Source: Anolis carolinensis
Lineage: Eukaryota
Length of the DNA: 64,000 nt
Assembly (NCBI RefSeq): GCF_035594765.1
Contig: NC_085841.1
Span: forward strand, 186,605,574 to 186,669,573
Direction: 5' to 3'
The position numbers and the translations under genes were made by a program. Below, one piece after another: positions 1 to 64,000 of the stretch. Under the pieces are notes generated by a model, which had not been told where the DNA came from, ran no database searches, and was given only the letters and a program-made list of their open reading frames with translations. How positions within the stretch are numbered: the stretch's first letter is position 1; each line of letters begins with the position of its first letter.

Positions 1-545
1 ATATATAGTTTGTGTTTCACAGGGATGAACCCATAGCTTTCCATGGGTAAAAAAGTGGTGTGAGACATCTCATCTCTCCCCTCTCTCATGAGAGGACCGT
101 GGTGGGATTTGTTCTGTGTGACTTCACTGGGGGCGTAGAAGACACTGAGACAGAGCAAAGGAGAGAACAAGTGGGGGGAAGAATGGGAAAAATTGTCAGG
201 ACAAAATGGGGCTCATGCACGTGGCACATTTGGGATATGTTTGGGGATGGTGAGTTGGAAGGGATCACTGAACTCACACAAATAGAGTCTCTTTATAGAA
301 ATTCCTGTTATATAAGGAATTTGATCATCTATTTTTTTTTTTTGTAATCCCCAAGAGGTTGGATCCTGGAACCAACCCTCTACAGACATGAGGGACCAAC
401 TCTACTGTACTTCAAAATCTACCTGGCCCCCTATGTATTTCTGATCTCTGTTGAAGGTGGTGGCTTCAGTCTCTAAAGCTTGGGCCCAGGATACTCATTT
501 ACTTTTCAGTGATGGCACTGGATTAGTGGGATGCTCTCTTCAGCA

Positions 546-1320
546 TATGGACAGTCCCCCAGTTATGAACAAGATAGGCTCTGTAGGGTTTTTTTTTCTT
601 AAATTGAATTTGTATGTAAGTTAGAACAGCTACATTTTTAAATTGCAACTCCAGTCAGAAATATCTATATTTTAGCTTTGGGTAGCATAGGAAATAAGGA
701 GCCCCCGGTGGCAAAGTGTATTAAAGCACTGAGCTGCTGAACTTGCAGAATGAAAGGTCGCAGGTTCAAATCCCGGGAGCCGAGTGAGTGCCCACTGTTA
801 GCTCCAGCTTCTGCCAACCTAACAGTTCGAAAACATGCAAATGTGAGTAGATCAATAGGTACCGCTCCAGCGGGAAGGTAACGGCGCTCCATGCAGTCAT
901 GCTGGCCACATGACCTTGGAGGCGTCTACGGACAACGCCGGCGCTTAGGCTTAGAAATTGAGATGAGCACCAACCCCCAGAGTCAGACATGACTGGACTT
1001 AACGTCAGGGGAAACCTTTACCTTTAGCATAGGAAAGGGTTAACACCCCTATGGTGTTTGTTTTGCACTCTATAGCTCTGTTCAGAAGATTTCACCTCAC
1101 TTTCTGTCTCTGTGATTATTGGAATTTGAAAAGTTTGGCTTGTTGTAGAAACAAGGTTTGGTGAGAAAGCTTCAGTTAAGACACCTTTTCATCATGATAA
1201 CTCTTTCAGGAGTGAAATTTCCTTCCTAGGGTAGATTTCTCTCACTTCCTGTTGTCTCACTCTTGTTCTTAACTATGAGTCATTTGTAAGTCAGATGTTT
1301 GTAACTTGAGGACTGCCTGT
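546..1320. mobile_element. Tc1/mariner-type non-autonomous DNA transposon, interrupted by a Sauria SINE
   Basis: Degenerate TIRs CAGTCCCCCAGTTA / TAACTTGAGGACTGCCTG; body matches the inverted copies at 31466-32513 and 45727-46123. Confidence 0.75.
698..1024 (+). mobile_element. Sauria SINE, full length
   Basis: tRNA-like head GGAGCCCCCGGTGG, B-box GGTTCAAATCC, (ACCTTT)n tail; 12-bp TSD TAGCATAGGAAA (683-694 / 1025-1036). Confidence 0.95.
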
Positions 1321-2425
1321 TCTTGGCATCTACATTATGGTCTTTCAAATGCCAGGTGACAACTTTTCTGGGTTCTCCCACATGTCTTAAATTCTTTTAC
1401 ACCTTTGGAGTGTTATTCTGCTGCTGGTTTTGATTTCTTTTTCTATGGTGTAATATTTTATGTTCTACTTTTTGTCTTATCATCATTTTAAATCCTGCTT
1501 CTTTAGCCAATACGATAATGTATTAGCATTGCATTTTCTATTTTTAACCTAACTGTACACTTCCCAGAGAACTTTGGCTAATGGAAGGTTGAATGGAGAA
1601 TGAATGAAAAAGTGAATGAATGAATGAATGTGTAAAGAAGAGCCAAAACGCACCCCACTTATATTTTTGAATAACTTCCCAGAATTCCATCAGGACATTC
1701 TCTGCTGATACTCAGAAGCTGCTTTAACATCCACCATAGGAAGGTGAATTTTAAGTCTGCTGTGCCTCTAAATAAGGCTGTCACTGATTGTTTTTAATCT
1801 TTGCTTTTTCTTGAGTGGGTGTATATATCTTCATGTTTCACTCTTTCTTTTGATGGATTATGATTGTTTAAATTATGTAGTGATCTACCTTGAGTGCAAG
1901 AGATGTCAGATGGAAACAATAAGGAGTATGTATATCTGAGGTTAGAGAACTCAGTCATAATCATTTATTTACACAATTATTTTAAGCTCATCTTTCAGCC
2001 CTCCAGCACTCTGAAAAACTATTTGTCTGTGTCTGCCCTAAGTATGTTAAAAGATTTGTTTTTTGGAGAGAGAGAAAATTACCATGGACAGTGTAAGATT
2101 TCTTGTTGCTTCATGTACAATTACATTTCCTACTCACTACACCCAAATTAAAGTGCCAGACATGCAATTTTGATAACTGTGGGGAGAAAAATCTAACACA
2201 TATCTCTACCTGACAGTAGGGTCTGTTTGCTACATTGTCTATTTAGTTAAGTATGCATAACTAAAGGTGCATCTGCAGTTAAAATTAATGCAGTTTTACA
2301 CAACTTTATGGTATTATGGGAGTTGTAATTTGGTGAGACACCAGTACTCTTTGGCAAAGAAGGTTAAAAACCTCATAAACCTATCTTGTTGACCTAAGTA
2401 AAGTCTTCTGATTCAATGAGAAATG

Positions 2426-2576
2426 ACACTCTTCCAAACAGGTCCTATATCCCGGGGTCTGATCCCAGGTTTTCTTCTTTAAACTGGGTTATATGAGTCC
2501 TCACTGCTAGATAATCTGGGATAAACAGAAAACCTGGAATCAGATCCTAGGATATAGGGCCTGTCTAGAAGGGTTC
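2426..2576. mobile_element. Palindromic PIF/Harbinger-like MITE
   Basis: Long inverted arms (CCTATATCCC..GATCCCAG / CTGGAATCAGATCCTAGGATATAGG); same family as 21415-21565. Confidence 0.7.
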
Positions 2577-3163
2577 ATAGAGGTCTGTTCAGTGTGAGAC
2601 TGGGCTGCAGGAGGAGCCATCACTCTTATCTGTGAGCAAGACTGTGAGAAGGCACCAAAAGAGGTGTCCAGCTTCTGATTGACACAGCCTTACTCATTGG
2701 TGGAAAGGGGGGGGGGGAAATGTCACCCTCTCACACCCCGGTCACCAGCTGAAGAGACCTACAGGTTCTGATGCAGCTGCTTAGTAGTTTTTGGAGTGCA
2801 TTTACAATCACGATGACCATGATTATATAGTGTTAGTGAATACAGAGCAGTAATGGATCCATAACTCTAGTTTATGAATCCATAACTGCAATATAGTATG
2901 CCAGTCAAAATAAATCTGCTGCCTAGCTTGGCTTAGTGCTGTTTCAGCCTTGTAAAGTTCACAAAATGAGAAGGCTGTAAAGAGTTAGAGAAGAAATCTC
3001 ACAATGATGATCATCTTGTAGGTATCTCTACCACTCATTTAACACCACTCTGGCCATGTAGCACTTTCACAGTAGACCTAGTCACTGGGAAAGCAACACC
3101 ATTGTCCCAGAAACAACACATATTTCTGGGGAAACCAATATCCATCCATACTAAAAAGAACCC

Positions 3164-3294
3164 NNNNNNNNNNNNNNNNNNNNNNNNNNNNNNNNNNNNN
3201 NNNNNNNNNNNNNNNNNNNNNNNNNNNNNNNNNNNNNNNNNNNNNNNNNNNNNNNNNNNNNNNNNNNNNNNNNNNNNNNNNNNNNNNNNNNNNN
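3164..3294. other. Assembly gap (131 N)
   Basis: Run of N. Confidence 1.
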
Positions 3295-3732
3295 AGGCTG
3301 GTTAGCAGCCTGCTGCAATAAATCACTCTGACTACAAGGCCAGCCCGTGTCGGGATGAGCACCCGACAATTAAAAATAAAATATAGCCCCTGCTCATTGC
3401 TGACCTAAGAAACCCGAAAGATAGTTGCATCTATCAAGTAGGAAATTTAGGTACCACTTATATGTGGGAAGGCTAATTTACGACACCATAAAAATCATCC
3501 AGCCGCCGTTGAAATGAGGAAGTTGCCATCACAGTGGATGATGAAGCAGCTGCTCCCCCTGTGGCCGAAATCAAGCATACCCTCAGGAAGCTGGAGAAGG
3601 TTTAAATTGCCTCTGCGTCTGTCTCTGTCTCTGTTCTATGTTATATGGCATTGAATGTTTGCCTTATATGTCTACAATGTGATCCGCCCTGCATCCCCTT
3701 TGGGGTGAGAAGGGCAGAATATAAATACTGTA
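3295..3732 (+). mobile_element. SINE with L2-type 3' tail (Anolis SINE2-like); head lost in the gap
   Basis: 3' end GGCATTGAATGTTTGCC...GATCCGCCCTG..CCCC..GGGGTGAGAAGGGCAGAATATAAAT is shared with L2 tails elsewhere in the window. Confidence 0.6.
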
Positions 3733-3740
3733 TATATATA

Positions 3741-4157
3741 CCCTGTTTCCCCTAAAATAAGACATCCCCAAAAAATAAGACCTAGTAGAGGTTTTGCTGA
3801 ATTGCTAAATATAAGGCCTCCCCCAAAAGTAAGACCTAGCAAAGTTTTTGTTTGGAAGCATGCCCAACAAACAGAACACCAGAGCATGCAGGATTGGTAA
3901 ATGTATGTACCATAAAGTGTTGTATATGGAAATATTGGTAGTAACAAGAAATTCTTGATAGGATTCACAGTTTGCCTGGTTATGCTGGTTTATGATGACA
4001 ACTACTGTGCAGTATATAATAAATGTTCATTTTTTGTTCAACAATAAATATGAATTCTTCTTCATGGAAAAATAAGACATCCCTGAAAATAAGACCTAGC
4101 GCATCTTTGGGAGCAAAAATTAATATAAGACACTGTCTTATTTTCGGGGAAACACGG
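3741..4157. mobile_element. Tc1/mariner (pogo-like) MITE
   Basis: TIRs CCCTGTTTCCCCTAAAATAAGACA / TGTCTTATTTTCGGGGAAACACGG, TA flanks, repeated AAATAAGAC subterminal motifs. Confidence 0.9.
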
Positions 4158-4509
4158 TATGTGTGTATGTGTGTGTGTTAAGCCATCAAAGTAGCTTATT
4201 GGTTTAAACTGGAAAAAGGATAGATATCAGCCACCAGTGAACAAAGACGATGAAGATTCAATATTTGGTAGGGTTAGAACACCTGGCATACTCACTGAGT
4301 CACTCAGGTAGAGAAAGAAAGGGTAAGGGTAAGCAATGTTCCCCACTTCCACAGCAATTCATAGTCACTCATTTGGGTGGGACTTGATCACATAGGGGAA
4401 GGAAGCAAGATAATACTTACGCTTTCTGGCTCAGTCAGTTACTCACCGATATCCATTTGCAGTAATGATAAGAATACTAAGAATAAGTCCTGTGTGTCAT
4501 CTGTTAGAG

Positions 4510-4645
4510 CAGTGGTTTTCAACCTGAGGTTCCCAGATGTTTTTGGCCTTCAACTCCCAGAAATCCTAACAGCTTAGTAAACTGTCTAAGATTTTTGGGA
4601 ATTACAGGCCAAAAACATCTGGGAACCCCAGGTTGGGAACCACTG
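4510..4645. mobile_element. hAT MITE
   Basis: TIR CAGTGGTTTTCAACCT / AGGTTGGGAACCACTG; perfect 8-bp TSD TGTTAGAG. Confidence 0.92.
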
Positions 4646-6225
4646 TGTTAGAGCTTCCCTGCCTCTATGTCAAGACAAAGAATGTCTGCAAAATGATAAT
4701 GATGGAAGGAACACTATTAGGGCTAGGTTAACTGCCCAGGTAGGTACATGCGACATGGTAGCAAATGGTAGTGCAGTTGGGTAGTACAAGAGTAGTTACT
4801 GGATGGGGTGAAGGAATGGTGTGGCAGCTTGTAACAATTAAATGTAATGCTAAAGAAAGTCAATCTGGTTCAGGAGAATGCAGAGTGGAGCTGAATTATT
4901 TAAATAGTCTAGGTCAGGACTTTTTTTCAACATTACCAAGTTGATCTGATAATCCCACATTTACTGGCTAATCCACCTGCAGCCTTCTGTTCCTATCCAT
5001 TCATATTTTTGTCTGTCTTAGATGATGTCCCAAAAGAAATAAAGAGAAAGTAAAAGTTCTCTCAGGGGACGACACGCCAGAACATCTCTGCAGGGTGTTC
5101 AGCGGGAGCCTCCTGCAAATTCAAGCCATTAACATGACAGCACATCTGATCTCGACAGTGCAGAACCGCTGTCATCTCTTGCTTCCCTTGGCCCACCTGG
5201 GAACAGTTGCTTTTAAATGGCAGCAGCCGACGCCTGGTGCATCAGGATTCAAAGCTTAGCAGGCCGTGCTCTTTGCAGGGGCTGCAGAAATCTAAGTGCC
5301 CCGACTAAAATAGAACAGAGAGATAAATTGCACAGCCTTGGCCAAATGGCACATGCCTTTAATTCCAAATATGAGCTGCTGAAACTTGCAGATGTCATTA
5401 GTCGAAAGTGGAAACAGGACATACATCAGCCTCCAGCTATCAAAGATTATGTGGATTCAACATGAAAAAACACCTCCTGGGCTTAGAACAGATCAAAATT
5501 CAGGCCATAGGCTAGAAGAGGAGGATTAATTTACCACAGTGGAGTAGGGACGGGGGTGGGGAGGGGGGAGTTCATTGTTGTTCAGGCATCCTGTTAGTGA
5601 TATAACACCGGTGTAAATTGTGTGACACGTGAAGAGTGATACATATTGTTTTGGACAATATGGAATAGTTATATCCAGCTGACAACAGCATAACTGGAAT
5701 TCACTTGTATCACAATAAAGTACACAGTAATGTCTGAATAGGCATTGCCTCGATACATTACTTTTGTTCATTCTGCATTGTAATTGTCTGTCATGCCTAT
5801 TGACCACTGATCGTCATATCTTATGCTACAATGGTAATCTTTGTAGGGGTTCTATAAAACAATTCTGTCAGCAGATATTCACTCTACGCAGAAGAAAAGA
5901 CTGATTCGAATTTACCCAAATTTCTATAAATTCAGTCAGAATGAATTTGTAACTTTACGTCTTCAAATGCAGGGAAGATAAGCCTGACAGATTAATCTAC
6001 TCATGCTCAGATTTTTGGGTATTAATTGAGCACTCAACTTAAATGTTTGACTTGCAATCTTTATGGTTGTTCTGCCTAACTAGGGCTTCTTTCAGCCTGG
6101 ACCAGAATCCTGTTCATGACATATGTGTGCAACATCCCAACTCCTTTCTTACATGGGGAAGGGAGCTACTGCTGATGCTTACTGGTGGAGAGGAGAGAGA
6201 GAAGGTGGATACACTTGCTCTAAGC

Positions 6226-6360
6226 CAGTGGTTCTCAACCTGTGGGCCCCCCGATGTTTTGATCTTCAAATCCCAGAAATCCTAACAGCTGGTAAACTGG
6301 CTAGGATTTCTGGGAGATGTAGGTCAAAACACCTGGGGACCCACAAGTTGAAAACCACTG
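6226..6360. mobile_element. hAT MITE (same family as 4510-4645)
   Basis: TIR CAGTGGTTCTCAAC / GTTGAAAACCACTG; degenerate TSD CTCTAAGC/TTCTAAGG. Confidence 0.88.
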
Positions 6361-6616
6361 TTCTAAGGGGAAGTTGTAGAAAAAGGTACACACCATCAGT
6401 GAATATCCTTCCCCTTCCTTTCTTTGAGATAAGCCAGTTCACCAACATTTGAATGGCCTCCCCATAGTCTATCCCCCCATTGCCAAGCAAAAGCCTTTCC
6501 TGAAGCTTTGAGACTAGATGGGGGAATAGAGTGGTAGGAGATTTTGGACAGAACACAAAAGGTTCCTGTTATTCCTTATGCACAAATTCCAAATATGTGG
6601 GAGGTAGGCAAGAACT

Positions 6617-6779
6617 TCCGGCAGGAAGGTAATGGCGTTCCACGCAGTCATGCCGGCCACATAACCTTGGAGGTGTCTATGGACAACACCAGCTCTTTGG
6701 TTTAGACATGGAGATGAGCACCAACCCCCAGAGTCGGACACGACTGGACTTAACGTCAGGGGAAACTGTTACCTTTACC
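6617..6779 (+). mobile_element. Sauria SINE, 5'-truncated
   Basis: 3' half with ACCTTT tail; 12-bp TSD TAGGCAAGAACT (6605-6616 / 6780-6791). Confidence 0.93.
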
Positions 6780-7284
6780 TAGGCAAGAACTGTGTGAGCA
6801 GAATAACACACCGTCTTTTTGATGGTAAGATTTCGGGCTGGGGTCATGATCAATTCAGATGCCACCTCAACCAGATCTGAGGATCTGTTAAACTAAAAAG
6901 AAGTCACAGATGTCATTATAATTGTTTATTGATTACACAGAGATATTTCAATGAATGCAGCAATAAGACTTGAAAGTAAATATAATTCTTATCCCTTCAG
7001 CTGATGGATATTACCCTTCTACACGGCTTCATCACACACTTTATAATGAACAGCATGCTCACTGGTGGACTGAGTTCCAGGGCAGACTACAGCAGAATGC
7101 ACCCTCCAAAGCAGACCACTGACTTGACATCATTCCAATCTCCAAGTATTTTTTCTCCCTCATTCTGAAAAGTGCTGGCAGTTTCATGGGACTATTCTTA
7201 AATACTTAAGTACTATTTCTTAAATATTCCGTAGCACACCATTCTGATCCAAAAGGTATATGCCACTTGGTTATAGTTAGAGTA

Positions 7285-7614
7285 GGCGCTCCTGATGGCA
7301 CAGCGGGTTAAATCACTGAGCTGCTGAACTTGCTGATCGAAAGGTAAGCGATTCGAATCCTGGGAGCAGGGTGAGATCCCGCTGTTAGCCCCATCTTCTG
7401 CCAACCTAGCAGTTCAAAAACATGCAAATGTGAGTAGATCAATAGGTACTGCTCTGGCAAGAAGGTAATGGCGCTCCATGCAGTCATGCCAGCCACATGA
7501 CTGTGGTGTCTATGGACAACGCCGGTTTTTCGGCTTAGAAATGGAGATGAGCACCAACCCCCAGAGTCGGACACAACTAGACTCAATGTCAGGGGAAAAC
7601 CTTTACCTTTACCT
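7285..7614 (+). mobile_element. Sauria SINE, full length
   Basis: Head, B-box GATTCGAATCC, body and (ACCTTT)n tail. Confidence 0.93.
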
Positions 7615-9060
7615 ACCTAATAGAGTGAAAATTGGGGTCTAGGGTGGAAAAGAATTTGACTAATCAGAGCAAAAGTAGAGGCAGGTAATCCAGTGTTTAT
7701 TGTTTTAGACTAAAACATCATTGTTCCTTAGAAATATCGATAGGGCATAAGGAGATTAAGGAGAGTAACCCAATTTTGTTAAAATATAGCATGCTCTCAA
7801 ATATATTTCTGTATGCTTGGAGCTTACACAACATTACATTTCAGGCGGCCCCTATAGCTCAGTGCCTCTAAGCACAAAAGATTCAGAGCTCCTTTTAACT
7901 ATGCGGTTCTTGATGCTGAGATTTCTGTTAGATAGAATTATCAATGGAGATGCCTGAGGCAATGCCTCTCAAAGGTCTAACCAAGACAGCTGAAGGCTGA
8001 TAACATGCTGTTGATGTTTTATTGGGAGGTGAGATGGCCAAAGGAAACACAAATGATGGTCAAAGATGGCCCGTTTTTCCCCATTCCCTGTAGACAGATC
8101 TTGAAGGGGCTTACCTTTCTCTTTCCCCCTCCTTAAGAAAGGTATTAAGTCAGAGGTCTCTGGAAACAACAGAAGCCAGCTCAGTCTCTCATTTGGCACA
8201 GACTATGCTAGGAGTGAGACTACAAAGAAGGGAGAGCTGGCTTTGCTCTCTGCAGGAAGTCTTGTGGCACTCTGAGTTCCCCTAGACAGCTGATGGGAAG
8301 CAGGAATCTGTTGGAGTGTGGCTGCCATTAACCTTAACCTGCCTATATGTGCCAATCAACCTTCTACTGCAGAAATCCCATTATATCTCTTGTGATCTGC
8401 TTCTTAGGGAACTGACCCCTGAGCTAGCATGGGGAGTTTCTAGGAAACTCCTCACCACTTGGATGTCAGTCTCAGAGCAGACTGTGGGCCTTGTTCAAGC
8501 AGGAATGAAGGTCCTTGAGCTGAATGCAGCTCTACTGGGCTTCCCATCTGTCCATCTCAGAATTTTTGAGATGGCCATGCGCTCATAACACTGTCATTTG
8601 GGATGTTCTCAAAACCTTTATCCTTCTAAAGGGTTGGAACCTTCAGACAAGTGTTTTAAACTAGCAATGACGGTATTTTAGGTTTTAGCTGACATATCCT
8701 CTCCCACTGGCAAGGCTCCTGAAATTCAAATTTTAAAGTCCCCAACCCTCACTGTAAAGTTTCTCTTCTGTAAGACAACCCCGCTCCCATTAAAACCAGA
8801 ATAGTGCCCCATAGCACTGAGGGAAGCAGAAGGAGGGGGAAGGAATGATGGAACATGGAAGGAAGAATGGTTGTGACAGCAGAAATGGGTAGGTTGCCTG
8901 TAAGCAAATCTGTAGAGGCTTATTCACACATAGTTATAGTGCTATGATTCCACTGTAACTGGCCTGGCTCCACCCAATGAAATCCTGGAATTAGCAGTTG
9001 AAAAGAGTAGGACTTTCAAATCCTCAGCCAAAGAATGATCTTTGGGTGTCTCTAAACAAA

Positions 9061-9348
9061 CCGACTCTGGGGGTTGGTGCTCATCTCCATTTCTAAGTTG
9101 AAGAGCCAGTGTTGTCCATAGACAACTCCAAGGTCATGTGGCCGGCATGGCTGCATGGAGTGCCGTTACATTCCCACCAAAACGGTACATATTCATCTAC
9201 TCACATTTGCATGTTTTCAAACTGCTAGGTTGGCAGGAGCTGGGACTAACAGCGGGTGCTCATTCCGCTGCCGGGATTTGAACCTGGGACCTTTTGGTCC
9301 GCAAGTTCAGCAGCTCAGCACTTTAACACACTGTGCCACCAGGGGCCC
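9061..9348 (-). mobile_element. Sauria SINE lacking its 3' tail
   Basis: Head intact at 9348; ends at ...AGAGTCGG; flanked by AAACAAAC repeats. Confidence 0.9.
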
Positions 9349-10964
9349 AAACAAACTCTATGGTCCATAATTGTACAGGATGCAGTCATGGATTGATAAC
9401 AGTATAATAGGACCCTGGCTTTGCCCTTCCCCCTCCCCAATTCTACTCCATACCAAAATTGCAGGGATTGATGCATTCGTATTGAAACTCAGGAAAGGTC
9501 TTTAGCCCCCATTAAGCCAAAAACCAAGGTTGCTGCAGTGCAGATTAAACTGCTATTCCTTCACCAGAGCTACTTTTAAGTCTTGTTTGTTTTTACCCAA
9601 GGACTTGAGAAGTGGTGAGGGTACATTCATCTAGGAACGCAACTTTTCCTAAGAGAGATGTACGCATCAATTTAAAAAATGCAGTCCTTGAGCTGCGTTT
9701 TTTAAAAGCAATACGGGAAGGAACTTAAAGGTATGAAGAGCAAAAGATTTAGCGGACCTGGCGGCCATAGATATATGCGAGGCAGTAAAATATCACACCT
9801 CCTTTAGGACTCAGCATAATCAAAGGGCAGGAAAGAAATAAACCCTTGACAAGAGGCTGAATATGAAAACCAAATGACTTAGCAATAAAGTGCCACTGTG
9901 CCATTCTGCAACCATCTTCCATACATCTTCCACTCTTGCACTCCCTTTTGAATCCTACTCAGCATGCAAGGCAGGTTTTCGTCTTTGCCACAGTGCCTGT
10001 TGGGCCACTCAGCTGCATAGTTGAAATTTTAATGCTGTGTAATGTGCCTTCTCAGGTCAGTATCCAGTTACTCCAAAATGAATGTTGGGCTACACTCAGG
10101 AGGTGCAAAAGTGCAAATATATCTTTGCAATCACCCAACATTATTTTGAGATGTTCACAGAAGGAATTAGTAGGTGACCAGTAAAGGACTGGAAGCTTCA
10201 GAAAGCTATTAAAAGAAAGACTACTTAAAACAGAAGGAAAAACCTTCTCTTCTGTTTAGCTTACCTGCAATTCTTAGTAACTATGCTGCATTTAAATTGA
10301 GATTCTGGAGGGCTCTTCCCCCAACAATGTGTGCATACGTGTAGGAAAGGCCTGAATGAAGAGTAAGGGCAAGCTGGGATCAGAAATTGAATTGGATGGA
10401 GATGCTGAAATGCTAAGAAGAGCACACTTTGCACTTGAGAATTCCCATTGTTTAGTCAAAGAGTCTGGCCAGCCACAAAATGCGAAGGGATGAACATGCA
10501 GCTGCATAAATGGAGCTGAAATACTCTGCCTGGTGATTCCTTAGAGTGAGATTTTACTTGATATAGATTTTTCACCTGGATTTAAGTACTTGCCAGAGTG
10601 AAGGACTTGAGTGGGTTTTGAATACGGGAAAGGATTTACTAAACAACCACCACCACCATTTCTCAACTGCCTCCCCCCCCCCCCCTAACTGAGGCAGGGA
10701 AGAACAGATCAGAGTATATACTTTTCGAATTGCTTTTGGCAGGATATTTCACGATTTGAAGGTTATTGATGAAAACATCTTTTGGTTAATAGTTGTCTCT
10801 GTCTTATTTGTTTAAACTTTTCTTTTGCTCAGGAGTGGAAATATGCAGTCCTCTAGATGTTTTCATCAGACCTATCCAGCATAGCTTATGATGAAGGATA
10901 AACAAAGGTGTAGTCCAAAAAACCTGTAGAGACATCTCTTTATTCTTTAGTATCCTGCCAGTTA

Positions 10965-11275
10965 AAGGTAAAGGTAAAGGTTTCCCCTGACGTTAAGTCC
11001 AGTCGTGACCGACTCTGGGGGTTGGTGCTCATCTCCATTTCTAAGCCTATGTTGTCCATAGACATTTCCAGGCCATGTGGCCGGCATGACTGCATGGAGC
11101 GCCGTTACCTTCCCACCGGAGCAGTACCTATTGATCTACTCACATTGGCATGTTTTCAAACTGCTAGGTTGGCAGAAGCTGGAGCTAACAGCAGCTGCTC
11201 CCGCCGTTCCCGGGGTTTGAACCTGGGACCTTTCGGTCTGTAAGTGCTTTAACACATTTCACCACCGGGGCTCCT
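10965..11275 (-). mobile_element. Sauria SINE
   Basis: (AAAGGT)n tail on + strand; 14-bp TSD TATCCTGCCAGTTA (10951-10964 / 11276-11289). Confidence 0.95.
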
Positions 11276-11450
11276 TATCCTGCCAGTTACAGAAGACAAT
11301 AACACCAGTGACTCAATTGGACTGTGACACCTTAACAGAATAGTTAGTGACCAAATTATTCTTTCAAAACAGAAAGCAACATCATTTTCATTCAACTTTC
11401 TGGAATGATTGAAAGGACTCATTCATTCTGGAAAACTGTATTCTAAGTGC

Positions 11451-12223
11451 TATACATACTCATGTGTAAGGAGATCTCATGCATAAGTTGAGTACATGTT
11501 TTGGGGGCAAAATTATGGCTCTTGATATGACTCATGGATGTCGATGGTTATTCCGTGGAGAGGGGAAACACCAATCCTGCCTTGGGGTCAGCTGCTTTGG
11601 TCCACCACCGGCATTCAAAAAGGCCAGAAGAAGTACCACAGCAGAGACATTGAGGTGGGGGGGGAGGGCTGGGCTTCTTTTAGGTTCTCCGAGGATGGAC
11701 TACGTTCTTGCCTTTCACCACTCTACTCAGGGAAGAGGTGGCAACTTTTCTTAACAAGTGTTAAGGTACAGTACCTACATCATCACATGGGTAAATTTAC
11801 CAATTGTATGACACTTTCACCACATTTCAGGGATGGAACCTACTGGATCCCATCAAATGACATATATCTAATTCCAGTGGGGCTCCATCCCTGAACTGTA
11901 AGAGGGAGCAACAAGAACATGAGAGGCATTCTGTGTTCTCATTGCCTACAACAGGGTGGGTGTGGGGGCGGGTGAGCCAGGCAGCAACACTTTTCCCCAT
12001 GGGATGTGGAAAGTATTGCTGCAAGCGATGCAGGGTGTAGGATGACGGATTGCCATGCTGCCCATCGGACTCGCTATGCTGCGTGGTGATATTCACCCTG
12101 CTGTAGCCCACATAGGGCAACTGAATTCGACGAAGTCCTTTGACTCATGCGTAATTCAACTCAGGTTTTTTTTGGGATTGACGTTTTTACAAAAATCTTT
12201 AGACTTATACATGTGTATAGAGT
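11451..12223. mobile_element. Old pogo/mariner-like non-autonomous element with a probable Harbinger-like insert (~11776-12138)
   Basis: Degenerate TIR ATACTCATGTGTAAG / CTTATACATGTGTAT; body homologous to 37152-38460 and 53522-53892. Confidence 0.6.
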
Positions 12224-12475
12224 AGGTAATGTGCAAATGTATCCATAATACAAACCCATCTAGTGGTTTTAGTCTAGGTTTTGCCCTTAGCAAATAACCT
12301 CTATAGATGGTTTAGCCATTTTCTTGTATAATAAAGTTAACATTTATCCATATGACCCTATACAAATCTACAAGTAATACATAAAAATATAGACAAGCTT
12401 GAGTGGCCACCTACTTTCTGCCACAAACAAGATGACACAAATCCTAACTAGCAAAAAGTGCAATAAACTATTCTA

Positions 12476-12810
12476 CAGGTTGAGTTCCCCTTGCCCAGAC
12501 CCAGAAGTGTTTTTGATTTAGGGTTTTTGAAAGAATTTGGAATACCTATATTTTGATTTACATACATAATGAGGTATTTTGGAGATGAGACCCAAGTCTA
12601 AACATTAATGTCTACCCTATACAGATTATATACCATATACTGATGGGATGAAGGTAATTTTAAACATTATTTTTTTAGTAAAAATTTACATGAAACAAAG
12701 TTTGTATACATTGAAAGCAAAGGTGTCACTTTCTCAGCCCCCAATGGGGACAATGTTGGATTCTGGAGTATTATAGATATTGGATTTCTAGATAAGGTAT
12801 GCTGAATGTA
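12476..12810. mobile_element. Old mariner/Tigger-like MITE
   Basis: TA-CAGGTTGAG start, degenerate GATAAGG..TGTA end. Confidence 0.5.
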
Positions 12811-12843
12811 TACTTTTTCTTGTCAGTGATAGTTACTTAGGGT

Positions 12844-13268
12844 CAGGCAAGTAGCCGGGGGGGGGGGGGCTTGAGGGGCTTGAGGGGCTTCAGCCCCCCC
12901 CCCCAAATTCTCAGGGTGGTCCGTGAGAAGGCCTTACATTTATTATTTAAACTGTTAGTAAAGCATTAAGTCCAATCATGTCTGACTCTGGGGGTTGGTG
13001 CTCATCTCCATTTCTAAGCCGAAGAGCCTGTGTTGTCCTTAGACACCTCCAAGGTCATGTGGCCGGCATGACTGCATATGTTTATATGTTATGTTTATTC
13101 ATATCATGATCTGATCACCATGCTCAATATATCCCATATGCATGGGGGTATTAGGATAACGATACAAAACATTTGCTAGGGTAGATCCTCTCTGACCCAG
13201 ACTCAGCCCCCCCCCCCCCAAACCAAAATCCCAGCCCACCCCGAATTAAAATCCTGGCTATAGGACTG
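12844..13268. mobile_element. hAT MITE with G/C homopolymer subterminal tracts
   Basis: TIR CAGGCAAGTAGCC / GGCTATAGGACTG; perfect 8-bp TSD CTTAGGGT. Confidence 0.85.
12957..13076 (-). mobile_element. Sauria SINE 3' fragment nested in the hAT MITE
   Basis: TTAAGTCC...GACTCTGGGGGTTGGTGCTCATC...GGCATGACTGCA. Confidence 0.85.
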
Positions 13269-14327
13269 CTTAGGGTTTTTCTTTCTCATGTACTAATAGA
13301 GAATGAATGGCCTCGGGTACTCTGTACACTGAAGAGTAAGAAGGACAACAAAAGATATTTCACCCAATCTTGCTTCTTAAGAAGGTGTACATTTGACACA
13401 GCTGTGGGATTTATTCCCAGCCAAAATGTATTCCAAACCAGTGCATGCATCTAACATGGCTGCCTTCTGCAATACAGGGTGTGCTTTCCATTGTTACATC
13501 CTGACAGAAAAACTATTTTTGGTATGCGAAGAAGAGTGAAGGCCATTTGATTATTATCTTTAGCTGACAATGAAAGAACTTAGTATGCCCGGGCACTGGC
13601 AAGAGGGATGACTCTTGATTTATCTCTCCAGCGTTTAATGCTGTCGTGTCATGACAGAGTGCTGCCTTCATCTGCACTCAAGAGGAGCAGAAAATGGGTT
13701 TCCCTTTCTACCTGGAAAGTGCCCAGTCCTCCTCATCACCAATGAAAGGGTGATCCCATAGAATGGCTAAGACTTGGAAACCTGCCACATGCAACTGTAA
13801 CATCAGTTTAATTTTACTGAGCACAGTAAAGAGGACTGTAAACTTCTTCCAAAGACAATTAAAAGTCTGTTGGAATGGCTCATTCCCCTCTGATGCCCTC
13901 CATCATGAAAGATTCCTGTGATAAGCATTCCCCATACATGGCATGACCTGAATAATACATGAGATTCCCACTAGATCAATTTAGAACAGGAAGAAACAGC
14001 CACAGAGAGGTCTCATAGGAAACCACTGCTCTTATATAACTGAACTGTTTTTCTTCAATGGGCATCCCTAATGGCTAAACCAGGATGACCCATCACTGAC
14101 CCATAGTGGCCAATGATTACTAACTAATATATAAAATTTGTTTGCTTTGTGAGGTGAGGAGGAACACAGCAGTATATGTTATGCATGTGGGAGCAGGAGA
14201 GAGGAAAATATAGCTCAGTGGAGATAAAGTGTAGCTCTGGAGAGAAACCAGACATATACAAATGCTGTGGGAGCAAGGCTGAATTAGTAAGGAAGACTGA
14301 CCTTATGGATTCATGCAGACTTTCCCA

Positions 14328-14512
14328 TTTGTTGTTGTGCACCTTCAAGTCCAACCTATCACAGAGTTTTCTTGGCAAGATTTGTTCAGGCAAGATTTGC
14401 CATTGTGTTCCTCTGAGGCTGAGGGAGTGTGACTTGCGCAAGGTCACCCAGTAGGTTGCATGGCTGAGCAGAAATTTGAACTCTGGTTTCCAGAGTCATA
14501 CTCTGATGTTCA
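14328..14512 (-). mobile_element. Old tRNA-derived SINE with RTE-like tail (..TTGAAGG..CACAACAACAA)
   Basis: Homologous to 25640-25840, 51445-51620 and 61552-61752. Confidence 0.7.
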
Positions 14513-15408
14513 GATCATATATTTAGCTTGAATATTTTATGGTATAGATAATATCAGAGAAACACGATACGTCATCACCACACATTGCTCCATTCAAGGG
14601 AATATGCACTAGAAAAGGTTCCTGTCAGAAACTGGGGAACTGAGCAAGTGTAAAATAGTTAGATCTCCAAATTTCATTGAAACCCATGGAGGTTTATGCT
14701 AAAATAAACCAATTAAATGTTAAAGGTTCTGCTAGATTACTCCCCTTATCACTCTTTTTTAAAACAAAAATATCCTACCATTTCATCACATTCATTAAAT
14801 ACTGCTGAGCATTAAGAAACTGCAACCTACTATGTTCATCGCATGACGTAGGCATCAAGTGTAGGGTAGAGATATCTTGGCATTGGGCAATGTTAAGGGG
14901 AAAAAAATGATAGTCATAATGATACATAGAAATTTTTGTCAATACAGTAATAACTTTCTAACAGATTATCTTGAATTTTTAGATTCCTTAGGTAATAATT
15001 AGAATTAGAAAAAGATTTAAAAAGAAACAACCTGACAAGAACAATCGAGATGAACTTTTACAGAAGGCTGGAAAAGAAGAAAGAGCAATAGGAGATAATC
15101 CAAGAAGATATAAGAAGACATTACCATCTTTATACTGGAGAATATATATGAACTTCCAAATACTTTAAGTAATGAAAATTAATGTAATGGAAATGAAAAA
15201 TTAGATGTAATAACCATAAATATGTACATTGTCTTTTCTCCAACACACACACACACCGACAAATATATTGGTCAAGACTTAATTTACTAACAATAACTAC
15301 ACTATCCCCATCTTCCTTCTTTCTTGCCCAACTTTTATACATTTCTGCCTTGTGTGTGTGTGAAAAAATTTGAAATCTCTATTGTATTATATAACATATA
15401 TAATATAA

Positions 15409-16985
15409 TCTATATATATAAAATGATAAAGTTGTTTGCGCAGTGACTATAACAACAAAACTAAACATCCCAGAAATACGAAATTTGGCAACACAATGCA
15501 AAAGGCTTGCCTCCAGGTTACAACAACACAACCACACCACAAAACCACAATCCAGACCCACAAAACTCACAACAGCGCATCATGCGATAACAACACAACT
15601 AAACGCCCCAGAAATACAAAACTTGGCAACACAATGCAAAAGCCTTGCCTCCCAGTTGTAACAACACAACCACACCACAAAACCACACAGGACCCACAAA
15701 ACTCACAACAACGCATTGTGACTATAACAACACAACTAAACGCCCCAGAAATACGAAACTTGGCAACACAACGCAAAAGCCTTCACTCCAGGTTGTAACA
15801 ACACAACCACACCACAAAACCACAATCTGGACCCATAAAACTCACAACAACACATCGTGACTATAACAACACAACTAATTGCCCCAGAAATACGAAACTT
15901 GGCACACAACTAAACACCCCAGAAATATAAAACTTGACAACACAACGCAAAAAACCTTGCCTCCCAGTTGTAACAATACAACCACACCACAAAACCACAA
16001 TCTGGACCCACAAAACTCACAACAATGCATCGTGACTATAACAACACAACTAAACGCCCCAGAAATACAAAACTTGACAACACAACACAAAAGCCTTTTC
16101 TCCCGGTTGTAACAACACAACTACACCACAAAACCACAATCCGGACCCACAAAACTCGCAACAACGCATTGTGACTATAACACAACTAAACGCCCCAGAA
16201 ATACAAAATTTGACAAAACAACGCAAAAGCCTTGCCTCCCAGTTGTAAGAACACAACCACAACACAAAACCACAATCCGGACCCACAAAACTCACAACAA
16301 CGCATCATGACTATAACAACACAACTAAACGCCCCAGAAATACAAAACTTGGCAAAACAATGCAAAAGCCTTGCCTCCCAGTTGTAACAACACAACCACA
16401 CCACAAAACCACAATCCGGACCCACAAAACTCACAACAACGCATTGTGACTATAACAAATACAAAATTTGACAACACAACTCATCCACCTCCCCAATCCC
16501 TACATTCACACTTGGCCTCCAAAAAAACAATTACAATAATAACAATGACAACAACAACAATAAGAATCAACACCATCACAGGCAAGAAACAGCCAGGCAC
16601 TGAGGCTGAGAGGCCAGTCAGTGCTACACTGGGCCTCCAAAAAACAATACAGTAGCATCTAACTTATCCAACCTTCATGACCACTACAACAACAATAATA
16701 ATAAACAGCTACACAGGCAAAACAAAAAAAAAGACGATTGTACCACAATAAAAATATAAACCGCACTCAGCAGAATCAGACATTACAACTAACAACAAAC
16801 CAAAGACAACAGGGATCTCAAGCAATTATCAATCAACACAAAAACTGAAGAAGGTAACAGACTTCAAATACTACTACTAATGTGAGTATAAAGAAGGGTG
16901 GAGGTCACAGCATAAATACAACCTAATGTAGACTGACCAACACCACCAGACTAAGCCACAGCAACGCGTGGCCGGGCACAGCTAG
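15409..16985 (+). mobile_element. Non-autonomous Helitron
   Basis: 5' TC after A, 3' CTAG before T, subterminal hairpin GCCAC-AGCAACGC-GTGGC, no TSD. Confidence 0.92.
15444..16480 (+). repeat. ~139-bp CA-rich tandem repeat (~7.5 units) inside the Helitron
   Basis: Unit GTGACTATAACAACACAACTAAACGCCCCAGAAATAC... starts at about 15444, 15583, 15718, 15857, 16032, 16171, 16307 and 16446. Confidence 0.95.
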
Positions 16986-17021
16986 TATATTATATAAGAA
17001 TGTCTATATATAAGATATTTC

Positions 17022-17022
<1 letters not shown>

Positions 17023-17063
<41 letters not shown>

Positions 17064-17066
17064 GAT
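17023..17066 (+). repeat. (AGAT)n microsatellite
   Basis: Direct reading. Confidence 0.95.
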
Positions 17067-17437
17067 AGAATCTACAGTATGATGTTGGATTTGCACTACT
17101 GGTATCCATGAGATCATCAACATGCAACTCACAAAATATATCATTTCTAGGAATTGTGTAGGTTCTGCAGATGTTTTTATTAGAGCCTCATCACACTAGA
17201 GCAGGCATGGGCAAACTTTCTAACTTGGGGGCTGGAGCCGGGTGGGTGGGCTGGGAGAGGGGTTCTCCCCAAGCCCCCTCCCTGCCCTTTCCTCCTCTTC
17301 CTCTTCTATTTTGGAGGCAGAAAGTGAAGGAAAGACGGGAAACATTTGGATCCCAAATGGGTTTTCCTTGGTCAGGATGAGATGGTGGACAGGAGAGAAA
17401 AAGTGTATCCATGAGACCCCATGTTACCTACTCCTGA

Positions 17438-17780
17438 TCTAGAATCCTAGCGCTGGAAGAGACCCCCAAGGGCCATCTAGTCCAATCTGCTGCCATGCAG
17501 GAAGGCATAATCAAAGCACTCTCAATAGACAGCCTCTGTGGAAAGGCTTCAGAGAAGGAGACTCCACCACATTCCCAGGCAACCTATGCCACTCTCCAGG
17601 AAGTTCTTCCTAATCTTTTCAGTTGCATCTCTTTCCCTGCCATTTGAAACCATTGTTCCCTTGTGCTCTGGTCTCTAGAGCAGCAGAAAGTCAGTTTTCC
17701 CCCCTGCCTCTTCCTCCTTTTAAATCTTGAAACATGGTTCTCATGTTCCCGCTCTACCTTCTCTTCTCTCAGCTAAACAT
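17438..17780 (-). mobile_element. CR1 LINE 3' fragment inside the hAT element
   Basis: TAGAATC..AG..TGGAAGAGACC..AAGGGCCATCTAGTCCAA...GGAAGTTCTTCCTAA is the reverse complement of a CR1 3' end (compare 58905-59133). Confidence 0.7.
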
Positions 17781-17785
17781 CCCCC

Positions 17786-18240
17786 AGGAGGAAAGGAGGA
17801 AGGAAAAAGAGGAGGAGGAAAGAAAAAGAGAAGGATGGCTGGAAGGAAGGGTGGAATGGAGTGGAGTGGAGGGAGGGAGGGAGGGAGGGAAGGGAGGGTG
17901 GGAGGAAGGACAAAAGAGAAGGAAGGAGAGAGAAAGAAAGAGAGCGAAGGAGAGAGGAAAGAGGCAAGGAAGGAAGGACAAAAGGGTGGAAGGGGAGAGG
18001 GAGGGAGAAGGAAGGAAGGAAGGGAGGAGGGAGGGAGGGAGGGAAGGGAGGGTGGGAGGAAGGACAAAAGAGAAGGAAGGAGAAAGAAAGAGAGCGAAGG
18101 AGAGAGGAAAGAGGCAAGGAAGGAAGGACAAAAGGGTGGAAGGGGAGAGGGAGGGAGAAGGAAGGAAGGGAGGAAGGAAGGGAGGGAGGAAGGGAGGGAG
18201 GGAGGGAGGGAGGGAGGGAGGATGGATAGTGAGGGAAAGG
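17786..18240 (+). repeat. Polypurine (GGAA/GGGA) tract containing a ~150-bp duplication
   Basis: Nearly pure G/A strand; block GGGTGGGAGGAAGGACAAAAGAG...GGAAGGGGAGAGG occurs twice. Confidence 0.9.
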
Positions 18241-18801
18241 AGGATCTGAGAAAAGAATCCAAGGGGCCGCATCTGCCCCCCCCCCCCCCCCCAGGCCTGG
18301 ATTTGCCCAAACCTGCCCTAGAGCATGGCTCCACTTTAAATCCTCTTTCTGCCTCCTCAAGAATTCTTGGGTTTGTAGTTTAGTGACACACAGGACCTCT
18401 CTGGCTGAGCAGTTTAAAGGCCCCTCCCTAAACTACAAGCTCCAGAATTCTCCAGAATGTACCAACTGGATTGAAAGTGGATCCATGCTCTAGTGTGATG
18501 AGGTCCCGGTTATGCATCTACCACAAGCTTTTATAATTCTGTTGGAGCATCTCGCAAATTCCTAGAGATGATACCTCTCTAAGAATATTTTACATCTTCC
18601 AGGGTGATTCTATGGTAATCTCCAGCATGAATCATTCAATTCAAAACAATTTGCTCTTATTCAGAGTTTCCTGTTTCCACGGTAAGTTCAGGAATATATT
18701 TTTTTGCGTACAAAGGGGTCATATTGCAGCTAGAAGCCTGGCTTTGCAGAAACAGACTGCTCAGGGGCAGCACCTTTCCTTCCCAATGCCAATGTCAAGA
18801 C

Positions 18802-19081
18802 CAGGGGTCCTCAAACTTTTTAAGCCGAGGGCCGGTCCACAATCCTTCAGACTGTTGAGGGGCCGGATTATCATTTGAAAAAAAATACAAACAAATTCCG
18901 ATGCACACTGCATATGTCTTATTTGTAGTGCAAAAACAACAACAACAACAAGAACAACAACAATGAAAGAACAATACAATATTTAAAAATAAAAACAATT
19001 TTAACCAACATACATTTATCAGGATTTCAATGGGAAGTGTGGTCCTGCTTCTGGCCAATGAGATAGTCAAGTTAATTAGAG

Positions 19082-19115
<34 letters not shown>

Positions 19116-19549
19116 GTGCCTTCAAGTCATTTCAGACTTTGGGCGAGCCTAAGTCTAAAATTTATTTATTTATTTATTTATTATTTACTGCATTTATTTA
19201 ATACATTTGTATCACACCCTTCACCCCCCAATGGGGGAGTGGCTTACAAATTATATGTACATACAATATATTATATTATTAGCATAGCACAATATTAGCA
19301 TTATATATTACTATATTGAACTATACCACTGTACTGTAATATTATTAGTAATATTATATGTAATATAGAATATATAATTAATATTATTATATGGTATTAT
19401 TATTAGTGTTATATTGTATTACATTATAATATTATTATCAATATTATATGTATATACAATATATTATATTATAAAAATGAGGGCGGGGGCCAGGTAAATG
19501 ACCTCGGAGGGCCGCATCCGGCCCCCGGGCCTTAGTTTGGGGACCCCTG
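18802..19549. mobile_element. Young non-autonomous hAT element (OC1/OposCharlie-like ends)
   Basis: TIR CAGGGGTCCTCAAACT / AGTTTGGGGACCCCTG; perfect 8-bp TSD GTCAAGAC; CpGs retained. Confidence 0.92.
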
Positions 19550-20520
19550 GTCAAGACCATTCTCTGCCTTGCACTCCCTATGACTGCATATTTCAACTTA
19601 TGCTCTCCAGACATGAACATAAAGAAGCATTGAAGGGGATATTAAAATGCATGCAATCTTTTAGACAATGAATGAGGATGATTTTTTTAAAAAAAATTAT
19701 CAACACAAATTACTTTTTCATCTTTAAGTTTCATTCCCTATTTATTGGAGAATTCAAAGGATGGACTGAGCCTAGTATAGATTCTTGAAATACTCTTTTT
19801 TCATTCTTTGCTGGGTAAGAATTGCCATTCAGTCCTGCTTTCATTTTTTTAAAGTGCTTCTCCTCCCTACCCCCAACTCACCACACCTCCTTCTTTTTAT
19901 ATGAAAGCTTGGGTATGTAATTCATACAAAACTGCACATTCAGAACACATACCAAATCCCTCTGTTTACTCCCAGGCCTCAGGCAGTGGCATAATTATGA
20001 GTAATAGCTGTGCACTGAAAGGGCAAGCCGATTATTACCCGCATAAAATATCAGCACAGGAAGGTTAAACAACATCTCAGCTACCACATTTTTTTTGGAA
20101 ATCACTACCCCCAAAAGTCATTTTGATAACAGGATTCTATGCTTTGACATCCTTACTGCTTTTCCTTGCAACACACTAAGACTTTTAAATGGAAGCACCA
20201 ACAAAACTTTTGCTCTCTTCTCTCTCCTTCTCCCTTTTTTCTGTTCTTGCTTCCCATGGTTCCTCAGCATGCACAAGGACAAAAAAAAAAAAAAGCTCAT
20301 TCTCTGAAGTGTGTGTTCATTAAGTTCCTTCCAAGGTTTCTTAAAGAGGAGCAAGCATTCCATGGATATGAATAAGTCAACAGAGAAAACAATTAACTCT
20401 GGATGACTGGCTGATGAATTAGCAATAGTCAACCCCACCACCACCATCACCATGTTGGTCTGGCTTCAAAAACAGTAGGGCTTATTTATACTGCAAGTTT
20501 ATATTTGTTCCAGTCTAGCT

Positions 20521-20656
20521 CAGGCATGGGCAGACTTTGGTCCTCCAGGTGTTTTGGACTTCAACTCCCACAGTTCCTAACAGCCTGTAAGCTGGCTGGG
20601 ATTTCTGGGAGTTGAAGTCCAAACACTTGGAGGGCCAAGGTTTCCCTCCATGCCTG
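20521..20656. mobile_element. hAT MITE
   Basis: TIR CAGGCATGG / CCATGCCTG; TSD GTCTAGCT/TTCTAGCT; palindromic core. Confidence 0.85.
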
Positions 20657-20793
20657 TTCTAGCTGAATGGTCATGGATTCTTGGTATCAGTGGTTTGGTG
20701 AAAGAGTAGAAATGTCTACCTAGACTTTTGCAAAACTTCCTGGATTCTCCAGGGTAAAGGATGTCTTGCTGCGTCAGTTAAACTTGGAGAGTA

Positions 20794-21014
20794 CAGTGGG
20801 CCCTTGCTATCTGCTGAGGTTTGGTTCCAAGACCTCCCATGGATATCAAAATCTGAAGATGCTCTAGTCCCACTATGTACAAGGCCTAGTAAAATGGCAA
20901 TTCTTATATAAAATGGCAAAATCAAGATATGTTTTTTGGATTATAACAAAAATTTTCTAGCCATGGATAGTTGAATCCATGAATGCTGAATCCAAGGACA
21001 CAGAGGATCAACTA
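20794..21014. mobile_element. Tigger/mariner-like MITE
   Basis: TA-CAGTGGGCCCT start; TTGGTTCCAAGACC motif shared with 39535-39833. Confidence 0.65.
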
Positions 21015-21414
21015 TACATATGTTTAATGGTTTTAGTGGAAATAACAATATTGTGTCCTGCTATTCTCCCTCCTGGGAGACAATACTTCCAATTAAGGGC
21101 AGCAAACATAGTTAAAGATGTACAAAAAAGGTTAGTGGAATGAGAAGTGAGCCAGGAGACAACTCTATTCTGAAGATCCTTCAACACCAGTTGATGCACC
21201 AGGTCCTAAACCCCTGGTTATTGCCATGCTAATATTCCTTGGAGCAAATATTCAAATTAGCGACTTTGTGCCTTCAAGTCATTTCTGACTTATTATGACC
21301 TTAAAGGAAGACTATTAGGTGGATTTCTTGGCAGGATTTGTTCAGAATAGGTTTTCCATTGCTTTATCGTGAAGAGATCATTTGATTTTTCCAATGGCAC
21401 ACTCAGATCTCTCA

Positions 21415-21565
21415 GGCCCCTTCTACACTGCCCTATATCCCAGTGTCTGATCCCAGATTATCCTGCTTTAAACTGGATTATATGAATCTCCACTGCCAAA
21501 TAATCTGGGAGAAGAAGATAATCTGGGATCAGATCCTGGGATATAGGGCCAGTGTAGAAGGGGCC
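21415..21565. mobile_element. PIF/Harbinger MITE inserted in an old SINE
   Basis: TIR GGCCCCTTCTACACTG / CAGTGTAGAAGGGGCC; 3-bp TSD TCA. Confidence 0.92.
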
Positions 21566-23702
21566 TCAAGGTTCAACACTCAAACCATAGCACTACACTG
21601 GCTCTCTAATCCTTAAATTACCAAATCCCTAGCACTAAGGAAATGTCAACAAGTCACAGAAATTGGCTAGACAGGGCAACATGAATAATACAGCTATGTC
21701 TGCTTCAATGGCCCCCTATCCCTCATTATTAATGTCTCTTTTGTAAAATGATAGGGGTGCTCTTTGTTTCCTAGAAAGAACACAACACTAGAAAATTGTT
21801 ACAAGGTTTGCTTTCCTCTTCCCTCATTATAACATTTTCCTTGTGTATCATGCCTATTAGATTGTGAGCCTCTAGGCAAGGATTATCTTTTAATATTTGT
21901 TGAGCAATTAGATAATTAATGGCTTTTGGACAACAGAAATTCCAGCACAATTAATAAATGTGTTTTAGGATCTACTGTTAAAGCAGAACTGGAAATAAAA
22001 TGCAGTAACAAACTGATTTTATATTCATTGATCGTTTTGAGGGCAGACAACATTTATTTTCCTCAAAGATGCAATTCTTTGCCAAATTAATTCTCAGAAG
22101 AAGCAACAAGTAATTTTAGCAATTCCCACTTCAAAAAAACTCTGTGAAAATAATGCCTTTTTCAAAGGCTATTCACAACCCTGGACTTACTCTTCACAAA
22201 ATTCACAGGTGTATTTTTTCATTCCTGTTTCCTGCACATAAAAGGTTGTTTTTTTTTCCTGCAGGGAAAAGTGTGAACTTTACAGATATTCTCTAACAAT
22301 GCGGATTCTCAAGAGTGCAGGATTCTTCTCTCACAATCTACACACACACAAACATACATATACATACACACACACACTACTTTTAAACTCCATTACAACC
22401 CTTGTATACATGGGAATACATTCCCAGACTTTGTGTGAACACAGGAAACCACAAATAATAGCGAACTCTGTTATTTTCAATGGGATAAATGATGAAAGAA
22501 CTGAGAAGTGAATGTGCCTTATACAAAAGGCCTTAAGTGAATAAGCAAATATGTGAATAAGTAAAACCATGGATATTAGTTTCACTGATACAATGGCTGT
22601 ACTATATTTTATACCTATTTTTCAGGGTCTGTCATAGCTGTGGTTTCTAGATTGCTGTTGGTTATGCTTTTTAAATATTCCATTTGGCTGCCATTGCTTT
22701 CTATGGACAGCCTAATGTGAGACTATGAATACTGTACTGCTGTAACATAGCAGGGAGTCTCTGACAAGTGAGCAGTCATTTGTGTGGGGGCTGTGCTTCA
22801 TTGTCTGTGAGACCAAGGCTCAGATTTTCCTTTTGAGAAGATTCAGAGCCAGTCCAAGACACTTTGCTACCTGAAGCAGAACAGCTAATGGCCCTTCCAC
22901 ATACACAAGTCAAGTCGTATTGCACCCAATGCCAGACAAGTTATTTTGTTAAATGAGGCAGAAAATCCTGTTAAGCACCTCTCTTCATTCTGCCAACAAA
23001 ACTATGATAATAGAAAAACTAACAATGTTGCTGCCCCTTTCTTGCTATTCGAAATCTGTCTCCTAAGATGGTTGCCTCTTTCTGCCCGATGGTAGGGTTG
23101 GACTGGAGTATGACCTTGAAAGGGCAGCTCTATTTTATCCATTCCACTGGTTCTGCTAGCAGGCTCCACCTAGCATGGCCAAATACCAGAGAAGAGCATA
23201 CCAACTAGAATGGAAAAGCTGCCTCACGTTCTATATATTTGCATAAGTTATTATATTTCCTTCTATAAGTTATATTATATGCTACTTTGGAGTCCATTAT
23301 GGGAGAAAAGAAAGATATATAATAGCCAGCTAGCTAGTAGTTAGCTAGTCATCTTGTGAATTTGTGTAGAATTGCTATCCATTTCTGTTGTTTCATTTGT
23401 AAGCCCCCCCCCCCTTTTCATGTTTACACATCTCCCTAAAACGGGCATCTTTCCGAATGGGCATTTTTGTAGCACATCTGAAAAAAATGAAAAATTTCAA
23501 CCCATGGGCCACTCCCCAGGCTCCCCTTCCCCTCAGTTCTAGGGCTAGAGGGGTGAAAATCACCACACATGGAGGCCACATCTACCATTTTTAGCCCACA
23601 AAGTTGTATAACATTTGGACCATCCCCTGATTTTTAGGGATTTTTTCTTTCTATAAATAAAATCTCCTTAAAAACACTCCCTCTTTCCCCTCACTTCAAA
23701 GG

Positions 23703-24557
23703 GGTGATGCCTCATGGGCCTTGTAGTCCTGCTCCGAGTGCCATCGTGGCCAATGAAGACGAAAACATGGGGTTTTCGCCGGTTCAGCAAGAGCCGGAAT
23801 CTTTCCAGATGCCTGATGTTGATGTTTTTGCCCAAGAACCCATTAAAACAGACCTTGAGCAGCTCTCACCCCCTTTTGCTAGGAGACAGTCCTATACTGC
23901 AGACAGGGGAGTGAAAGAACAGGTTGGCAGGAGCTTGAGAATTGCAGCTAAACAAGACACTGATTAGCCATGTTTCCCCTGGGAAAATCTAGAGAGTCTC
24001 ACATCTGGAGAAAGCTGGGTTTCGTTTCCTGTTCTCTAGGGAAAGAGAACGCTGGACACCTGCTTGGCAGGAAAACGGGGCCCAGATATAGGTGCCTGGC
24101 ACGGTAGGTTCCATGCGGAGTCAACAGAGCAGCTTCAGGAGTGATTTAGTGTTCCCAGCCTTGTGTGGACTTCGCAAAGTCCGCAAATCCAGTTTCCTTG
24201 CCTTGCCTATCCAAGTATTCAAGAATTGCCTTGCCTCGTTCCTAGTCACGGACCTTGTTCCTAGAATCAAGTTTTGTTTCCAGCCTTGTTGTAGATTTAC
24301 CTTGGACCTTGAAAGACCCTGGACAATTCCCCACACTATTGCTTGGCAATAGTGTGTGTTTCGGTTTATTGGATTTTATCTTTGGACTCTAATATCATTT
24401 ATTGGACAAAATATTTCTGGACTATGTTTGACCTCATTCGATAGGTCTGCTTCTGGACTATATTTTCTACTTGTTTTTATTATTCTTATATATTTCCTTA
24501 ATAAAGATTATTGGCCTCCGTGTTCGGTTCTTGGTGCTCCGCTGCCTTGGCGTGACA
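23703..24557 (+). mobile_element. Solo LTR, Gypsy-type
   Basis: (G/T)GTGATG...GTGACA ends, AATAAA at 24500-24505, colinear with the TSD-flanked LTR at 60269-61130. Confidence 0.88.
23704..23967 (+). CDS. LTR-encoded ~87-aa ORF (probable Pol/integrase C-terminal extension or small accessory protein) ending GRSLRIAAKQ
   Basis: 47/85 aa identical to the ORF at 60872-61129, with 20 synonymous differences and the stop at the same position. Confidence 0.55.
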   Translation: MMPHGPCSPAPSAIVANEDENMGFSPVQQEPESFQMPDVDVFAQEPIKTDLEQLSPPFARRQSYTADRGVKEQVGRSLRIAAKQDTD

Positions 24558-24647
24558 CCGCATGACATGAAAGCAGGTGAGGAGCTGGTAACTGCTCCCG
24601 CTTGCTTTTGTGTCGAGCTTACTTTCTTTCTGGGGGAGGGGTTTCCA

Positions 24648-25025
24648 TACTGATAACACCACACCACATAACTCCAGATTGTCAATTTCATGCAAATATT
24701 AAAAGGCACTGGAGATAGAATGGCTCCTTGTGGAATACCATATAACAGCTCATTTTTTGAGGAGCAGCTATCCCCAAGCATGACTATCTGGAACCTTCTT
24801 GAAAGGTATGACCAGAACCATTGCAGCACATCCAGCATTCCAGAAGGATGCCATGGTTGATGGTATTGAAACTGCTGAGAGGTCTAGAAGCATCAACAGA
24901 GATACATTCCCCCTGTCAGTGTTAAGACAAAGATCCTCCACTAAGGCAACCATAGCAGTCTCATCTCCATATCTTGCTCTGAAGCTGGTTTGAAATTAGT
25001 CAAGGAAGTGTGTGTCATTCCTTCA
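24648..25025 (-). pseudogene. L2-clade LINE reverse transcriptase fragment
   Basis: Translations ALVEDL..DRGNVSLLMLLDLSA, LQWFWSYLS.R.Q, YGIPQGAILSP; frameshifted. Confidence 0.9.
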
Positions 25026-25639
25026 GAATTGCCAAGAGTGTTCTTTAAAAACTTTTATCTCTTTCAGCTTTCTACTCATCTCTAACTGAAATGGGAAAAA
25101 AATCAATAGTATTAATGAATAACACCAGGCCAAGCACAAGACAAGCACAGCAGGAGATAGTTGGCTTAATGAACATGTTCTGCACAGGGATGGAAAGTGG
25201 AATGTTGGGAAGGAGCACAATCTTTTCCCAGGCATCCTAATATTCTCTTGATCCAGACATCTGTTTCTTCTTTATGTCCATTTTGCACATCTGTTCCTAT
25301 TGTTTATATTACTGATGTAATGTTCTTATGACTTAGTTTTATCATATCCTACCATGAGCATTTCAGGACAGAAATGAATGGATAAATGAAACCATGAATA
25401 TTGAATTTGGGGTTGAAAAGGTAATTCTGTAGGGAGAGAATATAGCAATTGGGAACAGAATGTACATGCAGCAAATGTTTCCTTGATGTGAAATTGCTTG
25501 CCAGATATGTGTTCATTAATCATTTTCAATCCATAGCCAATGGAACAACCTAGTATAGTTATCCATATTGTATTCAAGTGATATAATTTTCTCTTTCTCA
25601 TTCTAAAAATACATGATCTGAGCTAAAATAGTGTAGCAG

Positions 25640-25840
25640 AATCAGCATGGTGTAGTGATTTGAACATTGCACTTTGGAGACCAGGGTTCGAATCTCTGTT
25701 TCAATATGGAAATGCACTGGGTGACCTTGAGAAAATTGCATTATCTTCGCCTCAAAGAAAGAGAAATTTTGCCAAGGAAATCCCATGATAGGGTCACCAT
25801 AAATGGCAAATGATTTAAAAGCATGCAACAGCAACAAACA
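25640..25840 (+). mobile_element. Old tRNA-derived SINE with RTE-like tail
   Basis: A-box TGGTGTAGTGA, B-box GGTTCGAATC, GGGTCACCATAA...CAACAGCAAC tail. Confidence 0.8.
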
Positions 25841-26197
25841 TTATTGCTTGCAAAATGCCCAACAAAGGACATGGAATTAAAATCTGATGACTACATAATA
25901 TGAAAGGTGTTAAGCATACTACAATTTACTCTCCATTAAGCTTGTTTCCAAATATCTTGTCATTTGGAGCAGGAGAGGCATGGAGGCAGGTTAAACTGAA
26001 TATCACATGGCAACTGTACTGGAAGAATTTGCAAGCAGAGTGACCTGAGAATATTCAGTGATCTGAGAAATTGCCACTCTAAAACTGTCCCTTTTGTTAC
26101 ACCTACTTACAATATATGTTATTAATAAAAATACCACAGTATATCTTCTTGAGCCTTAGATTGCCTATCATTTTAAACATATTATTGAAGGATTCCA

Positions 26198-26400
26198 GGG
26201 CCTAAATATTCTGAAGGCACTAGATCCCATCTGGTCTTGGAAGATAAACATCGTCAGGCCTAGTTAGCACCATGTTGGAAATACTAGGTACTGTAGGCTA
26301 TATTCAGAGGAAATCAATAATAAGCCACCTCTATTAATTACTTAAGAAAACCTTGTGAAATTCATGGAGCCATCATAAATTAACAGGCAACTTGAAGGTT
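26198..26400 (+). mobile_element. 5S rRNA-derived SINE (SINE3 / 5S-Sauria-like)
   Basis: GATCCCATCTGGTCTTGGAAGATAA..CAGGCCTAGTTAG...AATACTAGGTACTGTAGGCT resembles 5S rRNA, followed by an RTE-like tail. Confidence 0.75.
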
Positions 26401-27198
26401 CAGCTGGATCCAAACAGAAAGGATGTTCAGTTGTTGATATACTCAGAAAAGTTCAAAATGGCATAACATGCATTTATAGGATTTTTTGTACAGATGGACA
26501 AACTCACAGAAAGCCACAGTCCAATAATTAAGCAGGCCTATTTAATTCATCACAGATGGATATGGAAATTTCTCATTCTCATTCATAATCTAGTATACAA
26601 ACCAATCTAGTATACAAACCCTATGACCTTTAGGTGCTCCTTTTGGTATTACCATGTCAGAATGAGATGTCATGCACTGCATGTTTCTCTGCAGTGAAAT
26701 GTGGCGTCTGGCTAAGATGTTTAATTGAGTGTAGTAATATATCAAGCAATAATCAGATTGCCAAATCCATGTTCATTGTGTAGTCTTCAACATCAGAAAT
26801 ATATGGTAACTTCTTATCTGAAATTCACAGAAACACATTAATGTTCATGTAGTATACATTTAAGCATTAAACATAGGGGAAAGATTCCTGTGATCCTCCA
26901 GATGTTGTATTACATTTCCCAGGAGCTCCAGTCAGCAAAGCCAGTGATCAGAAATGCTGGACATTGCAACCCAACATATCTGGAGAGTGTTATAAATCCC
27001 AACCTTGTTTTAAAGCAAAGGTGGGAAAAGTGCAGTCTGTGGGTCTTAACCAACCTCCCATGGCTGTTCTATAGCCTCCAAAGCTCCCCCCCCACACACA
27101 CACACACAAAAATCATTAAGCATTGTGAACAGTATTTCTACAGTGTCTGGAGCCTGCCTAATGCTCTCTGGAGTCAAAATAAAAAAATAGAATTTTAG

Positions 27199-27448
27199 TA
27201 GGTAAAGGTAAAGGTTTTCCCCTGACATTAAGTTTTGTCGTGTCCAACTCTGGAGATTGGTGATCATCTCCATTTCTAAAACAAAGAGCCGGCATTGTCT
27301 GTAGACACCTCCAAGGTCATGTGACTACATGGAACACTGAGTGGTACCTATTGATCTACTCGCATTTGCATGTTTTCGAACTGCTAGGTTGGCAGAAGCT
27401 GGGGCTAACAGCAGGAGCTCACCCTACTCCCTTGTTTTGAACCTCTGA
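27199..27448 (-). mobile_element. Sauria SINE, 5'-truncated with internal deletions
   Basis: (AAAGGT)n tail and diagnostic body. Confidence 0.88.
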
Positions 27449-28970
27449 TGTTATGAATTTTAATGGCACCAAAATGTCCTCAAGGACCTCATAAGACTCC
27501 CCCAAAGCATGCCCCCACACCTATACAGTTTTAGGTGGCATTTTCTTTGTGGAAATAGATATGTAGGGTGGGCACAGCCCTAAGAGGTTTTCTGGAAGGT
27601 TAATGTGCCTCTTAGCCTTTCACTTTCTTCCATCCATACCATAGAGAATACACTTCAAATTAACAGACAACCACAGGAAAGAGATTTTCTTTTTTCAAAA
27701 ACAAAACTTGCTGAACCAGATAATGTGAACTCATTTTTGCTACTAGGAACAAGAACACCTTCCTCCTTAGAAGATATTTGGAGGCTGGGGATTGAGTGTG
27801 TGTGTGTGTAAGAGAGAGAGATAATCTGAGAATAATCTTCAAGTGATTTTCAGACATTGCCATGGCAGCTTCTGCATCAGATGAAATATAGAAGAACATC
27901 TGGTTGTCATCATACTGAAATCATGATTTTCTTCCAAACCATCTCAGGCAGACTTTGCCACCCAGGTTCTTGTAAGAAGCTCTGTTGGAGAAATCTTTAT
28001 GCCTGGACTACACATGGAAAGAATCTCATGGAGTGGGAGAGGTCCAAGCTTTCCAATGATTCCAGATTTCAGGCAGGAATTCATATTATTGAAAGAGCCC
28101 TTATACAGAAAGCTCACCTCACCAGTGATAGCATTTTTGCAAATCTTATTCTTGCTTTTCTTTTAGTTCTCCCTTCTTCTTTTTTTTACTTGCAGGGAGG
28201 TTTTATTTTCTTTCCAACTATGAACCAGCCAAAATAGTTATCGCAACCCCTGAAATCTGAAGTGATAAAGTTTGTAACTTTGATATAGATGGTAAACATA
28301 TACAACTATGGATGATTTAGATTGCCTTCTGTATTAATATTTTTTTAGAACAGACTCTTTCCATTGGTATTCACACTACTTCTCTATTCACTTGGGGTGA
28401 GGGCAAAAGTCACTTGAAAATATAGAGGAGAAAAAAGGGAAGCAAAAACCATGTTGTACTCTGCTGTATACACAGCGGGCCCATATAGCTGCTCGCTTTT
28501 CTTCTATAGAAAATTAGGTTGCGTTTATTTCATACAAATGTGGACCCGGAAAAAGTATCTTGATATGATGTTAGTGGATTTTTAGTAGGACTGGAATTAG
28601 AAACAGCTCTTCAAGTAATGTAGGGTGGCTGCTTGAAGGTCATCAACAAAAAGGAAATGTGCCGCCAAAGGAAAGGTGAGCAAGCAAGAGAAACAAAGAG
28701 GAACAAGAACATCTGTTATCAAATAATTTACAAAAGAATGTATATTCTCAAACCTTAGAAGTTATACTTTTTAAAAATAAATAACACTTTCCAGAATCCC
28801 TTAGCTAGAATCTCTTATCATATTGGCTCATGGAAGTTCTAGTCTTAAGTATTTTCCTTCCAAGCTCTGACATTTGTGAATGATTACTATAATTTAAATA
28901 GAAAACTGAGGCTTGGTGACGAGTAAAAGCAGGAGACCTGTAGACCTACAGTCTAGGGATGCATGTACAG

Positions 28971-29593
28971 CAGTGGTTCCCAACCTGTGGTCCATGGACC
29001 ACCAGTGGTCCCCAAGAACTAAAATATGCTCCACAGGCTCATAGTTACTACACCATTGTAACGTGAGTGGCTGGTCTCGCAAAACCCTCTTATAGTGCTG
29101 AGGCAACAGGGATGTTGGGAGGGGAGAGGCTGACAATCCATGAAAGGCGCAACAACAAGCCTCCTGACTGCTGCTTCTCGTCTTCCTCCCTCCCCCTGAG
29201 CAGAGCCTTCCCATGTAGTGCCTGGAAGTGGGAGCGCCTTGGTGTCTTCATTTTTAGGCCTGTTCTTGGGGTTATTTGGGGTGCTGATTCAGAAAATGGC
29301 ATTGGATAGAACACATCAGTTCTAGATTATTAAATATGATTTTCTCTGGGTGAGCAGATGGCGACTACTGGATGGAATATGTTCTGTATCAGAAACAGAG
29401 CTGATGTGATCTGTACAATGCAATTTTCTGAATCCGCACCCCAAATATGCAAGCCTAATCTAAAGTAGAGTAAAAACCGATTTGTAACCCTTTTGGTACT
29501 AATGTTGGAGAGTGATCCCTGATCAAAGTAGACCCTGGTCAAAGTGGTCCCTGTTCAAGTGGTCCCTAGTCAAAAAAAGGTTGGGAACCACTG
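28971..29593. mobile_element. Non-autonomous hAT element nested in a Harbinger-like MITE (~28956-29709)
   Basis: TIR CAGTGGTTCCCAACCT / AGGTTGGGAACCACTG; TSD ATGTACAG/ATCTACAG. Confidence 0.88.
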
Positions 29594-31465
29594 ATCTACA
29601 GCAGAGAAGTTTGACACCACTTTAATTGTCTTTATACAACTGCAATTCCCATGATTCCATAGCAATTAAAGTGGTGTCAAACTGCATTAATTCTACAGTG
29701 TAGCTGCCCACCAAGTAGTGGCTATAGATGAGCAACTTCCTGCCCCTTGCCTGATCTTCCTGTTGAATTAGTTTACTCATCTTTGGACTGGACAGACCTT
29801 CAAACAGAAGGCACCTTTAAACAGGAGAACAAATGGCTATGTAGTACAGGATACAAAAGAATAAAATATCTCTTTGTATAATGCTTGAAATGTAAATGGG
29901 GAGGGTATATTTTTTTTAAATCAGGCATTAAGAATATTTTCTAAAAGTTGCCATCCCCACACCTGTTGCCATGCTCCAGGGAATCTTTCCTTTTAAAATT
30001 GCCAACTTGGACTTGAGTTGCTATCCTTCTTCCATTATTAAAAGTAAATCCCAGTTCCAAAAGAAAAAGAATTTTGACCCTGAGCAGCTCTAATTTGGGG
30101 ATATCAAAGCAGGCAGCCTTTGTCAACATGACTCATTTGCAGTGTCATTCAACATAGCCCAAGCGGCTTGACAAAAGCTCATTAATGCAAGAGCCCCTTT
30201 CATAATAAGCCCAAACCTTTTAAATATACAAATAAATCCAAGCCGTAGAAGAAGATGGAATATTCTTCGGTTTTACAGCAAATTAGGTTTAATGGACAAT
30301 AAGTGGCAAGGTTTTAAGGGCGGAGGGAGGAAGAGTGAATCTGTTGATCAATATTTAATCAAGAGCTCTTTATTTTTTCATAAAGGAAGGCTTTTTTTAA
30401 AAGGCCTGATTTAAAATCAGCGACAAGGTTGGATTCCGTAATTCCACAGGGTTACTGCCATATATAACAAGCCAGAGACAGAACAGCTAAAGAAACCTTC
30501 ACTGATTCAACCAAAATGTAGATTAACAGCAGGAGGAGACAAAAAGCCCCAGTAACACATCACAGAAAGTGAAGGGTGCCGTTTTTCTGATGAGGGCCGG
30601 GGAGCAAAGAAAGGGGAAAAGCAGATTGAATTTTGTAAATACGCAACCTATTTGAAGACCATGCTTTTTCAAAATATCTACTATAAAAAGTATATGCTAT
30701 AATCAAGAAAAGGCTTGCCAAGCAAATTGCAAGTCTATTTTCAGATTTAAGAGGTCACATCTTTCTCTTCTCTCTTCCATGCTTTTCAAGTTTCTTAATT
30801 GTTCTTACAGACCCGAAGGGGATCTTTTCATGATTGCTATAATTCACCCCACTAAATTTCACACTGTAACTTGTCTTTTTCTGACCTGCCAACATTAGTG
30901 TTTATTCATTATTCCCTCCTTCCCATTAAAAATTTAGGGAAAAGAAATCTAATCAGACACTAATAACTGCAAGATGATGAAGCTATTCACCTGAGGTAAA
31001 TTACTGGCTATGTCATAGAAGTAATGCAATCCCTACCAATCCCTATGAAGTTAAATCAAATAGGATTTTGAAGGAATATCAATTCCAACACAACTAATGA
31101 GGGTTTTGGGGTTAAATGTGCCAGGTGAAAAAGTAGAGTCTGCTAAAAAGGCTGTGTGATCATATTTTGGCGTGGGAATGATTCCAAGATACACTTGGAT
31201 TTATGCACTCTGGACTTCTGACAGTTCTTTTTAGTGTTGCTTGTTCAGCTATTTCCTCCCTGTTTCTTTGGCTGTATCAAAATACATATGAAAGCAAATA
31301 CACGAAGTAGGGAATTCCACTAGATAAACCTTTTGTGTATTGTCACTAACTCCTCCAGTTTCTCCATCTCTCCTGCTCCTTCACAATAAGCATAAATCCA
31401 GAAATCTAACTCCCAGAATTCCCACCCACATCCCACCCATGCTAAATTGGCAATGATAGGAATTA

Positions 31466-32513
31466 CAAGCAATCCTCAAGTTACAAACATCCGACTAAGA
31501 GCCATCCCACACAGGCTCAAATCCTGAGAGGAATTGGGATTTTATATCCCAGTTCCTCTCAGGATTGAGGCCCCACACCAGCCCCAAACCCTGGGTTTTG
31601 CTAGGGGGTGGATACATGCCAAAGGGTGACCTCGAACAGCATCTGGCTAGCTCCCAGCTCCCCATTTTCTGACTAAACTTACCAAAGGAGTTTGGCTTTC
31701 CTCCCCTCCCCTCCCCAAATCTCCTAAAGTGTCATTTTGACATGTCACAAGCTTTCGTCGAGGGGCCAGAAGATGTAGACAGGCCCCACTGGTAAGTTTA
31801 GTGGGAAAACAGGGGGCTGGCGGGGGGGGGGGGAGGTGGATGCCATCCCACTCCTCTGGGGTCCTAAAGCCTGAAGAACTGGGATGACAATGGAGATTGA
31901 TCTCTAGGACCATGGAACATGGTCCTGAGAATCAATCCATGCAGGCCCAACATCTGGAAAAATCCAGACGTTGCAGTAAGATCTGGACCTTTCCAGGTGT
32001 TTTATTAATCTGGAGTAAACTGGGACATACCAGTTTACTTCAAATTAATCAGGTCTAACTTGAAGTGTTGTTTGGACACTTCAGGTTAACCTGCAACCCA
32101 TCACAGGTTTTGGGCCTGTGTAGAAGGGCCCTTACATACAACTCATAATTAAGAATGGAGATGTGAGAGAAATCTATCCCTTGGAAAGGACATTCACTCC
32201 TGAAAGAGTTATCATGGAGAAAGGATGTCTCCACTGAAGTTTTACACCCAGTCCTTGCTTCCACAAAAATCCCCCAAATTTTTCAGAATCCAATTCTCAC
32301 ACGGACAGAAATGAGGTCAAATCTAAACAGGGTCACAGGTAGAAAAATGAACACCATGGGGGGTGTTAACCCTTACCTGTGCTATCCAAAGCTTTAAAAA
32401 TATTTTTTTTGGTTGGAGTTACACTTTAAAAATGTACCTGTTCTGACTTACATACAAATTCAGCTTAAGAACAAATCTACAGACTATCTTGTTCATAACT
32501 TGGGAACTGCCTG
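31466..32513. mobile_element. Tc1/mariner non-autonomous element
   Basis: TA-CAAGCAATCCTCAAGTTA / TAACTTGGGAACTGCCTG-TA. Confidence 0.8.
31499..32131. mobile_element. PIF/Harbinger non-autonomous element nested in the mariner element
   Basis: TIR GAGCCATCCCACACAGGCTCAAATCCTG / CAGGTTTTGGGCCTGTGTAGAAGGGCCC; TAA/TTA flanks. Confidence 0.8.
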
Positions 32514-34407
32514 TATAGGGCAAAATATGTCCTTTTATATTATGCTTATAAAATAATATCTGCTTGTCTTCACTCTTTCTTGCCTACACTCGTATAAGTG
32601 CTCTTGCTCCAGCAGATGGCAAGAAGGACCATTGGAGAAGGATCATTGCATTCACTTTGATAGCTCTGGGGATGCTCTGGAGATACAATGGTTCTCAGGT
32701 TACAACTTAGCAACCATTGGAAAATATGTCCCAACTCTGTACACTCTTTAGCTTTCAGCACACCTTTGTGCAGGGGATCAGATTTGTCTAAATGCACTGG
32801 TCAGCACCGCACCACCATCATAACATTAAAACAACTTGGAGCAACAAAAACGTAGTGTGCCAGAAAAGTTGCAGACCCAAATTCCATTTCATGGGTGGGG
32901 AATATTTGGCTATCAAGATACTGTTAGATATCTGCTTCCATCATCCTTCACCTTGGAATTGTGGCTCAACAATTGGAGGGATACACATTGCCCAACCCAA
33001 CATAGTAAAAAGCTGCTACAGAAGAATCTGTAGATCATAGATTGCAAGCATCTTCAATATCCCTGGAATAAAGGAACAAAGATATCCTATGATGAAAGGG
33101 GACGTGCATATGGAAGCCATTACCCAATGAATACCAACAGAGCACTGAAAGATAAAGTCAGTTCCAAAGTACGCTGGATGCACTGAACCAACAGGAACTT
33201 GGCAATTCAACACTTACAGACATTTCCATTGAGTTAACATATCTACTCTACTCAAGGCAAAAAACTGAATTTAGATCTAAACCATAAGGGCAGTAGCCAC
33301 CATTTTGATATCTCTTATAGTCAGAGTTAAGCAGTGTTGCGCAGAGCTTGCATGTTCTACATTTCAGTCTCGTGTGGTGCTGCAAAAGCAAATATTGCAG
33401 GGTGAGAAATCACAACCTCCTAACTGCTCCCAAGCTGCTGTGCCAATCCAGCTAAGCAACCAGCCCTGCTACAGACACAGACAGACATTTGATGGAATTT
33501 TTTTTTTGCTTTCAACATTCAAACAAAAGCTGATAACAGACGTTGCAATATTCTGTGCCACAGTCCTGCTTGAGATTCTGTCATTCTCGCATGTCTGGAA
33601 GACATTTCAGCAAGATGTGTGAATCCCTTTCATCCTTTCATGAATTACTGACAAGGCATGTGGAAGTTGAAATCAACACTCCTCAAAATAAAATCTGTAA
33701 TATTCAGTCATAAGCATGATGTTACTGTGGTGAAGCCGGCCGCTGCGGTAATCTAAAACAGAGAGCAATTAGGCAAAATGGCTTCTTGTGGTAACCTGTT
33801 CCATGTGTATTCTCCATCTAGATTAAAAACCAAAGACATTCCCCTCACAAAAGGGGTCTCTTTGAAGTCTTAAAGTGATCTTTAAGCCCCTTTCTTGTTG
33901 TAAACCAACCAGGAAAACAAGACCTTCAGCCACCTCCCATTCCCAAACCTCAAGGACTTTGAAGAAGAGAATTTAGGTAATAGAAAGAAGAGCAACAGTC
34001 ACCTTTACTTGCTTAGTATGCTTCATTATTGCTTTGCTGTTCTCTCCCTCTCTCTCCCTTTCTCTGTAAGATACTTTGAAGTTAGAAACTGCAAAAGGCC
34101 CTCAGTAGGAGTTTTCTCTCTTTAACATTCAAACAAGAGTCGCAATAGAACTCCGCCATCTGAGCAAGTGTATGATCTGATTATTTGGCCGTGGCTTTGA
34201 GATACAGTTTGAATGTTTCTGCTATTAATTTCGGAAGGCAAGGTAGTCTAAGAAAAAGGAAGCTTCATGGAATATATTGCAGGGCTTGAAAAGCCAAGCA
34301 TAAAAGACAGAAAGACTAGGTTTAGCAGACTGAAAGAAATGCAGACTTTCCAAATTAGAACTCAGAGCTTTTCTTACTTGCTCTTTGATTGCACATAACG
34401 GTTCCAT

Positions 34408-34565
34408 CCATTTTTCAGGGATTTGTAATTTGGTGAGACACCAGCACTCTTTGACAAAGAAGGCTAAAGACCTTGTAAAACTTCAGCCCCCATAATACCA
34501 TAGTACTGAGCCATGGCAGTTAAAATGTTGTCAAACTGTATTAATTCTATAGTGTATAATCATCC
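34408..34565. mobile_element. Fragment of a common Harbinger-like MITE (related pieces at ~2265-2390 and ~50310-50510)
   Basis: Shared TGTAATTTGGTGAGACACCAG.ACTCTTTG.CA.AGAAGG core and AAACTG.ATTAATTCTA.AGTGTA end. Confidence 0.55.
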
Positions 34566-35518
34566 TTTTTGAGTTAGGATTTCTTTTGCTGTTCTGTGCT
34601 AGTGACTGTATTTTTCTATGCTGATACAGCAGCAGTAAGGAAATGTATTCACTAAAACATCATCTTTTTCATCTTCATGTCATAACCGACACTGGTATAA
34701 AGATGTTGCCATAGGACAAAGAAGCTGACATAGGACAACTATGCCAAAAAGGGTTCTAGATTAAGTACAGTATCATTTGAGCTACATTTCTAAAACATAT
34801 CCAGAACATACTCTTTCCAACAGTCCTGTAAGGGAGAATACTGTGTAATCTTTTGAAAGTTTATACACAGAGCCAGAGAACATAGTCTAGCAAAAGGAAT
34901 AACTTTAGCTGACCACATTTCTGCTGACAGCACTACATACTTAAAAATGCAAGAAGTTCATTGGAAACTTTGTTAAAGTTTTATTGTAATATGTTCTCTG
35001 TGTTCTATTGATTATGCAATTCTTGCACATTGTATTTGAGACTGGGATTTTCAAAGTCAATTCCATTTGCAGTTTTCCCAGCTTTCAAATATATAGAGCA
35101 ATAAAATTCTGCTTAATATACCTGTTTGTAGCAGAAAATGAGAAGAATCATAGATCTATAAGAGGAAAATGCCAAATCCCCAAGCATACTCTAGTTGGTT
35201 TTTTCTTTCTTTTTAAAAAAGGCACATTTCTTAATAGAATGTATCATTTGTGTAGATATGATTATGTATTCAAATTGAAATTTTTAATACTCCTGTGAAA
35301 AACTGCAGCTTTCAACATTATGGATTCAGCAGCACAAGAGGCACATTACATGGAAACTGGAATGCTTGCACTGGTTGACACCTAATGTGGCCTTCCAGCC
35401 ATTATTATGATTGGAAAACAATTTTTTTTAAAAAATTCAATTTTCTGCTTCTACAGAGCCATTTCATCCAGATCAGACCCAATTCCTTTCAGACTGCCTA
35501 CTAGTGGTGTGTGAAATG

Positions 35519-36782
35519 GAAGAAATCGGGGCCCGGACTGGTTCATACAAGGGGATGCGGTCAGCCAAATAGCCTGGACCTGAACCATCTAGGGCTTTAA
35601 AGGTCATAATCAGCACTTTGAATTGTGCCCAGTAACAGACTGGCAGCCAGTGGACTTGCTTCAACAAAGGGGTTGTCTGTTTCCTGTAGCCAGCCCCAGT
35701 TAGCAACCTGGCTGCAGCTCTTTGGACCAGCTAAAGTTTCTGAGCACTCTTCAGAGGCAGCCCCACATAGAATGTGTTACAGTAATCCAGATGGGATGTA
35801 AATAAGGCATGTATCACCATGGCCAGATCTGGCTTCTCAAGGAATGGGTGCAGTTGGTACACAAGTTTTAATTGTGCAAAAGCCCTCCCAGCCATTGCTG
35901 ACACCTGGTCCTCCAGGTTCACTGCCGAGTCCAGGAAGACTCCCAAACTGCAGACCTTCAGGGGGAGTGTGACCCCATCCAGCACAGGCTATATCCCTAT
36001 TCCCTGATCTGCCTTTTGACTGACCAGGAGTACCACTGTCTTGTCTGGATTAAGTTTCTATCGGTTTGCCCTCATCCAGTCCATTACTGATGAGAGGCAC
36101 TGGTTTAGGATCAGGACAGCTTCCTTGGCTTTAGGTGGGAAGGAGTAGTAGAGTTGGGTGCCACTGCATATAGGTGGCACCGAACTCCAAAACTCCAGAT
36201 GACCTCTCCCAGAAGTTTCATGTATATATTGAACAGCATGGAGGACAAAATACAATCCCACACGTAAATGACTAGGGGGCCAAACAGGAGTCCCCCAGCA
36301 CCACCTTCTGGGTACGGCCTTCCAGGAAGGACCATAGCTACTATAAAACAGTGCCTTCTAGTCCCATCCCAGTGAAATGACCCAGAAGGATACCATGGTC
36401 AATGGTATCAAAAGCCACTGAGAGATCCGGGAGACACACTCCCCTCTCTAGCTCTCTGCAGAGGTCATCCACCAAGGTGACCAAAGCTGTCTCTGTTCCA
36501 TAGCCAGGCCTGAAACCAGATTAAAATAGTTCTAGATAATCCATCTCATCCAGAAATCCCTGAAGTTGTGAGGCCACAACATGCTCTAAGACATTACTCA
36601 GAAATTGGAGATTGGACACTGGCCGATAATTATCCATTATCGAGGGTTTTAGGGATGGCTTTTTAAATATAAGCCTCACAACTGACTCCTTTAGGCAAGT
36701 TGGAACCTTTTCTTGTTCCAAGGAGGCATCTACCACCCCCTTCATCCACTCTGCCAGTCCCCCTCTGGCCTGTTTGATCAAC
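35519..36782 (-). pseudogene. L2-clade LINE ORF2 fragment (RT and downstream region), truncated at both ends
   Basis: KKPSL.P..DNYRPVSNL.FLS.VLE, LFNIYMK.LG, QLYYSF, WM.AN, SLGV.LDS, LDYCN, LKQVHWLPV; multiple frameshifts. Confidence 0.93.
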
Positions 36783-37151
36783 TCTATCCTCACAAAGGTG
36801 TTTCTTCCTGATTCCTGCTCTGCATTGTTTATACAGTTATGGGCATCAGTGGATTTTATGGCTCGATACAGAATTTCTGGTGAGTTTTTTTAATATGGTA
36901 TTTCCAGCTAGATGCGCATTGCAACTTGCATCAGAAGTGTGTGCTTTGTGGACACCCCAACCTAAAGTTGCTTTCAAGTTGGATTTTAGTGGCTGTGTAG
37001 AAGTGTCCACTGTCAAGCATCTGTTCAAAATGTTACTGTCAATCTCAATGAGCACAAAGGAAAAAATGAGAGTGTGAAGTCACACATAATTTGAATTGTT
37101 CTGGCCATTCTCAAGTTTATTATTGTCTGATATTTACAGGATAAATACAAA

Positions 37152-38460
37152 TGTATATACTCCTGTATAAACTGATCTCGTGTATAAATAAATCATGGGC
37201 AGGTTTGGGAGGCAAAATTATGGATTTGTATATGACCTATTGATTAGTTCAGGTCCATTCTGCAGAGAGGGGAAAACATTGAATTCCACTTGGGGGTCAG
37301 CTGCTCTGGATGCTACCACCATTTTTCTTCCCAGCCACTGAAGCAGCCAGACACAACCCCATGGCAGAGAGAGTCGAGGGGGTTTGTTGTAGCCCAGCCT
37401 GCACCTGAGCTATCAGGTGGGCCTGAGGTTGGGCTTGTTCAGCCTGTGATTGTACCTGCACCTGACTTGTCAGATGAATCTGGGTTGGGACCTAGGATTC
37501 CCATGCAGCCAGAGTTGGATAAGGCTACTGTTCCTGGACAGCCAGAGTTTGTTCCTGAGGATTCTGGGAGCAGGTAGACAATGGTTTCAAGCAGGCAGCT
37601 TGAACAGCATTCCTTGGGAGAGTCAAGATCGAGTTATTCCTTGGCAGATGGGCATTCCAGTTGTGATAACAAAGACAAAAAAGGGAGATTTTGAGAAGGA
37701 GCAGACTTTTGCTAATGAGAAAGGGCTTTGATCAAACTCCTCGCAGAAAAAGGCCTTGATTCCAGCTTTAAGAGGAACTGCTTCTGAAAGAGATTTTAAG
37801 AGGTGGTAACTATTTCATGGACTCTTGTTTCATGCTTCATGGAATCTTGTTTCATGTTACCTGTGGACTTTCATTCCAAGTTCCTGTAGCCTTGTATCTT
37901 GAGTTTTGTTCCACTTCCTGTTGTTGCTCCTTGGGATTTTGGATTATCAAGTAATTGTTCCTGAAAGCTTTGCAGTTTGGATCTCTTGCTCCAGTTAAAG
38001 ATCCTGTTCTTTGTTCCAGTTTTAATCCTTTACCTTGGACTAATTTTGATACCTTGTTGAAGTTCATTCTTGTGTTTGATTTTCATGGACCCTTGCTTCA
38101 AGATTCTCAAGTATCTGTACTTGATGGACTAAAACCTTGTTTCATTGACTTTGATCTTTGATTTGCCATTGCTTACATATATTCTTCAATAAACAACTTG
38201 CTTTGCTTATAGTCTGAAGCTCCAGTGTGGTTTTGAGGTGTCTCTGCAGTCTAGGGGTGCAACAGGGTTGGTGTTTCTTTTAGGTTCTCCAGGAACAGGC
38301 TAAACTCTTGCCTTTGACTATTGTACTCAGTGAAAGAAATTGCTCCTTTTTTGTTATCAGCTAAGATGCAGTACTTACATTACCCATGGATAGTTTGACT
38401 CAACTTTTGGGGGCCAATTATTTTACTAAATTTTCTAGATTTACTTATAAGTAGAAACAG
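37152..38460. mobile_element. pogo/mariner-like non-autonomous element interrupted by a solo LTR
   Basis: GTATATACTCCTGTATAA start; homologous to 11451-12223 on both sides of the LTR. Confidence 0.65.
37385..38264 (+). mobile_element. Solo LTR, Gypsy-type (distinct family)
   Basis: TGTTGTAGCCC...GGGGTGCAACA, 5-bp TSD GGGTT, AATAAA at 38188-38193. Confidence 0.9.
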
Positions 38461-39534
38461 TAGTCTAAAAAACACCTTGCATCAGGAAAATGGTATCTCC
38501 TTTAAAAGGGGCATATATGATCCCAAACAGATTCTCAATATGATTCTCATACAGTTGTTAATATTACAACTTCATTAGTTGTTTAAGACAGATCTGTGTC
38601 AGAACTAGGCAAATCTGTCAGCATAAAATGTTGTTTTTGTAAATTCTGATCAAACACATACTGAAAACAAATCCTCAGCTATCTCTAATTGCTGTTATTC
38701 CCATTTTACAATTTTCAGCTGAGGGCTGGTGACCTGCGGAAGACTACTCACACTAGATCCTGTTGCCTTGCATAGCTGGCAGAAGAGAGGTGGGAGGGAT
38801 AAGAGGGAGATTATATTTCTGCTCACTCTCATGCTATTACCTTTATGGTATATTGAATCTTACATTTTATGTGAATTGCAACAGCTCTAGTGTTCTTAAC
38901 AGCCTACAGTCTCATCAACTTATGAAAGATTTACAGCACTTCTAAACAGGAGTCATCAATTTCAATTCCCAGCGAATCAATGAGAGGGAAAAAGCACTAC
39001 CCCATCTATTGAACTGGTTTATGCAACCAGTTTGCACAAGTTAACTTCCATTTCTTGAACACATTAAAAAGGGAGGCATCTGGGTTTAGAACTAGTAAAA
39101 GATGCCAGTCAAAAACTGCTTCACAGATTAAAACTCTTTATTTATTATCTCCTGGTCCCCATGCAATCCCTCAAAACAAACCTTGTTGTCAAAGAACAGC
39201 CTGTCTAGTCTATTTCTCCACACTCCAGTTCACAGGAATATTCCCCTCCCTCAACTTTTTTTTCTGGCTAGAAGGCTTTTTACTTGATACATGCCATATA
39301 GTGGACTCTGTAAGGAGTTCATTTGTTTACAATTATTTTCCCAGTGATCAGGGACTTCAACAGGGACTGATTTCATTCTGCCTTACTTGCTGACACATCT
39401 TCCTATGCTTCCAGATTTTCGCATCAGCAGTCTCAAGGAAATATGTAATCATTCCCTCTTTCAAGCAAGAGGGATTCTTCCCTCTCTTCCTGAAGCTGGC
39501 CAAATTAACAGGGAAAGTAAGTTAAAACCCAGTA

Positions 39535-39833
39535 CCGTCAGCCCCCCATATCCATCGGTGGTTCTGCATCCACCAATGCAACCAACTAAGGATTCAAAAA
39601 TATTGCAAAAACATTTCAAATAGTCAACTTTGATTTTGCCATTCACTAAGCACTATCCTTATATGAAGGATAACCTGATGTAACGTGCCAATTCACAGAT
39701 CCTCAGGCTCTCTCCAGCATACATGTGAGTTTTATATAAGGGATATCATTTTACTATGTCATTGAATGTGATGGGACTTACACATCTATGGACTTTGGTA
39801 TCTACAGAGGGTCCTGGAACCAAGGGACCACTG
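39535..39833. mobile_element. Tigger/mariner-like MITE
   Basis: TA-CCGTCAGCCC / GGGACCACTG-TA. Confidence 0.6.
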
Positions 39834-40768
39834 TACTAGCCAGGGCACTAAATGATTACATTTTTGAAAAATGCATGGAATAGTAAAGGTGGGGAGAATA
39901 GATCCCAAGATGACTGACCTAACTTTTCTACCTAAATCAAACAAATTCAGAGCTTATAAGGACCTGACTCAGATTCACTGAGTCCAAAGTTCTGTTATTC
40001 TTAAACTATCTGGTGTGGAGGACCAGCATTTTTTCTTCTCAGTGTGCCAGGGACCAGAATCATATTTATGCCCATAGACCAGAATTGGTTTTTTTTTCTG
40101 TTATGGAAATTGTCCAAGGACCAGCTTGTAAACCAACAACAGCACTGCTATTGCCTTTGCAGTCAAACAAACTCTGTTTGCAATTGACTAGAACCATATT
40201 GTCAAGTAGGTTCAACCAGAAAATCTGCTGTTAATGTCTGAAAAGCTTCTTGCTGATTGCTCATCATAGATTAGGGGGTTTTTTTTAACAGATTGATCTA
40301 AAAAAAGGATAAGTTCTCACAACAGCTTGTGTTTTGCCAGTTGTGATAATCTCTGAATCCATGTTTTGAATGGATTGGTAGTGATTTCTTGGGTTTACAT
40401 TAGAATTGTTCCAACTGAGGCATGATTTGATGAGGAGGTCATGTGGTTTGAAGGTCAAAGTTTCCTTTCTGCATTTTAAATTAGAATTGTAATGCAAACA
40501 TGTCATTTCATTGATGCATTGTGGTTCACAAAGGTTCATTTCCAGACTTGGGAGAACTGCTAAGGCTTTTGTCTCAGCAGCACTCAGAAGAGTAGTTAAA
40601 GATCTCCCAATAAACTTCTTATATTCTCACCTGGTACCCCAGTGTAGAAGCCATATCCTACTGAGATGGCCTGCCCTAACTGGATGCCCTATGCTCACTA
40701 GAAGTCCTGTTTGTAGGTGGAGCATTTGGGGGGTGTCATGTGCCCCAACCCAAATCATACCTCTAAAG

Positions 40769-40888
40769 GAGTGGTTCTCAACCTATGGGTCCCCAGATGT
40801 TTTGGCCTTCAACTCCCAGAAATCCCAACAGCTGGTAAACTGGCTGAGATTTCTGGGAGTTGTAGGCCAAAACAACTGAGAACCACTG
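40769..40888. mobile_element. hAT MITE (same family as 4510-4645)
   Basis: AGTGGTTCTCA / TGAGAACCACTG; TSD CTCTAAAG/CTCTATAG. Confidence 0.88.
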
Positions 40889-43059
40889 CTCTATAGCGTC
40901 TTCCTATTGGTCCTTTGTGCTGGGGCGTGTTTGCTGAGGTGTTACATGGTTCTAGTGTGACTAATCCAGGGAGAGGGCTATAGAAATGGATACCCGCAAT
41001 CAATTGGGGAAAGTGTTCATAACTGTATATGACTGGATATTCCAACCACATGGACATAGGGCTCTAAAACCTCTTCCTACAGGTCCATGAGGGCATCATG
41101 TGTTTGTAGAGGGATTTAATGGCCTCTTTGGGCCAATCTGCAGAGGAGCAGAAATGGTCCCAGGGGTCACGGGACTTTGAAAATCTATTCTATTGGTCTG
41201 CAAAGACATTATGTGATTGTAGAGAGGCCACATGTCCCCTCCAATTGCCCCACTTATAGACAGTACTCTTGGATAGGACAAGTCATCCAGTTATGGTGGA
41301 ATTTCTGGTTATGACAGGACTTTTGGGGCAGAGCACTTGTCAAGGGGTGGGAAATATGAATTGAAGGGAAGTGCCAGATTTAACTACCAAATTGCATTTC
41401 AACTAAAAGAAATGGATCCCCAATAGCCAAAATACCTTACAGTTGAGGTCTAAGTAATTTCCTCCTTTAAAATCCATGTTAAGAATTGAAAAGAAAATGA
41501 TTATGCTGAACGTCTTCCTTCATAAGAATGACAAATGTTTAGTGCAATATTGTCCCAATTACACAATGGATAAATAAGAAACATAGAGATGGGCAGAGTT
41601 TGAAAATGTGATCCAACCTCCTGGCATGGTTAGAACTCTCCATGCCTATGTTGGTTGTAAGATTCTGCTCCTTGTAGTTCAAAAATATAACTTTTCCACA
41701 CTCTGGAGATGTGCAAGATCAACCAATCCTAAAATAAGGCTGACAATGCAAGGTGAAATTCCTTCCAACCAACTGATTCATGGATTGCTTCTAGTGAATT
41801 GCTGCTGTATGACATCCATTGCATTTTCATGTGCCATATAATGTGGGCTTCATAGTCTGTGAAATATTAATCATAAAAGAGAACTGCAAACACTTTTATG
41901 GAGGCCTTTGATTTATCATCCAAGACTTTACTGTAGTTACTATTAGGACTAAGGCAGACCTGTAAATTTAGCAATACTTGGAGTTGGGGAAGTTTTCAGT
42001 AGCATCTGGAAAAACTTTGCAGTCAATTTTATGCATCATAAAAACAAGCAAGTATAGGGAAAAGAAATACAACAGATAACAGGTATCAGGCTTCCTGGAA
42101 ATCATTATGTGATGATTCAAATCTACCAACATAGTATGGAGATGAGCTTATTTATTTCTCAAAACTTAAATTTTGTGCCCTCTGATATTTTGGTTTTACT
42201 TCCATTTAGGTACATCAATCATTTGCTTAATTCTCCATTTTGATCTCACTTTTGAATCAGCTGCATTGCAAAAGAAAGGTCTCATCCTGATCAAATGGTC
42301 TTTTGAAGTAGTTAAATCGTAGCTTCACCATAGTTGCTAACGGTTCTAAGCAACTCAGCTTCTTCTCGCAGTGTCTCTAGAGATGTGTTACAAAGGTGAC
42401 CTGCAAAAGGACGTGGCAGTGGTGAAAAATGTTTTTGCCCTTTCCTGCATCTTTATGATGTATATTAAAAGCCTGAAAAATGCTTCTGCCCTTTCCTGCA
42501 TCTTTATGATATATTAAAAGAAGCTCAGGAGGTGTTTATGTTGTTGGTTTAGTAAGCAAGAAGGCAGAAGTAGTCTGACTTGGTCAGAAATATGTGTTTG
42601 TCTTAAATGGTACAGAGAAAATACACTAAGTTGCTAACAGTTTTACGCAGATAGGATGGAATCAGTATCCTAGGATGCTTTCCCTCCATCTGGAGGATGG
42701 AGGCCCATGTCTGACATCACACAACGTTGTGTGACTTCTGGCATAGGCCCCACCCTCAACTGGGGTGAAAGCATTGCTGGACACATTTTATCTCAACATG
42801 AAGCTTTCCGTGTTGTGGTGGCTTCAATGGATCCAACACAGGGCCTCCCCGCAAGGGTGATGCTTTCCCCATCATGGAGAGCTGTGTGTGGGGTGACAGA
42901 TTTGCCTGTTGCTCCTTATTTCTTCACACAAGTCTTTCTTCGCAGAAGATTGTAGAATGCTACTCTATTCTACAATAGTTGCAGTTTAAAAGCAAAGCCC
43001 ATCTTTTTCCTTTTTCGAAAGCCAATTCAGCAACATTGGCTTTCCTGTGTATGTTTTAG

Positions 43060-43187
43060 CAGGATTTTATGTTTTATGATGTTTATTTTAATTTGTATGT
43101 ATGTTTTCCGCTGGGGCAATTGAATGTTTTGCCTTATATGCTGGAAGCCACCCTGAGTCCCTGGGGGAGATATACAGTATACAAATA

Positions 43188-43241
<54 letters not shown>
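43060..43241 (+). mobile_element. L2-type 3' end with (ATT)n tail
   Basis: TTGAATGTTTTGCC...GGAAGCCACCCTGAGTCCC..GGGGAGAT..AAATAAAG(TAT)n. Confidence 0.8.
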
Positions 43242-43285
43242 CATGAGCTAGAGGACCACCAGTTACTCCAGGATAGAAATTAGTT

Positions 43286-43582
43286 GGAGCCCCGGTGGTG
43301 AAGTGCATTAAAGCACTGAGCTGGAGACGCCGGGAGCGGTGTGAGCGGCCGCTGTTAGCTCCAGCTCCTGCCAACCTAGCAGTTCGAAAACATGCCAATG
43401 TGAGTAGATCAATAGGTACCACTCTGGTGGGAAGGTAACGGTGCTCCATGCAGTCATGCCGGCCACATGACCTTGGAGGTGTCTATGGACAACGCCGGCT
43501 CTTCGGCTTAGAAATGGAGATGAGCACCAACCCCCAGAGGCAGACATGACTGGACTTAACGTCAGGGGAAACCTTTACCTTT
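43286..43582 (+). mobile_element. Sauria SINE with an internal deletion spanning the B-box
   Basis: Head and tail intact; TSD AAATTAGT. Confidence 0.93.
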
Positions 43583-44773
43583 ACTATAAATTAGTCTGAA
43601 AAGCAGGGCAATGTTAATGAATAGCATTTTCTCTATAGTCAGAATGACGGGACTTAAATGGTCAAGTAATTCCGGTAGACATCATGTAAAAGCTAGATGA
43701 GACACATTTTTGTGATGTGTACTTTATGAGTTGCATTTTGTTGGGTAAAATTCCTTGACTGGGTAATGCAGTCTCTGAAATAGATCAATTAGGGTTTTTA
43801 AAAAAATAAATTGAGGAAGCAGCACAAGGCGTTGTGGTGGTGATGGTATGTCTTGAAGTCATTTTTGACTTATGTCAACCCTGAGAGTTGAGTTTTCAAA
43901 TGCATGACTCAGTGGTTTTCCATTGTTGAACGGGGAGTTGTACCGTGGTCTGCAGAGTCACATTTCCACAGTCTGTATCTGACCATTTTGAATTTAGCTT
44001 TTGATTCAAGGGGGCTTTCAGGCACAATGATGCAATACTTCTCTATGTAGAAATTAATCTTTGGCTGGAAAAAGATGGTATCAAGATACGTATTCCAGAG
44101 CCACTCCATGAACAGCACTATCATTTAATCTGCTATGAAATTATGCACAGGGTATTGGAGAGGGAAGAAACAGGAGAAAAATATCTAATGGGGGAACATT
44201 TGTTAGACATTATTTTACTCCAAAAATATTTTTTTTTAACTGCCCTAAATCTAGTGCCCTCCAAATATAAAAGACAACACCTCTTATCTTCCCAACTGTG
44301 ATGGCAGTTCTTGTCCAACACCTCTGAAGGACACCAAGGTGGAGAAGACTGATTTACAGCACCCTAAACCAATTTGTTCCAAGGTGTTCATCAACAGTTA
44401 TCAGAAATTTGACCTTAACCTTTAGCAAAGAGTTAGAAATAGTTGTCAGTGGTGATACAGAAAAGGCTTGTAAAGTTGATTTGTTTTATAAAAGGATCTC
44501 TTTGCTTCATCTTTTATTAAAGGTGTCTAAGTCTATTTGACCTTGAAAACCTCAGCAATTACTGGAAAACTATTGAAGTGGTGATATCACAGAAACCATT
44601 ACAAGTAAAGAAGGAAATATTTTCCTGTCTATCTGAAACACTCTAGATCAGCCTCTGAAAATCTAATGCCTCCTCCAGATGTGTTGGACTAAATATCCTG
44701 TTATTCTCAGCATAATTACAAAGGTGGCACCAGACATTAGAAGTGTAATTCTTTACTAATTTTTCTCTTGAAG

Positions 44774-45083
44774 AAAGGTAAAGGTTTTCCTCTGCCATTA
44801 ATTCTAGTTGTGTCCGACTCTCATCTTCATTTCTAAGCTGAAGAGCCGGTGTTGTCTGTAGATGCCTCCAAGGTCATGTGGCCAGCATGACTGCATGGAG
44901 CACCATTACCTTCCTGGAAGAGTGGTACCTATTGATCTATTCACATTTGCATGTTTTTGAACTGCTAGGTTGGCAGAAACTGGGGCTAACAGTGAGAGCT
45001 CACTCAGCTCCCAGATTCAAACCACCAACCTTCTAGTCAGCAAGTTCTACAGCTTAGCGGTTTAATCTGCTGCACCACCGTGG
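44774..45083 (-). mobile_element. Sauria SINE (older copy)
   Basis: AAAGGTAAAGG tail, body, degenerate head. Confidence 0.9.
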
Positions 45084-45726
45084 AAAATAATAAGTAATTG
45101 AAGGAAGTAATGGGTGATCTTAACAATATTTTTCCTGCTGTAAGAAAGTCTTCAAAAACCATGCAAACCATGAATTTTCAATATCTATTACAGGACTTAT
45201 TGTGTGCTAATTTTCATATGCTGTAATTTTGTATATTGAAAACATCATTTTTGGAGCAAAAATATTATTTGCTTCTTGTACAGAAAATTCTGTTTGCTGA
45301 ACATAACCACATGCCCATTTTGTATAAAAGTGGACTGAATATTCTCATCAGTCAAATTATATTTTTAATAGGGTTTCTTGACACTTGACATATTTAGATT
45401 TTAAATTTAAAATATTTTAAATTAGATTTTAAATTTTAAATATTTAGATTTTTTTAAAATCTAAATATGTTTAAATATTCTTCATCCCTACCAGACAAAT
45501 AAACTGGACCTATACATGCAACACAAATAAATAAAATTAGAGACATTATCATGTGAAGGTCTGACATTCATAGGTCAAAGGCATCTTGATAACAGTTAAC
45601 AAGGCTAGCAATTAGATAAAATACCTGCAGATTTCCCCCCTGACATTGCATATGAAGTTATCCAGTACTTTCTTATACCCAGCTTTGCTTGGTAGTGCAA
45701 CAGCCTTAATCCTTTCTTTCCATGTA

Positions 45727-46123
45727 CAGGCACTTCCCGAGTCACAAACATCCATCTTATAAATGGCTCATAGTTATGATGGGGGTAAGACACCAGAAAG
45801 TGAGAGAAATGTATCCCTTGGAAGGGAAATTCACTCCTCAAAAAGTTATGGGGGAAAGGTGTCTCCAATGAGGCTTTACAACCAATCCTTGTTTCCAGAA
45901 CAAGCCAATTTTTTCAGAATCCAGTTTTTACAGGCAGAGACAGTGAGGTGAAATCTTCTGAACAAGGGCACAGAAAGCAAAACAAACACCACAAGGGTGT
46001 TAATCCAAAGCTTTAAAAAATCTTTATTTTTGACTGGAGTTACACTTAAAAATGTACCTGTTCTGGGTTACATACAAACTCAACAAACCTACAGAACCTT
46101 GCTTATAACTTTGGGACTGCCAG
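45727..46123. mobile_element. Tc1/mariner non-autonomous element
   Basis: TA-CAGGCACTTCCCGAGT / ATAACTTTGGGACTGCC; same family as 31466-32513. Confidence 0.8.
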
Positions 46124-48817
46124 TGTTTTCACTAGCAAACTTTATCCACTAAGAGAGTAAAAAAGTTCCAGCCTTGAAGGCCTATAAATCTTATAAGTGA
46201 AATGCATTGCACTGATGTAGGGAAGTCCCAAATGAAAACAGAAAGCATTCTAATAGTAAGGATTTCATCACAATTACTTTATGTGCTGAAAGACCTTTTA
46301 ACACTTTACTCCCGCAAAGAAATTGCATTTGGAACATTCTCAGGAAGAACAAATGAATGGGGGGTCCTTCTTCAGGGTCTTCTACAGGAAACATATTGTC
46401 AAAGAATCTGCTCTCCAGACTCATGTACTGACTCATTCACATTATCAGATTACATAACTATGAAAGATCTTTGGGTCTTGGCAGCGTATCTAACAAGATC
46501 TGTCTCAGTAACTGGTCTTCACAGAGAACTACTTGTAAGAGACTAATATACAGACAACAGAAGAATCGATGATCAAAATTTTAGGAATTAGCATTTGGAT
46601 TATAAGAACTCCAGTGGGGTTTTAATTATTGCATGCACAACAGATTAGCCACAGACACAACTACAGATTCACAGATATAACTATATCCACAAACCAAATT
46701 TTAGTATTGTGAAGTTCTACTTTGAGTGTGCAAGAATCACAAGAGCCAAAGGAAAAGGCTATGATCATTGCACATGGCTGAAACAGATTAGGATCTTGGT
46801 TTCTGGGAGGATGCAAAAGATCAGGCCTGAGGAAATTGGGAAACCAGAAGTTTCTAGGTTTAGGGAAATAAAGATGGAAAAGTGTGGAAAAAGGAGAAAA
46901 AAACAATTTATCCCCTAAAACTTACTGAAAAGAGTTTCTGGCACTCACGGAGCTTCTCCTTACATCCTTTTGATGGAGGGAATTATGTATGAAGAGACTG
47001 GGTGAGACCCCTCCCATCTCCTAAGGCATTTCTTCCACTCAAGAGGATGCGAGGAGAGGCTTCATGGCTGCCAGGGACCCTTTTCAGAAAGTTTGAGGAG
47101 GGGAATTAAAGACTTTAAGGTGGCTTCATGCTATCCCAATTTCAATTGGGACAGCATGTTATCACACCCACAGAGAAAGCCTGGATTTTGGGTAAGGGGG
47201 TGAGGACTAGAACGCAAGTGGAAGCGTGATATTTTAACCCATTTCACTCGCATTTTTATACAGTGTAGAAAGGCCCTAAGAAAGCACAATCATTCCCATA
47301 TCCCATATATATTTCCAGCAAAAGGACTTCCATATTCCAGTTTCTGAAAATCATCCTTCTAGTTGGTTTATTGTGCAAATTATTCTAATTATTCAAATTT
47401 GTATTATAGTTAAGCATATTTCAGCAGTAATCTTCTGGTGCTGATTTCATCAAGCAGCTGGCAGTTTGAAAACTCGGAGGATACAGAAAAGGAGTGTCAC
47501 TGACCAGAGACATTCTGAAAGCACCTGGTATTTTAGAGAAAGGGGAGAGGCCAGGTGGGGGATCTTACACAGAGTACAAAAGAGACAGGCAACTGGACAA
47601 TGACACGAGTTTTCTAGCCCAAGTCCAATTAAAACAAACTCTTCCTGTAATATTTCTGCAATAAAGACTGGACTGGTGCCAGCTGCTGAACACATTTAGG
47701 GTGTACATAATAATAACTTTATTTTTATACTCTGCCACCATCTCCCCAAAGGGATTTGGAGCGGTTTACATGCGGGACCAAGTCCAGAGTATCCAACTGT
47801 TTAAGCTAGAATTTTGTCATGCCTATTTCCTGATCATTGGTCTTTTCCTATTGCAAGAAGTGGTGGCTATTCAGAGCAATTTTGCTGGTACCCATGTACT
47901 TGACCAAAGACTCGCTGTCTATATAGTTCACATTTGTTTAATTTGTCCCCCCACCCCAGGACTTTTTAGTTTCTGAAAGCTGCCAAATGTCTAATGTCAG
48001 AGTTTGGTGAAGTTACCATGGTAAATTATATCTTCCAGAATCTCCAGCCAGCACAGCTATTTGTCATATTGGCTAGAAAATTCTGTGACTTGTGGTGTTT
48101 AAAAATATCTTGTTCATGCTCAACTACTCTTCATTGACAGAAACATTAACTCTCTTAAAGGCTTCACAATAAAATATTAGCAATATCAAATGGGTTAACT
48201 CAGGACCTTCTAGACATACCATCATCCTTCCAACAAAGTGGCACTAACCCACTATGTTTAGATCATTTTCAAAGTGCCAAGACTAAAAAATATTTCCACA
48301 ATTGCCTATTATGCTCTCTCTTGTTCTATGGTAAATCTCCTGTTCCAAGTTCACAGACACCTGCTATCTTGAATCAAAAAGGAGTTGAAGCCCGTCTGAT
48401 GTCATGGTGCAAGAACAAAAAGAAGAAAAGCTTTGAACAAAATAGAAAGCCACTTTCTAAATTACAGAGCAGCAAATCTAAAAAGGTAGGTAAGTGTGGG
48501 AGACACACTTTGCAACCTTTGCAGGCTATTCTTATGATGGATGCTGCTCCCAAATGTCCTTGTTGCCTTTTCTCTTCTGCTTTCAAAATTTTTTTGTACC
48601 AGATTGATTTCAACTCACAATGATGGACTGAAAGCTTTTCTGTCAGTTATCATAGTTCAATTTTCGTTCTGGACCACTTGTCAAAAATAAAGTATGGCAG
48701 CAACTTGAAGTAGAGAGAACTTATATAGGAAGCCATATTTCTAAGCAGATGTCTCCAGAATCCTGACAAGATGAGTTCATGATTCACAACCTGGTTAGTA
48801 GTTACATCTCCCTGCAA

Positions 48818-49158
48818 CAGGGGTGGGCAAATGTAGCCAACCCAGGAGATACTTTTATTTCCCTGGATCTTCCAGGGGCTACGGATACTCCTGAAAAATA
48901 AAACATTAAAAAAAAAAACTCAAAATGGATAGAAGTCCACTTCTGATTCTGATTTTTTTTAACATAATAAACATTACTAGGATGTCTTGCAACATGCTGA
49001 AAATCTAAATTGCAGCCATTAGAGGCTTCCAGAAGCATTCATATGCTCTTTTATTGACAGAAAAGGATTAATGTGGAGATTTTTGAAGGTGTTGAGGGCC
49101 ACAAAAACATCATTAGGGACCCACAAATAACCACATGGCTGCACATTTCCCATTCCTG
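48818..49158. mobile_element. Old hAT-like MITE
   Basis: CAGGGGTGGGCAAATGTAGCCA / TGGCTGCACATTTCCCATTCCTG. Confidence 0.55.
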
Positions 49159-49314
49159 GTCTACAAAATGTATCCCCTGTCCTTTTCCAGTTGATGATCC
49201 CACTTCCTTGATATTGTATCAATATCTTGGTCTTCCAGATCATGGGAAATACTGTGCAAAAACAAATGGAGAGTCAGGGTTGCCCATTCCATTTGTGTAG
49301 CGTTAGCATTGCTT

Positions 49315-49542
49315 CTGCTGTGTGTGTGTACCTTCAAGTCACCCGTTGACTTATGGTGAACCCATTTATTCCATAGTGTTTTTTAAGGCAAGGAATCTCA
49401 CAGATGGCTTTGCTGACTCATTGCTTGGGGAGGATCACCAACAAAAGTATTTGTTGATGGTCTCCTATCTAATTGCTACCCAAAGGACATTCTGCATAGT
49501 TTCCAAGATCAAAAGGAATCTAGTACCTTTATGGTGTTTGAC
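49315..49542 (-). mobile_element. 5S rRNA-derived SINE
   Basis: GGTCTCCTATCTAATTGCTACC...TAGTTTCCAAGATCA resembles the reverse complement of 5S rRNA; RTE-like tail. Confidence 0.65.
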
Positions 49543-49753
49543 ATTTTACAGCATAAGATGAACACTACTCAACCAGAGACCAAATCTACAGAAGGCAAGT
49601 ATACTGTTTCCACAGTGACCAACTAGAACCCCATGACAATTCCATGAACCATTCATTAAAGCAGGAGACCTTTCCCTTTGTTGCTTCCAATGAATAGTGC
49701 CTGTGGTGTACTTTCTCTGATCCTACAAGTACTGTATATTTAACATGACTAAT

Positions 49754-50090
49754 GACCTCATCAGACAGGCTAATTTACCCGTCCTTCACCACTTCTTCTC
49801 CCCTTTCACCACAAAGCCCTTTCCTCGATGCACACACATCAACTTCTAGCCAGGCTCTGTGGTGAAAGAGGAGAGGAAGTGGCGCACGTTGCAATGGCAG
49901 CAATACGGAATGCTTCTTGTGTTGCCCTAGGAGTAAATGGGGGAACAATGGGGAGAGCTGGGTGGCAATGCTTCCACTCATGGGCTGGGATAAGTTGCAC
50001 GATGCAGGGCGTGAAGTGATGGGTTCTTCACGACCCCTGCTGAGACCCCCATGGATTCACCACGAAAACTCAGCCTAATGTGATAACGTC
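49754..50090. mobile_element. Harbinger-like MITE
   Basis: GACCTCATCAGACAGGCT / AGCCTAATGTGATAACGTC; internal inverted repeat CCACTTCTTCTCCCCTTTCACCACA / TGTGGTGAAAGAGGAGAGGAAGTGG. Confidence 0.6.
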
Positions 50091-51444
50091 ATAATAGCCA
50101 TGAATAAACTTGTTCTCTAACCCCCTCTTTAAAGCTATAAGAGCTGCAACTCACCACTGTTTCTCGAATAAGAACATAACTCGGGGCAAGCAAATTGGGA
50201 ACATATAAAGCAAGCTACCATTCCTTGATCCAATTTAATGGTATACCTAGATATAAGGACTACTGTTCACTTTTACTTTATGGAGTATATCTATATGGTA
50301 AGAGCAGTTTGATCACTCTTTAAATATGATGGCTCCATCATACTGGGATTTGTAATTTGAGGAGAGATGTAAAGTTCTCTGCTGCAGTTCAAGGGAGTGG
50401 GCTACTATAAGCATGTGACCAACAACAAAATTCCAGGATTCCATGGGGTGCAGCACGACTGCTAAAGTGGTATAAAACTGCTGTGATTCTGCAGTGGACA
50501 GATGGGCCTCTACAGAGTCCTTTTCATTCTCCCTCCACCCCATACAATTAGGGATGCAGGATACTGAAGCTACGGGTGTCTTTTATAGGGGCAAAATGGG
50601 CCCTCTTCTCCTTAGTCATAGCCATATCATTCTTCCTTCAAAGTTCAAGCAATTGTTTCTTGATACAATTCAAGCTAATTGAGGTCTTATCTACACTAGC
50701 AATAAAAACAAAAACCCACACTCACCCCAAATCCAGCTCTGCCAGTAACTATCCTGTGTGTGTGTGTGTGTGTGTTTTTGTTTTTATTTCTTGCTCTTAA
50801 ATCAGTTTTGCTCTGCTTAAGCAAAGTCAGGGGAATATCTCAGGGCTTTGTAGCTATCTGAACACTGAATCAAGTTTCAGTTGTATGGGTGCTCCATTAT
50901 GACTTCAGCAGACATGAGTTCTAATGTATAATATGTATAATATGTATAATATGTACATTAGAAGTTGGGGAGCTCCATGGCCAATGGGAAGTGATTACTG
51001 TGACCTAGAGGACAAAGAAGCAGCCTAGCAGGGACAATGTAGACACCAATGTGGTGGCACAGAGGGATCAATCAAGTGCATTTGGCTACCATCATGGTTG
51101 ATTTAGGGCCAGTATCGATGCAGCCTGATATGTAAAACCTATTGACTGTTGAAATATTGGTTAATGGTTATGTACCATATGGCTCTACCATTTGTATTTA
51201 TTTGTTTGCCTAATAATATTTATAGAGTTCCTTTCCACAGATGTCACCAAGGCAACAATTCAATTTAATAATCCAAACAACCATTCAAATACAAATTGCA
51301 TATAAACAAAGAAACAATATTAAAATGTCATTTAAACCACATATTTCTTTTTCTACAGTAGAGTACGTATCTGGAAGCTTATGGTGAGCAGAAGTTGTAT
51401 CTTTCTTGTATGAAATCTGTAGCAAGAGCACTCCTCCACTTAAA

Positions 51445-51620
51445 GTGTTATTGTTATGTGCCTTGAAGTCAACTCTGATGTATGATGACCATATCCTAGG
51501 TTTTCTCTGCAAAATTTATTCTAAGGAGGTTTCCTCTAAGGCTAAAAATGTGAGACTTGCCCAAGGTTGCCCCTATGAGTTTGCCTGGCAGAATAAGGAA
51601 TGAAAATTTGATCTCCTAGA
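51445..51620 (-). mobile_element. Old SINE with RTE-like tail
   Basis: TTGTTATGTGCCTTGAAGTC...GACTTGCCCAAGG. Confidence 0.6.
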
Positions 51621-52077
51621 ATCATCAGCATGGACAAAGAAAAATCAAGAGTTACACAATACCTCAATCCCTGTCCTCATATCTCCTGTTGCTTCCACTG
51701 CCATTTTCTTTCAATGACGGGGTCATGCATGTAGAGAGGAGGCCCACTACAAATTTGTAGGATGTCCAAGCCATGTATGGATATTCCCTCCATCTCGCTC
51801 ATTTTCTGTATGATCTGAATTGTATGCAGAACAACTGAAACAGGCTGTGTTTGTTTACTATCATTTGTAAATTACTCAAGTGCAGTCAACAAGGCAGAGA
51901 TGAATATAATTGAAAGAGGTATGGTGACTAAACTCTAAATTTAATTGTTGTTCTTCTGTTCCTTCAGGACATTTCTGATTCATGCCAATTTTAAGGCAAG
52001 CCTATCACAAAGGTTTCTTGGCAAGATTTGTTCAGGAGTGGGTCGCATTTGCTTTCCCCAGGGGATGAGAGAGGGGA

Positions 52078-52460
52078 AGTGAATTAGCTGAGATGGACAA
52101 ACTAATAATGCTGACTGAGGAGAAATCCCTGACAAAGTTTTAGAAAGACTGGGACGTATCATTTTTCTACATCAAAAATGGGGACAAACTTCAAGTGTTG
52201 GATTTATGAATTAGAAGAATGTTATTGAAAGGAGTATGAAAACAAAGAGCAAAAAAGAGCAAACAATGTGTGAGAGGATCACAGAATAGTCATAGTAATT
52301 GTGTGTCTAATATTATTTGTTGGTTTAAGTATGTTTTATGTTATGGTGATTATCTTAGATTTAGTTGTGTTAGATGTAGTAGTTTTACATATTTGGAAAA
52401 ATTGCTTTTTTGAATTATTTTTTCTTTTTCTTTTTTCTTTATTTCTGAATAAAAATAAAA
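52078..52460 (+). mobile_element. L1-clade LINE 3' end
   Basis: ELAEMDKL....EKSLTKF*KDW ORF2 C-terminus, T-rich 3' UTR, AATAAAAATAAA. Confidence 0.65.
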
Positions 52461-52705
52461 TTTAAACAAGTCCAATTCCTACGCTCCACACTGTGCTCAA
52501 ACTGTGGGGTTAATTTGAAGTTTTGGCCACAAGAACTCCCTTCAAATTTTTTAACATGGGGCTAAAACAGATTAGCCCAATTTACTCCATGATAAGGACC
52601 AAGAGTTCCTGAATAGTATGAAGATGGCCAGGAACAACTACATGGTGAATGTGAGATATTAAGCTCCTGGTCTCTAGAGATGAGTTCCTGGCCTCTGAAG
52701 TTCTA

Positions 52706-53030
52706 CAACCTCATCAGACAGGCAAAATTGCCTGTCCTACAATACTTGGACTTCAGTTGAGGCACGGAGCCTGCTGATTCCCATCACACAACGTCAATCT
52801 ATTTCCAGTGGGACTCCGTGCCTCAACTGAAGTCCAAGTGTGGTAAGAGGTGGCATCAGCAACATGGAAGGCTTCTTGTTTTGCACAAAAAACGAAGGGA
52901 AGGCGGGCAGCAAAGCTTCCCCCCATGGGATGAGGTGAAGGATAAGGCAGGCAATGTGGGGCATGGGGCGATGCCCCCACCACATTCACCAGAATCTATG
53001 ACAAATCCAGGCCTCAATATGATGAGGTCC
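52706..53030. mobile_element. PIF/Harbinger MITE with a perfect internal palindrome
   Basis: CAACCTCATCA / TGATGAGGTCC ends; 3-bp TSD CTA. Confidence 0.8.
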
Positions 53031-53521
53031 CTAGTCCAATGCTTTAACCACTGCATCTCTGTACTGGCTCTCAATTTGTCTGAATGTCATCTATATTATT
53101 ATGACACGTGGCAATCTTGTTGGTTTTGGAGGCAATGTCTGTGAAGAAGGACTATGAAATGAGTTTGCATATTACAGATTGTCTACCAAGGGCAATCCCA
53201 CCCCTTTTGAGTGAAGTTCAGCTAACAATATTCCTTAACCCAAATCTGTCTTCCTTGAATGTGACCCCATTACATCTTGTCTCCGTGGATATAGTGAACA
53301 ATTGTATATCTTAAAGCCTCTTTTAAATATTTAAACATTGTCAACATGACACCTCAGCATACCATGTATTTATGCATGCATCCTTTTCTATTCCTTGTGT
53401 CAGCTTCTTTTCTTTAGTGCAAATGTATCCAAATTTACACTAAATGTGAAAAAGTGTCCAACAGGGGCTCAAGTAAGCTTGTGTTTTAACTATACCTCCC
53501 TCGCCCCAACTTAGTACCAGA

Positions 53522-53892
53522 AATACTTGTGTGTACATCGACTTCATGTATAAGTCAAGGACAGGACAAAAGTTATGGCTTATGATATTTTCATATGACC
53601 CATGGATAAGCCAAAAGTTATTCTATGGAGAGATTAAAGCACCAGTGACACCTCAGGGATCAACTTCCCTTGGCCACTGCCACCATATCCTTATCCTGGC
53701 ATTCAAAAAAAGCCAGAATCAGTGCCACAGTGGAGAGAATAAAGAGGGACAGTGCTTTTTAAAAGTTTTATTGGGATGGACTACACTCTTGCATTCTGCT
53801 ATTCTACTCAGAGTAGGGAACAGTTCTTCTTTCTTTCTTTTTTGATAAGAGTTATTACAGTACCTATGTTGACCTGTGGGCTAAGTCAGTTT
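53522..53892. mobile_element. pogo/mariner-like element, truncated
   Basis: Homologous to the left part of 11451-12223. Confidence 0.55.
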
Positions 53893-54387
53893 TGTATTGG
53901 GAGATGCAATCTGCCAAATAACCCGGACCTGAGCAGTATAGGACTTTATAGGTCATAACCAGCACTTGAGTAACACATCCTTCCAAATCAGGCAAGCTAA
54001 CTGGTGGATATAATAAAAATTATGAACAATTCAGACAGACAGATGGTAAAGGAAGGTAATGAACCTCTCCTCAATCAGACAAGAGGGCAGGGCCTGATCC
54101 TTGTGCCACCCCTGAAATGGCTCCTCCAAAGGAGGAAATCTTCCTTTTATGCCACAACTTTCAGGATGTAAGACAGCTGTACTGAATGGTCTTCACTCCC
54201 TGCTGAGTCAGGACCTGAGTCCTACTGAGAGCAACAGAGTCCATTGATGAAAAAGCTGGGCATAAGGAAACAATAGCAAAAGGCACACTCTTCCTCCCTA
54301 TAGCTTATTAATGTTCTTCTGGATTTCTACCAATGTTGGTGCTGTGTTAATATTGTCTTTGCTTTAATTTGCTCTTAATTATTTGCT

Positions 54388-54578
54388 TGTGCTGCTGCTG
54401 CTTAGTCGTATAGTTGTTTTCGACTCTTCGTGACCTCATGGACCAGTCCACGCCAGAGCTCCCTGTCGGCTGTCGCCACCCCCAGTTCCTTCAAGGTCAA
54501 GCCAGTCACTTCAAGGATACCGTCCATCCACCTTGCCCTTGGTTGGCCTCTCTTCCTTTTTCCTTCCTTTTTCCTTCC
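54388..54578 (-). mobile_element. RTE/BovB-clade LINE 3' end
   Basis: Minus-strand translation GQPRARWMDGILEVTGLTLKELGVATADRELWRGLVHEVTKSRKQL, followed by a short-repeat tail. Confidence 0.88.
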
Positions 54579-56479
54579 ATATTTGCTTGTATTTCAATAT
54601 TAATATCAAAGGTAATGCAAAGTTTATCGTATGGAGCATAGTATTAGTTAAGACTATTTTAATAGTAACTCTCAAGCAACAAGAAACTACATTTATCTGG
54701 CATCTACCAATCCCCATGAATGCCAGTTAACTGAGAATCTACTGTACTTCATTCCCAGCATCCATGGATTTTGACGTCCATAGAAGATCCTGGAACCAAA
54801 CCCCAGTAGATACCAAGAGCCCACTGTATGCCCATATTTGGAAGCGTATTAATTAAACTCAGAATGGGTCAACTTTAGGTCTATGTCCACAGCCCCCTTG
54901 AAATGACACACACCTTGAGATAATAAGTCTGAAACTCGAACTACCTGAATAGGGGTGATAGAAGTGGATAAAAAGTGTCCCTCCAAATGTTGAATTGCAA
55001 CACCTACCAACCTCAGCCAGCATAGCCAATGCTGGGGGGTTCAGTCCAGGAACATCAGAAGAGCCACACTTTGTCCACTTTTAAAATGACATCCTGGAAT
55101 GTGTCTACACCAGTCAGTTTTATCACAGTGTAAATCTGTCCTCAGAGGAGCCCCAGATTCAGCACTTATAACCTGTGACTGCATTCACTCCACTGGGCTG
55201 TCACCTCCGCCGTGTCACAACCACTACACCCCTAACTGGCCAGGGACTCCTGTCCAAGCTCCTGGCCATTGCAAGTACCTCTGCTGATGTAAGAATGGAG
55301 AACCTGTATGACTGGCAAAGAGGATTTAAACATCAGCAGAAGCATTGGCCAAGAACTTGGATGAAGCTCCATGACTGATCAGGAGTGGCAGTTAAAGCAA
55401 CACAGGCATGATCCATCTCTTTTTCCTGGTGGCACTGTGCATTTATACAGCAGGTCAGGCCACTTTGGACCAGATCTAGCTGTCCAGACTACCCAACTAT
55501 CCAAACAAACTCTGAAGCAGCCTCAAACATTTGTTAAATTCGGGCAAAGTTGGATTATAGCCAAACAACCTAGGATACTCTGAGAAAGCACTGTGCATTG
55601 TGAAGACTGCTAGAATTCATTTGTAGTGGGTGGGTTAGTGTAGACAAGCCCCAAGAAAACCTGTTACATCAGCTTTGACAAGAGATGGACATGTTTGCTG
55701 AGGTTGTGTTTTTCTGAACAAATCTGCTTTGAAGTGTCAGGAGCACTAAGGGAACAACAAAAAGCCAGGAGAAAAAAAATAGATCCATTTAATTGAATTC
55801 CATTTGCTATTGCATGTTTTGTTTACTGTGCTTTATTTCTTTCTTTTTGTCTTCTTCCTTTGAGAGGAAGGAAAACAACGGCCTGCTTCTGCATTAAGCT
55901 ATTGCCTGGAGTGGAAGTACTCATTTCAAGTGCAAAGCAAAGGCAGCAAACAGAGCCTCCCCCCTCCTCCAAAATACCAAACTGATCTAAGATTCATAGA
56001 ATGGATTATACATATTGCATTGGCTTAAAAATGAAACCTGGTGAAGTATTACAGTAATTTAAAAATATAAGTGGGTTTGTACAGGGAAGAGATTTAAAAT
56101 TTAAACCTGTTTAAATATTGAAGTGATCTAAGGGGTAAAGCTGGAGGGGGGGGGTGTCGAAGTTTTGAAAAATGGAATTCAATAGCAAAATCTCTGTTCT
56201 GGCAAACTGCTCCTCCAAAACCAATCTGCCCATAAGGACATACCATAAAGCAGGATATTTTCCATTTACTACCTCAGAGGAAAACGAATAAAAATAATCG
56301 TCAACTGGATGAGTTAAAGCTCCAAGGGAAAATGTGTTGCGAAGGATGATTTCTAAAGAACCTTAGACTGTTTTCTTTGTAAAACTATATCCTAGACACT
56401 AGAAAGCATTTTGGATGGTCGCATCATTGTTGTTACTGGATTCTGGAAGGCGAAAGGGAATTGATATGACACTTTACCT

Positions 56480-56673
56480 CGGCTGGTTTTTAATTGCTTT
56501 TAGTGATAATTATTTAATGCAACTGTTTATTTTAACTTATTGCACAATATTTAGTATTGTCTTTTGTTTAACATTTTATGGTTTTTTGTTTATATAGGCA
56601 TTGAATGTTTGCCCATTACAATGTTGGAAGCCGCCCTGAGTCCCCATGGGGAGATAGGGCAGGGTACAAATAA

Positions 56674-56726
<53 letters not shown>
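56480..56726 (+). mobile_element. L2-type 3' end with (ATT)n tail
   Basis: GGCATTGAATGTTTGCC...GGAAGCCGCCCTGAGTCCCCATGGGGAGATAGGGC..AAATAA(ATT)n. Confidence 0.85.
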
Positions 56727-57436
56727 GATAGATATGCTGGATTTCATATCACAAAATCACAAGTCGAACACTTCCCAAGTGTTTAGGACTGTGTGATATA
56801 TTTTCGGATGATGCGCGCAGATCCCAGGAGGGTGGCCTTTTGCAGTTGGCAGATCGTAATTTTGTCAATGTCTATTATTTCCAAATGCCGGCTGAGATCT
56901 TTTGGCACGGCACCCAGTGTGCCCATCACCACCGGGACCACCTGCACTGGTTTCTGCCAGAGTCTTTGAAGTTCAATCTTGAGGTCCTGATAGCGGCTGA
57001 GTTTTTCCTGTTGTTTTTCGTCAATGCGATTGTCACCTGGGATGGCGACATCAATGATCCAAACCTTTTTCTTTTCCACAACTGTGATGTCTGGTGTGTT
57101 GTGTTCCAGAACTTTGTCAGTCTGGATTTGGAAGTCCCACAGTATCTTTGCGTGCTCATTTTCCAATACTTTTGCAGGTTTGTGATTCCACCAGTTCTTT
57201 GCTGCTGGGAGGTGGTACTTGAGGCATAAGTTCCAATGAATCATTGGGCCACATAGTTGTGCCTCTGTTTGTAGTCTGTCTGTGCGATTTTCTTACAGCA
57301 ACTGAGGATATGATCAATGGTTTCGTCGGTTTCCTTGCAGAGTCTGCATTTTGGGTCATCAGCTGATTTTTCGATCTTGGCCTTAATTTCATTTGTCCTG
57401 ATGGCTTGCTCCTGGGCTGCATGGATCAGGCCTTCT
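56727..57436 (-). mobile_element. R4/Dong-clade non-LTR retrotransposon, 3' segment (CCHC finger and RLE nuclease)
   Basis: CRLCKE..ET.DHILSCC, RHN, KILWDF, PDI....K...IIDVAIP, EK..RY motifs; one frameshift near 57242; abuts (TAA)n. Confidence 0.95.
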
Positions 57437-57788
57437 TGCCTCCAACCCCCCCCCCCCCCGGCAGGTGCCACCTTGTTGTGCTGGGAGGGCTTAACTGCTT
57501 CAAGGATGCTGAGAGCTTGCTGGCGTTAGTGTAACTACCGGCAGGTCCAACCAAGCCAGAGAGGTCTCTGCTGAGGAGCAGAACTAAGAGCACCTAACCC
57601 ATTAGCATTATGGAGAATCAAACCAAAACGAAGTCTATACTGGCTCGGTCGTTGCCCAGGATAAAAAGGACCGCGGTGGATGCTGCTGATTCTGGACATC
57701 CATCAACAAATGAGCTACGGAATCAAAATACAAATGAACAGTCACAGAAGCAGCAGAAATATACAATGCCAGAAAACCGCACTATTAT
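57437..57788 (+). mobile_element. Inverted 5' segment of the same R4-clade element (5' UTR and ORF start)
   Basis: ORF from ATG 57610 reaches QKYTMPENRTI, resembling the R4/Dong N-terminal helix motif; ends in (TAT)n. Confidence 0.7.
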
Positions 57789-57799
57789 TATTATTATTA

Positions 57800-58085
57800 A
57801 AATTATTGTTGTTCCATATTGTTTTTGTTGACCCTCCTTTTCCACTTACAGAGCTAGTTTACTGTCTTTCTTTGAAATATGGTAAATATTCAAAAAAATT
57901 AACTTACTGGTGTCTCAATTAATGTAATTTTATTGGTAGCTATTTTTATTTTTGAAATTAACCAGTAGCTGCTGCATTTCCCATCCTCAGCTTATACACG
58001 AGTCAATACGTTTTCCCAGTTTTTTTGAGGTAAAATTAGGTGCCTTGTCTTATATTCGGGTCGGCTTATACTCGAGTATATAAGG
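57800..58085. mobile_element. pogo/mariner MITE, right half
   Basis: Ends GTCGGCTTATACTCGAGTATATA.GGT. Confidence 0.7.
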
Positions 58086-58699
58086 TTTTCCTTTTTCATT
58101 CAGTGTTATAGGCAATATTATATTAATTAAAGTCTACTTAATTACATTTAAGATTCTTTTTTATATGACTACACATTTAACAACAATTATTCTAGTACTA
58201 GCAAAGGGATTTTATTCATTAATGGGAGTATTTTAATGAATATAATAGCTTTTAATGGAGGGTTTATTTTTAATTAATCCCAGCCATTTTTATTCTATTT
58301 TAATTAATTTTTTTATTTTTAATATGTAAAAAACTCAAACCCTAAGCAACTTCAAAGTGTAGCCCACAACACTCAGCAAGCTTTAGCTTTCACATGCAGA
58401 AGTGAATAAAGTGTGGGAAAGGCAAAAGCTCAGGAAAGGAAAAATGGGAAAGTGATAGGAAACATGGTGAAAAAGAAATTATGGCACCTGCAAAATTATT
58501 GTGCATAAATGTTCATCCATAAGGTTTCATAGATTCTAGGCCACTTCTTTAGGCATATTATCTTATCTTCCACTTATAATACAGGACAGAAAGAAAGAAA
58601 AGGGAGGGAGAAAGGTCAAAATAGTAGAACAACACGCCACAAAGTGTTAAGCCAGTAGCTTGTTTTTAGGAGTCAGATAAAACCATTTTTCAGTTAAGT

Positions 58700-59163
58700 A
58701 TCAGCATGATACAACATTTGAGTGTTGTACTATCTCTTTGGAAATCAGGGTTTGAATCCACATGCAGTCATGGATGGGTGGCCTTGGCAAGTTACACCTT
58801 CTCAATTTCAGAGGAAGGCAAAGGCAAACTCTCCCTAACAACTCTTGCAAAAAGAAAAAAGAATGATGTGTTCACCTTAGGGTCACCATAAGGAAAGGGC
58901 CACCATAAGGAAAGGAGATTCCACCTGAACATTAGAAAGAACTTCCTAACTGTGAGAGCTGTTCAGCAGTGGAACTCTCTGTGGTGGAGTGTGGTGGAGG
59001 CTCCTTCTTTGGAGGCTTTTAAGCCGAGGCTGGATGGCCATCTGTCAGGGGTGCTTTGAATGTGATTTCCTGCTTCTCAGAAGGAGGTTGGACTGGATGG
59101 CCCATGAAGTCTCTTCCAACCCTATGATTCTATAAATCAGAGTGCCTTGAAGGCACACAACAA
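58700..59163 (+). mobile_element. Old SINE with RTE-like tail, interrupted by a CR1 fragment
   Basis: GGTTTGAATCC B-box; GGGTCACCATAA | ...CTTGAAGGCACACAACAA. Confidence 0.65.
58905..59133 (+). mobile_element. CR1 LINE 3' end
   Basis: RRFHLNIRKNFLTVRAVQQWNSL...VVEAPSLEAFK.RLD; TTCCAACCCTATGATTCTAT tail. Confidence 0.92.
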
Positions 59164-60268
59164 TCAAACCTATTTTAATCTAGTGTATCAAAAATGCTCA
59201 TTTGTGGTATTCTAGTAGGAAAGCCAAGTTCTCAGTTATTCCCAAACTAAAGACAATCAAATTCACTGACACATTCCTTTAGTTCTTCAACTTCGCATTG
59301 GAGCTTCCCTGACACTGAACACATGCATGCATAAATATTAAGGTGGTCTTGCTGATACATACTCCAGCACACAGCGCTGTGTTGGGAATTGTTGCTTTAG
59401 AGTCAGTGGATGTATATTAAGGCAGTCATCAGTTCAGTCCCCAAAGCTGAAATTATTTATGTGAGCAAGAATCAACAAATATGCAGATAGATAGTTAGAT
59501 AGATAGGTCTTGTGTGTGATAGATACTGAGAGAGAGAGAGAGAGACTGAAAGTGGATTCCTGGGATAAAAAGAAGGTGAAGGATATTATACAAAGATATA
59601 TGGGACGATATAAACAGAGGCCCCTAATCCAGTTGACTGTAAATCCCCTTTTCCTTAATTGGTTTAGAAGCTGAGGTCTGTAATGTGAGACTAGGGGCTC
59701 TCAGCTGCTTTTCTTCTTTGCTGCCTGGAATCACATTAAGTGGAAAACAATGGCAGGAGTGACAGCTCCCTGTCTGCAGGGGCACTTAGAGTTAATCTGC
59801 CATTGAGACTAATACAATTATTTGGGATTATAGGATTGCCAACAGATACATAGATTAAGGAAATTCCCAAAGAGAGGCCAGGGTGGAATATTTCCATATG
59901 GGGGCAAGGTAAAGCTTTGATATTTCACCCATACTTTTGCTCTTGCTTTTTTGAGAAGTGCCTCAATTGAAGAAGAGTGATAGAGCAGACATTTAAGGAA
60001 AGAGAGAAACAGCAGTACAATGATTAGCTTTAAGGTTGTTGTAGCTTGAGAACCAACATGGTATAGTAATATGACAACCTCATCACACACACCCCTTGCT
60101 GTTTTGCCAGCAAACCTGGTGAAATGCCAGGCATGCAGGGTGAATCCATTTCCCTGCACGCTGCTCCTGCGCAGTGAGTTTTCCCGATCACACGAGGGAA
60201 GTGTCACCCAATGCAGACAGAAGAATTTTTATATATGTGTTTTTTGTAAGCTGCCTTGAGTCCCCTGT

Positions 60269-61130
60269 TGTCAGGACCCAGGCTGCGGAGCACCAATAAC
60301 CATGCGCAGAGACCAGAATCTATCTAATATCTTTATTAAAGGAATATATAAAGTCAATAAAAACAAGTGAAGAATATAGTTCAGAAGTAGACCTTTCAGG
60401 AAAGGTCAAATTTAGTCCAGGAAAACAATGTCCAATATGTGATATTAGAGTCCAAAGTTATAATCCAATAACCGAAACACACACTTTGCCGAGCAAAGTG
60501 TGGGGAAATGACAAGGTCCTTTAGTCCAATGGAGCTTGACAACAAGGCTGGAAAACAAACTAGATTCTTGGCAAACAAGACTTGATACGAGGCAACAAGA
60601 AGCAAGAAGCAAGAACAAGGTCCGTGGCGAGGTCCGGGGAACAAGGCAGGCTTGGAACTTGGTCCTGGAAACAAGGAACTGGAGTAGCGTAGTCCACACA
60701 CGATCTCACTCCTGAAGCTGACGAATTGACTCCGCAAGGATTTCCTTGCGGTAAAACACCTATATAGGATCTTGTTTTCCCGCCAAGGAACACTTTCCCT
60801 GGGGAACAAGAAGTGAAACCCAAACTGTGTCCAGATGCATGACTCCTTAAGATTTCCCAAGGGAAACAGGTTTAATCAGCTAATTGTCTGGCAGCGATTC
60901 TGGCGCTTCGGCGATTCGCCTCCCTAGCGCCTCTATCTCTATTATAATTATCCTTACGAGAAAACGGGGGAGAATTCTGCCCAAGGCTTGTTTGGCTGAC
61001 TTCTTGAGGGCAAACATCCTGCAGGTGCAGGGGCTCCGATTCTGGCTGAATCGGTGGGAAACCCAAGTTTTCCTCTTCGTCTGCCACAATAGTACTAGGA
61101 ACGGGACTACATGGCCCATGAGACATCACA
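60269..61130 (-). mobile_element. Solo LTR, Gypsy-type
   Basis: TGTGATG...CCTGACA on the minus strand, perfect 5-bp TSD CCTGT, AATAAA at 60332-60337 (-), TATATA at 60761-60766. Confidence 0.93.
60872..61129 (-). CDS. LTR-encoded ~85-aa ORF ending RRSARIAARQ
   Basis: Intact homolog of the ORF at 23704-23967 with codon-level conservation. Confidence 0.55.
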   Translation of the reverse strand: MMSHGPCSPVPSTIVADEEENLGFPPIQPESEPLHLQDVCPQEVSQTSLGQNSPPFSRKDNYNRDRGAREANRRSARIAARQLAD

Positions 61131-61236
61131 CCTGTTGGGTGAGAAGGGCGGGATATAAATATTGTAATAAATAAATAAATAAATAAGCGTGCTGGCTCCA
61201 CTGGCTCCAACATAGGAGTCTTCTCATGTTGGCAAG

Positions 61237-61373
61237 GAAGTGTCCTCTTTACTAGAGCTTTTAATCTATGTTAATTTTATCAATATTTGTATGTATGTAT
61301 TTTTATCCTTTACAATTTTATCTTGTAAATCGCCTAGAGCATCGTGGATGGAGGGCGATTAATAAGTAATTAA

Positions 61374-61430
<57 letters not shown>
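61237..61430 (+). mobile_element. LINE (L2-like) 3' end with (GAT)n tail
   Basis: TGTAAATCGCCTAGAGCATC..GATGGAGGGCGATT..(GAT)n; approximate TSD GTTGG(GG)CAAGG. Confidence 0.65.
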
Positions 61431-62360
61431 GTTGGGGCAAGGCCTCCACCGGAAGTTGAGGGATGTCGTATGATGGGCTGCATGCCCATTCGTCCCTCAA
61501 CTGGGTGGAAAGCACCCAAAGATGCCTACATTTGTACATATGATGAGGTCCTGCACATTGCGCTATGATTCTGGAGACCACAATCTGAATCCCCACAGCC
61601 ATACAAACCCATTGGGTGGCTTTGGATGTGTCACACTCTCTCAAAGGAAGGCAAAGGCAAACCCCTTCTGAATCAATCTTGCCAAGAAAACCTATAATAG
61701 GGTCATATTAGGGTCGCCATGAGTCAAAAACAACTTGAAGACATACAACAAGAAATATACTTCCTTCCCAGGAGCCAGCCTGAAAGCACGTCTGATTATC
61801 AGAATTTTCAAAGTAGCAGCAAAGAGATAGCAAAAGAAATCATGGCATTTGTGCACACTTCATGGACCCCATGAAGCCCAGAGGCCAATGGACCATGGGT
61901 CAAAAACCCTTGGAGTGGAGATTCTGTGCTCCATCACACTTCCCACACTTTTTGTAAATCTGTTTGTTTGTTTGTTTGTTTGTTTGTTTTAAGAAATAGT
62001 GTTGCATGCAAGATCTGCTTCATTCTGGAGATATCTTCATCTTTGATATGGAAAGAATTTGAAATTTAAGTCTAGTTAAAGAGAGAGAAACTAGAGTGTT
62101 ATTTTGCACTGTAGAATTATAACACTGTGAATTCATTTTAATTGCCTCAAATCCTCCTGGTTTTCGTAGTTTGATTGGAAGTAACAGAGGAGAATTGTCC
62201 AGCTGAAAATTACATGCGCACACATACAGTCCAAATTCCTTGATTCCTCAGAAAGTTGCCATGGGATTTAAAGTGGAATCATAGCACTTATGATTGTATA
62301 GGGCGTAAGGTCCCCTGTACTAATAGATTGATCCACCTGAGGGTTTTGAATCACGGCACA

Positions 62361-62651
62361 TTTTTTTCGTATCAGATGTGACTTGAGAAACTGCAAGTCG
62401 CTTCTGGTGTGAGAGAATTGGCTGTCTGCAAGGACATTGCCCAGGGGACATCCCAATGTTTTTGATGTTTTTACCAACCTTGTGGGAGGCTTCTCTCATG
62501 TCCCCGCATGGAGCTGGAGCTGATAGAGGGAGCTCATCCATGCTCTCCCTGGGTTAGATTCGAATTGGCAACCTTCAGGGAAGCAACCCAACCTTCAAGT
62601 CATCAGTCCTGCTGGCACAAGAGTTTAACCCACTGTGCCACTGGGGGCTCC
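62361..62651 (-). mobile_element. tRNA-derived SINE with a Sauria-like head, a different body and a poly-A end (possibly Vingi-partnered)
   Basis: Head GGAGCCCCCAGTGGCACAG, B-box, 3' ...CTGATACGAAAAAAA; TSD ATCAC(G/A)GCACAT. Confidence 0.85.
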
Positions 62652-64000
62652 TCATCACAGCACATGGGCAACCATGTTCATGCTGAATTTGAGTTGCCAT
62701 CCTTACTTTTCTGAAAAGCTCCATATTTAATATCTGTTATGGATGGTAAGTCCGACATGGCTCTCAATATGCTAGAATGTTCTTAACAGTTTCAGAAAAC
62801 GCAGTGCGAGACACTGTGTGATGTGTGAACTAAGATCAGAACCCAAAAGACCTCTGTATGGCTAAGGCAGGATCAAAAAGTCTGCATACTTCAGGCCTCC
62901 TTGCATGTCATGAGGCAACCTCATCTCATGCCCTCAGTTCTTCAGGTGGGTGGCTTGCGACCTTGTCCAAGTTTTTCTAGGTTGGTTCTTCTTCACACTT
63001 TGTCTTAAATAATTTCATATGCTTTCACAAAAGTTCACCAAATCAAAAAAAAGTTTCAGAAAGAGGAAAGGGAATGACAGTTTTCTCCTCCATTCCCACC
63101 ACCCACCCACAAAGCGGCTTATTTTCTTAGGGAAAGATTCATGGTCCCTTTTCAAAAATGGCTTATTCCACTGTGAGAAAAGAACACCACAAAAGTCAGC
63201 ACAATCCTGATTGAAATAACAGTTGGCTCCACTGTAAAAAGAAAAGAACCATTCTAGAAAAGTGGGAGTTGGTGTGTGGGGCTGAAGGACATGTAGGAAG
63301 AGTTAGAAGAAGAACTGGACCATCTGGAACAATTCTACATCTCAACCACTAACTGCCAAAACAACAGGACCTTCCTAAAAAAAAGGAAAGCCAGTGATAC
63401 TTTGGCATTCCCATTTAACATGCCGCATTATTAGAACTTGTAGGCTTCTTCACAGCAGGCAAGGCACATTTGTCTTTTAATATTACAGATAGCTAAAGCA
63501 CTTAGGTCTATTGACATACATTATCTAACTGTCTGTTTTTAAGTATGATTAATAGTTGGCTGTCAGGACGGGGAGGGGGACAGATTTGTTGTGCATTTGC
63601 TGTGAATATCTCGATGCCAAGATTTTTTCTCTTCAAAAAATACCAAGTGCCATGAGGATTTAAAACATAAAAATGATGAAATTAAAAAGAGAATTTACCC
63701 CCCAAAATCTCAAAGAGGATGCCAAATTGATATTTTCCAATTTGAATCTTGGGCTGGCAGATGAGCAGGTTTATGATTCATAACCAGGCAATATAACAGT
63801 TACATTCCTATTACTTTCAGATGGAATAGGAAGGCACAGAGACAGATTTTTAATTCAAGCAGCAATGTGTGGGGTGGGAGAATCAAAGGAGGGAGGAGGG
63901 CAGCAATAAAAATGGTTTAACTGGGCTTGTTTTATGAGCAAAATGTTCAGAGCTTTGCATATTTAATGCTTAACTAGTGATTGCTTTTTGGACAAACATG

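Follow-up and report, generated by a model that had tools for sequence, protein, structure and literature searches.

To our knowledge, the choice of integration site is understood for only a handful of LTR retrotransposons. Peptide tethers of retroelements include the MLV integrase tail with BET proteins, HIV integrase with LEDGF, the targeting domain of Ty5 integrase with Sir4, and the chromatin-binding sequence of foamy virus Gag with the acidic patch. In Tf1/Sushi-like chromoviruses, the reading frame is usually described as ending at or just after the chromodomain. Under the retroviral replication scheme, the U3 of both LTRs in a new copy stems from the 3' end of the RNA. The closest known design to the one described here is found in plant CRM elements: there, gag-pol reads on through the polypurine tract, and the 3' LTR supplies an integrase targeting motif (PMC3059260; PMC3605345).

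We analyzed an open reading frame in a solo LTR within a 64-kb window (the whole stretch of green-anole DNA under analysis) and conclude that this frame is very probably an LTR-borne copy of the C-terminal integrase tail of a green-anole Ty3/Gypsy chromovirus. The extent of the LTR in the first-pass annotation of the window is corrected here to 862 bp at 60269-61130, flanked by an ACAGG duplication. Its features, all on the minus strand, are as follows.

60269 to 61130, minus strand: solo LTR of an Anolis chromovirus family, 862 bp with TG..CA ends; its U3 carries the tail frame.
61131 to 61135, minus strand: upstream copy of the ACAGG target-site duplication flanking the LTR.
60264 to 60268, minus strand: downstream copy of the ACAGG target-site duplication flanking the LTR.
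60872 to 61129, minus strand: pol/integrase relic, the last 85 codons plus TAA, starting at LTR base 2 (T/GTG ATG).
60890 to 60913, minus strand: RRSARIAA, an HMGN/Dot5-like candidate acidic-patch anchor.
60759 to 60766, minus strand: TATA-like box TATATAGG, which lies at LTR position 365 and follows the tail stop by about 105 nt.
60332 to 60337, minus strand: polyadenylation signal AATAAA, close to the R/U5 border and conserved in 3 of the 3 LTRs compared.

This LTR has the termini TGTGATG and CTGACA. The peptide encoded at 60872-61129 is bipartite, with an acidic, Pro-rich stretch over residues 1-50 (8 D/E and no K/R) and a basic remainder (9 K/R). Contigs from four anole sequencing runs were placed on positions 60000-61400 and used for abundance, variants, and empty sites. 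Empty-site contigs, which come from paralogous sites, skip exactly 867 nt, corresponding to the LTR and the duplication. The flanks at 60235-60268 and 61222-61362 are high-copy repeats themselves; other copies of the repeat join these flanks without the LTR, which indicates that the repeat was already in place when the LTR inserted. At 61374-61430, about 240 nt from the LTR, is an (ATG)n microsatellite with ~19 units.

A diverged relative of this LTR lies on the other strand of the window.

23703 to 24557, plus strand: isolated LTR, 855 bp, with 67.5% identity to the LTR at 60269-61130 and 76% to the LTRs of the parent element L001 described below.
23704 to 23967, plus strand: pol/integrase relic, the last 87 codons plus TAG, with 69% protein identity to the L001 tail.
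23926 to 23949, plus strand: GRSLRIAA, a degenerate motif in which the Arg positions equivalent to HMGN2 R23 and R26 are both kept.

This second LTR starts with a mutated base (G for T), and its flanks showed no target duplication. The 64-kb window has neither reverse transcriptase nor integrase nor chromodomain of this kind, and both LTRs are thus isolated.

Comparison of the two LTRs, which are 67.5% identical over about 855 nt, agreed closely with the first-pass annotation. Both open in frame from LTR base 2 (T/GTG ATG) into 85 and 87 sense codons, respectively, the single indel is 6 nt (2 codons), and the TAA and TAG stops are aligned. The count of 47 identical residues given earlier becomes 46 in a MAFFT alignment, and 20 of these 46 are encoded by different codons, as had been reported. 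Nucleotide conservation is no higher in the ORF part than in the remainder of the LTR, and differences between the two frames number 27, 20, and 39 at codon positions 1, 2, and 3, respectively. We computed pN/pS from Nei-Gojobori counts, pairwise among natural copies, with the 3' LTR of L001 as the third copy. The window pair gave 0.40 (Fisher p = 5e-7), and the three pairs of tails gave 0.40, 0.24, and 0.36 (one-sided Fisher tests, p between 5e-7 and 1e-10). In the two shifted frames, the window pair gave 1.0 and 1.6, and across all three pairs a shift by 1 or 2 bases gave ratios of 0.8-1.9, none of them significant. The low pN/pS is specific to one frame, and the tail frame therefore evolved as coding sequence. 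The selection proposed in the first-pass annotation was thus recovered by a dN/dS-type comparison (pairwise between natural copies instead of subfamily consensuses), with values of 0.24-0.40 in the tail frame only.

A shared open frame could also arise by chance or from DNA-level constraint on U3 without any coding role, and part of the LTR is indeed under such constraint. The LTR end that integrase recognizes, its first ~20 nt, is conserved as DNA and overlaps the first ten codons of the tail. However, the low pN/pS persists without the first 10 codons and in each half of the tail, the third-position excess is accompanied by a ratio that is low in one frame only, and in L001 the frame is physically joined to pol. 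We consider chance or DNA-only constraint scarcely credible and rejected it on the basis of the frame-specific pN/pS and the junction with pol. A second frame, starting from the ATG of CTCATGGG, is open in both LTRs (60880-61119, minus strand, 79 codons; 23714-23914, plus strand, 66 codons). Its pN/pS is about 1 or above, which identifies it as a by-product of the composition of the main frame. Elsewhere in the window, a purine-rich (GGAG/AGGA)n array with a 150-bp higher-order period (17789-18226) accounts for stop-free ORFs in all six frames.

We searched a profile of the two window peptides against 1.84 billion proteins and obtained five matches, three of which carry the full or a partial tail; all three are from Anolis carolinensis. 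One of them, P0001, joins a LINE reverse transcriptase to the tail through an insertion and has the motif variant RRSLSIAA (last Arg lost). Two LINE reverse transcriptase fragments with 41-45% identity to the reverse transcriptase part of P0001 are also present in the window, at 24641-24826 and 36165-36781 (both minus strand), the former lying 84 nt from the LTR at 23703-24557. Another match, P0004 (UniProt A0A803SKT3, a fragment), runs from a chromodomain in frame through ...GLEEGDS into the start of the tail (VMSHGPCSPVPSTIVADEEEN). It holds the first 24 residues of the tail type that begins at 61129, with one mismatch, and the parent of this tail type is represented by this protein fragment alone.

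The third tail-bearing protein, P0002 (XP_062826559.1, LOC107983085 isoform X2), is a 166-aa RefSeq model in which the LTR frame makes up the final 91 residues and ends in RRSARIAAKHSAD; the gene model spans 173 kb. This protein is either an annotation artefact or the exonisation of a solo LTR. If the latter, some solo LTRs would have been captured as terminal coding exons, and host proteins would have gained an HMGN-like C-terminus. The composition of P0002 speaks for such capture, but the protein is a computed gene model whose first 75 residues match no family, and P0001 and P0004, which also bear the tail, are plainly fusions with transposon frames. We regard exon capture as very improbable. 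Word-indexed protein searches gave no match to the tail at lengths of 47-149 aa and, with the tail region of the 273-aa ORF of L001, nothing within the length range of the search. Six tails matched no Pfam family at E <= 10, and no match was found among PDB sequences. The tail frame also matters for annotation, since Ensembl and RefSeq models have already been built on it (A0A803SKT3, A0A803SWK3, and XP_062826559.1).

With P0004 as query, we reached the RefSeq anole gene model P0006 and through it locus L001 in GCA_035594765.1, which holds a near full-length green-anole chromovirus. Its LTRs (4938-5838 and 10336-11236 of the locus) enclose an internal part of 4.5 kb and differ at 11 of 901 sites, and a CTTAA target duplication flanks the element. 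Pfam matches comprise a gag CCHC knuckle, aspartyl protease, RVT_1, RNase H, the integrase H2C2 zinc finger and core, SH3_Tf2-1, and Chromo. The element thus has the hallmarks of a Ty3/Gypsy chromovirus: LTR ends TG..CA with a short duplication, a CCHC gag, and the pol order protease, reverse transcriptase, RNase H, and integrase. The window copies consist of LTRs only and are tied to L001 by the 76% LTR identity (seen for the LTR at 23703-24557, whose tail is 69% identical to that of L001 in protein) and to P0004 by the sequence of the tail.

The junction between pol and the LTR is preserved in L001. Its last ORF (9767-10588, 273 aa) contains the SH3 domain, the chromodomain, ...GEGLEGGDS, and VMPHG..., and ends in ...RIRRSARIAAKQETD. 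In the DNA, the purine run GGGGAGGGGCTTGAGGGGGGGGATAG abuts TGTGATG, so that base 1 of the LTR completes a Ser codon as its third base, after which U3 holds 84 codons. No stop separates the chromodomain from the LTR frame; the ORF crosses the polypurine tract into the 3' LTR, which starts at 10336, and the pol frame ends 84 codons into it, in RRSARIAAKQETD. The first-pass annotation had offered an integrase C-terminal tail running across the polypurine tract into U3 as the first of two alternatives, and this arrangement is what L001 and A0A803SKT3 display. The L001 copy is slightly decayed: a stop codon in frame splits the integrase core from the SH3/chromodomain piece, and changes of frame occur farther upstream, so that neither a single unbroken pol nor an intact element was seen. 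The candidate of an env or accessory ORF was rejected because the frame is continuous with the chromodomain.

Several further observations concern L001 and related elements. The usual tRNA primer-binding site begins with TGG, and self-priming is known from Tf1. Positions 5839-5870 of L001, directly after the 5' LTR (GTTTGTCTCCGCCACC...), lack the usual TGG, and priming may be unusual in this element, for example self-priming as in Tf1. The same locus contains two more decayed chromovirus remnants of other families (23634-26199 and 29196-31009). The frame of the remnant at 29196-31009 stops right past the chromodomain (...HKPGP followed by a stop, at ~30925), so an LTR-encoded tail is absent from some anole chromoviruses. 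The window itself holds a third LTR, of a different family (TGTTG...CAACA; 37385-38263, plus strand). A polypurine-like run, AGAGAGAGTCGAGGGGGG, directly precedes it at ~37364-37382, and a stub of internal sequence may therefore remain. From base 2, an acidic, Pro-rich frame stays open for ~63 codons; it matches the L001 tail only weakly (E = 0.79).

The position of the frame within the LTR bears on what the solo copies could still do. The order within the LTR is the tail stop, ~105 nt, a conserved TATA-like box, a conserved block, and AATAAA. Judging from position and conservation, the TATA-like box is likely the LTR promoter and would mark the 3' part of U3, and the conserved block between it and AATAAA probably holds the transcription start. 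Reverse transcription would copy U3 to both ends of a new element, and every 5' LTR and solo LTR would thereby inherit the frame. There it would lie upstream of the TATA-like box and outside any pol message, so the coding signature between families would record selection on active elements, and we infer that the frames of solo LTRs are relics. The purifying selection claimed in the first-pass annotation accordingly holds for active elements, where U3 is the end of pol, and not for solo LTRs. Between the 5' and 3' LTRs of L001, three changes fall inside the frame (two replacements and one silent), numbers too small for a test, and these differences show no sign of constraint after insertion.

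The second alternative of the first-pass annotation was an independent micro-protein, whose translation in solo LTRs or 5' LTRs would begin with the ATG of LTR base 5 and by which a chromatin-binding peptide gene would be spread. In its favor, every copy keeps the ATG, the tail frame forms the end of RefSeq model XP_062826559.1, and the contigs of the four anole runs contain thousands of pieces at no less than 99% identity, which marks a very abundant family. However, the frame is continuous with pol without a stop at the junction, and it lies ~105 nt upstream of the TATA-like box, so that LTR-driven transcripts would exclude it. The protein databases hold no matching protein of 47-149 aa, and the ATG is part of the conserved LTR terminus, is also found in an amphisbaenian relative (below), and resembles the TGATG of plant CRM LTRs. 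We did not retain this alternative, which we judge highly improbable. The contigs further showed no common indels inside the tail frame and several in the remainder of the LTR. Seven common substitutions were displayed within the frame, four of them at third codon positions, and the only common variant in the RRSAR codons (60908) is silent. A copied integrase tail accounts for a "conserved ORF" in thousands of lizard LTRs.

The architecture extends beyond the anole. A relative in the amphisbaenian Rhineura floridana (P0008, locus L002) lies between LTRs at 5638-6210 and 10579-11153 that are 97.9% identical, and its pol is 56-65% identical to that of the anole element. The junction codon is the same as in the anole (GAT AG/T GTC ATG, the slash marking the start of the LTR), the ATG near the LTR start is present, and 88 codons lie inside the LTR. 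The Rhineura tail is acidic and Ser/Pro-rich like the anole tails and ends in a different basic peptide, KRGRPVSLRPKR; similarity of its sequence to the anole tails was not detectable, and the RRSAR motif is absent. The same junction with an unrelated tail indicates that the architecture is older than the tail sequence and that the tail evolves much faster than the enzymes. By eye, the end of this tail (in 10579-10843 of the locus) contains RGRP, the core of an AT-hook, a likeness that Pfam did not match.

Within the anole, the tails of three families share a charge pattern (8-9 D/E and 0-1 K/R in residues 1-50; 7-9 K/R in the remainder) and the conserved blocks HG.CSP.PS, E.EN.GF, SPPF.R, DRG, and RS.RIAA.Q. 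The last of these contains RRSARIAA at 60913-60890, in L001, and in P0002, GRSLRIAA in the LTR at 23703, and RRSLSIAA in P0001. In the 60872-61129 tail and in L001, RRSARIAA is identical to Dot5 RRSARIAT at 7 of 8 residues and to HMGN RRSARLSA at 6 of 8. For the HMGN-like motif named in the first-pass annotation, the likeness in these two tails is exact over RRSAR, but the match covers only 5-8 residues, the other window copy has GRSLRIAA, and Pfam HMG14_17 is unmatched. Residues 22-26 of HMGN2 (RRSAR) have been resolved on the acidic patch by cryo-EM, with R23 and R26 as the main contacts, and the Dsup motif binds the acidic patch as HMGN2 does (PMC12487698). For yeast Dot5 RRSARIAT, nucleosome binding depends on the arginines and on the acidic patch (PMC13347269). 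We read the likeness of the motif as a strong lead on the putative mode of action of the tail and not as family membership.

By analogy with these proteins, the basic end of the tail would anchor the integrase to the H2A-H2B acidic patch through RRSARIAA in the fashion of HMGN, Dsup, and Dot5, a possibility that we take seriously but hold tentatively. The motif is short (5-8 residues), reads GRSLR in the LTR at 23703, has lost an Arg in P0001, and is absent in Rhineura. These points, together with the unmatched HMGN profile and the different basic peptide that ends the Rhineura tail, suit a tail that is selected but in which RRSARIAA is a nuclear localization signal, a DNA- or RNA-binding patch, or a docking site for another host factor. 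Such a role is quite conceivable. It has to be set against the exact match of RRSAR to a structurally resolved HMGN2 contact, the agreement with a Dot5 motif that has been tested, and the conservation of the motif block, which ranks with the highest in a tail whose other parts differ at ~45% of residues.

The parent integrase also carries a C-terminal chromodomain upstream of the polypurine tract (PF00385, E = 2e-10 in L001), which the first-pass annotation had not anticipated. This domain aligns to the chromodomains of HP1 beta and HP1 alpha (E ~2e-9) and has F, W, and Y at the three positions aligned to the HP1 aromatic cage, the positions of which we take from general knowledge of HP1. If a chromodomain and an acidic-patch tail act together, the integration complex would grip the nucleosome at two sites. 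More speculatively than for the motif itself, the tail may serve as an acidic-patch anchor in such a grip beside an H3K9me-type chromodomain, and the U3 of squamate chromoviruses may be an exchangeable cassette for docking peptides, with an HMGN-like peptide in the anole families and the AT-hook-like RGRP in Rhineura. An AlphaFold2 model of the SH3-chromodomain-tail piece from a 5-row alignment had a mean pLDDT of 45.8, with even the chromodomain modeled poorly. AlphaFold 3 is reported to mis-orient HMGN2 on the nucleosome (PMC12487698). If the anchor were true, an integrase with a chromodomain and a peptide identical to those of HMGN and Dot5 would represent a new mode of tethering. We found no paper that links an RRSAR/HMGN-like motif to an integrase or a retrotransposon protein, in a search that was incomplete and leaves novelty unproven.

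Each of the known systems shares part of this design. With HMGN RRSARLSA, Dsup RRSSRLTS, and Dot5 RRSARIAT, the likeness is the RRSAR (HMGN and Dot5) in a Pro/Ser-rich biased region; in contrast to HMGN, homology is absent outside the motif and the carrier is a retrotransposon integrase. The tethers of MLV, HIV, Ty5, and foamy virus dock the integration machinery on chromatin by a short C-terminal or linear peptide, as the anole tail may do. However, the MLV, HIV, and Ty5 integrase peptides bind host adaptors, the acidic-patch binder of foamy virus is in Gag, and none of these peptides is LTR-encoded. A U3 accessory gene such as MMTV sag is a poor parallel, since a start and message of its own are not found here: no stop lies between the chromodomain and the LTR frame, and the protein searches returned no free-standing homologues. 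Type I chromodomain chromoviruses (Tf1/Sushi-like) have the same order of pol domains and a C-terminal chromodomain with three aromatic cage positions, whereas the anole and Rhineura elements continue 84-88 codons into the LTR. This last feature is that of the plant CRM elements of group A (those with the CR motif), in which the LTR encodes a putative targeting domain at the integrase's C-terminal end and the LTR termini are TGATG; in both L001 and the Rhineura element, as in CRM, the pol frame ends inside the 3' LTR. In CRM, the LTR-encoded CR motif replaces the chromodomain and is linked to centromeres, whereas the anole element, in a vertebrate host, keeps its chromodomain upstream of the polypurine tract and adds an unrelated tail from the LTR.
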